Shown: positions 1 through 64,000, counted from the stretch's first letter. The stretch is 64,000 nt of DNA from Candidatus Omnitrophota bacterium (GCA_020341815.1 CP070837.1:311035-375034), one strand, 5' to 3'. Translations and numbers: made by a program. The notes: generated by a model not told the origin, from the letters alone.

Positions 1-81
1 AAAACACTCACAGAAGTCGGCAAAAAAACAATCACTGAAACCACTGAAAAGAAAGGAGACGCTGAAACCACTGAAGAGTAA
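1..81 (+). CDS. rplV: Probable 3' end of 50S ribosomal protein L22 (partial, cut by window start)
   Basis: Frame 1 reads KTLTEVGKKTITETTEKKGDAETTEE* with TAA at 79-81. Identity is inferred only from its position directly upstream of rpsC. Confidence 0.55.
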   Translation, partial: KTLTEVGKKTITETTEKKGDAETTEE

Positions 82-144
82 ACACTGAAACCACTGAAGT
101 TTTTTTCAGTGTTCTCAGTGCTATTAATTCAGTGCCCTCAGTGT
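32..144. repeat. CACTGA-doublet palindromic repeat, copy 1
   Basis: Three (C)ACTGAAACCACTGAA-type units are followed by two inverted TTCAGTGnnnTCAGTG units. Confidence 0.9.
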
Positions 145-151
145 AACGAGA

Positions 152-838
152 ATGGGTCAGAAAGTTCACCCTTATGCATTAAGATTAGGCTATATAAAGA
201 ATTGGAAGTCGTCCTGGTTCTCCAAAAAGAACGATTTTCCAAAGCTTCTCCATGAAGATATTAAAATCCGCAAATATATAAAGAGTAGTTTTACCAATGC
301 GGGTATCTCCAGTATAGAAATTGAAAGGGCCTCGGGAAGGGTAAGGGTTATTCTGCATACTTCCAGGCCAGGCGTAATTATCGGCAGGCGAGGCGCCGAC
401 ATCGACCGGCTTCGAGACGAACTTCAGGATATAACGGGCAAAGAAGTCTTTATTGATATAAAAGAGGTTAAGAATCCCGCAATCGACGCCCAGCTTGTGG
501 CAGAGAATATAGCCTTTCAGCTGGAGAGGAGAGTAGCCTTCAGAAGGGCAATGAAGAAGGCTATTCAGATGGCTATGAATGCCGGAGCCGAGGGGATAAA
601 GATTGCCTGCCGGGGAAGATTGGGCGGAGCGGAGATGTCCAGAAGGGAAGGTTATCGCGAAGGAAAAATTCCCTTGCAGACTTTCCGGGCGGATATAGAT
701 TATGGATTTACCGAGGCAAGGACTGCTTACGGAAGCATTGGAGTTAAGGTTTGGACGTATAAAGGCGAAGTTCATCCAGAGAAATTAAAGGATAAAGATA
801 AAAATGGCGTTGATGCCGAAAAGAGTAAAATATCGTAA
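152..838 (+). CDS. rpsC: 30S ribosomal protein S3
   Basis: MGQKVHP start, KH domain ([10 protein letters not shown]), GRLGGAEM and [11 protein letters not shown] motifs. Confidence 0.99.
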
Positions 839-1217
839 ATACCAGAGAGGGACGCGTCGGGGACTCTCAACAAAAGCCTCTCGTGTCGCCTTTGGTGAAT
901 ACGGACTGCAGGCCCTGGAGAATGCCTGGTTGAGTAATACGCAGATTGAAGCGGCCAGGGTTTCTCTAACCAGACACCTGAGAGAAGCAGGCAAAGTCTG
1001 GGTCAGGATTTTTCCCGACAAGTCGGTAACCAAAAAACCCGCGGAAACAAGAATGGGCAAAGGTAAAGGCATGCCCGAGCACTGGGTTGCTGTAGTCAGG
1101 CGCGGACGCATTCTCTTTGAGCTGGAAGGCGTGCATGAAAATATAGCCCGCCAGGCCTTGAGGCTGGCGGCGCACAAAATGCCTTTTAGCACAAAGTTTG
1201 TCTCCCGCAAACGTTAG
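804..1217 (+). CDS. rplP: 50S ribosomal protein L16
   Basis: [16 protein letters not shown] and [14 protein letters not shown] motifs. Confidence 0.99.
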
Positions 1218-1231
1218 GTACGGAGAAAAAA

Positions 1232-1447
1232 ATGAAGCCGAGCGAATTGAGAGAAAAGACCTCATCGGAACTGACGCAAAAGCTCCATTCTTTAAGAGAA
1301 GAATTATTTAATTTAAGATACCAGGCAAAAACAGGAAGGCTGGAGAAGCCCAGCCTTATCAGGAACATTAAAAGGGATATCGCCAGAATCAATACAATAA
1401 CCAAGGAAAAGAAGGATGCAGAAAGAGCGCAACAAAAGAAAAGTTAG
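1232..1447 (+). CDS. rpmC: 50S ribosomal protein L29
   Basis: ELFNLR...[13 protein letters not shown]; operon position. Confidence 0.97.
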
Positions 1448-1673
1448 AAAAGGCACGGTTGTTAGCGACAAAATGGATAAGACCATTGTGGTAAGAGTAG
1501 AGAGGCTTACCAAACACCCGAAATACGGTCGTGTTATATGGCGTGCCAGCAAATTTAAGGTTCACGATCGAGAAAACCAAGCTAAGATGGGCGACAAAGT
1601 GCGGATAATGGAAACCCGCCCGCTTTCCAAAGAGAAAAGATGGCGGCTTATAGAAGTAGTATCTAGTCGCTAG
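1416..1673 (+). CDS. rpsQ: 30S ribosomal protein S17
   Basis: [19 protein letters not shown] and ETRPLSK motifs. Confidence 0.98.
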
Positions 1674-1760
1674 TATTTAGTCGTTAGTATTTGATATTTA
1701 GTAAAATAAAAAACAATAAAAAACTTTTAACTAGATACTAGATACAAGCGACCAGCGACT
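1657..1760. repeat. Heptamer-array palindrome, copy 1
   Basis: Tandem TAGTATC/TAGTCGC/TAGTATT units, an A-rich core, then inverted TAGATAC/AGCGAC units. Confidence 0.9.
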
Positions 1761-1782
1761 GTGAGGAGCGAAGCGACGAACA

Positions 1783-2151
1783 ATGATACAGATGCGCACA
1801 ATATTAGATGTAGCGGATAATACCGGAGCAAAACGGGCTTCATGTATCGGTGTAATAGGACGTTCGGGCAAAAGGTTTGCGGATATCGGAGATATTATCA
1901 GCTGCAATATTAAAGAGTCCACTCCTGACGCAGCGGTAAAGAAGGGTGAAGTCGTAAAGGCGGTCGTGGTGCGGACTAAAAGCCCCATCCATCGAGCGGA
2001 TGGCTCAAACCTGAAGTTCGACCGCAATGCCTGTGTAATTATCGATACCCAAATGAATCCGCGGGGAACAAGGATTTTCGGGCCTGTTGCCCGGGAGTTG
2101 AGGGATAAGAATTTTATGAAAATAATCTCTTTAGCGCCAGAGGCCATTTAA
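1783..2151 (+). CDS. rplN: 50S ribosomal protein L14
   Basis: MIQ...VADNTGAK and [13 protein letters not shown] motifs. Confidence 0.99.
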
Positions 2152-2155
2152 AGCT

Positions 2156-2470
2156 ATGCCAAAGATTAGAAAAAACGATACAGTAATCCTGCGCGCAGGA
2201 AAAGATAAAGGGAAAAAAGGCAAGGTCTTGGGTGTCTTCCCTAAGCGCAATCGCGCCATCGTGGAGGGTGTAAATTTTATAAAAAGGCACACCCGTAAAA
2301 CACGCCAGGACGCGCAGGGAGGAATTATCCAGAAAGAAGCGTCTTTGCATATTTCCAACCTGATGCCTTTCTGCAATAAATGCAATAAGCCCACAAGGAT
2401 TGGTTTTACCCTGTTGAAAGACCGTACCAAAGCAAGAATTTGCAAGAGGTGCCGTGAGGTCATAGGATGA
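2156..2470 (+). CDS. rplX: 50S ribosomal protein L24
   Basis: KOW motif [29 protein letters not shown]. Confidence 0.98.
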
Positions 2471-3018
2471 TGATTCCCAGGTTATTAGAAAAATATAAAA
2501 AAGACATTATTCCGCATATAATGCAGAAATTCGGCTTCAAAAACAGGCTTCAGGTCCCCCGCCTTAAAAAGATAGTCATAAATATGGGTCTGGGGGCCGC
2601 CGCGCACGATGCCAAACTTCTGGAACAGGCGACAGCCGATTTGGCTTTGATTACAGGGCAACGTCCGGTAATTACCAAGGCGCGTAAGGCTATTTCAAAT
2701 TTTAAGATAAGGAAGGGGTCCAAGCTCGGATGTAAAGTTACGCTTCGCGGACGCAGGATGTATGAATTTCTAGACCGCTTGGTTAATGTGGCCCTGCCCA
2801 GAATCAGAGACTTTCGGGGTTTTTCACAGAAGTCTTTCGATGGCCAGGGTAATTACTCTTTAGGGATAAACGAGCAGACTATTTTTCCGGAGATAGATAT
2901 TGATAAGACCCAGAGGCTTCAAGGTATGGATATTACTATAGTAACCACAACCGAAAACCAAGAGCTGGCGCGTGAGCTCTTAAAGGAATTCAACTTCCCT
3001 TTTATGAATCATGGCTAA
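2467..3018 (+). CDS. rplE: 50S ribosomal protein L5
   Basis: [20 protein letters not shown] and FDGQGNY motifs. Confidence 0.99.
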
Positions 3019-3196
3019 AAAATCACTAATAGCGAAAGCGGAGAGAAAACCTAAATTCAAAGTCAGGAAATACCATCGCTGTAAAATTTGCGGAAGGCGC
3101 AGAGGATATATGCGCCGCTTTGGAATCTGTAGAATCTGTTTTCGTGAATTGGCCTGGCGCGGAGAAATTCCCGGTGTCACTAAGGCCAGTTGGTAA
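3011..3196 (+). CDS. rpsN: 30S ribosomal protein S14 type Z (zinc-binding)
   Basis: 61 aa with CKICG...CRICFRE and [11 protein letters not shown]. Confidence 0.98.
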
Positions 3197-3215
3197 CAAG
3201 AGGAAGGCATAAAAG

Positions 3216-3614
3216 ATGAGCATAACTGATCCCTTAGCGGATATGTTCACGGTTATCCGCAATGCAGGAAACGCAAAGAAGGATAAGGCGGAATTTCCCT
3301 CATCCAAATTTAAAATAGAAATCCTGGATGTCCTGAAAAAAGAAGGATATATCAGAAATTATAAATATATCAGCGACAAAAAACAAGGTCGCTTACGCGT
3401 TTACTTAAGGTTTAAAAAAGAAAAAAAGCCGGCCATAACCATGATAAAACGTATCTCTAGACCGGGCCTCCGAGTCTATGTGTCAAAAGATGAGATTCCC
3501 CGGGTACTGCGGGGAATGGGCATGGCCATAATTTCTACCTCTTCCGGAATCCTCACCGACTCCCAGGCAAGAACGCAAGGCGTGGGTGGAGAGGTAATCT
3601 GTTATTTGTGGTAA
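3216..3614 (+). CDS. rpsH: 30S ribosomal protein S8
   Basis: DPLADMFTVIRN, SRPGLRVY and GGEVICY motifs. Confidence 0.99.
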   Translation: MSITDPLADMFTVIRNAGNAKKDKAEFPSSKFKIEILDVLKKEGYIRNYKYISDKKQGRLRVYLRFKKEKKPAITMIKRISRPGLRVYVSKDEIPRVLRGMGMAIISTSSGILTDSQARTQGVGGEVICYLW

Positions 3615-3626
3615 AGGAGTCAGAAG

Positions 3627-4163
3627 GTGTCCCGTATAGGAAAGAATCCAATAAATATTCCTGCAGGCGTCAAGGCCCAGGTCAGCGGTTCAAATATAAC
3701 CATCGAAGGGGCGAAAGGCAAGCTGAGCAGGGTTATCCATTCACGCATAAAAGTGCAGGTAAAAGATAATCAAATTGTAGTAACAAGGCCTACCAACTCA
3801 AACCAGGACAGGTCCTTGCATGGCTTAACGAGGAATCTTATTTATAATATGGTTAAAGGCGTAAGCGAAGGTTTTAACAAAGAGTTAGAAATAAAGGGTG
3901 TGGGTTTCCGTGCTCAAGCCAGCGGCAAATCCTTAAACCTTCAATTAGGATTTTCTCACCCGGTAGTTTTTACTATCCCTGAGGGTATTTCTATAGAGAC
4001 GCCTAAGCCTGTGCAGATTGTAATCAAAGGGATTGATAAGGAAAAGGTAGGCAGTGTAGCGGCAAAAATAAGGTCTTTTTATAAGCCTGAGCCTTATAAG
4101 GGTAAAGGAATCAGATATAAAGACGAATATGTCAGGCATAAAGTTGGTAAGGCTGTTGCTTAA
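3627..4163 (+). CDS. rplF: 50S ribosomal protein L6
   Basis: SRIGKNPI, LGFSHPV and PEPYKGKGIRY motifs. Confidence 0.99.
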   Translation: MSRIGKNPINIPAGVKAQVSGSNITIEGAKGKLSRVIHSRIKVQVKDNQIVVTRPTNSNQDRSLHGLTRNLIYNMVKGVSEGFNKELEIKGVGFRAQASGKSLNLQLGFSHPVVFTIPEGISIETPKPVQIVIKGIDKEKVGSVAAKIRSFYKPEPYKGKGIRYKDEYVRHKVGKAVA

Positions 4164-4175
4164 TCAGGAAGACGA

Positions 4176-4538
4176 ATGGACGAGAAGAAAATAAAGCGAA
4201 TCAGAAGGCATAAAAGAATCCGCAGGAAAGTCTTTGGCACAAAGACTAAACCCAGACTTTGCGTATTTCGCAGTCTGAACAATATCTACGCCCAGCTCAT
4301 TGACGATATAAATGAGCGGACTCTATTATCAGTCTCTACGGCCAATAAGGATTTCAAGAAAAAAGTCAAAAGTTCCAGCGGAAATGCCAAGGCGGCTGCG
4401 GCCTTGGGCGAGGTTTTTGCCGAAGAGGCAAAGAAAAAAGGAATCAGCGAAGTCGTTTTTGACAGGGCAGGATTTCTTTATCATGGCAGGGTGCGCGCAT
4501 TGGCTGAGTCTGCGCGCAAGCACGGATTGAAATTTTAG
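4176..4538 (+). CDS. rplR: 50S ribosomal protein L18
   Basis: PRLCVFRSLNNIYAQLIDD and VFDRAGFLYHGRV motifs. Confidence 0.99.
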   Translation: MDEKKIKRIRRHKRIRRKVFGTKTKPRLCVFRSLNNIYAQLIDDINERTLLSVSTANKDFKKKVKSSSGNAKAAAALGEVFAEEAKKKGISEVVFDRAGFLYHGRVRALAESARKHGLKF

Positions 4539-4557
4539 GATTAAGGACTAAACCAAA

Positions 4558-5187
4558 ATGGCGGAGAAAAAATCACAAAAAAAAGCAGAAGAGACGAAAC
4601 AGGCCCGCCTAAAGACTGGCGGACAGGCCCGCCCGCCCTCGGCTTCGCCGAGAGGCGAGACGGCGAGGCAGGAAGAGCTGAAACAGCCGGAATTAATAGA
4701 AAAAGTAGTTGCTGTTAATCGCACTGCAAAAGTAGTTAAGGGTGGCCGGCGTTTCGCATTTAGCGCTTTGGTAGTGGTGGGGGATGCTTGCGGTAATCTG
4801 GGTTATGGCTTCGGCAAGGCGCGTGAAGTGGCTGAGGCCATTCGTAAAGGTTTAAATGCAGCCAAGAAACATATGTTTAAGGTTTCCTTAAAAGATACCA
4901 CCATTATTCATGAAATTGAAGGAAAGTTTAGCGCGGCAAGAGTTATTTTAAAGCCCGCCTCAAAAGGAACAGGGGTAATTGCCGGCGGGGCGGTGAGAGC
5001 GGTATGTGAAGCCGCGGGAATTAAGGATATATTAACTAAAAGTATTCGTTCCGATAATCCTATCAATGTAGCCAGGGCCGCTATCGAAGGTCTGCTTAGT
5101 CTGAAAACTGAAAAAACTCAAAGTCAAACTTTCATAGATGAGTCTGAGGCTGAGGCCGAAGAAGAGGCAACTGATGCGACTCAATGA
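4558..5187 (+). CDS. rpsE: 30S ribosomal protein S5 with a repeat-derived N-terminal insertion
   Basis: [13 protein letters not shown] and [12 protein letters not shown] motifs. Confidence 0.98.
4601..4672. repeat. In-frame palindromic REP-like insertion (24 bp + 45 bp units) inside rpsE
   Basis: AGG-CCCGCCTAAAGACTGGCGGAC-AGG-CCCGCC[CGCCCTCGGCTTCGCCGAGAGGCG]AGACGGCGAGGC-AGG. The first unit is near-identical to 63310-63336. Confidence 0.85.
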
Positions 5188-5617
5188 TTTATATCCCTCA
5201 AAAGGCACAAACAAGAAGCCCAAGCGCGTAGGAAGAGGTATAGGCTCCGGTCACGGCAAGACTTCCTGCCGGGGGCATAAAGGTCAAAAGGCCCGTTCCG
5301 GCAGAAAACTGCGACCCGGTTTCGAAGGAGGGCAGATGCCTATAGCGCGCAGGCTGCCAAAAAGGGGATTTAGAAATCGTTTCAAAAAAGAATATCAGAT
5401 AATCAATGTTGAGCAGTTGAATAAGTTCAGGAAAGATTCCACGATAACGCCTCAGATACTTCAGGATGAGGGTCTGATTAAGGATGCTCAAATGCCTATT
5501 AAGATTTTAGGCAAGGGAAAAATCGCAAAGGTATTAAATATTCAAACCCCCGCCATCTCCCAACAGGCAAAAGAGAAGATAGAGAAGGCCGGCGGAAAAG
5601 TAAGCACGGTATGTTAA
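5174..5617 (+). CDS. rplO: 50S ribosomal protein L15
   Basis: [13 protein letters not shown] and FEGGQMP motifs. Start reassigned to ATG 5174 (MRLNDL). Confidence 0.98.
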
Positions 5618-6942
5618 AGGCTTTATCGAATATTTTTAAGATTCCGGATCTAAGACGAAGGGTGCTGTTTACTCTGGGTCTTTTTGCTGTTTATAGAATC
5701 GGCGCGTTTATTCCTACGCCGGGAATAGACAGCTCAAAACTGGCTCAATTTTTTGATAACATCGCTAAAAGCCAGGGCGGTACGCTCTTTGGAATAATGA
5801 ATATGTTTAGCGGCGGGGCGATGCGCAGACTTACGGTATTCGCCCTGGGGATTATGCCCTATATTTCGGCCTCAATTATTCTGCAGCTTTTGACTACGGT
5901 CGTGCCTTATCTGGAAAAATTAAGCAAAGAAGGCGAAATGGGCAGAAAGAAGATTATCCAGTATACCCGCTACGGAACTATCGTTCTTTCTATAATCCAG
6001 TCCTTTTTTGTGAGCGTGTGGCTGGAAAATCCGGCTCATTTTCAAGGCCTGCAGATAGTGCAGCTTCCCGGATGGCCTTTCAGGCTGCTGACAGTATTAA
6101 CATTGACTACGGGATGCGCTTTTATTATGTGGCTGGGAGAGCAAATCCAGGAATACGGAATAGGCAACGGAATTTCCCTGATTATTACCGTAGGAATTAT
6201 TTCCCGGCTGCCCAGTGCCCTGTATCAGGTTGGTTTCTATTTGAGAAGAGGACAGATGCAGCCTTTTATTCTGTTGCTTATGGTGATAATAATGCTGGCG
6301 GTAATCGTGGCGGTTATTCTGATTACCCAGGGCCAACGCAGGATACCGGTGCAATATGCCCGCAGGATTATCGGGCGCCGGGTTTACGGTGGACAGAGTA
6401 CCTATATCCCCTTACGGGTAAATCAGGCAGGTGTAATACCCATAATCTTTGCCCAGTCCATTATACTTTTTCCGGCAACTTTAGCCGGGCTTATGCCGTC
6501 TCCTTTTTTGCAGTCTTTAGCTGCTTCGCTTACGCAAGGGGGGCTTTTGTATTTTATTTTATATTCGGGGCTGATTATTTTCTTCAGTTATTTTTATACG
6601 GCAATAACGTTTAATCCTGTGGACGTAGCCGAAAATATGCGCAAATACGGAGGCTTTGTTCCCGGAATAAGGCCGGGAAAACCCACCGCTCAATATTTCG
6701 ATTTTATTTTAACGCGGATAACGCTTCCGGGAGCAATCTTTCTGGCAATAATTGCTATATTTCCGCAGTTTATCGGCGCATGGCTGCGTATTCCCTACCT
6801 GGTAGCTTCGTTTTTCGGCGGCACAGGGCTTTTGATTATGGTAGGTGTTGTGCTGGATACAATGAGACAGGTGGAATCGCATCTTCTGATGAGACATTAC
6901 GAAGGATTTATGAAAAAAGGGAAATTGAAAGGACGACGCTGA
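5611..6942 (+). CDS. secY: Preprotein translocase subunit SecY
   Basis: FALGIMPYISASII, GIGNGISLII and IPIIFA motifs; multiple TM segments. Confidence 0.99.
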   Translation: MLKALSNIFKIPDLRRRVLFTLGLFAVYRIGAFIPTPGIDSSKLAQFFDNIAKSQGGTLFGIMNMFSGGAMRRLTVFALGIMPYISASIILQLLTTVVPYLEKLSKEGEMGRKKIIQYTRYGTIVLSIIQSFFVSVWLENPAHFQGLQIVQLPGWPFRLLTVLTLTTGCAFIMWLGEQIQEYGIGNGISLIITVGIISRLPSALYQVGFYLRRGQMQPFILLLMVIIMLAVIVAVILITQGQRRIPVQYARRIIGRRVYGGQSTYIPLRVNQAGVIPIIFAQSIILFPATLAGLMPSPFLQSLAASLTQGGLLYFILYSGLIIFFSYFYTAITFNPVDVAENMRKYGGFVPGIRPGKPTAQYFDFILTRITLPGAIFLAIIAIFPQFIGAWLRIPYLVASFFGGTGLLIMVGVVLDTMRQVESHLLMRHYEGFMKKGKLKGRR

Positions 6943-6944
6943 TT

Positions 6945-7607
6945 ATGCGATTGGTGCTTTTGGGTCCACCCGGAGCAGGTAAAGGCACGCAGGCGAAGCT
7001 GCTTTCGGAAAAATTTAATATTCCGCATATCTCTACAGGGGATATGTTGCGCGATGAGGTGCGCGAAAAAACAGAGCTCGGGCATAAAGTTGCCGAATTT
7101 GTCAAAATCGGAGAATTGGTTCCGGACGATATCGTTATAAAGGTTGTTATACACAGATTAAGTAAACCCGATGCTAAAGCCGGATTTATCCTTGATGGTT
7201 TTCCGCGCACGCTTAAGCAGGCTGAAGAACTGAACAAGGCCCTAAGAGAGTTAAATATTTCTATTGACCGGGTTATTTATTTTCAAACAACACCCGAAGT
7301 GAGCATAAAGAGGCTTTCGGGAAGACGGGTTTGTGAAGGTTGCGGGGTAAACTTCCACCTGATTAATATGCCGCCTAAACATGAGGGAATTTGCGACTTT
7401 TGCGGCAAAGAACTCTTTTTAAGAGAAGACGATAAGGAAGAGACAGTAAAGAAAAGGCTGGAAATTTACCGGAAGGAAACAGTTAGTTTAATCGATTATT
7501 ATAAAAATAACGGAAGTTTAAGGGAAGTCTCCGGAGATTTAGAAGCGAACAAGTTAAATAGTCAACTCCTAAAGATGTTTGCCGAAGAAAAATTGATAGC
7601 TAAATGA
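6945..7607 (+). CDS. adk: Adenylate kinase
   Basis: GPPGAGKGT, HISTGDMLR, LDGFPRT and a zinc-type lid. Start reassigned to ATG 6945. Confidence 0.98.
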   Translation: MRLVLLGPPGAGKGTQAKLLSEKFNIPHISTGDMLRDEVREKTELGHKVAEFVKIGELVPDDIVIKVVIHRLSKPDAKAGFILDGFPRTLKQAEELNKALRELNISIDRVIYFQTTPEVSIKRLSGRRVCEGCGVNFHLINMPPKHEGICDFCGKELFLREDDKEETVKKRLEIYRKETVSLIDYYKNNGSLREVSGDLEANKLNSQLLKMFAEEKLIAK

Positions 7608-8353
7608 TAAAGGTTAAGAGTGCCGAAGAGATTGAGCTGATCAGGCGTGCCTGTGGGGTGGTAAGTGAGGTTATTAAACAGCTCAAGGTTTATGTACGAA
7701 CAGGCATTTCTACAAAACAACTGGATGAGCTGGCCAAGAAGTTGTTGAGGGAACTCGGAGCAACTTCGGCCTTTAAAGGATATCGGGGATACCCCGCTAA
7801 TATTTGCACCTCGGTTAATGAACAGGTTGTTCATGGTATTCCCGGCAGCCGCCGGCTCAAAGAAGGCGACATAATAAGCATAGACGTGGGGGCAAAGTTA
7901 AAGGGATATTTCGGAGATGCGGCCTGCACCTGGCCCGTAGGAAGGATTTCGCAAAAGGCCGATAAGCTTTTGTCTGTTGGCCGCGGCGCCCTGGCTGCAG
8001 GTATTGCTCAGGCTTGCGAAGGCAATCATCTTTTGGATATTTCCAGCCACATCCAATCCTATGTCGAATCTTCGGGGTGTTCGGTAGTGCGTAAGTTTGT
8101 AGGGCACGGGATCGGTTCTCAAATGCATGAAGAGCCGGAGATACCCAATTTCGGAAAAGCCGGGCTTGGGCCCCTTTTGAAGGCCGGAATGGTGCTGGCA
8201 ATTGAGCCTATGGTCAATGAAGGCACCTTCGAAGTCGAGATTTTGAAAGACAAGTGGACGGCAGTAACTAAAGACAGAAAACTTTCTGCGCATTTTGAAC
8301 ACACTGTCTGCGTAACTAAAGATAAACCGGAAGTTCTAACTGCCTGGGAGTAG
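7604..8353 (+). CDS. map: Type I methionine aminopeptidase
   Basis: [23 protein letters not shown] and SAHFEHTV motifs. Confidence 0.98.
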
Positions 8354-8358
8354 GTAAA

Positions 8359-8577
8359 ATGGCTAAAGAAGAACCCTTGGAAGTTACCGGCACGGTTACC
8401 GAATCTCTGCCCAACGCTACCTTTCGCGTAGAATTGGAAAACGGACATAAGATTCTCGCCCATATATCCGGAAAAATGAGAATGAACTTCATCAGAATTC
8501 TACCGGGAGATAAGGTAACCATAGAGATGTCGCCTTATGATTTAAGCAAAGGGCGAATAGTTTATCGGAATAAGTAA
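8359..8577 (+). CDS. infA: Translation initiation factor IF-1
   Basis: [14 protein letters not shown]...ISGKMR...[10 protein letters not shown]. Confidence 0.99.
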
Positions 8578-8592
8578 GTGAGGACATAAATA

Positions 8593-8706
8593 ATGAAAGT
8601 TAAGGCCTCTATAAAAAGGATTTGCGAAAAGTGTAAGATTGTAAAACGCAAAGGCGTGCTGCGAGTAATTTGCGCCGACCCCAAACATAAACAAAGACAA
8701 GGATGA
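8593..8706 (+). CDS. rpmJ: 50S ribosomal protein L36 (below ORF-track size cutoff)
   Basis: Manual translation: [37 protein letters not shown]. Confidence 0.98.
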
Positions 8707-8712
8707 TTTGAT

Positions 8713-9117
8713 ATGCCCAGAATTATAGGTGTGGATATACCCAAGGAAAAAAGGATTGAGATAGCCCTTACCTATATCCATGGTATTGGTCGCTCCATCT
8801 CAAATAAATTATTGCGCCTTGCCGCAATTAATCCTGATATGCGCGCCAAGGATTTAACCGAGGAAGAAATTGCCAAATTGACCGGCGTGATTCAGAGAGA
8901 GGTCAAGGCAGAAGGAGATCTAAGAAGAGAACTTGCGCAAAATATCAAGCGACTGATTGAAATCGGTAGCTGGCGGGGTTTAAGGCACAAAAGAGGGCTT
9001 CCTGTGCGGGGCCAGAGAACCAGGACCAATGCCCGGACCCGAAAAGGTCCTCGTAAAACAATAGGCGCGATAAAAGCAAAGGCCGCCGCAGCTCCTGCTA
9101 AAGAAGCGGCTAAATAA
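8713..9117 (+). CDS. rpsM: 30S ribosomal protein S13
   Basis: ALTYIHGIG and [22 protein letters not shown] motifs. Confidence 0.99.
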
Positions 9118-9141
9118 ACCTACTAATATAAGAGGAAAAAA

Positions 9142-9537
9142 ATGGCTAAACCCCAACAAAGAACAAAAGTTAAAAAAAGGGTAATTCATGATCCCTCAGG
9201 TTGCATTGCCCACATCCAGGCAACTTTCAATAACACGATAATTACTATTACGGACAATAAAGGTGGCGCCATTAGCTGGGCCAGCAGCGGATTGGTCGGT
9301 TTTAAGGGTTCAAAGAAATCGACTCCCTTTGCCGCGCAACGAGCTGCCGAACATGTCGCCCGTAAAGCCAAGGAACTGGGAGTAAAACAGGTAGAGGTAT
9401 ATGTAAAAGGCCCCGGTTCAGGCAGAGAATCAGCCATTCGCGCCATACAGGCCGCAGGACTTTCTATCGTGGCAATAAGAGACGTTACTCCTATTCCGCA
9501 TAATGGCTGCAGGCCACCAAAACGCAGGAGAGTGTAA
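9142..9537 (+). CDS. rpsK: 30S ribosomal protein S11
   Basis: [19 protein letters not shown] and [18 protein letters not shown] motifs. Confidence 0.99.
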
Positions 9538-10163
9538 TGGCAAGATATAGAGGCGCACTTTGCCGGCTATGCAGAAGAGAAGGGACAAAGTTATTTCTTA
9601 AAGGCGAAAGGTGTATGACACCTAAATGTGCACTGACCAGAAGGTCTTATTCTCCCGGTCAACACGGCAAACGACGGGCTAAGCTTTCGGATTACGCCTT
9701 GCAGCTTCGGGAGAAACAAAAAGTGCGCAGGATTTACGGCATTAACGAGCATCAATTCAGATTATATTTTGAGAAAGCCGAAAAGACCAAGATGGTTACA
9801 GGAACAGTTCTATTGCAACTATTGGAAAGAAGACTGGATAACGTAATTTTTAGTTTAGGCTTTGCTGCTTCTCGCAGTCAGGCCAGACAAATAGTTAAAC
9901 ACAGATTTGTGTGTGTAAATTCAAGGCCGGTGGATATCCCCTCTTTTTTAATTAAAGAGAAGGATGTAATTTCCATCAAGAGCGATGAAAAGAAAAGAAA
10001 GCGGCTTCAAGAGATTATCAAGCTTACCAAAGATAGAAGCGTACCTGAATGGCTGAAGGTTGAGCCTGAAAGATTAGAGGGCACTGTTACAAGACTGCCC
10101 CAGAGGGAAGACATCCAATTTCCCATCCAGGAGCAGTTGATTGTAGAGCTGTATTCAAAGTAA
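9537..10163 (+). CDS. rpsD: 30S ribosomal protein S4
   Basis: [22 protein letters not shown] and LIVELYSK motifs. Confidence 0.99.
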
Positions 10164-10176
10164 ACCAGGAGGCAAA

Positions 10177-11160
10177 ATGGGAGTTAAATGGAGAAATTTT
10201 GAAATGCCGAAGAGATTGGAATGTGATGAGTCCACATATTCTGATTCTTATGCCAAATTTATTGCGGAGCCTTTTGAACGAGGATATGGCATTACTGTCG
10301 GCAACTCTTTGCGAAGGATATTGATTTCTTCCATAGAGGGTAGTGCCGTCACTTCTGTTAAGATTGAAGGGGTATTGCACGAATTTTCCAGTATTCCCGG
10401 AGTTGTCGAAGATGTCCCTGAGATTATCTTAAATATCAAAAGGCTCATCTTGCGCGCACACACTAAAAACCCTAAGACCATTTTTATTAAAATAGAAAAG
10501 AAGGGAGACGTCAAGGCCCGGGATATCATTACGGATGAGACCGTTGAGGTCATCAATCCCGATTTGCACATCGCTACGCTTTCTAAAAATACGAAGTTTT
10601 ATGTGGAGATGGAAGTGGGGCGCGGCAGGGGTTATGTCTCTGCGGAAAAAAACAAAAAAGAATCCCATGCTCTGGGAGTCATACCTGTAGACTCGATATT
10701 TTCACCGGTAACAAGAGTAAATTTCCATGTGGAAAACACCCGCGTAGGGCAGATGACCGATTATGAGCGGCTTATTCTGGAGGTCTGGACCAATAAAAGC
10801 ATGAACCCTAAAGACAGTCTGCTTTATGCCTCTAACATACTGCAGAAACACCTGGAGGTATTTGTCGGCTTCGGTCAGTTGCCCGAAGAAGAGGTAGCCG
10901 AAGAAAGCGAAGAGGATCAGGAGCTCTATGAAAAATTAAGGCAGCCTATTTCCGAGCTTGAGCTTTCGGTAAGAAGCGTCAATTGCCTGGAGGAGGCAAA
11001 AATCAAGACTATCGGAGACCTGGTGCAGAAGACAGAGATGGAAATGCTCAAATACAGAAACTTTGGCAAAAAGTCTTTAACCGAGATCAACAATATTCTT
11101 AAATCGTTATCTTTGTCTTTAGGGATGAAAGTAGACACAAAGAGATTGAAGAAAAAATAA
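10177..11160 (+). CDS. rpoA: RNA polymerase subunit alpha
   Basis: EPFERGYGITVGNSLRRIL, LSVRSVNCL and RNFGKKSL motifs. Confidence 0.99.
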   Translation: MGVKWRNFEMPKRLECDESTYSDSYAKFIAEPFERGYGITVGNSLRRILISSIEGSAVTSVKIEGVLHEFSSIPGVVEDVPEIILNIKRLILRAHTKNPKTIFIKIEKKGDVKARDIITDETVEVINPDLHIATLSKNTKFYVEMEVGRGRGYVSAEKNKKESHALGVIPVDSIFSPVTRVNFHVENTRVGQMTDYERLILEVWTNKSMNPKDSLLYASNILQKHLEVFVGFGQLPEEEVAEESEEDQELYEKLRQPISELELSVRSVNCLEEAKIKTIGDLVQKTEMEMLKYRNFGKKSLTEINNILKSLSLSLGMKVDTKRLKKK

Positions 11161-11165
11161 GGAGA

Positions 11166-11249
11166 CACTGAAACCACTGAAAAATAATCACTGAAACCAC
11201 TGAAGTTTTTCTTTCAGTCTTCTCAGTGATAATTTCAGTCTTCTCAGTG
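11166..11249. repeat. CACTGA-doublet palindromic repeat, copy 2
   Basis: Two CACTGAAACCACTGAA units, then two TTCAGTCTTCTCAGTG units, between rpoA and rplQ. Confidence 0.92.
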
Positions 11250-11258
11250 ATTACAAAA

Positions 11259-11786
11259 ATGCGCCATCGAAAATTTTCTAAAAGACGCATCAGTCGCAAA
11301 TATGGGCATCGCCGCTCTACATTGCGCAATCTGGTAATCAATCTTTTAAAATATCAAAAAATCAAGACTACGCCCGCTAAGGCACGTCTTGCGCAGTCTT
11401 CATTTGAACATTTGGTCTCTTTAGCCAAAAAAGACACGCTTCATTCGCGCAGACAGGCCTATAAACTGCTGGATAACAGGGCTGCGGTCTTGGAGCTCTT
11501 TTCACGAATCACTCCTTTATTTAAGGGGAAGACTTCAGGCTTTACCCGAATAATTCGCACCTCTTACAGGCACGGAGACGGCGCGCAATTAGTCTTTCTG
11601 GAACTTACAAATAAGTTGCCTAAGGTAAAGCCCCGCAAAGCTCCGCATGAGAAACCTAAGGCGGAAGTTAAAGAAAAGGAAGAGATAAAACCTAAAGAAA
11701 AGCTCAGGGCCCCTAAGAAATTGAAGCCGAAGAAATTTTTAGGAGGCTTACGCCGGCTATTTAAAAAGGAAAGAGATGCTCTGTGA
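11259..11786 (+). CDS. rplQ: 50S ribosomal protein L17 with a long basic C-terminal extension
   Basis: MRHRK start at ATG 11259, IKTTPAKA and GFTRII...RHGDGA motifs. Confidence 0.97.
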   Translation: MRHRKFSKRRISRKYGHRRSTLRNLVINLLKYQKIKTTPAKARLAQSSFEHLVSLAKKDTLHSRRQAYKLLDNRAAVLELFSRITPLFKGKTSGFTRIIRTSYRHGDGAQLVFLELTNKLPKVKPRKAPHEKPKAEVKEKEEIKPKEKLRAPKKLKPKKFLGGLRRLFKKERDAL

Positions 11787-11787
11787 A

Positions 11788-11897
11788 CCCAGCCCTTCCA
11801 AATACCACGCCTTGCTATAATAGCTATGGATAAAAGCAATAGATAAAAGGAAGGATGGGGATAAAGGCTTGACATTATCAAGAAAGGAAGGGCTGGG
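11788..11897. mobile_element. MITE-like TIR element, diverged copy C (110 bp)
   Basis: 12-bp TIR CCCAGCCCTTCC/GGAAGGGCTGGG flanked by TGAA direct repeats (11784-11787 and 11898-11901). Homologous to 29357-29465 and 31025-31133. Confidence 0.8.
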
Positions 11898-13063
11898 TGA
11901 AAATAGCCCGAAGAGTAACAGAAGTTGCTCCTTCGCTGACCCTGGAAATTACATCTTTGGCAAGAAAAATGAAAGAGCAGGGCGGAAAAATAGTTAATTT
12001 TGCCGCCGGAGAGCCGGATTCGGATACCCCCGAATATATAAAAAAGGCGGCAATAGAAGCTATCGAGCAAGGATTTACTAAATATACGCCCGCAGCAGGA
12101 TGGCCGAAGCTAAAAGAAGCTATATCTAAAAAGTTCAAAAAAGAGAATCAGCTAAGCTATTCCCCCGAACAAATCGTTGTCAGCTGCGGGGCGAAGCACG
12201 CCCTCTATAATATCCTGCAGGTCCTCTGCGAAAAAGAAGATGAAGTAATTATTGCCTCTCCCTACTGGGTAAGTTACCCTGAGATGGTAAAACTGGCAGG
12301 GGCAACCGCGCATATTGTGCAAACCCAACCCCAGAATCAGTTCAAATTAGATAAAAGATCATTAGCCTCCGCTATTACCAAAAAAACTAAAGCAGTTATT
12401 CTTAATAGCCCCGCAAACCCTACCGGCTCTGTCTATTCCCAGGATGAACTTGAGGAAATCTGCGCTCTGGCGGTTGAACGGAACTTTTATATAATAAGCG
12501 ACGAAATATATGAAAAATTTATTTTTGACGGAAAGAAACACATCTCTTGCGCCTCCCTGAATGAAGAGATTTACAGGCGCACTATAGTAGTCAATGGGGT
12601 ATCCAAAAGTTACTCTATGACCGGATGGAGAATCGGCTACCTGGCCTCACCAGATGAGAAAATAATCCAGGCAATAAAAAAACTACAAAGTCATTCTACC
12701 TCCAATCCCTGTTCAATTAGCCAAAAGGCCGCATATCAGGCTTTAGAGAAGACAGACAAAACCCAAATGCAAAAGATGCTGAAGAGCTTCCAGGAAAGAC
12801 GCGATTGCATGCTGAGGGGCTTGGATGAGATTTCCGGTTTATCTTATATAAAGCCGGAAGGCGCATTTTATGTATTTTGCGACATCTCTCAATTAAAACT
12901 GGACTCGATTACTTTTTGCCGAAAACTGCTTGAAGAGGCCGAAATAGCCGCTGTTCCGGGTGAGGCATTCGGTCGAGATGATTATATCCGTTTGAGTTTT
13001 GCTACAAGCAGGAATGAAATAGAAGAAGGCCTGCGCAGATTAAAGAAATGGGTTACACGATAG
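11897..13063 (+). CDS. aspC: PLP-dependent aspartate aminotransferase (class I/II)
   Basis: AGEPD, NSPANPTG, ISDEIY and SKSYSMTGWRIGY motifs. Confidence 0.9.
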   Translation: MKIARRVTEVAPSLTLEITSLARKMKEQGGKIVNFAAGEPDSDTPEYIKKAAIEAIEQGFTKYTPAAGWPKLKEAISKKFKKENQLSYSPEQIVVSCGAKHALYNILQVLCEKEDEVIIASPYWVSYPEMVKLAGATAHIVQTQPQNQFKLDKRSLASAITKKTKAVILNSPANPTGSVYSQDELEEICALAVERNFYIISDEIYEKFIFDGKKHISCASLNEEIYRRTIVVNGVSKSYSMTGWRIGYLASPDEKIIQAIKKLQSHSTSNPCSISQKAAYQALEKTDKTQMQKMLKSFQERRDCMLRGLDEISGLSYIKPEGAFYVFCDISQLKLDSITFCRKLLEEAEIAAVPGEAFGRDDYIRLSFATSRNEIEEGLRRLKKWVTR

Positions 13064-14304
13064 CAGAAAAAATACTTTCTCAACACAGCCGCAAGAAGGT
13101 CAAAGCCGGCGATACAGCCCTTTGCGATATAGACTTTTGCTTCGGTCAGGACGGAACCTCGGAACTTGTAATTGACAGCTTCCTGGGGCTAGGCAAAAAA
13201 AGGGTCTTTGACAAAGAGAAGTTTTGTATAGTAATTGACCACAGCACCCCCAGCCCAAGAGAGGCTATTTCCAACATCCATCAGAAATTGAGAAAATTCA
13301 CTCAGAAACAAGGAACCTTACTTTTTGATGTGGGTTGCGGTGTCTGTCACCAGGTAATCCCCCAGGCCGGACTTATTCTACCGGGAAATTTGGTAGTAGG
13401 TGCGGATTCGCATACCTGTACCTACGGAGCGCTTAATGCCTTTGCCTGCGGTCTCGGCTCAACTGACGTAGCCGTGGCCTTGGCCAGCGGCAAAAATTGG
13501 TTTAGAGTCCCTGAGACAATTAAATTGATTGTAAAGGGGAAGTTACCCAAAGGGGTAACGGCCAAGGATATCATTCTCTATATAATCGGGCAACTGGGCG
13601 CCAATGGCTGCACATACATGGCGGTAGAGTTTACCGGATGCGTTATTGATAAGTTAGGTATGGACGGGCGCTTTACCATCAGCAATATGGGCGTAGAGAT
13701 GGGTGCTAAATGTGCTTTGTTTTGCGCAGACGAAAAGACACTGAATTGGTTAAAAGGACGCACAATAAAGAAATTTAAATCTGTTTTTGCGGATAAAAAT
13801 GCCGATTATAAAGAGATTAAGGAGTTTGACATTTCAAAGCTGTCTCCTCAGGTGGCTTCTCCTCACAGCGTAGATAATGTAAACAATATCGATGAGGTTC
13901 TGGGTACAAAGATTGATGTGGCCTTTCTGGGGACCTGCACCAACGGCAGATTAGATGATTTGAAGGCAGCGGCAAAAATCTTAAGAGGAAGGCACGTTAA
14001 AAAAGGGGTAAGGCTGGTTGTAGCTCCGGCCTCAAAAGAGATATATTTAGAGGCTGCCCGCCTTAAGATCTTGGAAGTTTTCCTGGGGGCCGGAGGCGTA
14101 ATTTTACCTCCCGGCTGCGGGCCTTGCGTGGGTACGCACGCAGGCGTGCCGGCAGATAATGAGGTAGTCATCTCCTCGGCAAATAGAAATTTCAAAGGAA
14201 GAATGGGTAATCCGCGCGCTTCTATCTTCCTTGCTTCACCCTTGACTCTGGCTGCCTCAGCTATCGAGGGCAAAATAGCTGATGCGCGAAAATACAGCAA
14301 ATAA
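13048..14304 (+). CDS. Aconitase/3-isopropylmalate dehydratase/homoaconitase large subunit (LeuC/HacA type)
   Basis: GVCHQV, GADSHTCTYGA, GTCTNGR, CGPCVG and NRNFKGRMG motifs. Confidence 0.93.
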   Translation: MGYTIAEKILSQHSRKKVKAGDTALCDIDFCFGQDGTSELVIDSFLGLGKKRVFDKEKFCIVIDHSTPSPREAISNIHQKLRKFTQKQGTLLFDVGCGVCHQVIPQAGLILPGNLVVGADSHTCTYGALNAFACGLGSTDVAVALASGKNWFRVPETIKLIVKGKLPKGVTAKDIILYIIGQLGANGCTYMAVEFTGCVIDKLGMDGRFTISNMGVEMGAKCALFCADEKTLNWLKGRTIKKFKSVFADKNADYKEIKEFDISKLSPQVASPHSVDNVNNIDEVLGTKIDVAFLGTCTNGRLDDLKAAAKILRGRHVKKGVRLVVAPASKEIYLEAARLKILEVFLGAGGVILPPGCGPCVGTHAGVPADNEVVISSANRNFKGRMGNPRASIFLASPLTLAASAIEGKIADARKYSK

Positions 14305-14324
14305 AAAGCAAGAAAGGTGCCAAT

Positions 14325-15368
14325 ATGAACTTGGAAGGATTGTTAAAAGAGGCTCAGGCGAAAGGAGCCTCGGATTTGCATATTACCGAGAATGCACCGC
14401 CGATTTTCCGTATTAACGGGAGGCTTATGTCTACGGATTATAAGCATCTAACCCGCCATGACACCAGAAATATGGTTTACGGCATTCTTAATGAGGAGCA
14501 AAAGAAGGCCTTTGAAAGAGATTTGGAGCTGGATCTTTCTTTGACTATGCCCGGCATTCAGCGCGTGAGGATAAATGTACATATACAAAGAGGCAGCATA
14601 GAAGCAGCTTTTCGCCTGGTGAGTCTAAAGATTCGCTCGATCGCAGAGTTAGGCTTGCCTATGATAGTTGAGGATTTGGCCCGCAGGCCTTCAGGCCTAG
14701 TATTGATAACCGGACCTACGGGGGTAGGTAAGACCACTACTCTTGCGGCAATGGTGGATTTAATTAACACTGAACATGAGCATTTGATTGTAGTTGTCGA
14801 AGATCCTATCGAATATATACATGTCAATAAAAAAAGCGTAATTAAGCAAAGAGAGCTTTATTCCGACACACTCTCTTTTGCCGAGGCTCTCAAGCATGCG
14901 CTGCGCCAAGACCCTAATGTGATTGTAGTAGGAGAGATGCGCGATTTGGACACCATCTCTACCACCTTAACCGCTGCGGAAACCGGACACCTGGTCCTGG
15001 CCACTTTACATACACCGGATGCCCCGCAGACCATAGATAGAATAATTGACGTCTTTCCCCCTTACCAGCAAAAGCAGATAATGGTGCAGCTGTCAAGTTC
15101 TTTACTGGGAGTGGTTTCGCAGCGTCTCCTGCCCCGCATAGATGAGCCCGGCAGGATAGTAGCTACGGAGGTAATGGTGGCTACTGCTGCTATCCGCAAT
15201 CTTATCCGCGAACACGAGACAGAGCAGCTGCTCACGCTTATCCAGACCGGTTCTCAATACGGTATGAAAACAATGGACAAATCTTTAAAGGAGCTTTACG
15301 ATAAACGTATAATTTCTTACGAGACAGCCGTTTCCTTCGCTAAAGAACCTTCAGAATTCAAAAGATGA
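14325..15368 (+). CDS. pilT: Type IV pilus retraction ATPase (PilT/PilU family)
   Basis: ASDLHI, GPTGVGKTTT, EDPIE, LRQDP...VGEMRD, AETGHLV and AIRNLIRE motifs. Confidence 0.95.
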   Translation: MNLEGLLKEAQAKGASDLHITENAPPIFRINGRLMSTDYKHLTRHDTRNMVYGILNEEQKKAFERDLELDLSLTMPGIQRVRINVHIQRGSIEAAFRLVSLKIRSIAELGLPMIVEDLARRPSGLVLITGPTGVGKTTTLAAMVDLINTEHEHLIVVVEDPIEYIHVNKKSVIKQRELYSDTLSFAEALKHALRQDPNVIVVGEMRDLDTISTTLTAAETGHLVLATLHTPDAPQTIDRIIDVFPPYQQKQIMVQLSSSLLGVVSQRLLPRIDEPGRIVATEVMVATAAIRNLIREHETEQLLTLIQTGSQYGMKTMDKSLKELYDKRIISYETAVSFAKEPSEFKR

Positions 15369-15871
15369 AAAAGACCGGCCGCGCTTATAAATTCGGGGAC
15401 AATATCAGCACAGATTTGATTATCTCCGGCAGATATAAGTTCGCTATCCGCAGTATGAAAGAGCTAGCCAAACATGTTATGGAAGATGCAGACAGTAACT
15501 TTTATCAGAAAACAAGGAAAGGTCCTTCTTTCATAGTGGCAGGGTGGAACTTCGGTATGGGCTCATCCCGTGAACAGGCCCCCTGGGCCATAAAAGAAGC
15601 GGGAATTTTAGCGGTAATAGCCAAAAACTTTGCCCGTATTTTTTACCGTAATTCCTTTAATATCGGCCTGGCCTTAATAGAGTGCGATACCGACCTGATT
15701 TCGCAAGGCGATATCCTGGAGCTGGACATAGATAAGGGTTATTTAAAAAATAAAACTAAAAAAACGCTCATTGCCATAAAGCCGTTGCATCCTTTAATGA
15801 AGGATCTGCTTAAGTCAGGCGGGATTGTAAAATATTTTAAAAAGCACAGGGGGTTGAACTTTGGCGCATAA
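15365..15871 (+). CDS. Aconitase/isopropylmalate dehydratase small subunit (LeuD/HacB type)
   Basis: [21 protein letters not shown] and [14 protein letters not shown] motifs. Confidence 0.93.
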
Positions 15872-16943
15872 AATTACGCTTATTCCCGGAGACGGTATAG
15901 GTCCTGAGGTTAGCTTAGCCGCTAAAAGGTGCATTGAAGCCACAGGAGTAAAGGTCCAGTGGGAGGAGGTGCCGGCGGGTGAAGAGGCTTTGAAGAAATA
16001 CGGCAAGGTTTTGCCGGATGAAACTATCGCCTCAATTAAGAAAAATAAAGTGGCTATCAAAGGACCGGTGATTACGCCTATCGGTGAAGGATACCGTTCT
16101 GTAAATGTCCAGATGAGACAAACGCTCAATCTCTATGCCTGCCTGCGTCCCTGCAAATGGTATGAAGGTGTAAAGGCCCCTTATAAAAATATTGACCTGG
16201 CGGTAATCAGGGAAAATACCGAAGACCTCTACGCGGGTATTGAGTTTGAAGAGGGAAAAAACGCAACACGTAAGCTCTTGAAAGACATTAATAAGCTTAG
16301 TAAAAAAACAATAGCCTCAGATAGCGCCATCAGCATAAAGCCTATCTCACGTAAGGCTACCGAGCGAATCGTGCGTTTTGCCTTTGAATACGCCATAAAG
16401 AACAAAAGAAAGAAAGTAACCTGTGTTCATAAAGCCAATATTATGAAGTTTACCGACGGGCTATTTTTAAAAGTTGCCAAAGACGTGGCCCGGGATTATG
16501 AGGGAAAGATCGAATTCGAAGATAGATTGATTGACAACATGTGCATGCAGCTGGTTCAGAAACCCTGGGATTATGATTGCCTGGTTTTACCTAATCTCTA
16601 CGGGGATATAATTTCGGATTTATGCGCGGGATTGGTAGGAGGCTTAGGGGTTGCCCCGGGGGCAAATATCGGTGAGACCTGCGCCATCTTTGAAGCCACT
16701 CACGGAAGCGCCCCTAAATACAAAGGAAAAAATAAGGTAAATCCTGTAGCAATGATTCTCTCCGGAGTAATGCTGCTTAAGTTTATCGGCGAAGAAAAAG
16801 CCGCCCAAAGATTGGAAGAGGCAGTAAAAGAAGTAATCAAAGAGGGAAAAAGAGTAACCTACGATTTAAAAGCGGATAAAAACGACCCGACCGCCGCAGG
16901 CACCAGCGAGATGGCCGATGCTATTATTGAAAGGCTAAAATGA
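15861..16943 (+). CDS. icd: Isocitrate dehydrogenase (ICDH/IPMDH family)
   Basis: GDGIGPEV, RSVNVQMRQ (isocitrate-type SxNxxxR), RENTEDLY, HKANIMK, NLYGDI and HGSAPKY motifs. Confidence 0.85.
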   Translation: MAHKITLIPGDGIGPEVSLAAKRCIEATGVKVQWEEVPAGEEALKKYGKVLPDETIASIKKNKVAIKGPVITPIGEGYRSVNVQMRQTLNLYACLRPCKWYEGVKAPYKNIDLAVIRENTEDLYAGIEFEEGKNATRKLLKDINKLSKKTIASDSAISIKPISRKATERIVRFAFEYAIKNKRKKVTCVHKANIMKFTDGLFLKVAKDVARDYEGKIEFEDRLIDNMCMQLVQKPWDYDCLVLPNLYGDIISDLCAGLVGGLGVAPGANIGETCAIFEATHGSAPKYKGKNKVNPVAMILSGVMLLKFIGEEKAAQRLEEAVKEVIKEGKRVTYDLKADKNDPTAAGTSEMADAIIERLK

Positions 16944-17875
16944 CACCAGGGATGAAGGTTGCTATAATAGGTGCGGGAAATGTTGGGGCGACTGCGGCCT
17001 TACGGATTGTCGAAGCAAATCTGGCCGATATCGTCCTTATGGATATCGTAGAAGGAAAGGCTGAAGGCCTGGCCCTGGATTTAAGCAGCGCCTCTTCTAT
17101 TGTGGGACATTCGCGTTCGATACTGGGAACGACTGATTATAAGGAAATCTCCGGGGCGAATATAGTCGTTCTTACCGCAGGACAGGCCCGCTCTCCCGGC
17201 CAAAGTCGCGAAGAATTATTATCAAAGAATGCTGAAATAGCCAAAGACGCCTCGCGAAAAATAGTTCAATATGCCCCTTCGGCAATAGTTATAGTAGTCA
17301 GCAATCCTCTTGATGTACTGACTTATTTGACTCTTAAAGCCACAAAGTTTTCCCCTGCCAAAATTATCGGCATGGGCGGGGTATCCGACTGCGCCCGGTT
17401 TAATATGCTCATCGGGAATGAATTAAATATTGCCGGCAGTCAGGTGCAATCTGTAATTATCGGCCCGCATGCAGATAATATGGTAATTTTACCGCGCCTT
17501 ACAACTGTAAAGGGTAAGGCACTTAACGAGCTGCTCAGCGAGAAAAAAATAGAAGAAATCGTCGGTGAGACGCGAAACTTTGGCGCCAGAATTGTCAAAC
17601 TCTTAGGTAAAGGTAGCGCCTATTACGGGCCCTCGGCGGGCATATTTGCGCTGGTAGATTCTATTGTCAATGACCGCAAGAAGTTGTTATGCGCTTCCAG
17701 TTACCTTAGCGGTCAATACGGCCTTAGCGATTTATGCCTGGGGGTGCCGGTAAAGATAGGAGCGGGAGGCATAGAAGAGATAGTTGAATTGGAGTTGACC
17801 GATGGAGAAAAGAGCGCACTTATGAATTCGGCCGCATCAATAAAAAATTTAATTAAAAAAATCCGGAGTATATAA
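16940..17875 (+). CDS. mdh: Malate dehydrogenase (LDH-like)
   Basis: IIGAGNVG, TAGQARSPGQSREEL, VSNPLD and GSAYY motifs. Confidence 0.9.
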   Translation: MTPGMKVAIIGAGNVGATAALRIVEANLADIVLMDIVEGKAEGLALDLSSASSIVGHSRSILGTTDYKEISGANIVVLTAGQARSPGQSREELLSKNAEIAKDASRKIVQYAPSAIVIVVSNPLDVLTYLTLKATKFSPAKIIGMGGVSDCARFNMLIGNELNIAGSQVQSVIIGPHADNMVILPRLTTVKGKALNELLSEKKIEEIVGETRNFGARIVKLLGKGSAYYGPSAGIFALVDSIVNDRKKLLCASSYLSGQYGLSDLCLGVPVKIGAGGIEEIVELELTDGEKSALMNSAASIKNLIKKIRSI

Positions 17876-17876
17876 A

Positions 17877-19061
17877 ATGCACGAAGCAAACAGAATGAAA
17901 AGACTGCCTCTTTATCTTTTTACAATTATTGACCACTTAAAAGACGAAGCAAGAGAAAAGGGGATAGATATAGTGGATTTGGGTATGGGCAACCCCGACC
18001 AGCCCACCCCTAAACATATTATCGATGAATTATGCAAGCAGGCCCGGCTTCCTGAAAATCACCGCTATCCCCGTCCCAATGAACCGGCAGAGATAAAATT
18101 AAAAGAGGCTATTGCCAATTGGTATAAGGACAGGTTCAATGTAAACCTCAACCCCAAAACAGAAGTCTTACCCCTGATTGGCTCAAAGGAGGGCGTGGCT
18201 CATTTATCTTTGGCTTTTTTAAATCACGATGATATTGCTTTGGTTCCTTCACCGGCCTATCCTGTCCACTTCAACGGCGTAATTATGGCCGGCGGTATCC
18301 TTTACAATATCCCTATGACCGAAGAGAATGGTTTTAAGCCGGATTTAAGAAGCGTAAATGACAGCGTAGTTAAAATGGCAAAGATGTTATTCTTAAGCTA
18401 TCCTCACAATCCCACCACCAGCGTGGTGGATTTAAGCTTCTATGAGGATATTGCCCGCTGGGTGAAAAATAAAGATATTATTATTGCCAGCGACCTGGCC
18501 TATTCAGATATAGTATTTGATGATTACAAAACCCCCAGCATGTTGCAGGTAAAGGGGGTAAAAGAAAAGACCATTGAATTTCATACGCTTTCCAAGTCCT
18601 TTAATATGCCTGGTTGGCGTATAGGCTTTGCTGTGGGCAGCGAATCCATTCTGGCTTCCCTTGCCAAGACCAAAAGCTATATTGACTTCGGCATCTTTCG
18701 TCCCATTCAATACGCTGCGGTCAAGGCCTTGAGCAGTTCCCAGGACTGCGTGAAAAAGACCGTAGAGATTTACAGAAAAAGAAGAGACGTATTCGTGGAC
18801 GGCCTCAATAAAATCGGCTGGCCGACAAAGAAACCCAAAGCCACCTTTTATGTATGGACACGCATCCCTCTTAAATACGATGCCTTGACCTCAATGGAGT
18901 TTGCCGAGCTCCTGGTTAACGAGGCGGGCGTGGTAGTTGCTCCGGGAATCGGATTTGGCGAATACGGCGAGGGTTATGTCCGTTTTGCCCTGGTGGAAAA
19001 TGAACAGAGGCTTAAGCTGGCCATTAAACGCCTGGAAAAAGTCCTGGCCATGAAGCCCTGA
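17877..19061 (+). CDS. PLP-dependent aminotransferase, LL-diaminopimelate aminotransferase/AlaC-like
   Basis: DLGMGNPD, LIGSKEG, YPHNPT, DLAY and SKSFNMPGWRIGF motifs. Confidence 0.85.
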   Translation: MHEANRMKRLPLYLFTIIDHLKDEAREKGIDIVDLGMGNPDQPTPKHIIDELCKQARLPENHRYPRPNEPAEIKLKEAIANWYKDRFNVNLNPKTEVLPLIGSKEGVAHLSLAFLNHDDIALVPSPAYPVHFNGVIMAGGILYNIPMTEENGFKPDLRSVNDSVVKMAKMLFLSYPHNPTTSVVDLSFYEDIARWVKNKDIIIASDLAYSDIVFDDYKTPSMLQVKGVKEKTIEFHTLSKSFNMPGWRIGFAVGSESILASLAKTKSYIDFGIFRPIQYAAVKALSSSQDCVKKTVEIYRKRRDVFVDGLNKIGWPTKKPKATFYVWTRIPLKYDALTSMEFAELLVNEAGVVVAPGIGFGEYGEGYVRFALVENEQRLKLAIKRLEKVLAMKP

Positions 19062-19084
19062 GTACGCTTAAAATAAGATTTCCC

Positions 19085-19122
19085 AAGGCGCCTCTAGATT
19101 ATGCTTGAGGCGCTTTCTCTTT
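19085..19122 (+). terminator. Putative intrinsic terminator
   Basis: AAGGCGCCTC...GAGGCGCTTT stem followed by a T-rich tract, just after the aminotransferase stop. Confidence 0.55.
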
Positions 19123-19137
19123 GGCAATCTTTTTTGT

Positions 19138-19166
19138 TTGCCCAAATAGTCAATTTATGCTATATT
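19138..19166 (+). promoter_or_regulatory. Sigma70-type promoter
   Basis: TTGCCC-17 bp-TATATT with an extended TG motif. Confidence 0.55.
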
Positions 19167-19202
19167 AGAAAAGTTCACTGTCAAAAAAATAGAGGAGGGG
19201 CC

Positions 19203-19559
19203 ATGAAAAAGAGTATTTCTTTAGCGCTGGTGTTTGTTATGTCTTTATCTCTGTATAGTTGCGCAACCTACTTAACCAGGACGAATGAGATGCGCGATAA
19301 ATTGGCAACAATAAGGATTGGCATGTCCACGCTTCAGGTAATTGAGATTGCCGGCCAACCCCACAGCAAAGAAACCCTCTTATGGGAAGATGGAGAGCTG
19401 ATTCAATTTTACAAATATATCACAGAATATACTCTTGACGGACCCGTTCTTAATTCTGACCTGACACCGGTTTGCCTTAAACAAGATAAAGTAATCGGTA
19501 TAGGACACAAATTCTATAAAGAGCGGAAGAAAACCGCAAAAAAGATTCTGTATCCATAA
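19203..19559 (+). CDS. Lipoprotein, DUF3192/SmpA-OmlA-like
   Basis: SD GGAGG before ATG 19203; signal peptide with lipobox LYSC; IGMS...V...GQP motif. Confidence 0.7.
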   Translation: MKKSISLALVFVMSLSLYSCATYLTRTNEMRDKLATIRIGMSTLQVIEIAGQPHSKETLLWEDGELIQFYKYITEYTLDGPVLNSDLTPVCLKQDKVIGIGHKFYKERKKTAKKILYP

Positions 19560-19580
19560 TTCGGGGGGGGAGTCCTGGAA

Positions 19581-20732
19581 ATGGGGGATAAGAGGATACT
19601 ATTGCTGCATATCTCCGATGTCTCGGGCCATCGTTGCGCGAGTTTAGCTATTCAGAAGGCCCTGCAGGAGATAGATGCAACTGTCAAGACAAAAAGCATT
19701 AATGCATTCAATTATACGAATCCCTTTTTGGAAAAATTTATTAACTGGCTTTATATGTTTGTTATTAAAGCCACTCCCGGAATCTGGGATTATCTTTATG
19801 ACAATGAAGCTGTGCTGAAAAAAGCCGGAAAAACCCGGCTTTTGATTCATAAGCTAAATGACAAGAAGATAAAGAAATTATTTGATGATTTTCGGCCGGA
19901 TATCGTAGTTTGCACTCAGGCTTTCCCTTGCGGAATGGTGGCAGATTATAAACGCAGGCACAATTTAAATATACCCTTGATAGGCGTCTTGACGGATTAT
20001 GCACCGCATAGCTATTGGTTAAATAATTTGGTAGATGCTTACATTGTTCCTGCCCCAAAGATAAAAGAGAGATTTCTGCAAAGAGGTGTCTCGGAGGCCC
20101 GCCTTAAGGTTCTGGGCATCCCCATTGATAGCGAATTCGGTAAGCGGGGCGATCCCCAACAGATCCGCCAACGGCTGGGGTTGGATTTAAAACTTCCTGC
20201 AGTGCTTATTATGGGTGGGGGACAAGGCTTAGGTCCAATAAGGCAAATAGTGCAGATATTGAATAAATTAAAAACTCCTGCGCAATTAATTGTAGTTTGT
20301 GGTACAAACAAGCGTCTTTATAAATGGCTGCAGAAGAATAAGACTGCTTTTAATAAACCTCTGTGGGTAAGGGGTTATATGGATAAAATTAACGACCTTA
20401 TGGAGATATCCAATTTTATTGTGACTAAACCCGGAGGCTTGACTTCTACCGAAGCCTTAACCAAGTCTTTGCCGATAATAATCGTAAATCCTCTTCCCGG
20501 ACAGGAGAGTATGAATACACGGGCCCTTTTAGAAATGAAGGCGGCCTTAAAAGTGGAAAGTTTCAGCGAGCTGGCATCTTTAGCCGAAGAACTATTAAGT
20601 AATTCCGCCAGACTCACAACGCTACGTAAAAATGCTGCCGCTGCAGCAATTAGAGATTCGGCACCAAAGGCGGCTCAACTGATATTAAGCATGATTAAAA
20701 AACAAGCACAGGATGCTATACCATCTCTATAG
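19581..20732 (+). CDS. MGDG synthase / UgtP-like glycosyltransferase (GT28)
   Basis: SGH, VLTDY..HSYW, GIPI, MGGGQGLG, TKPGGLT and PGQE motifs. Confidence 0.88.
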   Translation: MGDKRILLLHISDVSGHRCASLAIQKALQEIDATVKTKSINAFNYTNPFLEKFINWLYMFVIKATPGIWDYLYDNEAVLKKAGKTRLLIHKLNDKKIKKLFDDFRPDIVVCTQAFPCGMVADYKRRHNLNIPLIGVLTDYAPHSYWLNNLVDAYIVPAPKIKERFLQRGVSEARLKVLGIPIDSEFGKRGDPQQIRQRLGLDLKLPAVLIMGGGQGLGPIRQIVQILNKLKTPAQLIVVCGTNKRLYKWLQKNKTAFNKPLWVRGYMDKINDLMEISNFIVTKPGGLTSTEALTKSLPIIIVNPLPGQESMNTRALLEMKAALKVESFSELASLAEELLSNSARLTTLRKNAAAAAIRDSAPKAAQLILSMIKKQAQDAIPSL

Positions 20733-21576
20733 AATAGCCAGGTTTCTCGCAATAACTTTGCCGGTAGGGTTTTCTTATCGAATAGCGGATATCTCAGGTA
20801 GCTTGTATTATCTTCTGGCAAATAAAGACAGAAAAATTGTCAATGATAACATTGAAGTAATATTGAAATATAATAACGATAAGCGTGCCGTTGGAAGATT
20901 GAGTCGTGAGGTCTTTACAAATTTTGCCCGGTATTTAGTTGAATTCTTTCGCGCCTCTAAAATAGACTTAAAGTATATAGAAAAATATATTGATATTCAG
21001 GGCAGGGAAAACTTAGATAAAGCCTTAAGCTCAGGTAAAGGCGTTTTATTGGTTAGCGCACACTTGGGAAACTGGGAATTAGGGGCAATGGCTTTATCTA
21101 TACTGGGATATCCGCTGAATGTTGTTGCCTGGACGCATCGAGACAGAAAAGTTAATGAGTTTTTTCTTGGGCAAAGGCAAAGCAAGGGCGTTAAAATAAT
21201 ACCTCTGGGAGTAGCCATAAGAAGAGTCTTATTTGCTTTAAAGAATAATGAAGCCGTAGCCTTCCTGGGAGATATTGATTATGCTAACCCTGAGATAGGA
21301 GTAACGGTAAAATTATTCGGTCAAGACACAATTATGCCCAAAGGTCCGGCCGTCTTCAGTTTAAAAACAGATTGCCCGATCGTCCCGGTATTTGTGGTTC
21401 GGGAAAAAGGCAACAGATTCAAGTTCATCATTGAAGAGGCAATATCATACAAACCTACGGATAATTACGAATACGATGTAGCCAATTTAACTCAAAGCTT
21501 GAGCAAAAGACTGGAATTTCATATTTCCAGAAATCCGGGACAGTGGTTTATGCTTACTCCCCGCTGGCCAGCTTAA
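20713..21576 (+). CDS. Lysophospholipid / lipid A lauroyl-type acyltransferase
   Basis: SAHLGNWE HxxxxE motif and P.QW C-terminal motif. Confidence 0.88.
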   Translation: MLYHLYRIARFLAITLPVGFSYRIADISGSLYYLLANKDRKIVNDNIEVILKYNNDKRAVGRLSREVFTNFARYLVEFFRASKIDLKYIEKYIDIQGRENLDKALSSGKGVLLVSAHLGNWELGAMALSILGYPLNVVAWTHRDRKVNEFFLGQRQSKGVKIIPLGVAIRRVLFALKNNEAVAFLGDIDYANPEIGVTVKLFGQDTIMPKGPAVFSLKTDCPIVPVFVVREKGNRFKFIIEEAISYKPTDNYEYDVANLTQSLSKRLEFHISRNPGQWFMLTPRWPA

Positions 21577-21593
21577 AGATAAGGAAATGCCAA

Positions 21594-22274
21594 TTGAAGA
21601 TATGCGTGCTTATTCCCTCATATAATGAATCCAAGGCAATAAGCTCTTTGGTGAAAAGGATAAAGGCCGAGGGTCTGGATATATTGGTAGTTGATGACGG
21701 CTCAATCGACTCTACAGCCGAAGCCGCAGAGCTTGCCGGGGCCTGTGTGTTAAGAAACGAACAGAATAAAGGAAAGGGTGCTTCTCTGAAGGAAGGTTTT
21801 CGTCACATTTTAAGGAAAGATTACGACGCTGTGATAACAATGGATGGAGACAGCCAGCACAGCCCCGATGACATTTCCAAATTTATTGCCGAAGCCACTA
21901 ATCCCGATGTGGATATGATTATAGGCAACCGCATGTCTTTCAACAAGGATATGCCTTTTGTTCGCCGCCTGACAAATTATTCTATGTCAACCCTTATTTC
22001 TCTGATTTGCCGCAGGAATATACCGGATAGTCAATGCGGCTTCCGCCTGATTAAAAGAAATGTCCTTGAAAAACTGAATCCTATCAGTTCTAATTATGAA
22101 ATAGAATCGGAAACAATCATTGATGCGCATCGCAAAGGCTTTAAGATTAAGTTTATACCTGTGCAGACTATCTATGCCAAACAGGTAAGTCAAATCAATC
22201 CTTTTGTTGATACAATTCGTTTCTTTAGATTTTTATTTATTAAAGCCTTCTCGTCTTTCTTTAACAAAAGATAG
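21594..22274 (+). CDS. Glycosyltransferase family 2 (DPM1-like)
   Basis: IPSYNE, VVDDGS, NKGKG, MDGDSQH and DSQCGFR motifs. TTG start after SD AAGGA. Confidence 0.9.
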   Translation: MKICVLIPSYNESKAISSLVKRIKAEGLDILVVDDGSIDSTAEAAELAGACVLRNEQNKGKGASLKEGFRHILRKDYDAVITMDGDSQHSPDDISKFIAEATNPDVDMIIGNRMSFNKDMPFVRRLTNYSMSTLISLICRRNIPDSQCGFRLIKRNVLEKLNPISSNYEIESETIIDAHRKGFKIKFIPVQTIYAKQVSQINPFVDTIRFFRFLFIKAFSSFFNKR

Positions 22275-22279
22275 AGAAA

Positions 22280-22924
22280 ATGGATTTTTCGGCCTTAAGA
22301 GAAGAAATGGTCCAGGATCAGCTTATTCGGCGAGGAATAAGCGATGAAAAGGTGCTTAAGGCCTTTCGTGAAGTCCCCAGACATAAGTTTGTGCCGGAGA
22401 AATATCTGGATAGCGCCTACGGAGACTTTCCTTTACCTATCGGTGAGGGACAAACCGTCTCCCAGCCTTATATGGTAGCGCTAATGACGGAGTGCCTGGA
22501 ACTTTCAGGCAAAGAAACTGTCTTAGAAATAGGCACCGGCTCCGGTTATCAGGCAGCTATTTTGGCCAAAGTAGCTGGCGAAGTCTACAGCATAGAGCGC
22601 ATAGCACCTCTAGCAAGGCAGGCCCAGCTGCGCCTGAAAGACTTAGGCTACCGCAATATCCACATAAAGACGGGAGATGGAACTATGGGCTGGAAGGAGT
22701 TTGCTCCTTATGATGGCATAATAGTTACGGCCGCGGCCCCTTCGGTGCCTGAGGTTCTTTTCGAGCAAATGGGCCTTCAGGCAAAGTTAGTCATTCCTCT
22801 GGGCACCAGGTTCAGCCAGATATTGACCGTGGTTAGTAAGCACAGAGACAAGATAGAAACAAAGGAAATCTGTGCCTGTGTATTTGTCCCTTTATTGGGA
22901 AAATACGGCTGGGGCCAAGAGTAG
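22280..22924 (+). CDS. pcm: Protein-L-isoaspartate O-methyltransferase
   Basis: VPRHKF, QTVSQPYMVA, LEIGTGSGYQAA and FVPL motifs. Confidence 0.97.
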   Translation: MDFSALREEMVQDQLIRRGISDEKVLKAFREVPRHKFVPEKYLDSAYGDFPLPIGEGQTVSQPYMVALMTECLELSGKETVLEIGTGSGYQAAILAKVAGEVYSIERIAPLARQAQLRLKDLGYRNIHIKTGDGTMGWKEFAPYDGIIVTAAAPSVPEVLFEQMGLQAKLVIPLGTRFSQILTVVSKHRDKIETKEICACVFVPLLGKYGWGQE

Positions 22925-22938
22925 TAAATAGAGAGACT

Positions 22939-23454
22939 ATGTTGGCTAAGATATTAATACTGATTTTGGTGACATTTATTCCCGCTTTGGAACTGAGGGC
23001 CAGTATCCCCTTGGGAATCCTATCCGGACAAATCAACATATTCAGTTTAAGATTACAGGGTTTTGGCCTTAATTTTATTCTGGTATTTGCAATTTGCGTT
23101 ATTTCCAATATAATTTTAGGAATTTTAGTGTATTTCTTTTTAGATAAATTTGTAAAACACTTGATGCATCTTAAACTATTTGCCAAGTATTACAATAGAA
23201 AGGTAAAGAAGACTCAAAAGAAAATAGGGCCTTACGTCGAAAAGTACGGGACGCTGGGCATTTCGATGTTTATCGGCCTGCCCATACCGGGAAGCGGAAG
23301 TTATACCGGCGCCTTGGGGGCATATCTATTAGGCCTGGGTTATAAAAAGTTTATTGCAGCCAATATTATCGGTGTTATTGCCGCCGGCGTGATAGTTACC
23401 ATGCTTACTTTGACAGGGATTGGCTTCTTTCAATGCCTAATACCTTTCAATTAA
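22939..23454 (+). CDS. Small multi-drug export family membrane protein
   Basis: P.LELRASIP.G and IPGSGSYTG motifs; TM segments. Confidence 0.8.
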   Translation: MLAKILILILVTFIPALELRASIPLGILSGQINIFSLRLQGFGLNFILVFAICVISNIILGILVYFFLDKFVKHLMHLKLFAKYYNRKVKKTQKKIGPYVEKYGTLGISMFIGLPIPGSGSYTGALGAYLLGLGYKKFIAANIIGVIAAGVIVTMLTLTGIGFFQCLIPFN

Positions 23455-23951
23455 TAAATCTGTTTATCCTGGGGCCTCTTTTCTTTTATCCTTTTTCCTT
23501 TTGCCCCTTTCGAATGCCCTATCTATATTGTTTCATATGTCCCATTCGCTGTCTTTGGTATCGCCTCAGGTGGCCGATTCTTTTAATAGCGGTAGGATTA
23601 AATATAAAGAAGGACTCTTTTTGCAATTATATTTGTCCCTTCGGCACAACGCAAGCGCTTCTGTTTAAAATTAAATGCCGAAAAGCTCATACGCCTAATT
23701 TCTTGCATAATTTCAAATATGTCAGTATATTCCTGATAGCCTTTGTGGTAAGCATAACGATATGGAAAGGGAAATTCCTGATGCCCGTAATAAAGTTAAG
23801 GGAGTTGATATTTGCAGTATTTCTCTTGAGCATGGCCATGAGCATATTCGCTTATCGTGCTTTTTGCGAAAATCTCTGTCCTGTCAGGGCATTAAGCAAG
23901 ATATCACATTTTCTCCTAAAACCAGGAAAGTCGGGTTGTTCATGTTTTTAG
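23433..23951 (+). CDS. Membrane 4Fe-4S binding protein (NapH/MauN-like, short)
   Basis: CFICP, FCNYICPFG and FCENLCP motifs with TM helices. Confidence 0.7.
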   Translation: MPNTFQLINLFILGPLFFYPFSFCPFRMPYLYCFICPIRCLWYRLRWPILLIAVGLNIKKDSFCNYICPFGTTQALLFKIKCRKAHTPNFLHNFKYVSIFLIAFVVSITIWKGKFLMPVIKLRELIFAVFLLSMAMSIFAYRAFCENLCPVRALSKISHFLLKPGKSGCSCF

Positions 23952-24550
23952 ACAGGCCTTTAAAAATTGCGCTTTTGCTTTCCATGGCTTTTCATACGAT
24001 AATTTTCCTGCCTTTATTACGCTTTAATAAGCTCGCGTCCCAGAAACGTCAAGTGCTTAAAATTACCTATGTGGCACCGAAGGCAAAGCCCCAACCGGAA
24101 ACCTCTTCCGTCAAAGAAATTATCCCTCCGGCAAAAGAACAAACCTCTGTGCCCGAAAAGCCAAAGATGGAACCGCCTATAAAGCAGCTTAAGGAAACGG
24201 ACAAATCGGCAAAAGACGAAATTCAGGTTCCGCCGGAATTGCCCAAAGAAAAAGAAAAGGTCTATCTGGAATATTACAAGGCCGTCCGCGAAGAAATCCG
24301 CAGATTTGTAATAGAGAGTTCCCCGCGTTTTATAGCCTGCGGTGAAGTCTGTTTATATTTTGTGCTCTCTTCTGACGGAAAATTAGAAGAAATCAAAGTG
24401 GTAGAAGAGCGCTCAACCAAAAACCAACAGCTTAAAAAAATAGCCGCTCGCGGCGTTCAGGGCGCTGCGCCATTTTCGCCTTTTCCTGAAGACCTGGGGG
24501 AGAAGCAATTATCATTTAATGTGGTGATTTCTTTTGAACTGGAAAATTAA
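23942..24550 (+). CDS. TonB/TolA C-terminal domain protein
   Basis: N-terminal TM with S...H, Pro/Lys/Glu-rich linker and C-terminal AAPFSPFP. Start reassigned to ATG 23942. Confidence 0.75.
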   Translation: MFLDRPLKIALLLSMAFHTIIFLPLLRFNKLASQKRQVLKITYVAPKAKPQPETSSVKEIIPPAKEQTSVPEKPKMEPPIKQLKETDKSAKDEIQVPPELPKEKEKVYLEYYKAVREEIRRFVIESSPRFIACGEVCLYFVLSSDGKLEEIKVVEERSTKNQQLKKIAARGVQGAAPFSPFPEDLGEKQLSFNVVISFELEN

Positions 24551-24574
24551 TAGTTCGACTTCGCTCACTATTAA
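24547..24574. repeat. Short REP-like hairpin at the TonB stop codon
   Basis: TTAATAGT-TCGACTTCGCTC-ACTATTAA, with TTAA at both ends. Confidence 0.55.
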
Positions 24575-24590
24575 TGCTTTAAAATTTAGG

Positions 24591-24619
24591 TTGATATTTG
24601 CTTCTTAAAATGGTATACT
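24591..24619 (+). promoter_or_regulatory. Sigma70-type promoter upstream of the small membrane protein and rpsU
   Basis: TTGATA-17 bp-TATACT with an extended TG motif. Confidence 0.7.
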
Positions 24620-24648
24620 AAAGTTCAATCGAAGGGGGCAAAGAACAG

Positions 24649-24846
24649 ATGAGGGCTAGCATAAAAGATAGTATGTTGGAAAATGCAAAACTTAGCCTGA
24701 AAGTTATCTTAGGAATTATCCTTTTAGCTATAGGCGCCTGGCTTATCTGGCTCTGGAAGGAAGACGTCTGGACGGTAATCAGGGGTTTCCTGGGTATTAT
24801 CGTTATTCTTTCCGGAGCGATGTTTTTAGCTATCGCTAAGGAATAA
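24649..24846 (+). CDS. Small two-TM membrane protein of unknown function
   Basis: 65-aa ORF with two hydrophobic helices, downstream of a promoter. Confidence 0.65.
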   Translation: MRASIKDSMLENAKLSLKVILGIILLAIGAWLIWLWKEDVWTVIRGFLGIIVILSGAMFLAIAKE

Positions 24847-24884
24847 AAAACTTTTATATTTTTAGAGAAAAAGAAGGAGAAGAG

Positions 24885-25040
24885 ATGTCGCGGGTGGAGG
24901 TAAAAAGCAATGAACCCCTGGAAAGGGCACTGAGAAGGTTCAAGCGAAAGATAGAAAGGGAAGGAATTCTCAAGCAAATCAAGGCTCGTAAACATTATGA
25001 AAAACCCAGCGAGCGTAAGAGAAGAAAAAAAAGAAAATAA
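24885..25040 (+). CDS. rpsU: 30S ribosomal protein S21 (below ORF-track size cutoff)
   Basis: Manual translation MSRVEVKSNEPLERALRRFKRKIEREGILKQIKARKHYEKPSERKRRKKRK*; SD AAGGAG. Confidence 0.96.
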   Translation: MSRVEVKSNEPLERALRRFKRKIEREGILKQIKARKHYEKPSERKRRKKRK

Positions 25041-27627
25041 CAATACAATTAACCACGGAGAATCCAACCTAAAACGCTACTCTCTGTGGTTTATTGTTTT
25101 TACAGGCCTGACTTTCCTCTTTGGTGCTTCGGGCGCCTCTGCTTACGATGAGGTGGAGCGCCTCACTCTGGATAACGGCATGGTCGTTCTCCTGGAAGAA
25201 AAGCCCAAGCAGGAGTTGGTTAATCTGTTTCTCTGTGTCCGCGTGGGAAGCGGCCGGGAGGGAAAGTATAGCGGCAGTGGAATCTCTCATTTTATCGAAC
25301 ACATGACCTTTAAAGGCACCGCAAAGCGAGCAACAGGCGACATATTTAAAGAAATCGAGTCTTACGGCGGAAAGATTAACGCATTTACCAGTTACGATTA
25401 TAGCGGCTATAATATTACCGTGCCGGGTGATTTTGCTCCTTTGGCTTTAGAACTGCTCGCCGACATGACCCTGAGGCCGACTTTTGACAAACAGGAGCTG
25501 GAGAAGGAAAAGCAGGTTGTTTTAAGAGAAATAAGATTGAATTATGATGACCCCCAAAGGTATTCCTCGCGGCTCCTTTGGCAGAGCGCCTATTCAACCC
25601 ATCCCTACAAATATCCAATTCTGGGCGAGGAAGACTTATTCAAAAAGCTCAGCCGCAGGGACTTGGTCGAGTTCCATCAGGCCGCATACACCCCCGATAA
25701 TATGATTTTAGCTGTTGTAGGCGGTATAGAGAAAGAATCGTTTCTGGCTCTTACAGAAAAAACTTTTAAGCCTTTCAAGCAAAAATATGTAATGGACCTT
25801 GGGGTGTCCCGCGAGCCCCAGCAGACCCAGCTGCGCAAGCACGAAGAGAAGTTTACATCCGGAATGAGCTATCTCTTATTTGCTTTTCACAGCGTAGCCA
25901 TAACGGATGAGGATTGCTTTGCTTTGGATGCCTTAGGGACAATATTGGGAGAAGGGGAAAGCTCAAGGCTCTATAAATTAATCTGCGCCAGAAAAAAGCT
26001 GGCCTATGGCATTGAGGCGGTAAATTATACGCCCCGGGATCCGGGATTATTTATTATCTCCGCATTTCTGGAAGAACGCCATCGTGAAAAAGCGCAATCT
26101 CTAATATTTGAACAGATAGAGCTGCTTAAGAAAAAGGAAGTCTCTCCAGATGAATTGGAAAGCGCAAAGAATAAGATTATCAGCGATATCCTGTTCCACA
26201 GGCAAACCGTAGAAGCCCAGGCGCAGGACTTAGCCTTAAATGAGGCCTTGTGCTCAAATTTTAGATTTACGGAACTTTATATCCAGAAGATAAAACAAGT
26301 AAGCCCGCAGGATATTATCCGTGTGGCCAATAAGTATCTTATCGAGGATAAGCTGAACATAGTTGCCCTGACGCCTCGTGAGGATTCGCCTCGGGCCCTG
26401 GAACCTATTAAGAAGTATGTTCTCGGCCCGGGCATTAGACTTCTGATTAAAGAGGACAGCCAGCTGCCTTTGGTCTCTATGAAAGCGGTCTTTAAAGGCG
26501 GCTTACGCGCCGAAAGCGAGGAGACAAACGGCCTCTGTAACTTAACGGCGCAGATGCTGGATAAGGGAACCCGAGGCAAAAACGCCGCAGAGATAGCCCA
26601 TCTGGTTGAATCGAAAGGCGCACGGCTTTCTTATTTCAGCGGAAACAATAGCTTCGGGCTCTCTCTGGACTCATTAAGCCAGGATTGGGGCCAGATGCTC
26701 ACCTTGCTCTCTGAGTTAATTGCCGACTCTACATTTCCGAGACGTGAATTTCGCAGAGAGAAAGAAAAGAACTTGGCCGGGCTTCTGGCACAGGAAGATG
26801 ACATATTTGAAAGCGGAAACAGGCTCCTGAAAACAACCTTATTCCAGACCCATCCATATAGATTCGTGACGCTCGGAAACGAAAAGTCACTGAAGAAACT
26901 CACACACCGCGACTTAATAACCTTTTACCGAAATTTCTGCCGGGGTAAAAACATGGTCCTGGCAGTATTCGGCGATGTTAAGGCAGAAGAAGTTCTGGCA
27001 AAGGCGGAAGAAGTCTTTGGCAGACTTAAGCCCGGTGAGGCCCCCATCATAGTTACGCCAAAAGAACCGCGGACTGAGAGATTGCGCACAGCTGTCAAAT
27101 CTTTGCCTAAACAGCAGAGTCTGGTGCTGATGGGTTTTTACGGAAGCAATCTTTTTAGCCGCGATAGGTATGTCTTAGAAACGATTTGCCAGGTACTCTC
27201 TCAGGCCTCAGGCAGATTATTTACCCAGATAAGAGAGAAAAAAGGCCTGGCTTATACCCTGGGGGCATATTCGGTATCGGGGCTGGATCCCGGATATATC
27301 GTTATTTATGTTGCTACGCTGCCTGAAAATACAGAAACCGTGAAAAAGGAAATATTAAATCAACTAAACCTGCTTAAGGAGAAGCCTCTAAGTGGAGAAG
27401 AATTGCTTCAGGCCAAAAGGGCGCTTTTGGGCAGAAAGCTGATTGCCCGTCAGACCAACTCTGCCTGTGCTATGGAAAGCGCCCTGGACGAACTCTATGG
27501 CTTAGGTTATGATAATTATCTCAACTATTCTGAGCAGATCAATTTGGTTGAGGGCCGTGACATTATAAGATGCGCCAGGCAATATTTTGATTTTAATAAT
27601 TACGCGACAGTGCTTATCGGACCATGA
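24997..27627 (+). CDS. M16 (pitrilysin/insulinase) zinc peptidase, two-lobe; start uncertain
   Basis: HFIEHMTFKGT HxxEH motif, NAFTS, duplicated M16 domains and an N-terminal signal-like segment. Confidence 0.92.
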   Translation: MKNPASVREEKKENNNTINHGESNLKRYSLWFIVFTGLTFLFGASGASAYDEVERLTLDNGMVVLLEEKPKQELVNLFLCVRVGSGREGKYSGSGISHFIEHMTFKGTAKRATGDIFKEIESYGGKINAFTSYDYSGYNITVPGDFAPLALELLADMTLRPTFDKQELEKEKQVVLREIRLNYDDPQRYSSRLLWQSAYSTHPYKYPILGEEDLFKKLSRRDLVEFHQAAYTPDNMILAVVGGIEKESFLALTEKTFKPFKQKYVMDLGVSREPQQTQLRKHEEKFTSGMSYLLFAFHSVAITDEDCFALDALGTILGEGESSRLYKLICARKKLAYGIEAVNYTPRDPGLFIISAFLEERHREKAQSLIFEQIELLKKKEVSPDELESAKNKIISDILFHRQTVEAQAQDLALNEALCSNFRFTELYIQKIKQVSPQDIIRVANKYLIEDKLNIVALTPREDSPRALEPIKKYVLGPGIRLLIKEDSQLPLVSMKAVFKGGLRAESEETNGLCNLTAQMLDKGTRGKNAAEIAHLVESKGARLSYFSGNNSFGLSLDSLSQDWGQMLTLLSELIADSTFPRREFRREKEKNLAGLLAQEDDIFESGNRLLKTTLFQTHPYRFVTLGNEKSLKKLTHRDLITFYRNFCRGKNMVLAVFGDVKAEEVLAKAEEVFGRLKPGEAPIIVTPKEPRTERLRTAVKSLPKQQSLVLMGFYGSNLFSRDRYVLETICQVLSQASGRLFTQIREKKGLAYTLGAYSVSGLDPGYIVIYVATLPENTETVKKEILNQLNLLKEKPLSGEELLQAKRALLGRKLIARQTNSACAMESALDELYGLGYDNYLNYSEQINLVEGRDIIRCARQYFDFNNYATVLIGP

Positions 27628-28550
27628 GAGAAATGTTTGCTTTATCTACTTCCTGGAATGCCTCAAGACATTCCAGGGCCAAAGACATAATAGATGAAAT
27701 TAAAAGCCTCGGCTTCGGCCAGGTAGAGCTCAACTTCAACCTTACCTCAAAGATGGTTGAAGATATGGTTTCACTAAAGGAAGAAGGGGCAATAGAAATA
27801 GTCTCTGTGCATAACTTCTGCCCTATACCTGAAGGCGCCTCGCGGCAAAATGCCTCGCCTGATATGTTTTCTCTATCGGCTCTGGATGAGGCAGAGCGCA
27901 AAAAGGCGATTGATTATACAAAAAGGACTATAGATACAGCCGTAAGAGCCGGCGCAAAAGCCGTGGTATTGCACGGGGGCAAGGTCAAGGTGCAGGAGAG
28001 AATTAAGGAGCTGATTCTCTTTCAGGAAAATAGGCAAAAATATAATGAACTAAGACAACAGATGCTAAAGGAAAGGCAAGGCAAATCAAAAGACTTCTTT
28101 AATCAGACTCTTAGGAGCCTTGAAGAATTATGCCGCTATGCCCAGAGGCAAGAAGTAAAATTAGGCATTGAAAACAGATATTACTTCAGCGAAATCCCCG
28201 ACTTTAAGGAAATGGAAATAATTCTGGCCACTTTTTCCGGAGGGCCGCTTTATTACTGGCACGATGTGGGACACGCCCAGGTATATGAGTATTTGGGATT
28301 TATTAAACATAAGGAAATATTAGACAAGTTCGCTGATGGTATGGTTGGTATACATCTGCATGATGTAGAAGGAATAGACGACCATCGCGCCCCTTTAAAG
28401 GGAAAATTTGATTTTAGTCTGCTCAAGCCTTATCTGAAAAAAGAAACCCTGAAAGTGCTGGAGCCGCATTATCCGGCAACAAAAAAAGAGGTATTAGAAG
28501 GCAAAAGATACCTGGAAGAGCTGTTTGAAAAAGTAGGGAGCGAAAAATGA
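27624..28550 (+). CDS. Sugar phosphate isomerase/epimerase TIM-barrel protein
   Basis: SVHNFCP, VVLH, GIENR, WHDVGH and HLHD motifs. Confidence 0.8.
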   Translation: MREMFALSTSWNASRHSRAKDIIDEIKSLGFGQVELNFNLTSKMVEDMVSLKEEGAIEIVSVHNFCPIPEGASRQNASPDMFSLSALDEAERKKAIDYTKRTIDTAVRAGAKAVVLHGGKVKVQERIKELILFQENRQKYNELRQQMLKERQGKSKDFFNQTLRSLEELCRYAQRQEVKLGIENRYYFSEIPDFKEMEIILATFSGGPLYYWHDVGHAQVYEYLGFIKHKEILDKFADGMVGIHLHDVEGIDDHRAPLKGKFDFSLLKPYLKKETLKVLEPHYPATKKEVLEGKRYLEELFEKVGSEK

Positions 28551-29350
28551 TAAGAGAGCCAGAAGTAGCAGGGCAATTCTATCCGGCAACTCCCGCAGCC
28601 TTAAAGAAGGTGCTGGAGCACCTGGTCGAGAAAAAAGGAAAAAAAGAACAGGCCTTGGGACTGCTTTCGCCTCACGCCGGATATGTATTCTCGGGACAGG
28701 TAGCGGGAATAGGCTTTTCTAAAGTTAAATTAACCGACACCGTGATTATCTTAGGGCCCAATCATACCGGGCGGGGCGCACCTTTCAGCATTATGACAGA
28801 GGGCACCTGGCATATGCCTATGGGTAATGTGGAAGTAGACAGCGAGCTGGCCAAAAATATATTGGAGGAATCGAAGTATCTGGAAGAAGACGTAGAGGCG
28901 CATATATATGAGCATTCCATCGAGGTACAACTTCCGTTCCTGCAATTTCTTTTACCTAAAATTAAGATATTGCCGATAGTTCTCTCTGCGGCAGACTTTA
29001 TGATTTATGAGGAAATCGGCAAGGCCATAGCCAAGACCTTAAAAGCCAACAAAAAGAATTGCCTAATTATAGCCTCAAGCGATATGACCCATCATGAGCC
29101 CCGTAAAAAAGCAGAGGAGGACGACAAATTGGCTATCGAGGCAATGCTTAAGCTGGATGCGCAGGAACTCCTCAGGCGAATACAGAAGTTCAATATTACT
29201 ATGTGCGGCTACGGTCCGGCGGTCTCTATGCTTTGCGCTGTCAAAGAACTGGGGGCAAAAACGGCAAAGTTAATCAAATACCAGACCAGCGCCGATGTAA
29301 CGGGGGATGAGACCTCGGTAGTGGGCTATGCCGGCATAATGGTGTTATAG
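28547..29350 (+). CDS. amrB: AmmeMemoRadiSam system protein B (MEMO1 family)
   Basis: VAGQFYP, PHAGY, GPNH, EHSIEVQLPFLQ, ASSDMTH, MCG and VVGYA motifs. Confidence 0.93.
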   Translation: MIREPEVAGQFYPATPAALKKVLEHLVEKKGKKEQALGLLSPHAGYVFSGQVAGIGFSKVKLTDTVIILGPNHTGRGAPFSIMTEGTWHMPMGNVEVDSELAKNILEESKYLEEDVEAHIYEHSIEVQLPFLQFLLPKIKILPIVLSAADFMIYEEIGKAIAKTLKANKKNCLIIASSDMTHHEPRKKAEEDDKLAIEAMLKLDAQELLRRIQKFNITMCGYGPAVSMLCAVKELGAKTAKLIKYQTSADVTGDETSVVGYAGIMVL

Positions 29351-29356
29351 AATGAA

Positions 29357-29465
29357 CCCCGCCCTTCCAAACATCACGCTTTGCATAATAGATATAGGCA
29401 AAGATAATAAAAGAAAGGGCGGAATAAAATTTAACCTTGGCCTTACGAAGAAAGGAAGGGCGGGG
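29357..29465. mobile_element. MITE-like TIR element, copy A (109 bp)
   Basis: TIR CCCCGCCCTTCC/GGAAGGGCGGGG with TGAA direct repeats at 29353-29356 and 29466-29469. One mismatch to copy B. Confidence 0.88.
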
Positions 29466-30412
29466 TGAAAAAAAACAAATTATTTGTTTTTTTAAGAATA
29501 TTGATTAGCCTCTGTTTGCTGGCATTGCTGCTATGGCTGGGCCGGGACAATTTCGCAAAAATCGGACAACTATTGAGCTCGGTCAATATATCTATTTTTG
29601 GGCTGGCTCTTGTGTTATTTCTGCTTAGTATTATTATTATGGCCTGGAGGCTGCGGCTTGCGCTGATTGTGCAGGGAAGCTCTTTCGGTGTGGGTGCGCT
29701 ATTTTCTCTGACACTGGTGGGGCTTTTCTTTAGCAATTTTATGCCTACTTCGGTCGGTGGGGACTTGGTAAAAGGCTATTATATTTCTCGCAAAAACAAA
29801 AACAAAATGTCCTCATACGCCTCCGTCTTCGTTGACCGGGTAATAGGCGTCTTTTCCCTTGCCTTAATCGCAAGTGCTGCCCTTGTGATTGGCAGGGGAG
29901 ATATTGAGCATAAGTTTATATTCTGGACCATTGGCCTTTTACTTGTGGCCTGCATTATATCTGCACTTTGTCTGATGAATAAGAAATTGCTGAAGAAAAT
30001 AAGCGGCTCCCTGGGCATCCTGCGTCTTTTGCGCATCTTAAAAGTCGATTCTCTTCTTAAGAGGGCATATGAGGCTATAAACATTTATATAAATTACAAA
30101 AAAACAATCTTTCAATTATTTACTCTTTCTCTGGTCTCGCAATTTATTTCCTTTTTCTCTATGTACATTTTGGCTAACAGCCTCTCACTTTACATTCCTT
30201 TTGAAAGGATTCTTCTGGTTATGCCGATTATTATTGTCTTATGCATGCTGCCTCTGACCATGAATGGATTGGGCCTGCGCGAATGGGCCTTTGTCTTTTT
30301 CTTCAGCCCCAATGTGGGCGAGGCCGCTGCGCTTTCATTTTCGCTGTTATATCTGGCAATGTTTCTCTTGACCAGCCTTTTGGGTGGAATAATCTATTTA
30401 TTCTGGAGGTAA
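29465..30412 (+). CDS. Lysylphosphatidylglycerol synthase TM / flippase-like protein (UPF0104)
   Basis: FFSNFMPTSVGGD, VFVDR and LPLTMNGLGLRE motifs; polytopic membrane protein. Confidence 0.88.
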   Translation: MKKNKLFVFLRILISLCLLALLLWLGRDNFAKIGQLLSSVNISIFGLALVLFLLSIIIMAWRLRLALIVQGSSFGVGALFSLTLVGLFFSNFMPTSVGGDLVKGYYISRKNKNKMSSYASVFVDRVIGVFSLALIASAALVIGRGDIEHKFIFWTIGLLLVACIISALCLMNKKLLKKISGSLGILRLLRILKVDSLLKRAYEAINIYINYKKTIFQLFTLSLVSQFISFFSMYILANSLSLYIPFERILLVMPIIIVLCMLPLTMNGLGLREWAFVFFFSPNVGEAAALSFSLLYLAMFLLTSLLGGIIYLFWR

Positions 30413-30415
30413 AAA

Positions 30416-30574
30416 ATGGATGAAGAACTATTGAATATTCTGGCCTGCCCTGCCTGCAAGGCCGATGTAGAATTAAAAGAAGACAAAGTAGTCTGTAAGG
30501 GCTGTAAAGCCAAATATCCAATCCGGGACGGTATTCCCATTATGTTAATCGAAGAGAGGGAAACAGAACAATGA
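30416..30574 (+). CDS. Trm112 family protein (below ORF-track size cutoff)
   Basis: Manual translation [15 protein letters not shown]...[18 protein letters not shown]...; SD GGAGG. Confidence 0.9.
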
Positions 30575-31017
30575 CAAAGATATTAGTTATTCACGGGCCC
30601 AATCTGGACCTTTTAGGTAAGCGCCAGCCGGAAATCTATGGTAGTTTTACCCTGGATGAAATCAACAAGCGCATGAAGAAAATAGCACAGGAAGAGAAGA
30701 TAGAAATAGAATTCTTACAATCCAACCACGAAGGCGAGATTGTCGATGCCATCGGAGAGGCAAAGAATAAGTTCTCCGTCCTACTGATTAATCCGGCTGC
30801 CTACACCCATACCAGCGTGGCTATTCGCGATGCCATCAGCGCCTCAGGCCTGCCTTGCGTGGAAGTTCATCTGTCGAATATTTACGCCCGCGAAGAGTTC
30901 AGACACACCTCTTTAATTGCCCCTGTGGCTAGAGGCCAAATCTGCGGATTCGGCATTGACAGTTACCTTCTAGGGTTACGCGCGGCAATAAACCTGGCAA
31001 AGGCAAGGGGCGCTTAA
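30571..31017 (+). CDS. aroQ: Type II 3-dehydroquinate dehydratase
   Basis: [25 protein letters not shown] and EVHLSN motifs. Confidence 0.98.
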
Positions 31018-31024
31018 GGGTGAA

Positions 31025-31133
31025 CCCCGCCCTTCCAAATATCACGCTTTGCATAATAGATATAGGCAAAGATAATAAAAGAAAGGGCGGAATAAAATTT
31101 AACCTTGGCCTTACGAAGAAAGGAAGGGCGGGG
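31025..31133. mobile_element. MITE-like TIR element, copy B (109 bp)
   Basis: Same TIRs as copy A, with TGAA direct repeats at 31021-31024 and 31134-31137. Confidence 0.88.
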
Positions 31134-32182
31134 TGAATACTGCGGCCATAAATAAATTACGTCAGGAACTCTCCCGGCATAAGCTTGACGCCTTCCTGAT
31201 AAGTAAAGGCACAAATGTAGCCTATCTCAGCGGGTTTAGAGGGGAGGGCCAGCTTTTAATTACCCCGAGCAAAAAAATCCTGCTTGTCGACTTCAGGTTT
31301 AAAGAAGAGGCTGAGAAACATTGTGCATCTTGTCGCGTTTATACGCGTGAGGCCTTTGAGCCGTTGGAGAAAAGCCTGTTTTATTTAGTTAAAAAATTAA
31401 GGTTCAAAAGGATAGGGTTTGAGGCCTCATCTTTGTCCTATGAGTTTCATCATAAACTGAAAAATATTTTTAAATCTATAAAGCTATTACCTCTTGGGAG
31501 AGTTATAGAGGCCCTGCGAGCGGTAAAGAACGGGCAGGAGATTAAGCATCTTAAGGCGGCCGCCGCCCTGAGCGTAAGGAGCTTTGACTTTGCCAGAAAG
31601 ATTATCCGGCCCGGCAAAAAGGAGGCGGAAATTGCCCGCGAACTTCAATACTTTATACGCAAGCAGGGAGCTGAAGACTCTGCCTTTGATATAATTGTGG
31701 CCTCCGGCAAGAGGAGCTCGCTGCCCCATGCGCCTGTTTCCGCTAAAGTTATCAAAAAAAATGAGGTGGTTCTGGTAGACTTAGGATGCCGCCTGAACGG
31801 CTACAATTCCGACTTGACAAGGGTGGTCTTTTTAGGTAAAATTAGGGACAAAATTAAGCGGGTTTATGAGGTAGTTCTTCGGGCGCAACGGCTTGCGATC
31901 GAGGCCATAAAGGCGGGCGAAAGGGTAAGCGAGATCGATAAGGTGGCGCGCCAATACATAGCCAGCGCCGGCTTAGGGGCCCTTTTTGGACATGCCTTAG
32001 GGCACGGCATCGGCAGAGAAGTCCATGAACAGCCCTATATTTCCCCTAACAATCAGGACTTCTTAAAAGAAAATATGGTATTTACGGTGGAGCCGGGAGT
32101 TTATATACCTGGCTTAGGCGGGATAAGAGTGGAGGATATGGTTCGCGTTACCAGAAGAGGCGTTGAGGTATTGACCCAGTGA
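31133..32182 (+). CDS. Xaa-Pro aminopeptidase (M24B)
   Basis: SLPH, DLG...[24 protein letters not shown] and RVED motifs. Confidence 0.93.
31814..31842 (+). promoter_or_regulatory. Intragenic sigma70 promoter candidate for efp-accBC
   Basis: TTGACA-17 bp-TAAAAT inside the peptidase CDS. Confidence 0.6.
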
Positions 32183-32736
32183 TTGGCACAAATCAGTTTA
32201 AAAATGGGATAACAATTATATTGGATGGAGCAATTTATACCATTCTCAGTTTCCAACATGTGAAGCCGGGTAAGGGCGGGGCCTTTGTACGCACCAAACT
32301 GCGGAATTTAAAATATGGTAATGTTATTGACAAAACATTCCGTTCCGGTGAAAAGGTGGAACAGGCCTTTATAGAACAAAAGAAGGTGCAATTTTTATAC
32401 CATCACGGACACTTCTATCATTTTATGGACCAGGACACCTTTGAAGAGATGGAGTTTTCCCAGGAACAGCTGAGTGAAAAAGTAAAGTTTCTTAAAGAAA
32501 ATATGGTGATTTCGGTGGCTATGTGCGAAGGGGCTATCACAGATATCAATTTACCTACTTTTGTAGAGCTGAAGGTTGAGGATACCGAACCCGGTCTGCG
32601 CGCAGATACGGTGAAGGCTGGGAGCAAGACAGCTACCCTGGAAACAGGAGCAGAGATTTCTGTCCCTTTATTTATAAATAAAGGCGACATGATTAAGATA
32701 GATACCCGTTCAGGAACGTATATCGGGCGAGTGTAG
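32179..32736 (+). CDS. efp: Elongation factor P
   Basis: [20 protein letters not shown] and IDTR motifs. Confidence 0.98.
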
Positions 32737-32753
32737 GGAAAGGTGGGGATAAA

Positions 32754-33203
32754 ATGAACCTAAAAGAAATAAAAGAGATGATTAATCTAATGAACGAACA
32801 CGATTTATTAGAGCTGGAGGTGGAAAGGAACGGCCTCAAGGTTAAGCTAAGGAAAAATGCCGGCCAAGTCCAGCAAATTATCACCACTCAGGAGGCCCCT
32901 TCTGTAGCTGCGCCAGCTATCCCCAGAGAAAAAGGGCCCGCCCTTGAGCCTGAAAAGGAAAAGCTGATAGAGATAATCTCACCTATGGTAGGAACCTTCT
33001 ATCGCGCCTCCTCTCCGGAAAGCGCCCCCTATGTAGATGTAGGAAGCGAAATCCAGCCGGGTGAGGTCGTCTGTATTATTGAAGCAATGAAACTGATGAA
33101 CGAAATAAAGGCGGAAGTTAAAGGTAAAGTGAAAGAAATCCTGGTGGAGAACGGCAGTCCTGTAGAATTCGGACAGGTATTGTTCCGTCTGGAGCCTGCA
33201 TAA
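32754..33203 (+). CDS. accB: Acetyl-CoA carboxylase biotin carboxyl carrier protein
   Basis: SPMVGTFY and EAMKLMNEI motifs. Confidence 0.98.
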
Positions 33204-33206
33204 GAG

Positions 33207-34562
33207 ATGTTTTCTAAAGTCCTGATTGCCAATCGGGGAGAGATTGCTTTAAGGATTATCCGCGCCTGCAAAGAAATGGGCGTGCGCACCGTAGCGGTCT
33301 ACTCCCAGCCCGATGTTAATTCTCTACACGTGCGTCTGGCGGATGAGGCCATCTGTATCGGCCGCGCCGCGCCGGCTGAGAGCTATCTGAGCATCCCCAG
33401 CATTATCAGCGCAGCCGAGATTGCCGATGTGGAAGCCATCCATCCCGGTTATGGCTTTCTGGCGGAAAATGCCCACTTTGCGGAAATCTGCGCTTCCTGT
33501 AACATCAATTTCATCGGGCCAAAGCCTGAGCCGATGAGGTTAATGGGCGATAAGCTGCAGGCGAAGGCCACTATGCGCAAGGCCGGAATACCGGTTGTGC
33601 CCGGCAGCACAGAAGCGGTGCAGGACAAAGACAAGGCCATAAAGATTGCCCAGCGGCTTAAATATCCGGTGATTATTAAGGCCGCAGCCGGAGGCGGCGG
33701 CAAAGGAATGCGCGTATGCCATAACGATGTGCGCCTGGTCAGCGCCCTGCTTACAGCCCAGGCGGAGGCAGAGGCAGCTTTCGGCAAGCCGGAGGTCTAC
33801 ATAGAGAAATATTTTTCCCGGCCGCGCCATATAGAGTTTCAAATCCTGGCGGATAACTTTGGGCGCATAATTCATTTAGGGGAAAGGGACTGCACTATCC
33901 AAAGACGCCATCAGAAGCTAATCGAAGAATCGCCCTCTATGGCTATCAATGCTAAACTGCGCAAACGTATGGGGGAGGCCGCCATCAAGGCCGCCAAGTC
34001 CGTCAATTACAATAGCGCAGGCACCATAGAATTTCTTCTTGATGAAAAAAACAATTTTTATTTTTTGGAAATGAATACGCGTATTCAGGTTGAGCACGGC
34101 GTTACCGAAATGGTTACGGGCGTAGACCTGCTCAAAGAGCAAATCAGGATTGCCGCGGGAGAGAAATTACGCCTTAACCAGGACGATGTCAAAATAAAAG
34201 GATGGGCAATGGAGTGCCGCATCAACGCCGAAGACCCCAACAACAACTTCACGCCTTCCCCTGGAAGGATCACCTCCTACAATGTCCCGGGCGGACCGGG
34301 GGTGCGCGTTGACAGCTGCGTATATCAGAATTATAATATCCTGCCTTATTATGATTCCCTGATTGCCAAGCTGATTGCGCACGGCAAAACAAGGAATGAG
34401 GCCATCCGGATTATGCTGCGGGCGCTTGAGGAATACGTAATCGAACCGGTAAAGACGACTCTGCCTTTTTGCAGAGACGTATTGAACGACGCGCGCTTCT
34501 TGAGAGGCAAGGTTTATACAGATTTTACGGATATCTTGATTTCCGAAAAACAAAAAGAGTAA
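33207..34562 (+). CDS. accC: Biotin carboxylase
   Basis: [25 protein letters not shown] and [10 protein letters not shown] motifs. Confidence 0.98.
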
Positions 34563-34625
34563 CACTGAGGACACTGAAAGAAAAATTTCAGTGGTTTCAG
34601 TGTAACAATTTCAGTGATTTCAGTG
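34563..34625. repeat. CACTGA-doublet palindromic repeat, copy 3
   Basis: CACTGAGGACACTGAA...TTCAGTGGTTTCAGTG...TTCAGTGATTTCAGTG directly after the accC stop. Confidence 0.9.
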
Positions 34626-34642
34626 ATAAAAGGGAGGTAAAA

Positions 34643-35275
34643 ATGAGGGCATTGGCAGCAATAGTAATCTTCGTTTGCACTCTTGTCTTCGCAGCCTTGG
34701 GAGGTATTTTAGTTGCGCTTTCTCTGGATTTATTCACCTTGCAGAACCTGACGGATTTCCTGCGCCTGGCATTTGAGATCGAAAACATCAATCTAATTGT
34801 CGGCGGATCGGGCCTGTTTTTGATTATCGCCAGCATCTGTATCGCCCAGATTTCCTTTGGCAGGATGCAGAGAGAAAAGACTATTGCTTTTGATAATCCT
34901 GACGGGCAGGTGAGCGTTTCTCTTTCGGCGATAGAAGATTTTATCAAACGGCTCTCCTCGGGCATGTCGGAAGTCAAGGACTTACGCAGCAATGTCGTTG
35001 CCGGCAAGAAAGGCATAGAAATAAATGTACGCGTTAGCCTTTGGGCCGACGCCAATATCCCCGAAAGCACCGAAAGCATTCAGGCAATAATCAAAAACCG
35101 CATCCAGGAAATGCTGGGAATTGAAGAGACAATCATAGTGAAAGTGCATGTGGGAAAGATTGTCCCCAAGGAAAAGAGGCGCTTTAAGAAAAAGGGCAAG
35201 GAGAAGGAGAAAGAGGATGTGCAAACACAGGAGAGATTTGCCCCTTTTCAAGGAAATATTGAATATGGAGACTGA
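34643..35275 (+). CDS. Alkaline shock response membrane anchor AmaP-like protein
   Basis: Two TM helices plus an Asp23-like domain (GQVSVSLSAIED); SD GGGAGG before ATG 34643; follows accBC. Confidence 0.75.
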   Translation: MRALAAIVIFVCTLVFAALGGILVALSLDLFTLQNLTDFLRLAFEIENINLIVGGSGLFLIIASICIAQISFGRMQREKTIAFDNPDGQVSVSLSAIEDFIKRLSSGMSEVKDLRSNVVAGKKGIEINVRVSLWADANIPESTESIQAIIKNRIQEMLGIEETIIVKVHVGKIVPKEKRRFKKKGKEKEKEDVQTQERFAPFQGNIEYGD

Positions 35276-35295
35276 AGAGTAGAAAGGATCAGGAA

Positions 35296-36327
35296 ATGAT
35301 TAAAAGAGTCGCAGTTTTAACCGGCGGAGGAGATTGTCCGGGAATCAATTCGGTAATCAGGGCGATAGCCCGCAAGGCCTTGAAAGAAAATTATAAGGTT
35401 ATAGGTATCAAAAACGGCTGGAAGGGTCTAATCGAGAATACTACGATACCTCTTGACCTCGATTCTGTCTCCGGAATACTGCCTAAAGGCGGAACGATTC
35501 TGGGTACCTCAAGGACCAATCCTTACAAAAATGAGGCGGATTTGAAGAAAGCCAAAGGAAACTTTAAGGCCTTAAAAATTGACGCCCTGATTGCTATTGG
35601 GGGAGAAGATACCTTAGGTGTAGCCAGCAAGCTGTACAAAGACGGCTTCAAGGTTGTGGGTGTACCCAAGACTATCGATAACGACCTCTCGGCTACAGAC
35701 AGGACATTCGGTTTTGATACCGCCGTTAATATTGCCACCGAGGCCATTGACAGGATACATACCACAGCCGAATCCCACCATCGGGTAATGGTAGTGGAAG
35801 TTATGGGGCGCCATTCCGGATGGATTGGGCTTGAGGCCGGCATTGCCGGCGGGGCTGATGCCATTCTCATCCCTGAGTTTCCTATTGACATCAAGGAGGT
35901 CTGCGGCTTAATAAAAAAACGGCATGGTCGTGGCAAAAACTTCAGTATCGTTGTGGTAGCCGAAGGCGCCAAGTTCAAAGAAGGCTCAGAGATATTGCAG
36001 GAGGAAAGACTTGATGCCTTTGGGCACGTAAGGCTGGGCGGTATAGGCCAAATCTTGGGTGATGAAATTGAGAAAATAACCGGATTTGAAACACGAGTTA
36101 CGGTATTGGGCCATATTCAAAGAGGAGGCAGCCCCACCGCCTTTGACCGCGTCCTTGGCACTCGCTACGGAGTTAAAGCTATGGAGCTGGTGCTGGAGGA
36201 AAAATTTGGTCAGATGGCCAGTCTGCAAGGGGATAAAATAGTCTCTGTTCCTTTGGAGCGAGCTGTGGGCACCCTTAAGACAGTCCCCAAAGAGTTCTAC
36301 GATATCGCCACTACATTTTTCGGGTAA
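35296..36327 (+). CDS. pfkA: 6-phosphofructokinase (group III, likely PPi-utilising)
   Basis: TGGGDCPG, GGEDT, PKTIDND, EVMGR and LGHIQRGG motifs. Confidence 0.95.
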   Translation: MIKRVAVLTGGGDCPGINSVIRAIARKALKENYKVIGIKNGWKGLIENTTIPLDLDSVSGILPKGGTILGTSRTNPYKNEADLKKAKGNFKALKIDALIAIGGEDTLGVASKLYKDGFKVVGVPKTIDNDLSATDRTFGFDTAVNIATEAIDRIHTTAESHHRVMVVEVMGRHSGWIGLEAGIAGGADAILIPEFPIDIKEVCGLIKKRHGRGKNFSIVVVAEGAKFKEGSEILQEERLDAFGHVRLGGIGQILGDEIEKITGFETRVTVLGHIQRGGSPTAFDRVLGTRYGVKAMELVLEEKFGQMASLQGDKIVSVPLERAVGTLKTVPKEFYDIATTFFG

Positions 36328-36338
36328 GGATAACTAAT

Positions 36339-36902
36339 ATGGAAAAGGCAATAAAAACTATTTTAAAAGAGAGCATTGCCGTTAAACAGGGTGTTCTCGA
36401 AAATAATATTGCTGCAATCGCCAGGATTACGGAGCTGGCTATTGCCTGTTTGAAAAAGGGAGGCAAAATCATCCTCTTTGGTAACGGAGGCAGCGCTGCC
36501 GACAGTCAGCACCTTGCCGCAGAACTCGTAGGAAGATTCACCCGTGAAAGAAAGGCCCTGGCGGCAATAGCCTTAAGCTGCAACAGCTCCAACATCACCT
36601 CAATCGGCAATGATTACGATTTTGAAAAGGTTTTTGCCCGGCAGATAGAGGCGTTAGGAAAGAAGGAGGATTTGGCAATCGGCATATCTACGAGCGGCAA
36701 TTCCGGCAATGTCCTTAAAGCTATAATTTCAGCCAAGGCAATGGGGATGAAGACCGCCTGTCTTAGCGGTAAGGAAGGAAAACTGGCAAAAGAGGTGGAT
36801 GCTGCGGTGTGCGTGCCATCAACCAACACCGCACGTATTCAGGAAGCCCATATTGCTATCGGACACATTATTTGCGAATTAACAGAAAAAGCCTTTTCGT
36901 GA
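36339..36902 (+). CDS. gmhA: D-sedoheptulose 7-phosphate isomerase
   Basis: [18 protein letters not shown] and RIQEAH motifs. Confidence 0.96.
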
Positions 36903-37378
36903 CTAAAGATAAGATTAAAAACTTAAAAACTTTAAAAAGTATAGTAGCTGCCTGTAAAAAAAGACGAGAAAAAGTCGTTTTTACCAACGGCTGCTTCGAT
37001 ATCCTGCATCTGGGCCATATAAAATACTTAGAGCAGGCCTCCTCTTTAGGAAAGAGACTTGTGGTTGCCGTAAATAGCGACGCCTCCGAGCGTCTCTTAA
37101 AAGGAAGCACCCGCCCCATAATCCCCGAAAAAGAAAGAGCTGCTTTGGTGGCAGCCCTTGAGTGCGTAGATTATGTAACTATCTTTAATCAGCCTACACC
37201 CCTGGCCTTAATTAAGGCCTTAAAGCCCGATATCCTGGTTAAAGGAGGCGACTGGCAAAAGGCGGATATAGTGGGAAAAGATTTTGTCGAGTCTTACGGC
37301 GGAAAGGTTGTAGCGGCAGATTTTGTCAAAGGGTTCTCTTCCAGCTCAATAATTGCCGGAATAAGAAAGGGCAAATGA
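36899..37378 (+). CDS. rfaE2: D-glycero-beta-D-manno-heptose 1-phosphate adenylyltransferase
   Basis: [17 protein letters not shown] and LVKGGDW motifs. GTG start overlaps the gmhA stop. Confidence 0.94.
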
Positions 37379-37773
37379 AAAAGGACCTCTTTAGAATTAT
37401 TGATGCCAATCTAAACCGCTCCCGCGAAGGCTTAAGGGTCTGCGAAGAAGTTGTCCGCTTTGTCCTGGAGGATGAAAAGCTAACGGGTGAGTTTAAAAGA
37501 GCCAGGCACAGCATTTCCCGCAGCATTAAAAGATTTCCCGGTGCGCTTCCTGAACACAGAAATACCGCAACTGATGCCGGCAGAGATATCGTAACCAAAA
37601 ACGGACGAAAAAATTATCAAGATGTTTTTTCTGCCAACATCCAGAGAAGTAAGGAAGCCCTGCGGGTTTTGGAGGAGTTCTCCGGTATATTCAATCGTTC
37701 TTTAAGTAAAAGTTTTGGCCGGATAAGATTTCAGGTTTACGACTTAGAAAAGAAGACCATTGCGCGACTTTAG
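37375..37773 (+). CDS. ThiD2-like protein (N-terminal helical domain of thiamine-phosphate synthase)
   Basis: [19 protein letters not shown] and [15 protein letters not shown] motifs. Confidence 0.88.
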
Positions 37774-38395
37774 GTTATATGTAATTTTAGATGTTGATAT
37801 CGCTGCCTCATGCGGCAAAATAGAGGAAATAGCCCATAATGTTCTTTCCGCAGGAGCCGATATCCTGCAGTTAAGGGCAAAAGGTAAAAGCGATAGTGAG
37901 GTTTTGAAAATAGGCCGTTCTTTAGGAAATTTAGCCCGTAAAGAAAAGGCCTTATTTATCCTTAATGACCGTGTAGAGCTGGTAGATACTATCAATGCTG
38001 ATGGAGTGCATCTGGGTCAGGAGGATGCACCCTTCAGTGAGGCGCGCAGGGCCTTAGGCCCTAAAAGAATAATCGGTATCTCCACCCACAGCGTAGAAGA
38101 GGCGCACGAGGCAGAAAGACAAGGGGTAGATTATATCGCTATCGGACCGATATTTTCCACACAGACAAAACCGCAAAGTACTCCTCTGGGGCCTGAAATA
38201 ATTACAGAGATTAAGGACAAAGTTAAAATCCCTTTTCTGGCTGTGGGGGGCATAAATCTGGAAAACTCAAACCAAGTTTTAACCTGTGGCGCTCGGCGCA
38301 TTGCCGTCTGCAGGGCTATCATTAAAGCAAAGGACGTCTTTGGAACTACGGAGAAATTCAAACAAAGGCTAAACAACCCTACTTACACCTCGTAG
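37760..38395 (+). CDS. thiE: Thiamine phosphate synthase
   Basis: QLRAK, LNDR, GVHLGQED, GISTH, STQTK and GGI motifs. Confidence 0.96.
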   Translation: MRDFRLYVILDVDIAASCGKIEEIAHNVLSAGADILQLRAKGKSDSEVLKIGRSLGNLARKEKALFILNDRVELVDTINADGVHLGQEDAPFSEARRALGPKRIIGISTHSVEEAHEAERQGVDYIAIGPIFSTQTKPQSTPLGPEIITEIKDKVKIPFLAVGGINLENSNQVLTCGARRIAVCRAIIKAKDVFGTTEKFKQRLNNPTYTS

Positions 38396-38404
38396 GTGTA
38401 AGTA
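38380..38404. repeat. Perfect 11-bp hairpin spanning the thiE stop codon
   Basis: TACTTACACCT-CGT-AGGTGTAAGTA. Confidence 0.7.
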
Positions 38405-38449
38405 ACGAAGCGTGGATTGTGCGCTTAAATTTTGAAACGGAATGTACAG

Positions 38450-39742
38450 ATGACCCAACTGGAACAGGCAAAAAAGAATAGAATAACTCCTCAAATGAAA
38501 AAGGTGGCTCGTAATGAAGGGGTTAGTTTTGAGTTTATTCGCGAGAAGCTTGCTGAGGGAAAAATAGTCATCCCTTACAATAAAATCCATAGCCCCAAGA
38601 GGCCTTGCGGCATAGGGGAGGGCTTAACCACAAAAGTCAACGCCAATATCGGCACTTCCAGTGACTATTCAAAGATAAACGAGGAACTGAAGAAAACGAA
38701 GATATCGGTCTTGGCCGGGGCCCATACCGTTATGGACCTAAGCACAGGGGGGAATATTTCTCAGGTGCGCAGAGCTATTTTACGAAATTGTCCTGTGCCT
38801 TTGGGGACCGTGCCTATCTATCAGTCCGCAATCAATGCAGTAAAAAATAACGGCTCCATTGCCGGAATGAGCGAAAACGACATCTTTGCAACCATCGAAG
38901 AACAGGCTAAAGACGGGGTGGACTTTTTCACTCTGCACTGCGGGGTAACGCTTGAGTCCGTTGCCCGCTTAAAGAATCAAGAAAGAATTACCGATGTGGT
39001 CAGCCGGGGCGGAGCCATTTTGATAGAATGGATGTCAAAGAATAAAAAAGAAAACCCCTTATATGAACATTTCGATCGGGTTTTGGATATTGTCAAGAAA
39101 TATGATGTGACCATAAGTCTGGGGGACGGCATGCGCCCGGGCTCAATAGCCGATGCCACCGACAGAACCCAGATTCAGGAATTAATTTTATTAGGAGAGT
39201 TGGCCGAGCGCTGCCGAAAAAAGGGCGTGCAGGTAATGATTGAGGGGCCCGGACACATGCCCCTGAATCAGATTCAAGCCAATGTCTTATTGCAGAAAAG
39301 GCTCTGCCACGGCGCTCCTTTCTATGTATTGGGGCCTTTAGTAACGGATAGCGCTCCCGGCTATGACCATATCACCGCTGCTATCGGCGGGGCCCAGGCC
39401 GCTTCTTACGGAGCCGACTTTCTCTGTTACGTAACTCGTTCGGAACATCTGAGGCTGCCTACGCTTGAAGATGTACGCGAAGGAGTAATCACTACGCGTA
39501 TCGCTGCCCATGCAGCCGATATCGCCAAAGGAATAAAAAAGGCCATAGACCATGATGCAAAAATATCAACTGCGCGCAGAAAAAGGAACTGGAGAAAACA
39601 GATAGAGCTGGCCATTGACCGTGAACGTCCCGGCAAGATGCGCCGGAAGTTTAAGTCATCGACCAAGGATGTCTGCACTATGTGCAGTGAATATTGCTCC
39701 ATGAAATTAATGGATTCGGCAAAAAGGGAGTTAAAGAAATGA
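38450..39742 (+). CDS. thiC: Phosphomethylpyrimidine synthase
   Basis: KVNANIG, MDLSTGG, VSRGG, EGPGH and CTMCSEYC motifs. Confidence 0.98.
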   Translation: MTQLEQAKKNRITPQMKKVARNEGVSFEFIREKLAEGKIVIPYNKIHSPKRPCGIGEGLTTKVNANIGTSSDYSKINEELKKTKISVLAGAHTVMDLSTGGNISQVRRAILRNCPVPLGTVPIYQSAINAVKNNGSIAGMSENDIFATIEEQAKDGVDFFTLHCGVTLESVARLKNQERITDVVSRGGAILIEWMSKNKKENPLYEHFDRVLDIVKKYDVTISLGDGMRPGSIADATDRTQIQELILLGELAERCRKKGVQVMIEGPGHMPLNQIQANVLLQKRLCHGAPFYVLGPLVTDSAPGYDHITAAIGGAQAASYGADFLCYVTRSEHLRLPTLEDVREGVITTRIAAHAADIAKGIKKAIDHDAKISTARRKRNWRKQIELAIDRERPGKMRRKFKSSTKDVCTMCSEYCSMKLMDSAKRELKK

Positions 39743-40668
39743 GCATTTTAGTCGTAGGTACGGTAGCCCTGGATACGGTCCAAACTCCTTTCGGTAAAGT
39801 CAAGAATGCTCTTGGCGGTTCGGCCTCATATTCGGCCCTGAGCGCAAGTTTTTTTAGCAAAGTAAAACTCTCCTCTATTGTCGGAAGCGACTTTCCTCAA
39901 GAGTTTATAACCCTTTTCCAGAGAAGAGGAATTGACACCGAAGGATTGGATATAAAAAAGGGTAAGACCTTCAGATGGTCGGGCTTTTACAGCTACGACC
40001 TTAACACTGCCCAGACTCTAAAGACAGAATTAAATCTGCTTTCGCATTTTAATCCGGATATAAGCGGCGATTATCAAGATGCAAAATTTGTTCTTCTGGC
40101 GAATATCAGCCCGCATGTTCAACTGGAAGTTATCAGGCAACTAAAAGGCCCTCGCCTAATCGTCTGCGACACAATGAATTACTGGATCGAGCATGAACAA
40201 AAGCCCTTAAAGCAGGTGATTAAAAAAAGTGATATATTGATTTTGAATAATTCCGAGGCGCGGGAGCTGACTCAGGAATCCAATCTGATTAAAGCAGGTA
40301 AGGCCCTTCTTGCCCTCGGCGTGCGTCTGGTTATTGTAAAGAAAGGGGAATACGGCTGTTCGCTCTTTTCGCGAGGCTCCTCATTTTCTATCCCTGCCTA
40401 TTTACTGGAAAATGTCTTAGACCCTACGGGAGCAGGGGATACCTTTGCCGGTGGATTTTTAGGCTATCTTGCTGCCTGCCCTAAAATTACCGAATCCTCT
40501 TTTAAGGCGGCAATTGTCATAGGAACTATTATGTCTTCCTATGTCGTAGAAGACTTTAGCCTCAACCGTTTAAATAAATTAAAAAAAGAAGATATCCGCA
40601 ACAGGTTCGAGGCTTTTCAACGTATGACTAATTTCAGCAACAGGATTAATTTAAGGATGCGGGTGTAG
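39739..40668 (+). CDS. PfkB family carbohydrate/nucleoside kinase
   Basis: GTVALD, LGGSA, DTMNYWI and DPTGAGDTFAGG motifs. Start reassigned to ATG 39739. Confidence 0.92.
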   Translation: MSILVVGTVALDTVQTPFGKVKNALGGSASYSALSASFFSKVKLSSIVGSDFPQEFITLFQRRGIDTEGLDIKKGKTFRWSGFYSYDLNTAQTLKTELNLLSHFNPDISGDYQDAKFVLLANISPHVQLEVIRQLKGPRLIVCDTMNYWIEHEQKPLKQVIKKSDILILNNSEARELTQESNLIKAGKALLALGVRLVIVKKGEYGCSLFSRGSSFSIPAYLLENVLDPTGAGDTFAGGFLGYLAACPKITESSFKAAIVIGTIMSSYVVEDFSLNRLNKLKKEDIRNRFEAFQRMTNFSNRINLRMRV

Positions 40669-40729
40669 TTCAATGGTAGAACATTAGCTTCCCAAGCTAA
40701 CAGCGGCGGTTCGATTCCGCTCACCCGCT
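40659..40729 (+). tRNA. tRNA-Gly (anticodon CCC), CCA not encoded
   Basis: GCGGGTG/CACCCGC acceptor stem, D-arm GTTCAATGGTAGAAC, anticodon arm TTAGC-TTCCCAA-GCTAA and T-loop TTCGATT. Confidence 0.96.
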
Positions 40730-40763
40730 TTGCAGCTACTTGACAATTGACAAGAGAATGAAA

Positions 40764-41441
40764 ATGAAAAAGTTTTTATTATATATTGTATACTGTATAC
40801 TGACAATTAGTTTAATTGGCTGCGCTACCGGTGGCAGCAGGCGGGTGCCTCTTCCGCCGCAAGGAGCCAAGGGGCTATATCATCGGGTCAAAAAAGGCGA
40901 AAGCCTCTGGAGGATATCCAAGGCCTATGGGGTAGAGCTGGAGAAAATCTCCCGCACTAATCGGCTGGCCGACTCATCCAGAATTTATGTAGGCCAGCTT
41001 ATTTTTATTCCGGAGGCAACTAGTGTTATGGCCGATTTAACACTGGAGACGGACTTTACAGATAAAGGAGGCAATTTTATCTGGCCGGCGAAGGGCAGGG
41101 TCACCTCCTTTTTTGGAATGAAAAACGAGGGAGTGAAAAACAAAGGCATCTCCGTCCAGATAAACAAAGGTAATCCCGTTAAAGCAGCCCGCTCGGGAAA
41201 GGTAGCCTTCTGTAGTGAAAACCTAAAGGGTTACGGAAGGACAATTATCCTGGATCATTTAGACGGGTATTCCACAGTTTATGCTTACAATTCGGAGAAC
41301 TTGGTAGAATTGAATCAGCTGGTAAAACAGGGCCAGGTTATTGCCCGCGCAGGCACAAGCGGCAGGAAAAAAACCCCTGAGCTTTATTTTGAAATCAGAA
41401 AAGGGCATAAACCCCAGAACCCTTTCTTTTACCTGCCTTAA
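40764..41441 (+). CDS. LysM + M23 peptidase-family lipoprotein (NlpD-like)
   Basis: Lipobox LIGC, LysM (HRVKKGESLWRIS) and WPAKG...YFEIR. Zinc ligands are degenerate (NKGIS, YAYN), as in NlpD/EnvC activators. Confidence 0.88.
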   Translation: MKKFLLYIVYCILTISLIGCATGGSRRVPLPPQGAKGLYHRVKKGESLWRISKAYGVELEKISRTNRLADSSRIYVGQLIFIPEATSVMADLTLETDFTDKGGNFIWPAKGRVTSFFGMKNEGVKNKGISVQINKGNPVKAARSGKVAFCSENLKGYGRTIILDHLDGYSTVYAYNSENLVELNQLVKQGQVIARAGTSGRKKTPELYFEIRKGHKPQNPFFYLP

Positions 41442-41455
41442 AGATAAGAGGATAT

Positions 41456-43084
41456 ATGTTCAGCGATCCTGTTGTCGGCAATAAATTTTTCGGAAGAAAC
41501 GTACCTTTAACTCTATTTTCCAAAAGGGTTAACGGCTTAAAGGACGGCTACCGGCAGAATATCGCAATTATCGGTCCTGAGCTTATCGGCAAGTCCTCCT
41601 TTGTCCTGCATTTCTTTTCCCAGTTTAAACACCCTCAGATTATTCCTATCTATATTGACTTAAGGCGAAATTCCTTCAGCCATTTTATTTATAAGTTCCT
41701 GGGCACCCTGCTTTATCAATATCTCAAGAATATAAATTTTCATCTTCCCCAGGAGTTTGAGGCCCTTAAAGAGTATGCCGAAAAGACTGTTCCCCAGACA
41801 GTCGGAGATATCCGCAAAGTTGAAGAATGCGTCAAGAATTCGCAATTTGACCGGGCCTACGAAAGCCTTTTAAAGCTGACTGCCGTTTTGAAAGAAGAAA
41901 GCGGCATGTCCTCTATAATCATACTGGATGAATTTCATCTTCTGGACAGCTATAAAATACGCTCGCCATTTTCCGTTTTCGCCAAAGAAATCATGATGCA
42001 GAAAGACACTATGTATGTACTTATCAGTTCACAGGTAAGTTATGCCAAAAGAATTTTTGCAAATGAGCTTTCTCTTCTGTTCGGAAATTTCGAGATTATC
42101 CATCTTGCGCCTTTTGATTACAAAACTTCCTGCGAATTCCTCAAAAAACGCTTTTGCGATATCAATCTGCCGCAAAATATCAGGGATTTTTTAATCGCTG
42201 AAAGCAACGGCCACCCTTTTTATCTGGATATATTGAGCAATAAGCTGGCAGAGAAGGCCAAAGAGCTCAATAAGAGCGAAATTACGAGCATTCTTTTGGC
42301 CGAGGCATTTAATTCCTTAATTTATGACTCCAAGGGAATCCTCAACCAATACTTTACAAATCTCATCGGCCAGAGTCTTAACGGCGCCGATTATTCAAAC
42401 TTTATGCCTGTTCTGGTATCTGCTACCACCCGAGCGATGAGCCTTGCCGATATATCCAGAACTACAAAGCGCCGGCCCAAGATTGTCTCGCGACAAGTCA
42501 ATTCTCTCCTGGATAAAGACCTGGTTGGTAAAGTAGGGACATTTTACAGAATACAGGATAAGATATTCCGCTTTTGGTTAAAATCGGTCTATCATAGAAA
42601 AAGCCTTTCCTTGAGCGTAGACCCCACCAGCCAGTCAAATGACTTCTCCAAGGAAATAGAAGCGCAAATCACGAGATTTTCCGAAGAGAATAAAAAGGAA
42701 TTGACCGAAAGAATAAGCGACCTCTTTAAATCTTTCGATAATGAAATTGTTGTGATTCAAAATAAATCTTCGAAATTCTGGCGCTTTGAAGAGGTCCGGC
42801 CGTGGCTGGCGAAAGAGTTAGATAATTGTATAATTGCCCGTTACAAGGACGGATACTGGGCCTGCCTGATTAAAAAAGAGCAGATTACGGAAAGCGAAAT
42901 ACAACAGTTCCTGCATTGTTGTAAAAGCTCGAAATATAAAATAAATAAGGCTATTGTTGTTGCTCTTGAGGAGCTGGACTTAAATGTGCGCCTGGCGGCT
43001 TTAGAGAAAAAACTCTGGATTTGGAACCTTTGCGACCTAAAGCTGCTTCTTGATATCTACGGAAAGGAGCAGATTGTCCAATGA
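41456..43084 (+). CDS. Archaeal-type AAA ATPase with winged helix and C-terminal restriction-like domain
   Basis: FFGR, Walker A GPELIGKS, Walker B ILDEF, GHPFYL and FRFW motifs. Confidence 0.75.
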   Translation: MFSDPVVGNKFFGRNVPLTLFSKRVNGLKDGYRQNIAIIGPELIGKSSFVLHFFSQFKHPQIIPIYIDLRRNSFSHFIYKFLGTLLYQYLKNINFHLPQEFEALKEYAEKTVPQTVGDIRKVEECVKNSQFDRAYESLLKLTAVLKEESGMSSIIILDEFHLLDSYKIRSPFSVFAKEIMMQKDTMYVLISSQVSYAKRIFANELSLLFGNFEIIHLAPFDYKTSCEFLKKRFCDINLPQNIRDFLIAESNGHPFYLDILSNKLAEKAKELNKSEITSILLAEAFNSLIYDSKGILNQYFTNLIGQSLNGADYSNFMPVLVSATTRAMSLADISRTTKRRPKIVSRQVNSLLDKDLVGKVGTFYRIQDKIFRFWLKSVYHRKSLSLSVDPTSQSNDFSKEIEAQITRFSEENKKELTERISDLFKSFDNEIVVIQNKSSKFWRFEEVRPWLAKELDNCIIARYKDGYWACLIKKEQITESEIQQFLHCCKSSKYKINKAIVVALEELDLNVRLAALEKKLWIWNLCDLKLLLDIYGKEQIVQ

Positions 43085-43572
43085 AAATAGGTATAATTTC
43101 CGATACCCACATACCTACGCCTGAGGACCTGCCGGATGAAGTCCTTAAAGCTCTAGCCGATACAGACTTAATCCTGCACGCAGGGGACCTGGTGAGCCTG
43201 GCTATTCTGGCAAGATTGAAAGAAATAGGCCCCGAAGTTAAAGCGGTATGGGGGAATATGGATCCGCCGGAGGTAAAACGCGCCCTGCCGGAGAAACAAC
43301 TCATTCAAATAAAAGAATTTCGTATTGGCCTGACGCACGGCTCAGGCGCACCAACAGGCCTGGTGGAAAAAGTGAAAGAGAAGTTCAAGGGGGAGCGGAT
43401 TGATTGTATAGTTTATGGTCATTCCCATTCTCCCGCCAACGAAATCCATGAAAATATCCTCTATTTCAATCCCGGCAGCCCCACCGATAAAGTATTCGCC
43501 CCGTATAATTCATACGGAATACTGGAAATAGACAAAAAGATAACGGGCAAAATAATAAAATTAACCGGTTAA
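43081..43572 (+). CDS. YfcE/MJ0936-family metallophosphoesterase
   Basis: ISDTH, HAGD, GNMD, THG, GHSH and NPGS motifs. Confidence 0.93.
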   Translation: MKIGIISDTHIPTPEDLPDEVLKALADTDLILHAGDLVSLAILARLKEIGPEVKAVWGNMDPPEVKRALPEKQLIQIKEFRIGLTHGSGAPTGLVEKVKEKFKGERIDCIVYGHSHSPANEIHENILYFNPGSPTDKVFAPYNSYGILEIDKKITGKIIKLTG

Positions 43573-43575
43573 ATT

Positions 43576-44733
43576 ATGCTTAAGCGTAAAGAGTTCGAGA
43601 AAGCCGAAGATAATTTCCTGGCAAGCTTTGCCGTCAAGAGCAAAAACTCTAAAGGACGCGTTTACCCAGAAAAAGAACACCCCTATCGTTCGGCTTTTCA
43701 ACGCGACAGAGACAGGATTATCCATTCCACGGCCTTCCGCAGGCTGGAATACAAAACCCAGGTTTTTGTCAATCATGAAGGCGACTATTACCGCACGCGC
43801 CTGACCCACACCTTAGAGGTTGCCCAGATTGCCAGGACCATTGCCCGGGCTCTTCGGCTAAACGAAGATTTGGTAGAGGCTATAGCCCTGGCTCATGACC
43901 TCGGGCACACCCCTTTCGGCCATGCGGGTGAGGAAACGCTAAATGAGCTAATGGCAGCACACGGCGGCTTTGAACACAATGCCCAGGGCTTGAGAGTAGT
44001 GGATTATCTTGAAGAAAGATACCCCGATTTTAAAGGGCTGAATCTAACCTGGGAGCTGAGGGAAGGCATCGTTAAACACTCAACGGCTTTTGACCACCCG
44101 CGCTTATGTTCGGAAGAATTCAAAAGTTACAGGTTTCCTACCTTAGAGGCACAGGTAGTGGATGTTGCCGATGAAATTGCCTATGACAGCCATGACACCG
44201 ATGATGGCATAACCTCAGGGCTTATTGATATCGAAGATCTTAGGCAGATTGAGCTTTGGTGCCGGGCTCAGGAAGAGATATCCCAAAAATACCCTCAATT
44301 GAAAGAAGAAATTCAAAAATACCAAATCGTTAAATCCCTGATCAATCTTCAGGTGCAGGATATAATTGAACAGGCAGAGCGGAATCTGGGTGAGTTTAAT
44401 ATCCGTTCTTTAAACGAAGTGAGAAATGCTTCCTCAAGGCTTTTGACATTTAGCGATGAAATCGCCGAAAAACGAAATCAGCTCAGACAACTGCTTAATC
44501 AAAAACTATACCAGCATTATAAGGTAGTAAGAATGTCCAGCAAGGCCCGAAAGTTCATTCAGGAGCTTTTTCAATGCTATATTTCCAATCCTCAGCAGCT
44601 TCCAACTACAAGCAGGGGAAGGCTGCAGGATGAAGGGGCCCACAGGGTTGTTTGTGATTATATAGCGGGCATGACAGACAGATACGCCCAGAATGAATAC
44701 CGCAGACTTTTCCAGCCCTATCAAAGCATATAA
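43576..44733 (+). CDS. dgt: Deoxyguanosinetriphosphate triphosphohydrolase
   Basis: FQRDRDRIIHS, RTRLTHTLEV, HDLGHTPFGHAGE and DYIAGMTDRYA motifs. Confidence 0.96.
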   Translation: MLKRKEFEKAEDNFLASFAVKSKNSKGRVYPEKEHPYRSAFQRDRDRIIHSTAFRRLEYKTQVFVNHEGDYYRTRLTHTLEVAQIARTIARALRLNEDLVEAIALAHDLGHTPFGHAGEETLNELMAAHGGFEHNAQGLRVVDYLEERYPDFKGLNLTWELREGIVKHSTAFDHPRLCSEEFKSYRFPTLEAQVVDVADEIAYDSHDTDDGITSGLIDIEDLRQIELWCRAQEEISQKYPQLKEEIQKYQIVKSLINLQVQDIIEQAERNLGEFNIRSLNEVRNASSRLLTFSDEIAEKRNQLRQLLNQKLYQHYKVVRMSSKARKFIQELFQCYISNPQQLPTTSRGRLQDEGAHRVVCDYIAGMTDRYAQNEYRRLFQPYQSI

Positions 44734-44756
44734 AGCAGATAAAGATATATTTATGC

Positions 44757-44785
44757 TTGCCAGCTCTTATCTTTTAGGATATAAT
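44757..44785 (+). promoter_or_regulatory. Sigma70-type promoter of the HD-GYP gene
   Basis: TTGCCA-17 bp-TATAAT. Confidence 0.7.
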
Positions 44786-44800
44786 TAGAAGTTAATTAAA

Positions 44801-46360
44801 ATGAGAAGAGATAAGAAGAAGTATCAAGAGGAACTCCTTAAGAAATTATCCAAGAGCCCCGGCCTTGGGAAAGAAAAAGAGCTCATCGCGCAACTATTTA
44901 AAAAGCCTCTGTTCTGGATAGCTGCAGGCCCAGGCGCAGATGTAATGTCTCTTGCGCGCGCCAATTCAATTTGCCGGGGAAGAAAAGGCCCAAAAAAAGA
45001 AAAGTGCCTTGAGTGCTTCAACCGGGTTCTGAAAAAGGCGAAGAAATCACGAAAATTAGAACGGTTTTTATGTCCGGCTCACTGCGGCGAGGGTTTTTGT
45101 CTGCCCCTGGTCCAAGGGGATGCCCTTTATGGCTTTTTGATGGTCTGCCATTTAGAGAACCGTCCTTCCCGTGAATTCTTGCGCTTATTCGAAGCCTTGA
45201 ATAGCACGCTTCTGGAAAAGGCACAGAAGGAACTGGAGTTATCCAAGCTTTATCAAAGCATCAGGCCCCGGGCAATAGCCTTATCTACGGTCCATACTAT
45301 TTACAGGCTAATCAGCTCAAGTCTTAATCTGGACGAATTGCTACCCAGGATTGCCAGACTTACGCTTCAGATATTACGGGCCAGGCGCTGCGTAATTAGT
45401 TTAGTGGATAAGAAAACCAAGCGGCTTATCCCCAAAACGGTTATAGATCTTTCTAAAAAGAAAACAAAGTTGCAAATCTCACCTATTCTCAAGAGAGTGC
45501 AGAGCAGGGTGATGCACAGCGGCAATATTTTGCTTAAGAAATCATATCTTTCGGTGCCATTAATCGATGAAGAGCCGATAGGGGTAATTACGGTCTCCGA
45601 GAAAACGAACAGAAAATCTTTTGATAATTTTGACCGGGAAATATTGACCGCTCTTTCTGAACAGGCCATAGGGGCGATAAAGAATGCCCAGCTTTATAAA
45701 GAGCAGGAAGATATGCTTCTGGGTACTGTTAAGTCGCTTTCGACTTTGCTTAAGGTCAAGTCGGGTTATCCCTATGCCCATTCAAAGATATTTATGGATA
45801 TCGTCATGGGTATTGCCCAGGAATTGCACTGCTCCGAAGAAGAGTTACGAAACTTGCGATTTGCCGCAATGCTGCATGATGCCGGAAAAATCGGAATTCC
45901 TGAAGAAATCTTAAAGAAACCCGCGCAGCTAAGCGGCAGGGAATACGAGATTGTTAAAAGGCATCCCAAAAAAGGGGCAAAAATCTTAAGTCCTCTGGAG
46001 CGGCTTAAACCCGCTGTTGAGGTTATCCTGCATCACCACGAGAGGTTTGACGGAACCGGATACCCCGACAAACTCAAAGGAGAAAAGATACCTCTGGGGG
46101 CCAGGATTATGGCCGTGGCCGATAGTTTTGAAGCTATGATTTCCCGGCGGCCGTATCGCAAATCTACTTCAATCCTTGAAGCTATTGAGGAAATCAAAAG
46201 ACAAAGCGGAAGGCAATTTGATCCGCGGATAATAAAAGCCTTTTTGAAATTCGCCAGAACCAAAGCTTTTGAAAAATTAATTTTTAAACGCATTCATCTG
46301 CCGGCTGAGCAATGGCCTGTACTCATGCGTATAATAAAAAAGGAGGGGGCGCATGTTTAA
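44801..46360 (+). CDS. PocR-like sensor + GAF + HD-GYP cyclic dinucleotide phosphodiesterase
   Basis: Cys-rich N-terminus, GAF (LSVPL...IGVI) and LHDAGK...HHERFDGTGYP motifs. Confidence 0.88.
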   Translation: MRRDKKKYQEELLKKLSKSPGLGKEKELIAQLFKKPLFWIAAGPGADVMSLARANSICRGRKGPKKEKCLECFNRVLKKAKKSRKLERFLCPAHCGEGFCLPLVQGDALYGFLMVCHLENRPSREFLRLFEALNSTLLEKAQKELELSKLYQSIRPRAIALSTVHTIYRLISSSLNLDELLPRIARLTLQILRARRCVISLVDKKTKRLIPKTVIDLSKKKTKLQISPILKRVQSRVMHSGNILLKKSYLSVPLIDEEPIGVITVSEKTNRKSFDNFDREILTALSEQAIGAIKNAQLYKEQEDMLLGTVKSLSTLLKVKSGYPYAHSKIFMDIVMGIAQELHCSEEELRNLRFAAMLHDAGKIGIPEEILKKPAQLSGREYEIVKRHPKKGAKILSPLERLKPAVEVILHHHERFDGTGYPDKLKGEKIPLGARIMAVADSFEAMISRRPYRKSTSILEAIEEIKRQSGRQFDPRIIKAFLKFARTKAFEKLIFKRIHLPAEQWPVLMRIIKKEGAHV

Positions 46361-46886
46361 TTCAAGCGGTAAAGATAAACAAGCGGAATTCTTCAGCGAC
46401 TTGCCTCAACCCAAAAAAAAGACCAAGAAAAAGGCTTTTGCCCTAACGCGCATCGCCATATCTTTATCGTATGAAAATCTTATATTTCTGGCAATTGGCT
46501 CGGTAATGATTCTGATGGTTTCCTATTCCCTGGGGGTAGAAAGAGGAAAAGGCTTAAATCCAGTTAAAACTGCAATAATAAAGGTTGAGGCCGAAGAAGA
46601 AGAAATTAAAGAAACGCCTACGGAAAAACGCCCTGAGGCCCAGAAAAAGATAAGGATAGAGGTTGCTTCCGGAAAATATACGATTCAGGTGGCCACTCTG
46701 CGCAGAACAAACTCCGTGGAAAAGGAATTGAAACGGCTTGAGAATCGGGGTTATGCCCCGTTCGTAATTAACCGGGGGAAATTTTCCGAAATATGCGTGG
46801 GAGACTATAAAGATAAAAGTGAGGCCTATATAGATTTGAAAAAATTAAAAAGCCTCTATGCCGATTGCTATATGCGCAATAAGTAA
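46353..46886 (+). CDS. SPOR domain membrane protein
   Basis: Single TM, LGVERGK and C-terminal YTIQVAT SPOR motif. Confidence 0.8.
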   Translation: MFNSSGKDKQAEFFSDLPQPKKKTKKKAFALTRIAISLSYENLIFLAIGSVMILMVSYSLGVERGKGLNPVKTAIIKVEAEEEEIKETPTEKRPEAQKKIRIEVASGKYTIQVATLRRTNSVEKELKRLENRGYAPFVINRGKFSEICVGDYKDKSEAYIDLKKLKSLYADCYMRNK

Positions 46887-46916
46887 AATGCTCAACGAGG
46901 AAAGGAGAAATGCAAC

Positions 46917-47213
46917 ATGTCTGTTCACCCCAGTTTAAGCTCAAAAGGTAAAAGTAAGCGCAGCCGAAGTGTGCTTAAGCGCTTTGAAAGAGTGAAGCAT
47001 CTGGAGGAAAAAGAAAAAAGAAAAGCAGACGATTCCGTCTTTGGCTTACCTAAAGTTAAGGCCGTTCGATGGAAGCTCAAGAAGACAAAGAAAGCCGCTG
47101 AGGCAGAGGCAGAGAAGCCCGAAACACAAGAGACTAAGGCGCCTGCCGCAGAGGCACCTGCTGCCAAGAAGAAACCTGCGTCAGGCAGGGAAGAAAAACC
47201 TCCTAAAAAATGA
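46917..47213 (+). CDS. PVC-superphylum signature small basic protein with an Ala/Glu/Lys tail
   Basis: MSVHPSL...RSVLKRFER...SVFGLPKVK matches the remembered pattern of the PVC small basic protein family. Confidence 0.85.
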   Translation: MSVHPSLSSKGKSKRSRSVLKRFERVKHLEEKEKRKADDSVFGLPKVKAVRWKLKKTKKAAEAEAEKPETQETKAPAAEAPAAKKKPASGREEKPPKK

Positions 47214-47818
47214 TTTTGATTTCGCTTCCGATTTTCTTTATTGCGGTTGTGATTCATGAATATGCCCATGGCTGGGTGGCCTACAAATTAGGCGACCCCA
47301 CGGCGAAGTATGCCGGCAGGCTTACTCTCAACCCCCTGGCCCATATAGATATGATGGGAACGATAGTTCTGCCGCTTCTGTTAATCATGATGCGTTCTCC
47401 GTTTATCTTCGGCTGGGCAAAGCCTGTGCCCATAAACTTTGCTCTTCTGCGCCGGCCCAGGCAGGATATATTCTGGGTAAGCATAGCAGGGATTGCCGCT
47501 AATCTCTTACTGGCTGTATTTCTTGCTTTTTTATTAAGAATAAGGCTATTTCCGCTTAACAGCTATGGCTGGCTATTTTTAAATTACGGAATTATCATCA
47601 ATTTAGTGCTGGCGGTTTTTAACGCCATCCCCATACCGCCCTTGGACGGCTCAAAAATTCTGTTGCGATTTTTACCCACGGATTTGGCCCGTTCATATCT
47701 TCAGCTTGAGCGTTTCGGTTTTCTTATCCTCATAATCCTTTTGTGGATGGGGCTATTAAGAAAGATTATCTGGCCGTTGGTAATAACCCTGGCCCGTAGT
47801 TTAGGAGTAAGCTTTTAA
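47210..47818 (+). CDS. Site-2 protease family (M50) protein
   Basis: HEYAH, GDPT...GRLTLNP, GWAKPVP and FNAIPIPPLDG motifs. Confidence 0.95.
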   Translation: MILISLPIFFIAVVIHEYAHGWVAYKLGDPTAKYAGRLTLNPLAHIDMMGTIVLPLLLIMMRSPFIFGWAKPVPINFALLRRPRQDIFWVSIAGIAANLLLAVFLAFLLRIRLFPLNSYGWLFLNYGIIINLVLAVFNAIPIPPLDGSKILLRFLPTDLARSYLQLERFGFLILIILLWMGLLRKIIWPLVITLARSLGVSF

Positions 47819-47820
47819 AA

Positions 47821-47911
47821 CAGTATTTAGTCGTTCGTATTTCGTATCTAGTAAAACAAAAAAATAATAAAAATTTTTAACAAGATACTAGATACTAGCG
47901 ACTAGATACTA
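47821..47911. repeat. Heptamer-array palindrome, copy 2
   Basis: CAGTATT TAGTCGT TCGTATT TCGTATC, an A-rich core, then AAGATAC TAGATAC TAGCGAC TAGATAC. Confidence 0.9.
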
Positions 47912-47927
47912 TATAGAAGAAAAAATT

Positions 47928-49022
47928 ATGAAGAAATTAAAAGTTAATTTAGGCGAAAGAAGCTATTCTATCATAATCGGCAAAGGGTGCCTGACTAAGC
48001 TAAAAGGTATTGTCAAAAAGCTTAAGCTTGGAAAGGTAATTGCGGTAGTTACCAATCCTACAATCAACCGCTTGCACGGGGCCCTGATGCAAAAGGCGCT
48101 TAGAGGTTCGGCGGCCGAGGTGCATTTTGTAGAGGTGCCCGATAGCGAGGAGAGTAAGTCCGCTCAAGTATGCATCAGTCTGATTGAAAGGTTTGCCGAG
48201 CTGGACAGGGGAAAGGGCTTGAGCCTGATTGCCTTTGGCGGAGGAGTGATTGGAGATTTGACCGGCTTTTGCGCCTCTGTTTACAGAAGGGGCATCCCTT
48301 ATATTCAGGTACCCACAACGTTGCTGGCCCAGGTAGATTCAAGCATCGGAGGCAAAACGGCTATCGATTTGGCCAGCGCAAAGAACCTGATTGGCTCTTT
48401 TTACCAGCCGCGCCTGGTCTTAAGCGAATTGCGCTTTTTAAGCTCGCTGCCCGAGGCCCAGATAAAAGAGGCCTTAGCGGAAATCATCAAATATGCAATT
48501 ATTGCCGATAGCCGGCTTTTTCAATTTTTAGAAAAAAATCTTGAAGCTATATTGGCGTTGGAGCAGAAAAAAATAGAATATATCGTAGAGACCTGCTGCC
48601 GGATTAAAGCAAATGTCGTAGAGCAGGACGAAACCGATAAAAAGGACAAAAGAATAATCTTGAATTTCGGACATACAACGGCTCATGCCCTGGAGGCAGC
48701 CGCCGGTTACGGAGAAGATTATACCCATGGCTATTCCGTAGCCTTAGGGATATTGGTGGCCTGTGAAATCGCAAGAGAATTAAAGCTGATTCATGGCAAA
48801 GCCGCAGAACGGATAGAAGCGCTTATTGCAAGGGCGGGGCTGCCCACTAAAATATCGCAGCTTAAGCTGGAGGATATCTTAAAAGCCCAGGCCCACGATA
48901 AAAAATTTATTGGCGGAAAAAATCGCTTTGTGCTGCCTTTGGCTATTGGCAAGACCGTGGTCAGGGAAAACGTATCTAAAACAACTATCGTAAAAGCGAT
49001 AAAATCAAAAATGGGGAGGTGA
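47928..49022 (+). CDS. aroB: 3-dehydroquinate synthase
   Basis: GGGVIGDL, PTTLLAQVDSSIGGKT and LNFGHT motifs. Confidence 0.98.
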   Translation: MKKLKVNLGERSYSIIIGKGCLTKLKGIVKKLKLGKVIAVVTNPTINRLHGALMQKALRGSAAEVHFVEVPDSEESKSAQVCISLIERFAELDRGKGLSLIAFGGGVIGDLTGFCASVYRRGIPYIQVPTTLLAQVDSSIGGKTAIDLASAKNLIGSFYQPRLVLSELRFLSSLPEAQIKEALAEIIKYAIIADSRLFQFLEKNLEAILALEQKKIEYIVETCCRIKANVVEQDETDKKDKRIILNFGHTTAHALEAAAGYGEDYTHGYSVALGILVACEIARELKLIHGKAAERIEALIARAGLPTKISQLKLEDILKAQAHDKKFIGGKNRFVLPLAIGKTVVRENVSKTTIVKAIKSKMGR

Positions 49023-49026
49023 AAGA

Positions 49027-49431
49027 ATGGCTAAGGTAAGGTTAGACAAGCAACTCATAGCGATAACCGAAAATAAGGTAGGTATGCTCGCTGAGGTAAG
49101 CTCGGCAGTATCGGCAACAGGAATAAATATTCAGGCTATTTGCGCTTACGCCATGGAGAATGAGGCCCATTTCATGCTGGTTACCGACAATAATCAAAAT
49201 GCCAAAGCGGCCCTGGAGGCAAAGGGATATAAGGTAAAGGAAGAGGATGCGGTGTTGGTGGAATTACCTAATCGTATTGGCGTGCTTCAGGAAATGGCAG
49301 AAAAATTAAAGGGAGAATCTATCAATCTGGAATATATTTACGGAACGACCTGCTCTGCTAAATGCGACTGCCTGCTAATATTCACTTCGGACAATAACGC
49401 CCGGGCAATAGAAGTGCTTAAGAAGGCTTGA
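49027..49431 (+). CDS. Tandem ACT domain protein
   Basis: ENKVGMLA and PNRIGVL ACT motifs. Confidence 0.85.
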   Translation: MAKVRLDKQLIAITENKVGMLAEVSSAVSATGINIQAICAYAMENEAHFMLVTDNNQNAKAALEAKGYKVKEEDAVLVELPNRIGVLQEMAEKLKGESINLEYIYGTTCSAKCDCLLIFTSDNNARAIEVLKKA

Positions 49432-49433
49432 TT

Positions 49434-49832
49434 TTACTTAATTTTGAGCTGGAACTCCGCCCCTTCAAAAGAAAGCTTGACGTAATTGGGCTGGATTTCT
49501 AAAAGCTTTGCCCCTTCAACAAAAGCACCTGTAGTCACTATCTGCTCATTAATTATAGCCAGGGGTTCTTCCGGGTCGTAAAGAATACCCGTCAATTGGA
49601 ATGTCGGAAGGTCCAGAGTAATAGTTACGTCTTCCGTTATCGGAACCGGCTTGAGCTCTTCGGCGGCATTAATTGTATCGGCAGGCCCTTTCAAAGAATT
49701 TGTTGCCAGGAAAAATCCCAACAAACAAATTACGCCTGTGCCTGTCCAGATAAGCCATCTTTTTAAGACAAATCTTTGAGTCTCTGTCCTGAACTCGTCC
49801 GTCCTTTTTAAGGCATCATTTATAATACTCAT
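49434..49832 (-). CDS. GspB/ExeB-like protein
   Basis: MSIINDALKR N-terminus, a TM segment and LTGILY...AIIN C-terminal domain; follows exeA. Confidence 0.75.
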   Translation of the reverse strand: MSIINDALKRTDEFRTETQRFVLKRWLIWTGTGVICLLGFFLATNSLKGPADTINAAEELKPVPITEDVTITLDLPTFQLTGILYDPEEPLAIINEQIVTTGAFVEGAKLLEIQPNYVKLSFEGAEFQLKIK

Positions 49833-49854
49833 TTAGCCTCACTCCTTTCCAGGC

Positions 49855-50652
49855 TTACAATTCTTCAATACATTCTTTAACAATTCCTGAAATAATACAT
49901 TTAGTCCTGCGCACAAAGGCGGCAAGAAGCGTCTTGTCACATAACATATTTATCAGCCGGGGAACGCCCTGGGAGTATTCATAGATTTTTTCAACTGCCT
50001 CCGCCGTAAACTCAACGGAATTAGTTGCGCCGGCCACAGACATCCTGTGATTGATATATTGATCTATTTCATTCTTATCCAGCGGTAAAATATGATAACG
50101 CACGCCGATCCTCTGGCGCAGCTGCATCAATCTCGGCAAGTTTAATTTATCCCGCAGCTCAGGTTGGCCCACCAAAACAATCTGCAGGAGTTTTTGCTTT
50201 TCCGTCTCCAGATTAGATAAAAGCCGTATCTGCTCAAGCAGGGAAGGCTTTAAGTTCTGGGCCTCATCAATAATCACGACCACGTTAGTCCTCCGGGGTA
50301 GCTGCCCAATAAGAAACTTATTCAATTGGCTTACCAAAGAACCCCCGGAAGACCTGCCGATATCAATTCCCAGGTCCTGCAATATGGTCTTTAGCAGCTG
50401 AAATTTGGAGAGGTCCGGATTTAAAATCAGGGCTGTCTTGGTGTCCTTATCCAGCGAATTCAATAATAGCTTGCAGAGGGTAGTTTTTCCGGTGCCTATT
50501 TCTCCGGTAATCTCCAGAAACCCCTTGCGCTCTTTGATTCCGTAAATAAGATGGGAGAAGGCCTCTTTGTGGCGCCGGCTGAAAAAAAGAAATGCCGGGT
50601 CTGCAGTTACATTGAAAGGCTTTTCCTTTAAGCCAAAATAGCTTTCATACAT
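49855..50652 (-). CDS. ExeA/GspA-family AAA ATPase
   Basis: MYESYFGLKEKPF, GEIGTGKT, IIDEAQNL, LVGQPEL and GVPRLIN motifs. Confidence 0.93.
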   Translation of the reverse strand: MYESYFGLKEKPFNVTADPAFLFFSRRHKEAFSHLIYGIKERKGFLEITGEIGTGKTTLCKLLLNSLDKDTKTALILNPDLSKFQLLKTILQDLGIDIGRSSGGSLVSQLNKFLIGQLPRRTNVVVIIDEAQNLKPSLLEQIRLLSNLETEKQKLLQIVLVGQPELRDKLNLPRLMQLRQRIGVRYHILPLDKNEIDQYINHRMSVAGATNSVEFTAEAVEKIYEYSQGVPRLINMLCDKTLLAAFVRRTKCIISGIVKECIEEL

Positions 50653-50682
50653 TTTTTCTCCTTATGAGACAAGTTATCTTTT

Positions 50683-50711
50683 AGTATACCACCGGCAATT
50701 TTTCTTGTAAA
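50683..50711 (-). promoter_or_regulatory. Sigma70-type promoter for exeA-exeB (divergent)
   Basis: On the minus strand, TTTACA-17 bp-TATACT with an extended TG motif. Confidence 0.65.
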
Positions 50712-50734
50712 GGGAAAATTAGCAAAAAGCTCTC

Positions 50735-50763
50735 TTGACAATGCCAAAAAATCATTGTAAGAT
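50735..50763 (+). promoter_or_regulatory. Sigma70-type promoter for dnaE
   Basis: TTGACA-17 bp-TAAGAT. Confidence 0.7.
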
Positions 50764-50773
50764 AGCCAGCGTA

Positions 50774-53700
50774 ATGAGCCAGCATTCCGATTTTGTCCAC
50801 TTGCATGTGCATACCCAATACAGCCTCTTAGACGGCGCCTGTAAGATTGAACCGCTTCTCAACTTAGCCAAAAACCTCCGTTTTCCGGCTCTGGCTATCA
50901 CCGACCACGGCAATCTATTCGGCGTTATAGAGTTTTACCGCCAGGCTATCGCCTGCGGTATAAAGCCGATTATCGGCTGTGAGGTCTATGTTGCGCCCCA
51001 GAGCCGTCTTGACAAGACCGCGCAGTTAGCCCAGGAAAATGCCTACCATTTAATTCTCTTAGCCAAAGACGATCGGGGATACAAAAACCTGATGAAGCTG
51101 GTAAGCGTGGGCTTCTTAGAGGGCTTCTATTACAAACCAAGGATAGATAAGGAAATCTTACGCCAGCACTCTCAAGGGCTAATAGCCTTGAGCGCCTGCC
51201 TGCAGGGGGAAATCCCCCGCCTGATCCTCGCCGGGCAAGAAGAGAAGGCCGGGCAATTAACCGGCCAATTCAATGACATCTTCGGCCCGGGAAATTTCTA
51301 TCTTGAATTACAAAACAATAAAATTCCCGAACAAAACAAGGTAAACAGGGCCCTGATAGACTTTAGCAAGAAACTTTCTATTCCTCTGGTAGCCACTAAT
51401 GATGTGCATTATCTTAATAAAAACGATGCCCGTTCGCATGAGGCGCTTCTGTGTATCCAGACCCAGACCATACTTTCCAATCCCCAGCGGCTCAGATTTT
51501 CCACGGATGAGTTTTATTTCAAAACCACTGCCCAGATGAAGGAGCTCTTTCAGGAAGTGCCCAGTGCCCTAAGCAATACGCTATCCATTGCCGAGAAGTG
51601 CAATCTGGAACTGGACTTCACCAAGACTTATCTTCCCCATTATGAGCCGCCCAAAGGAAAGACCAGGGAAGAATACCTGCGCCAATTATGCAACGAAGGC
51701 CTCAAGAAAAGATATGACGGCAAAATAGACAAGACCGTTACGGAACGGCTAAATCACGAGCTGGAGATTATTAAAAACTCAGGATACATAAGCTACTTTT
51801 TAATTGCCTGGGACTTTGTGCATTATGCAAAAGAAAAAGGTATATCTCACGGGCCCGGCCGGGGCTCGGCCGCAGGAAGCCTGGTCAGCTATGCCTTGGG
51901 GATTACCGACATTGACCCTTTAAGATACGGCCTGATATTTGAACGCTTTTTGAACCCCGAGCGGGTCAGCCTTCCCGATATAGATATAGATTTCTGCTAT
52001 GAGCGCAGAGGCGAAGTAATTGATTATGTAATCGAAAAATACGGAAAGCATAACGTTGCCCAGATAATCACCTTCGGCACGATGGGGGCAAAGGCAGTAG
52101 TGCGCGATGTGGGCAGGGTTATGGGCATAAGCTATGGCGAGGTAGACAGAATCGCCAAGCTAATCCCCAACGATTTGAACATTACCTTGGGAGCTGCTCT
52201 TCAGACCGAGCCGGAACTAAAGCTGCTTTATAAAGAAAATCCCCAGGTAAAAGAACTTCTGGATACGTCTTTGGCGCTGGAAGGCTTGACGCGTCATGCC
52301 TCAACGCATGCTGCCGGAGTAGTAATCGGACAAGGCGCGCTCACCGACTATATTCCTCTTTTTAAAACCAGTGACGGACAGATTACCACCGGCGTAGCCA
52401 TGGGGTCTTTAGAAAAAATCGGCCTTTTAAAAATGGATTTTCTGGGCCTGCGCACACTGACTGTAATCGATGAAACGCTCAAGATAATTAAGCGAATGAA
52501 GGGCGAGGAATTAAAGATAGAAGAGATTTCCCTGGAGGACGAAAAGACCTATCAAATGCTTCATCAGGCCCAGACGGCGGGAATATTTCAGCTGGAAAGT
52601 CGAGGCATGCGTGACCTGCTCAAAAAATTGAAACCGGAAAAATTCGAAGATCTCCTGGCCCTTTTAGCCATATACCGCCCCGGGCCTATCGGAAGCGGTA
52701 TGGTGGATGATTTTATCAAACGAAAACACGGACAACACCCCATTGTTTATGACGACAAACGCCTGGAGCCCATCCTGCGGGAAACCTACGGAATAATTAT
52801 TTTTCAGGAGCAGGTAATGCGCATTGCCAGCGTCCTTGCGGGATTCAGCCTAAGCCAAGCCGATATCCTAAGAAGAGCGATGAGCAAAAAAGAAAGCGAG
52901 GTTATGGAGGAGCAGAGAAAGTATTTTGTTGACGGCTGTGCCAAAAAGGGAATAAGCAAAAGGGTGGCTGAGAAAATCTTCAACCAGATAGAATATTTTG
53001 CCGGTTACGGATTCAATAAATCTCATTCGGCGGCTTACGCGATGATCAGCTATCGCACAGCCTACCTTAAAGCAAATTTTCCTGTTGAGTTTATGACGGC
53101 CCTGTTGACCTCAGAACGCGACAATACCGATAAAATCGTCGCCTACATCAACGAAGCAAATAAAATGGGCATAGAGATTTTATCTCCCGATGCAAATGAA
53201 AGCTTCGCCCAGTTTACTATGGTCTCTGAAAAATCTATCCGCTTTGGTCTTTCAGCAGTAAAAAACGTGGGGCAGGGGGCAATAGATTCTATTGTCCGGG
53301 CAAGAAATAAGTACGGAAGATTTAATTCCCTGCATGAATTTTGCGAATATACGGATTCGCGCCTGGTAAATAAAAAGGTTATTGAAAGCCTGATTAAATG
53401 CGGGGCATTTGACAGCCTGGGTCTTTTTCGCGCGCAGCTTCTGAGTATGCTGGAGAAGGCAATGGAAACTGCCCAGGGCCTGCAGAAAGACAGACAAAAC
53501 GGACAACTCTCCTTCTTTGACCGCAGCCATCAAAACCAGACATTCAAAAAGAACCTTTATGAGATACCGGATATCCCGGAATGGCCGGAAAATCAACTGC
53601 TGGCCTTCGAGAAACAGATGCTGGGTTTCTATACCAGCGGACATCCTCTGGCTAAGTATTCTACGACCTTAAAAAATTATGTCACCCACTCCACCCAGGA

Positions 53701-54229
53701 ACTCGCCAATCTTCAAGAAACGGAAGAAATCTATATCGGCGGGATAATCAATAAGCTCAAAAATATCACCACAAAGAAAAATGAGAGGATGGCTATTTTG
53801 AGCCTGGAAGACCTTGACGGCTTTACAGAGGTCCTGGTATTCCCCAGGGTCTTTTCGCAATCTCTCAAGGTAATGAAGATGAACGCAACGGTTCTCATCA
53901 AAGGCAAGTTCAATCTGCGCGACCGCGACAAAGACACCAAAATTGTTGCGGAGGAGATAATCCCTCTGGCGGAAGCCCAGAAGCGTTACACCAAGGCTAT
54001 TGTTATAAACCTCTTTACCCCCGGCCTGGAAGAGGCAGTGCTTAAGCGGCTTAAGGACATTCTTAAGCAGCACAAGGGAGAAGCGCCTGTAAGCTTAAGT
54101 TTCAGCAGTCCCGACAATCAACGGGTGCAACTCCTAATCAGTCCCGAATATTACGCCGAACCCTCCGAAAAACTCATTTCCGAAATCGAAGCTGTCTTGG
54201 GAGAAGGGGTAGTCACTCTAAAGAAATAG
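50774..54229 (+). CDS. dnaE: DNA polymerase III subunit alpha
   Basis: PHP domain FVHLHVHTQYSLLDG, GRGSAAGS, PDIDIDF and FNKSHS motifs. Start reassigned to ATG 50774. Confidence 0.99.
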   Translation: MSQHSDFVHLHVHTQYSLLDGACKIEPLLNLAKNLRFPALAITDHGNLFGVIEFYRQAIACGIKPIIGCEVYVAPQSRLDKTAQLAQENAYHLILLAKDDRGYKNLMKLVSVGFLEGFYYKPRIDKEILRQHSQGLIALSACLQGEIPRLILAGQEEKAGQLTGQFNDIFGPGNFYLELQNNKIPEQNKVNRALIDFSKKLSIPLVATNDVHYLNKNDARSHEALLCIQTQTILSNPQRLRFSTDEFYFKTTAQMKELFQEVPSALSNTLSIAEKCNLELDFTKTYLPHYEPPKGKTREEYLRQLCNEGLKKRYDGKIDKTVTERLNHELEIIKNSGYISYFLIAWDFVHYAKEKGISHGPGRGSAAGSLVSYALGITDIDPLRYGLIFERFLNPERVSLPDIDIDFCYERRGEVIDYVIEKYGKHNVAQIITFGTMGAKAVVRDVGRVMGISYGEVDRIAKLIPNDLNITLGAALQTEPELKLLYKENPQVKELLDTSLALEGLTRHASTHAAGVVIGQGALTDYIPLFKTSDGQITTGVAMGSLEKIGLLKMDFLGLRTLTVIDETLKIIKRMKGEELKIEEISLEDEKTYQMLHQAQTAGIFQLESRGMRDLLKKLKPEKFEDLLALLAIYRPGPIGSGMVDDFIKRKHGQHPIVYDDKRLEPILRETYGIIIFQEQVMRIASVLAGFSLSQADILRRAMSKKESEVMEEQRKYFVDGCAKKGISKRVAEKIFNQIEYFAGYGFNKSHSAAYAMISYRTAYLKANFPVEFMTALLTSERDNTDKIVAYINEANKMGIEILSPDANESFAQFTMVSEKSIRFGLSAVKNVGQGAIDSIVRARNKYGRFNSLHEFCEYTDSRLVNKKVIESLIKCGAFDSLGLFRAQLLSMLEKAMETAQGLQKDRQNGQLSFFDRSHQNQTFKKNLYEIPDIPEWPENQLLAFEKQMLGFYTSGHPLAKYSTTLKNYVTHSTQELANLQETEEIYIGGIINKLKNITTKKNERMAILSLEDLDGFTEVLVFPRVFSQSLKVMKMNATVLIKGKFNLRDRDKDTKIVAEEIIPLAEAQKRYTKAIVINLFTPGLEEAVLKRLKDILKQHKGEAPVSLSFSSPDNQRVQLLISPEYYAEPSEKLISEIEAVLGEGVVTLKK

Positions 54230-54237
54230 AGAAGTGC

Positions 54238-54266
54238 TTGACAGCTTATCCTTTTAATGCTATATT
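54238..54266 (+). promoter_or_regulatory. Sigma70-type promoter for the HU-hisS-aspS operon
   Basis: TTGACA-17 bp-TATATT with an extended TG motif. Confidence 0.75.
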
Positions 54267-54316
54267 ATTCAAGTCTTGCGATTACTTAGACTTAAGGAAA
54301 GGTGGTGAAGCAGGAA

Positions 54317-54589
54317 ATGACCAAAAAAGAGATAGTTTTAAAGATTGCTGAAGAGACCAAAATTAAACAGGCGGATGTAAAAAAGGTGGTCCAGAAGACA
54401 CTGGAAGAAATCGTAGTGGCTCTGGCTAAAGGCGAGCGAGTGGAGCTGAGGAATTTCGGTATCTTCAAGGTCAAGTCCAGACAGGGCCGAACAGGGAGGA
54501 ACCCCCGCACAGGAGCAGCAGTCCCTGTACCGCCCAAAAAGGTGGCCGTATTTAAACCGGGCCTGATTATGAAACGGGAGATAAAATAA
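54317..54589 (+). CDS. HU/IHF family DNA-binding protein
   Basis: MTKKEIV, VELRNFGIF, GRNPRTG and FKPG motifs. Confidence 0.96.
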   Translation: MTKKEIVLKIAEETKIKQADVKKVVQKTLEEIVVALAKGERVELRNFGIFKVKSRQGRTGRNPRTGAAVPVPPKKVAVFKPGLIMKREIK

Positions 54590-54601
54590 AGCCGATAAGC
54601 T

Positions 54602-55843
54602 ATGCAGATAAAAGCTATTAGGGGAACAAAAGATATCCTCCCGCAGGATTCCCGACTTTGGCGCTCCATAGAAGAAAAAGCCAAAAATTTATCCGAAGTC
54701 TACGGCTACCGCCAAATCCGCACTCCTATCCTGGAAGAGGCGCGCCTTTTCGTGCGCAGCATCGGCAAATCTTCCGATATTGTGCGCAAGGAAATGTATG
54801 CCTTTTTAGACCGCAAAAAAAGGCTCTTGTGTCTGCGCCCGGAAGCTACCGCCTCGGTAGTCAGGGCCTACCTGGAACACGGCTTCGATAAAACTATATC
54901 TCTGGCCAAATTCTATTATCTCGGTCCGATGTTCAGGGCCGAGAGACCCCAGGCAGGAAGACTGCGCCAGTTTTATCATATCGGGGTAGAGGCCATTGGT
55001 TCGGCAAGTCCTTATTTAGATGCGGAAGTAATATCGCTTGCGGTAAGGATGTTAGAGGGAATCGGACTGCAGGGATTTGCGCTGCACCTAAACAGTATCG
55101 GCTGTCAAAAAGACAGGCAGAAATATAAAACTAATTTAAAGGCGGCATTAAAAAATAAATTAAAATCTCTGTGTGCGGATTGCCGCGCCCGCTATAAAGT
55201 AAACCCGCTGCGTGTCTTTGACTGCAAAAATCCTCACTGCAAAGAAATAATCAATTCTCTGCCGAAAGTAGCCGCATCCCTCTGCCGGGAATGCCAGGAT
55301 CATTTCTCTAAAGTCAAACTGGCCTTAGAATCTTTAAATATCGATTACGCTTTTAGTCCGCACCTGGTGCGCGGGCTTGATTATTATACCAAGACCTGTT
55401 TTGAGATAACCCATCCCCAGCTGGGCGCGCAAAACGCCGTGGGGGCCGGGGGCAGATACGATGATTTAGTCAGCGACCTCGGCGGCCCGCAAAAGCCTGC
55501 GGTAGGTTTTTCTCTTGGCGTAGAGCGGGTAATTGCCGCATTAGGGCCGCAAAAAACCGAGGCAATTCCGCCAAAATTGTATATGGCTGCCATAGGAGAA
55601 GAAGCCAAGCGAACTGCTTTTAAAGTATTAGACTCCCTGCGGGCAAAAGGTATAGCAGCCACCGCAGGCTATCAGGATAGCTCCTTAAAGGCGCAGATGC
55701 GCCAGGCAGATAAACTGGGAGCCAGATATGTAACTATCCTGGGCAGCGAAGAGCTAACTAAAAAAACAATAATCCTGCGGGATATGCAAAACAAAACTCA
55801 AGAAGAGATCCCGATTAACAAACTATTTGAGGAATTAAAATAA
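54602..55843 (+). CDS. hisS: Histidine--tRNA ligase
   Basis: RGTKD, LRPEATA, FRAERPQAGR, LVRGLDYY and GGRYD motifs. Confidence 0.99.
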   Translation: MQIKAIRGTKDILPQDSRLWRSIEEKAKNLSEVYGYRQIRTPILEEARLFVRSIGKSSDIVRKEMYAFLDRKKRLLCLRPEATASVVRAYLEHGFDKTISLAKFYYLGPMFRAERPQAGRLRQFYHIGVEAIGSASPYLDAEVISLAVRMLEGIGLQGFALHLNSIGCQKDRQKYKTNLKAALKNKLKSLCADCRARYKVNPLRVFDCKNPHCKEIINSLPKVAASLCRECQDHFSKVKLALESLNIDYAFSPHLVRGLDYYTKTCFEITHPQLGAQNAVGAGGRYDDLVSDLGGPQKPAVGFSLGVERVIAALGPQKTEAIPPKLYMAAIGEEAKRTAFKVLDSLRAKGIAATAGYQDSSLKAQMRQADKLGARYVTILGSEELTKKTIILRDMQNKTQEEIPINKLFEELK

Positions 55844-57243
55844 TGTTGCGCACACACAGCTGTGGAGAGCTAAACGAAAAAAATATAGGCAGTGAAGTAA
55901 CGCTTTGCGGCTGGGTTCATGCTAGACGCGACCACGGAAATATAGTCTTCATCGACCTGCGCGACAAAAGCGGCTTAACCCAGATTGTCTTTTGGGGCAA
56001 AGAACTTGTCCGGCAGATTGCCGAGTTAAGATCTGAATATGTGATATTGATAAAAGGCAAGGTCAATCCCCGGCCCAAAGGAACAGAGAATCCTAAGATA
56101 CCCACAGGTTTGGTTGAGGTTGGCGTCTCCGAATGCGAAATCCTAAACCCCTCTAAGGCAATCCCTTTTGAGATTGCCAAAGACATAGAGGCAACCGAAG
56201 AACTAAGGTTTACCTATCGCTATCTTGACCTGAGAAGGCCGGGAGTCAGCCAAAACCTTATATTGAGACATAAAATCGTTAAAGCGATGAGGGACTTTCT
56301 GGATAAGCAAGAGTTTATCGAGGTGGAAACGCCTCTTTTAACCAAAAGCACGCCTGAGGGGGCAAGGGACTATCTGGTTGCCTCGCGCCTGAATACGGGT
56401 AAATTTTATGCCCTGCCGCAGTCGCCGCAGTTATTCAAACAGATTTTAATGATTTCGGGGCTGGAAAAATATTTCCAGATTAGCAAGTGTCTCAGGGATG
56501 AAGACCTGCGCGCAGACAGGCAGCCGGAATTCACCCAGCTGGATATAGAGATGTCTTTTATTGAAGAGGAAGGCATTTTTTCTCTGATTGAAGAATTGTT
56601 GAAATATATCTTTGATAAAGTCTTGAATATTTCTCTGGAAATTCCTTTCTCCCGATTGACTTACAGAGAAGCACAGGAAAAATACGCTACCGACAAACCC
56701 GACTTAAGGGGGGAGAAAAAAGAGGGCTTTAAGTTTATCTGGATTAATGAGTTTCCTCTTTTTAAATACAATGAAGAAGAAAAGAGATGGGATTCCGAAC
56801 ACCATCCTTTTACCGCGCCTGCAGGCGCCGAACTACTATCTAAAACCAGGGAATTGGGTAAAATTTCCGCCCGGGCATATGATTTGGTGCTCAATGGCGT
56901 AGAAATCGCTTCAGGCAGCATACGAATACATCAAAGGGCGCTTCAAGAGGAAATACTCAAGATTCTCAAAATAGACAAAAAAGAGGCCAGGGCGCGTTTC
57001 GGCTTTTTATTGCGGGCGCTGGATTACGGGGCGCCTCCCCATGGCGGAATTGCCCTGGGGCTGGACAGATTTATCGCCCTTTTAAGAAACCAGACGAGTA
57101 TCAGGGAAGTAATTGCTTTTCCTAAGACACAAAAGGGGGTCTGTCCCTTAACAGGTGCGCCTTCCGATGTATCCGCAGCACAATTAAAAGAATTAGGATT
57201 GAGTATTAAGAAACCGAAAAAGAAAAGGAGGGGGGTAAGATGA
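55843..57243 (+). CDS. aspS: Aspartate--tRNA ligase (bacterial type, lacking the GAD insertion)
   Basis: RTHSCG, RYLDLR, STPEGARD, LPQSPQLFKQ, DEDLRADRQPEF and GAPPHGG motifs. Confidence 0.97.
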   Translation: MLRTHSCGELNEKNIGSEVTLCGWVHARRDHGNIVFIDLRDKSGLTQIVFWGKELVRQIAELRSEYVILIKGKVNPRPKGTENPKIPTGLVEVGVSECEILNPSKAIPFEIAKDIEATEELRFTYRYLDLRRPGVSQNLILRHKIVKAMRDFLDKQEFIEVETPLLTKSTPEGARDYLVASRLNTGKFYALPQSPQLFKQILMISGLEKYFQISKCLRDEDLRADRQPEFTQLDIEMSFIEEEGIFSLIEELLKYIFDKVLNISLEIPFSRLTYREAQEKYATDKPDLRGEKKEGFKFIWINEFPLFKYNEEEKRWDSEHHPFTAPAGAELLSKTRELGKISARAYDLVLNGVEIASGSIRIHQRALQEEILKILKIDKKEARARFGFLLRALDYGAPPHGGIALGLDRFIALLRNQTSIREVIAFPKTQKGVCPLTGAPSDVSAAQLKELGLSIKKPKKKRRGVR

Positions 57244-57818
57244 AAAAGCATACCTTGATGATGACGCTTCTATTGGGATTTATCTGCATCCAGATGACTG
57301 GATGCGCCAGAAATGTACGCACTACCACTCTGCACAAACCCAGGGCAGACCAGGAGGTTTCCGGAAATCGCGGATTTGTCTCCGGGGAAGCAACGGATGC
57401 TCCAAAAGAACCTGCATTTACAGAGAGAAAAGTCTACCAGCTTGAAGTAGAATTGCCGCAGTGGGGACAAAGAAACGCAGAGGCAGCAGAAAAGACTTCG
57501 GATAGTGCTCTTTGGGGGAACAGGGGATATATTTTCGGCGGGCCTTATGAGAGAGAAAAAGCCGTGATACAAGAAACGCCGATTACGAAATTCAAGGAAA
57601 AAGTATCTGAAATATTTAAACCTGAACCAGTGACTCAAAAATGCACTTACAAAACCAGAAAGGGTGACACCCTGCAGAAGATTTCGCAAAAGTTCTATGG
57701 CACAACCAGAAAATGGACTCTACTCTATCAGGCCAACAGAGATAAGTTAGAGAGCCCGGATGAGCTTTATCCCGGACAGGTCCTGGTTATTCCTGAAGTA
57801 AAAGAATATAAAAAATAA
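57240..57818 (+). CDS. LysM domain lipoprotein
   Basis: Lipobox MTGC and C-terminal LysM (KGDTLQKISQKFYG...LYPGQVLVIP). Confidence 0.85.
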   Translation: MKKHTLMMTLLLGFICIQMTGCARNVRTTTLHKPRADQEVSGNRGFVSGEATDAPKEPAFTERKVYQLEVELPQWGQRNAEAAEKTSDSALWGNRGYIFGGPYEREKAVIQETPITKFKEKVSEIFKPEPVTQKCTYKTRKGDTLQKISQKFYGTTRKWTLLYQANRDKLESPDELYPGQVLVIPEVKEYKK

Positions 57819-57823
57819 CCTTA

Positions 57824-58768
57824 ATGCAAAAAATAATAAAATTACGTGGTACCGAAGAGGCGCGCAAGCTCTTCGGGAATCAAGACGAAAACCTGAAATT
57901 CATTGAAACTGAGTTTTCTGTAAAGGTTTTCGCCCGGGGCGAAAACTTCACCCTCAAGGGTGAGGCCCTGAATGTCCAGAAAGCGCATCATTTCTGCCAG
58001 GAGCTTCTGGCAATAATCAGAAAGGACGGAGTGCTCAAGAAACAGGAGCTGCGCTATGCCGCTAAATCAGTAAACTCAGGCGCCATTAATAAATTCGGAC
58101 ATATTTATATGGACAGGATCGAGGTATCGGCAAAAAGAAAATATGTAGTCCCCAAGACCAAAGGGCAAAAAAGCTACATAGACGCAATCAGAAATTACGA
58201 TATAGTCTTTGCCATCGGCCCCGCAGGCACGGGCAAGACATATCTGGCAATGGCCCTGGCCGTTCAGGCCTTGACGAGACATGAGATCTCCCGCATTATC
58301 CTCACCCGTCCGGCAGTAGAGGCCGGAGAAAGCTTAGGCTTTTTGCCCGGTGATTTATACGAAAAGGTCTCGCCGTATTTACGTCCTTTGTATGATGCCC
58401 TTTACGATATGCTGGAGACGGAAAAGATAGAATCCTACACCAAGCGGGGAATAATCGAAGTAGCGCCCCTGGGTTTTATGCGGGGCAGGACTCTTAACGA
58501 CGCTTTTATTATCTTGGATGAAGCCCAAAACTGTAAACCCGAGCAGTTGAAGATGTTTCTCACCCGCTTAGGGTTCGACTCCAAAACAGTAATTACGGGC
58601 GACATAACTCAAAGTGACTTACCCGGAGGAAAACCCACAGGGCTCATTCAGGCGCGCGATTTGCTCGGAGACATTAAAGGCATAAAGTTTATCCATCTGA
58701 GCGACCAGGATGTAGTCAGACACGAGCTGGTTCAGGAAATTATCAAGGCCTATACCAAAAAGGGATAA
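57824..58768 (+). CDS. phoH: PhoH family ATPase
   Basis: GPAGTGKTYLA, RPAVEAGE.LGFLPG, MRGRTL and DEAQN motifs. Confidence 0.97.
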   Translation: MQKIIKLRGTEEARKLFGNQDENLKFIETEFSVKVFARGENFTLKGEALNVQKAHHFCQELLAIIRKDGVLKKQELRYAAKSVNSGAINKFGHIYMDRIEVSAKRKYVVPKTKGQKSYIDAIRNYDIVFAIGPAGTGKTYLAMALAVQALTRHEISRIILTRPAVEAGESLGFLPGDLYEKVSPYLRPLYDALYDMLETEKIESYTKRGIIEVAPLGFMRGRTLNDAFIILDEAQNCKPEQLKMFLTRLGFDSKTVITGDITQSDLPGGKPTGLIQARDLLGDIKGIKFIHLSDQDVVRHELVQEIIKAYTKKG

Positions 58769-58774
58769 AGGAAA

Positions 58775-61018
58775 ATGAAAAAGAATTTTCAATGGAAGAA
58801 AACAAGATATAGGGCCGTACAGACTACCACCCGGGGAGTTCTGGCAATAATTATTTGTCTGGCTACAATCTTTACCGTCTACATCGGAAGAAAACCTTAC
58901 GGCGAGGAGCTCAAGGAAGGAGATATTTCCTTAAGGACGATATATGCGCCGATAGATTTTAAATATCAGATAGGTGTAGACGAAGAAAAAACTGAAATTG
59001 CACGCAAAGAAGCAATGGCGGCAGTTGAAGAAATCTATGAAATAGAAGCGCAAACTATACAAAATACAAATGAAAAGCTCGATAACTTTTTCGCACAGAT
59101 TATCCTTGTTCAAAACTCAAAAGAAATTGAAGAAAATGAAAAATTAAAAAGAATAAAGGAGGCTTTAGGCCTTGAGCTTTCCGATCCTGATTTAAAGACT
59201 TTTCTGTCTGATGTCAACCCTGAAGAGACAAAAAATAAAATCAAAACTCTCTTGAAAAGGATTTTCACTAAAGGGATAATCTCCGGTGAATTGGAAAACA
59301 AGATAGCCGAATCCGGACAAAACTATGTCGTACTGAAAGATATAGACGGAACAGAGGAAACCAAAGTCTCCATAGAGAGATTTTCTAACATGGCCAAGGC
59401 AAAAAAAGAAATTGCCGTTGACGTGCAAAACCTGATGCCGGAAAACCGAAAATTGAGAATAGCGGCGATATCCCTGAGCGAGCTTTTACTCAAACCCAAT
59501 GTCCAATTTAACGAAGAGCTGACTAATCAAAAGCGGAAGCTCGCCTATGAAAACGCTCCTTTACAATATAAGGAAAGGGAAGTCAAGAAGGAAGAGTTGA
59601 TTATAGCCCGCGGCGAAAGAGTCCTCAGGGAGCATCTGGTCAAAATCAAAGCAATTTTCCGCCAGCAAATTAAGGCCAATCGCTTTATGTTTTTCTCCGG
59701 AGCGTTAATGTTGACTTTGATCTTCCTGGCCATAATTTCTATTTATTTAAAGTCCTACGAACCCAGGATATATTTAAGCACACGCAAATTAACAGCAGTG
59801 GCTATTTTATTTATTTTAATACTTATTCTGGCCAAAATCATCACCTATTCTCCACTGCCGAGTTATGCAATACCCACTGCCATTGCCTCCATACTTATAG
59901 CCATGCTGGTCAGTCCCCGACTGGCTATTATTGTCACCGGCATCCTGAGTATCCTTATAGGAATCATTGCCGGAGATAAGCTCAATATAGCCGCAGTGTG
60001 TTTTATAGGCGGTGTGGTGGGCGTATTTTTCATTAAAGGCGCACGGCGGCGTTCGCAAATCCTCATGACGGGATGCCTTGTGGGCCTGGCCAATTTCCTC
60101 ACTATCTGTGCGATTGAACTTCTGCATGGATTAAAATATACGGTGCTTTTAAAAGAAGGTTTCTGGGGGATAATTAATGGCTTAGGCTCGGCGGTAATTA
60201 TTACCGGAATCCTGCCTGTATTCGAAGGCCTCTTTAATATAACTACCAATATCAGCCTATTGGAGTTGTCGGACCTGAACCATCCTTTATTAAAAGATAT
60301 GGTTTTTAAGGCCCCGGGCACATATCACCACAGCTTGATCGTGGGAAATCTGGCCGAGGCCGCCAGCGAAGCCATCGGGGCAAACGCCCTTTTGGCGCGG
60401 GTGGGTTCATATTTCCATGATATCGGTAAAACCGAAAAGGCGGAATATTTCAGCGAAAACCAGATAGGCACGGCCAAAAAGAAACACGATACCCTAACCC
60501 CCAGCATGAGCAGCCTGATTATTACCAACCATGTCAAAGACGGAGTGGAGCTTGCCCGTAAATATAAACTCAATCAAGCGGTAATTGATTTTATCGAACA
60601 GCATCACGGTACAAGCCTTATTTATTATTTTTATCAACGGGCCCTGGAAAAGGCGGAAGAAGAGCTGCCCAAAGAGGAAGGCTTCCGCTATCCCGGTCCC
60701 AAGCCGCAGAGCAAGGAAACCGCAGTCGTGCTTCTGGCAGATTCGGTGGAAGCGGCCTCACGCACACTGGCTGACCCCACGCCGGCAAGAATAAAGGGCC
60801 TGGTGCGCAAAATTATCAACAATAAATTCATCGATAATCAGCTCGATCAATGCGAGCTGACCTTAAAAGACCTGGAAGTAATTAGCGATATCTTTGCCCA
60901 TATCTTGATGGGGATATTTCATTCCCGGGTAGAATATGAAGAAAAAGAGAAATCCGGAGAAACATTAAAGAGTGAAAATAAGAATAAAAAACAACCAAAG
61001 AAAAATAACCATAAATAA
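58775..61018 (+). CDS. 7TM-HDIG family phosphohydrolase (PgpH-like)
   Basis: Extracellular domain, 7 TM segments, APGTYHHS, HDIGK, HHGT and LADSVEAA motifs. Confidence 0.95.
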   Translation: MKKNFQWKKTRYRAVQTTTRGVLAIIICLATIFTVYIGRKPYGEELKEGDISLRTIYAPIDFKYQIGVDEEKTEIARKEAMAAVEEIYEIEAQTIQNTNEKLDNFFAQIILVQNSKEIEENEKLKRIKEALGLELSDPDLKTFLSDVNPEETKNKIKTLLKRIFTKGIISGELENKIAESGQNYVVLKDIDGTEETKVSIERFSNMAKAKKEIAVDVQNLMPENRKLRIAAISLSELLLKPNVQFNEELTNQKRKLAYENAPLQYKEREVKKEELIIARGERVLREHLVKIKAIFRQQIKANRFMFFSGALMLTLIFLAIISIYLKSYEPRIYLSTRKLTAVAILFILILILAKIITYSPLPSYAIPTAIASILIAMLVSPRLAIIVTGILSILIGIIAGDKLNIAAVCFIGGVVGVFFIKGARRRSQILMTGCLVGLANFLTICAIELLHGLKYTVLLKEGFWGIINGLGSAVIITGILPVFEGLFNITTNISLLELSDLNHPLLKDMVFKAPGTYHHSLIVGNLAEAASEAIGANALLARVGSYFHDIGKTEKAEYFSENQIGTAKKKHDTLTPSMSSLIITNHVKDGVELARKYKLNQAVIDFIEQHHGTSLIYYFYQRALEKAEEELPKEEGFRYPGPKPQSKETAVVLLADSVEAASRTLADPTPARIKGLVRKIINNKFIDNQLDQCELTLKDLEVISDIFAHILMGIFHSRVEYEEKEKSGETLKSENKNKKQPKKNNHK

Positions 61019-61376
61019 AAAAGATATAGCCAGAATCGCCGAAAAGATTCTTAAAATAAAAGGTTTCGAAAACGCAGAATTAAGTATTTTATTTACCGGA
61101 AAAAGAAATATCTGCGCGCTCAACAAAAAGTTCAGAAATATAAACAGGCCCACCGATGTCCTGGCCTTCAGCATGCGCGAAGGAGAGGATGCCGGCTTAC
61201 ACCCTGAGCTTCTGGGTGATGTGGTAATTTGTCCGGAAATTGCGCAAGGCGAAATTTATCTTTGTCTGGTGCACGGCATATTACATCTTCTTGGGTTTGA
61301 TGACTCGACTGACAAGAAGCATTCTATAATGAAAAGGGAGCAGTCACGAATCCTAAGGCAGGTTACCCAAAAATGA
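60972..61376 (+). CDS. ybeY: rRNA maturation endoribonuclease YbeY
   Basis: LNKKFR...PTDVLAF, LGDVVI and HGILHLLG motifs. Confidence 0.92.
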   Translation: MKIRIKNNQRKITINKKDIARIAEKILKIKGFENAELSILFTGKRNICALNKKFRNINRPTDVLAFSMREGEDAGLHPELLGDVVICPEIAQGEIYLCLVHGILHLLGFDDSTDKKHSIMKREQSRILRQVTQK

Positions 61377-62074
61377 AAAAACAAAATCTCGTTCAAAGCT
61401 TCAATTCCGCAATCGAGGGTTTCATTTATGTGGTCAAGACCCAGAGAAATATGCGCCTTCACTTTTTAGTGGCTATTTTGGTGCTTTTTTTGGGAATCTA
61501 TTTGAATTTGGAAAAGGTGGAAATCCTGCTTTTATTCATAGCTATCTGCTTTGTAATGCTTGCGGAAATGTTTAATACAGCCATAGAGATGAATACAGAT
61601 TTACTTGAAGAAAGTTTCAATCCCATAGTGCGCATAATCAAAGATATCTCTGCGGGATGTGTGTTAGTGGCTTCGGTAAATGCCTTTATTGTGGGGTATC
61701 TTTTATTTTTAAGCCGGCCATGGAAGGTGCATATCGAAAGCGGAATAGACAAAATTAAGTCTTCCCCCTGGCATATTACGCTGATAACCCTGGTTGTCGT
61801 TTTATTTCTGGTTCTCTTAAGCAAGGCTCTCCTGCACAGAGGCACTCCCTTAAGAGGGGGCATGCCCTCGGGGCATGCGGCGCTGGCCTTTTCCATCTGG
61901 ACAACCATCTCTTTTCTCGGGACCAACCATATAGCAATAGTCCTGGTTTTTATTCTGGCTCTTTTGGTAGCGCGTTCAAGGCTCGCAGGAGGCATCCACA
62001 CCATCTGGGAAGTAATTGCAGGGGCGGCGTTAGGGGTGCTTGTGCCTACATTGATATTTCAAATATTGAGATAA
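61373..62074 (+). CDS. Diacylglycerol/undecaprenol kinase fused to a PAP2 domain
   Basis: SFNSAIEG...QRNMRLH and EMFNTAIE motifs; C-terminal GMPSGH...SR...H. Confidence 0.9.
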   Translation: MKKQNLVQSFNSAIEGFIYVVKTQRNMRLHFLVAILVLFLGIYLNLEKVEILLLFIAICFVMLAEMFNTAIEMNTDLLEESFNPIVRIIKDISAGCVLVASVNAFIVGYLLFLSRPWKVHIESGIDKIKSSPWHITLITLVVVLFLVLLSKALLHRGTPLRGGMPSGHAALAFSIWTTISFLGTNHIAIVLVFILALLVARSRLAGGIHTIWEVIAGAALGVLVPTLIFQILR

Positions 62075-62102
62075 TTAATCTTAAAATTACCGGGAGTGAA
62101 AA

Positions 62103-62720
62103 ATGTTTAATAAAATAAAAAATAATTTTCTTACCGGGCTTGTGGTAATCCTTCCTCTTATTCTTACTATAATAATTTTCCGATTTCTGATAAAACAGAT
62201 TAACGATATTGTGCTGGTGCCGACAATGGAATTATTGGGTCTGCATTTCTATAATCCTTATTGGGTATATATATCCAGAGGCATCGGTTTTTTGATTATA
62301 GTTCTACTTATAATCTTAATCGGCCTGGCAACGAGATTGCTTCTCTTGCGTAAATTTTTCGGCTTCTGGGAAAAGCTGATAGCAAAAGTGCCGATGCTCG
62401 GCAAAATCTATATTACTATAAAACAGATAAGCCGCGCATTTTTAGGGCAGGGTAAATATGTATTTGATAAGGTGGTACTGGTCGAGTATCCGCGCCGGGG
62501 CATATATTCCCTGGGTTTTATTACAGCCGAAGGCTGCGAAGAAATCCAGGAAAAGACTAAAACAGGCAGCGTTTATGTCTTTTTACCCACTACCCCTAAC
62601 CCTACCAACGGCTTCTTCTTAATCATCCCCAAAGAGGAGGTCGTACCGCTTTCGATGTCCGTGGCCGATGCTTTTAAACTTATTGTTTCCGGCGGAACCT
62701 TCTCGCCGCCACATAAATAG
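62103..62720 (+). CDS. DUF502 domain membrane protein
   Basis: FLTGL...P, VEYPRRG and FLPTTPNPTNGF motifs. Confidence 0.92.
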   Translation: MFNKIKNNFLTGLVVILPLILTIIIFRFLIKQINDIVLVPTMELLGLHFYNPYWVYISRGIGFLIIVLLIILIGLATRLLLLRKFFGFWEKLIAKVPMLGKIYITIKQISRAFLGQGKYVFDKVVLVEYPRRGIYSLGFITAEGCEEIQEKTKTGSVYVFLPTTPNPTNGFFLIIPKEEVVPLSMSVADAFKLIVSGGTFSPPHK

Positions 62721-62811
62721 TATCTAGTATCTAGTCGTTAGTATCTAGTTAAAATTTTTTTGTCTTTTACTAGATACCAGATACAAGCGACTAGCGACTA
62801 ATTAGCGACTA
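62718..62811. repeat. Heptamer-array palindrome, copy 3 (core inverted)
   Basis: TAGTATC TAGTATC TAGTCGT TAGTATC, a T-rich core, then TAGATAC CAGATAC AAGCGAC TAGCGAC. Confidence 0.9.
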
Positions 62812-62816
62812 ATAAT

Positions 62817-63578
62817 ATGGCTATCCAGAAAAGCGAAGCGATTGTCTTGAAAACTTCTGACTTTCGCGAAACCAGCCTCGTGGTAAATCTTTTCACAAAG
62901 GATTTTGGCAAGCTCGGCGGCCTCATCAAAGGCATAAGGCTTACCCCCCAAAGATACGGGGGAATGCCTCTGATTTTCTCCCGCAGCTCCATTGTGTTTT
63001 ATCAAAATCCCAAAAGAGATTTAAGCCTGGTTACCCAGTGCGATGCCCAGGAACAATTCCTGCCTATCCGGGAAGATTTAGAAAAGACCGCTTACGCCAA
63101 TTATTTTCTCGAGCTTCTGGATACGGTTACCCAGGATTATGATAAAAACGAAAGGCTTTTTGAATTAACGGTCGATGCCTTAAGAGCCCTTTGTCATACC
63201 CGGGAAAGCTGGCGGATTGCCCGCATATTCGAAATTCGGCTTTTGAATTTTTCAGGGTTTAAGCCGCGCCTGGATTCCTGCGTCAACTGCCAAAAAGAGA
63301 TTGTTCAAGAGGCCCGCCTAAAGACTGGCGGGCAGGGCAGATTTAGTTCAATCCTGGGAGGCATACTTTGTGAGCGCTGCTTTGGGCATGATAAAAATGC
63401 CCAGGCAACACTAAAAGGAACCCTGGCCTCCATAGAGTATATTGAAAAATCGGACTGGTCCAAGGCACTGCGTCTTAAAATAGCTCCTGATATAGCGGCA
63501 GAGCTGGTAACCATTTTGAATAGCTTCCTGGATATCCACTTAGACAAAGAGATCAAATCCCGAAAATTTTTACACTGA
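62817..63578 (+). CDS. recO: DNA repair protein RecO
   Basis: AIVLK...ETS...LFTKDFGKL OB fold; CVNC...GGILCERC zinc finger; adjacent to glyQS. Confidence 0.95.
   Translation: MAIQKSEAIVLKTSDFRETSLVVNLFTKDFGKLGGLIKGIRLTPQRYGGMPLIFSRSSIVFYQNPKRDLSLVTQCDAQEQFLPIREDLEKTAYANYFLELLDTVTQDYDKNERLFELTVDALRALCHTRESWRIARIFEIRLLNFSGFKPRLDSCVNCQKEIVQEARLKTGGQGRFSSILGGILCERCFGHDKNAQATLKGTLASIEYIEKSDWSKALRLKIAPDIAAELVTILNSFLDIHLDKEIKSRKFLH
63310..63336. repeat. In-frame 24-bp palindromic insertion in recO
   Basis: AGG-CCCGCCTAAAGACTGGCGGGC-AGG, the same module as in rpsE. Confidence 0.85.
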
Positions 63579-63676
63579 GGGCGCTGAATTATCACTGAAA
63601 GCACTGAAAAAAATGACACTGAGAACACTGAATAAAACTCAGCGGCCTCAGTGGTCACTCTTCAGTGATTTCAGTG
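63573..63676. repeat. CACTGA-doublet palindromic repeat, copy 4
   Basis: Three CACTGA doublets then two TCAG(T/C)G doublets; the first unit contains the recO TGA stop. Confidence 0.9.
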
Positions 63677-63686
63677 ACAAAAATTC

Positions 63687-63715
63687 TTGATTTAGAGACG
63701 AAATTGTGTTAAATT
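63687..63715 (+). promoter_or_regulatory. Sigma70-type promoter for glyQS
   Basis: TTGATT-17 bp-TAAATT with an extended TG motif. Confidence 0.55.
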
Positions 63716-63724
63716 AAACAGACT

Positions 63725-64000
63725 ATGGCCAAGGCAAAGACAGAAACATCAATGGAAAAAATCACCTCTCTGTGCAAGCGCAGGGGCTTTATCTTTCAGA
63801 ATAGCGAAATCTATGGGGGCCTGGCCAGTACCTGGGATTACGGGCCCTTAGGAGTAGAGCTTAAGCGAAATGTCAAAGAGGCCTGGTGGGCAAGTTCTGT
63901 TTATGAAAGAGACGATATTGCCGGACTCGATGCGGCAATCCTGATGCATCCTAAAGCCTGGCAGGCTTCCGGGCATGTGAAAAGCTTCTTCGATCTTTTA
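63725..64000 (+). CDS. glyQS: Glycine--tRNA ligase, homodimeric type (partial, cut by window end)
   Basis: Manual translation ...[46 protein letters not shown]...ASGHV. Confidence 0.95.

Follow-up and report, generated by a model that had tools for sequence, protein, structure and literature searches.

The window analyzed here, a stretch of 64,000 nucleotides from the genome of a Candidatus Omnitrophota bacterium (GCA_020341815.1, CP070837.1:311035-375034; this genome is called G000 below), contains three pairs of adjacent genes that are separated by a short element with inverted terminal arms. The pairs are rplQ and an aminotransferase class I/II gene (copy C), a Memo-like gene (amrB) and a gene matching LPG_synthase_TM (copy A), and aroQ and a peptidase M24 gene (copy B). 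An earlier note, made from this sequence alone, had described the three copies, each with 12-bp inverted arms and a TGAA on both sides, and re-reading of the sequence confirmed them at the same coordinates:

11784..11787, + strand: left TGAA of copy C; the rplQ stop TGA overlaps the old GTG (11783-11785)
11788..11897, + strand: copy C, 110 bp, with a variant arm pair
11898..11901, + strand: right TGAA of copy C; new GTG at 11897-11899
11897..13063, + strand: host gene behind copy C, aminotransferase class I/II match, 388 aa
29353..29356, + strand: left TGAA of copy A, made of the TG from the original ATG (29352-29354) and 2 bases of codon 2
29357..29465, + strand: copy A, gene-less element, 109 bp; arms 29357-29368 and 29454-29465
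29352..29468, + strand: predicted mini-ORF of copy A, 38 codons, from the old ATG to a TGA in 4-base overlap with the new GTG
29466..29469, + strand: right TGAA of copy A; supplies the rest of the new GTG (29465-29467) and doubles as the mini-ORF stop
29465..30412, + strand: host gene behind copy A, LPG_synthase_TM match, 315 aa
31021..31024, + strand: left TGAA of copy B; old GTG at 31020-31022
31025..31133, + strand: copy B, 109 bp; arms 31025-31036 and 31122-31133
31020..31136, + strand: predicted mini-ORF of copy B, 38 codons; its stop overlaps the new GTG
31134..31137, + strand: right TGAA of copy B; new GTG at 31133-31135
31133..32182, + strand: host gene behind copy B, peptidase M24 match, 349 aa

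The 12-bp inverted arms are CCCCGCCCTTCC/GGAAGGGCGGGG in copies A and B and CCCAGCCCTTCC/GGAAGGGCTGGG in copy C. Copies A and B proved to be a single base apart (position 16), as first reported, and copy C is ~74% alike to them in a gapped alignment. A 13-bp terminal stem was predicted on each strand (z about -5), and none of 200 shuffled sequences was as stable. The proposal that the right end rebuilds the translation start held: the last G of the element (in copy A, base 1 of the rebuilt GTG) and the right TGAA together supply the GTG of the downstream gene, with a Shine-Dalgarno-like GGAAGG in the right arm 5 bases upstream of it. The original anatomy was incomplete, however, in that it overlooked the predicted 38-codon mini-ORF of copies A and B; that of copy C meets a stop after 16 codons (11831-11833) and is thus uncoupled. 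No Rfam family matched the elements, the sole match in the window being one tRNA.

Empty sites in relatives

If the elements are mobile, as had been proposed, relatives would be expected to show empty sites, and such sites were found in three settings: in contigs of run X2, at the peptidase M24 start, and in the genome G161. The X2 contigs (study P2), which are ~93% identical to the window, have all three window sites without the element; the bases skipped are 114 at copy C, 113 at copy B and a net 113 at copy A (121 replaced by 8). Run X1, a possible source of the present DNA, was left out of this evidence. The restoration of a normal junction on deletion of the element and one TGAA, until then an exercise on paper, is thereby matched by a real empty site in all three cases. 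At the peptidase M24 start, copy B was missing from all five family relatives searched, and since X2 lacks it as well, the filled state at this site is derived. In G161, a single GTGAA stands where G140, a genome of the same genus, has a 35-bp short copy and a 289-bp nuclease-bearing element (described below) in tandem, and the element is missing from G161 at all six further G140 sites. Five of those six align across the junction and one has a diverged upstream side; at two of the six the start in G161 reads TGAG, not TGAA. Comparison of empty with filled sites shows that the insertion consists of the element plus one extra copy of 4 bases, and these end states fit a true 4-bp target duplication and a 4-base matched core equally. 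The three window repeats are confirmed as real insertions of a small mobile element on start codons.

Copies across the source genome

G000, a 95% complete assembly with 19 gaps (two of them touching copies), was scanned for paired arms. The scan gave 74 raw pairs, reduced to 60 after removal of nested pairs, and 59 were counted; the arm pair at G000 1420080, a probable chance match to Gly-Ala-Gly-Phe codons, was dropped before counting. One divergent copy and two copies cut by assembly gaps lie outside the 59. There are accordingly at least 59 copies, 68-128 bp in length, with diverse interiors. By hand reading of the translations, 51 of the 59 were assigned to starts, seven lie within genes and one is on a stop codon. 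All seven in-gene copies are 72 bp including the repeat, six of them keeping the frame and one replacing the last codons of its gene. The background was determined after deletion of the elements in silico, with a home-made gene caller: 429 of the 13,871 TGAA sites in G000 are starts (3%) and 902 are intergenic. Measured against this background, the enrichment at start codons that the earlier note anticipated was apparent both by hand (51/59) and by automatic calling, which placed 42 of the 59 copies at starts (p 6e-50). All 59 copies have the same orientation as their host gene, and several are flanked by matched variant 4-mers (TGAG, TTTA, TCAA and TTCA).

The starts that are occupied differ from those that are free. 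Overlaps of -4 were found at 21 of 38 occupied starts versus 82 of 391 free ones (p 1e-5), and starts far from the upstream gene numbered 2 of 38 versus 102 of 391 (p 0.003). Among the 26 start copies of coupling-compatible length, 19 have an open frame, compared with 2.6 expected. Across all 51 start copies, with frames read from the sequence, 19 are coupled, 6 are fused and 26 are neither, so coupling is not required. Sister copies tend to be neighbours: the closest relative lies within 5 kb for six of the 59 copies (three pairs, A-B included) versus 0.6 expected, and a rare 4-mer is common to a copy and its nearest relative in 4 of 13 cases versus 0.3 expected (p 0.002), a result weakened by the two neighbouring pilin paralogues among them. 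Five copies, A and B included, have the look of recent insertions.

A longer element encoding a GIY-YIG nuclease

A longer element of 282-289 bp, with the same arms and, as its sole gene, one for a 96-98-residue GIY-YIG protein, was identified mostly in Omnitrophota genomes; the first long versions, from G140 (289 bp) and L195 (283 bp), have one ORF each. The earlier note had looked to a transposase gene bounded by the element ends. A gene in that position does exist in other genomes, but it encodes a GIY-YIG nuclease and not a classical transposase. The ORF lacks an internal start codon and instead runs from that of the host to a TGA overlapping the rebuilt GTG, and the codons at either end of the nuclease gene are supplied by the arms. 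The protein, a single-domain GIY-YIG of about 95 aa as in the Ssn/NTS system considered below, matched Pfam PF01541 (E 8e-13, 48.9 bits versus a cut-off of 22.6), and the sole NCBIfam match, to a group I intron endonuclease, fell below threshold. In an alignment of 18 rows, Y15, Y26, G28, R36 and H40 were invariant and E72 near-invariant; these conserved Tyr, Gly, Arg, His and Glu residues are, by the pattern of the GIY-YIG family, the putative catalytic core. The predicted structure (pLDDT 80) has a GIY-YIG fold. Its best fold matches, Slx1 and 1zg2, were weak, with no match of the model at E<=0.001, and the best PDB sequence matches were the UPF0213 proteins 1zg2 and 1ywl (also weak, E 0.001 or above). 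Slx1 (by fold) and UPF0213 (by sequence and fold) are the closest likenesses of the parent protein, if weak ones; nucleases of these kinds are host repair or uncharacterised proteins and are not known to belong to mobile units.

The same arrangement recurs among homologues. Arms and a 4-bp repeat were present in 34 of the 68 distinct homologue loci with both flanks, and of these 34, 28 lie on the starts of varied genes and 23 are coupled, versus 1 of 300 random controls; of the 25 at >=55% identity, 20 are on starts. In a later set of nine loci, the strict test was passed by four, each of which is coupled and lies on a start; the remaining five have recognisable arms and no matching repeat. 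All nine same-arm nucleases group within a single 16-row clade (support 100/98), and more distant nuclease clades have other arms in the same layout. No nuclease gene was found between element arms in G000, where arms without a partner led to no long element and were explained by chance matches, the two gap-cut copies and the one divergent copy. The three small GIY-YIG genes of G000 are without these arms, outside the clade and beside tRNA or tRNA-like sequence. A same-arm nuclease was present in only three of the 13 class genomes with at least three left-end matches.

Relationship of the short copies to the longer element

With the arms excluded, the interiors of 21 of the 59 short copies fit the last 14 interior residues of the nuclease at the protein level (p<=0.01). 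Copies A and B are matched to the C-terminus over the last 14 interior codons (p 0.003), and copy C is borderline (p 0.056). At the DNA level, 10 of the 59 match the element of G002, mostly over the last 50 interior bases, and the interior DNA similarity of A, B and C to the parent was below significance. Judged by these sequence matches, the short copies appear to be gene-less relatives of the ~285-bp nuclease element and likely derived from it. The paired arm change of copy C, previously described as compensatory, is real but need not have arisen in place, because in the frame of the parent nuclease gene both halves of the change are synonymous and because the same arm variant is present in nuclease-bearing elements (L210, L221, L271, L274 and L312). 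Arm position 7 is mismatched in 25 of the 59 G000 copies with no compensatory trend, and the variable arm positions are third codon positions in the parent nuclease frame; the arms look to be constrained by codons as much as by pairing.

Outside G000, the left-end 15-mer had a patchy distribution, occurring in 28 of 301 class genomes with 0 control matches. A two-arm scan of all genomes returned at least 116 stretches; among the 80 matches listed, 66 were from Omnitrophota, 5 from Planctomycetes, 3 from Clostridia, 1 from Elusimicrobia and 5 from entries titled plainly as bacterium, and none of these 80 loci had a mycobacterial title. An ATG or GTG stands at the left end of 166 of 169 distinct copies in other genomes, in a search that fixed TGAA and not the preceding base, and a long or run-off ORF then follows in 151 of the 169, the rest being mostly tandem copies or short genes. 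The interiors of these copies shrink to a few bases and the ends stay fixed. In viral contigs there were 13 left-end matches, none with the right arm.

Comparison with known systems

The start-codon behaviour of the short copies has precedent in the MIRUs (Supply et al. 1997), which, in the accessible parts of two accounts, are short repeats present in some tens per genome at start codons, with tetranucleotide direct repeats, empty as well as filled sites, and an ORF coupled to the host gene at -4 spacing (PMC12548453, PMC3184786). Insertion at start codons and tetranucleotide repeats are common to both; as for a -4-coupled ORF, the frames here would allow one in 19 of the 51 start copies. The MIRUs differ in belonging to another phylum, that of the mycobacteria, and in having imperfect arms (PMC3184786, as far as accessible) where those here are near-perfect over 12 bp. 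The interiors here also vary, from 26 to about 130 bp. Lastly, there is a nuclease-coding full-length partner here, whereas none is named for MIRUs in the accessible parts of those accounts (PMC12548453, PMC3184786).

The pairing of a small GIY-YIG protein with hairpins likewise has precedent, in the Ssn/NTS system (Chenal et al. 2025), with motif and layout differing. As described in the main text of that paper, a single-domain GIY-YIG protein of ~95 residues is accompanied by hairpin repeats spread genome-wide, SsnA cuts single-stranded DNA beside the hairpin in one orientation only, and the authors liken NTS-ssnA-NTS to an insertion sequence, its mobility being put forward as a hypothesis (PMC11893778). 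The likeness to the present elements therefore lies in a small single-domain GIY-YIG nuclease tied to hairpin-forming, genome-dispersed repeats. The NTS/SRM are compact hairpins of 20-50 nt beside the gene, and the terms 'start codon' and 'duplication' are absent from the main text (PMC11893778). Here, in contrast, the nuclease gene is inside one long-range stem whose arms are its codons, and the SRM pattern matched none of 59 short and none of 8 full elements. Bacterial MITEs, in the accessible part of one account, share inverted ends, a short target duplication, gene-less derivatives and some in-frame insertions in genes (PMC3184786). They differ from the present system in that the coding parent here, at ~285 bp, has only a GIY-YIG gene and no DDE, DEDD or Y1 transposase, lacks its own start codon and inserts in one orientation.

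Proposed mechanism and alternative explanations

We propose, with a probability of roughly two in three, that the short elements derive from, and are moved in trans by, the ~285-bp GIY-YIG nuclease element with the same ends, the nuclease being the putative mobiliser. Somewhat less firmly, but still as the view toward which we incline, these elements may represent a new, minimal class of insertion element, some 270-350 bp long, whose mobility would be driven by a GIY-YIG nuclease alone. Such an element would borrow the host start and transcript, find starts actively and mobilise gene-less derivatives; the flanking 4 bases may travel and set the target, and MIRUs might be orphans of a similar system. 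In this scheme the nuclease would be expressed only once the element lands on a start codon. The stem would be opened, and the GGAAGG of the right arm exposed, by ribosomes that either initiate at the old start or terminate there on the upstream gene, and the host gene would stay expressed via coupling or re-initiation. The nuclease would cut single-stranded DNA at the stem foot in an SsnA-like manner, after which host repair or replication would join the element to the target through 4-base matching. GIY-YIG enzymes act by hydrolysis and are not known to rejoin DNA, so these host steps must be assumed. We speculate that a cut at the stem foot followed by host joining by a 4-base match is the chemistry involved, a tentative choice that we favour by analogy with the orientation-specific cutting of SsnA beside its hairpin and in view of the rare 4-mers shared by sister copies.

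The alternative that survives best, unlikely as we consider it, is that insertion is indifferent to starts and may occur at any T-N-N-A/G site, the survivors being those that leave genes working and the nuclease gene spreading only where it is expressed. The uniform in-gene copies (seven of seven at 72 bp with the repeat, six keeping the frame) would fit this explanation, as would the finding of no clear motif beyond TGAA when occupied and free starts were compared and the full element having no start codon of its own; the bias for -4 overlaps could also reflect tolerance. It is opposed by the distribution of unoccupied sites, since 241 of the 353 intergenic RTGAA sites are >60 bases from starts and hand reading placed none of the 59 copies at such a site, and by orientation, as symmetric arms would rebuild a GTG either way, yet 59 of 59 copies are in gene sense. 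Because those 241 sites are empty of copies, the start-codon bias leans to targeting over pure retention. The earlier suggestion of an element either specialised for or retained at starts is thus borne out as to the bias itself (51/59), with the choice between the two leaning to targeting.

It is improbable that the elements are ordinary MITEs, for which a DDE or other insertion sequence transposase would act in trans to make the 4-bp duplication and the nuclease would be cargo. Terminal inverted repeats with a 4-bp duplication are the classic anatomy of such elements, and matched variant 4-mer pairs surround several copies. However, searches of G000 for DDE_Tnp_1, DDE_Tnp_1_4 and IS110 (Transposase_20) gave no match, the nuclease is the only gene of the long versions recovered with these ends, the arms are codons of the nuclease gene with the orientation fixed, and different nuclease clades carry different arms.

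We consider it very doubtful that a host Y1 (HUH) single-strand transposase recognises the stem, as at REP/RAYT or IS200/IS605 ends. The element stem presumably resembles the end hairpins of IS605-type elements, the fixed orientation could be explained by single-strand chemistry, and there are five Y1_Tnp genes in G000; none of the five is flanked by element arms, which separates the present elements from REP/RAYT and IS200/IS605, and other repeats border four of them at both ends and the fifth at one end. Moreover, Y1 peel-and-paste is not known to leave a target duplication, unlike the variant 4-mers here, which match on both sides. A slightly more remote prospect again is an RNA intermediate of the kind used by Penelope-like elements: the target would be nicked by the nuclease, and the transcript would be copied into the nick by a reverse transcriptase acting in trans. 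Such a route would account for the strict sense orientation, including that of five copies which run against local GC skew and are still in gene sense, and for sister copies within 5 kb (6/59 versus 0.6 expected). Against it, there was no RVT_1 match in G000 and both element ends are precise. The orientation argument is itself weakened because 94% of G000 genes follow local skew, so that strand and replication direction are largely confounded; 54 of 59 occupied and 403 of 429 free starts follow the skew, which is no difference, in a comparison likewise confounded with gene direction. Finally, a conserved cis-regulatory RNA leader, suggested by the strong stem that sequesters the new ribosome-binding site, is refuted by the empty sites in close relatives, and the unrelated host genes, the tandem copies and the absence of an Rfam match on the elements also speak against it.

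Novelty and implications

In the readable literature searched, we found no account of a ~285-bp GIY-YIG-only unit with both empty and filled sites and derived short copies. By its architecture, the system of parent and derivatives would be a new kind of mobile element, with a putative catalytic role for the nuclease. Known transposase classes include DDE, DEDD, HUH, serine and tyrosine. If the nuclease is the mobiliser, then an insertion element can be operated, outside those classes, by a protein of <100 residues whose sole action is to cut DNA, and this would explain the many small GIY-YIG genes that lie between inverted repeats. The empty sites reported here are direct evidence for the kind of mobility that, in the main text on ssnA, is only hypothesised. 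The system also offers a testable model for how MIRU-like repeats reach start codons. By rebuilding starts on landing, the element can spread through gene-dense genomes without gene loss, and the translation initiation of about 50 genes in G000 has been silently rewired, with changes from ATG to GTG, a new ribosome-binding site and a leader ORF. Start-site annotation can be misled by the element.

Start-codon element copies within genes and in arrays

In the genome containing the window (G000), 68-bp copies of the start-codon element, the mobile inverted-arm repeat that rebuilds host start codons, were located as follows:

G000:C1:932925-932992 and 933539-933606, copies in the leaders of pilin-like genes
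G000:C1:166393-166460, copy inside uvrA, in frame

The pilin-leader copies hit two adjacent pilin-like genes, with TTTA on the flanks, and an alternative frame of the element ends in basic residues plus Gly, ahead of F/L-T-L-V-E. That arrangement corresponds to the motif of a prepilin-type cleavage site, which these copies thus rebuild. The in-frame copy adds 24 residues to uvrA.

Tandem insertions and a possibly rearranged one were found at the following places (L numbers denote loci from other genomes):

G000:C1:603825-604003; L061-L064, L068, L081, L191, L211 and L214, tandem copies of the start-codon element
G000:C1:1419934-1420186, element on a copy, short and dead-ended, of an NAD-dependent epimerase start

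Within the tandem arrays, which include nuclease elements (the ~285-bp version with the same arms, whose sole gene is a small GIY-YIG nuclease), the rebuilt GTGAA or ATGAG becomes the target of another insertion. At the epimerase locus a left arm comes after the element on the start copy, and beyond that arm lies a second start, belonging to a similar gene; the insertion may have been rearranged.

Other repeat families in the window

Window 24-146, 11153-11255, 34560-34631 and 63570-63682, second inverted-arm family, at gene junctions
Window 1654-1760, 47818-47915 and 62711-62799, third inverted-arm family, intergenic
Window 4598-4627 and 63307-63336, REP-like hairpin of 30 bases

Arms of the second family, one window copy of which sits between rpoA and rplQ, consist of CACTGAA-like units opposing TTCAGTG-like units; by a loose pattern count, the unit forms 75 tandem pairs in the genome. 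The third family has a 7-base period, TAGTATC-like opposing CTAGATA-like, and one unit pattern matches 19 times in the genome. The two hairpin places are 93% identical, and the first is contained in a called gene, at its 5' end.

Y1 transposase-like and small GIY-YIG genes

G000:C1:868450-869121, 617386-618063, 588266-588967, 962793-963461 and 600211-600747, Y1 transposase-like genes
G000:C1:241225-241680, small GIY-YIG gene flanked by two tRNA-like 5' half copies

Four of the five Y1 transposase-like genes have their own inverted or palindromic repeats on both sides, and the fifth has a single such hairpin, upstream. At the small GIY-YIG gene, where ARAGORN called no tRNA, a long palindrome splits the first tRNA-like 5' half; the remaining two small GIY-YIG genes of G000 adjoin tRNA-Pro and tRNA-Ser. 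The GIY-YIG elements at L278, L285, L288, L291 and L295 are more distant, with longer arms, and they appear to occupy tRNA-like sequence rather than start codons.
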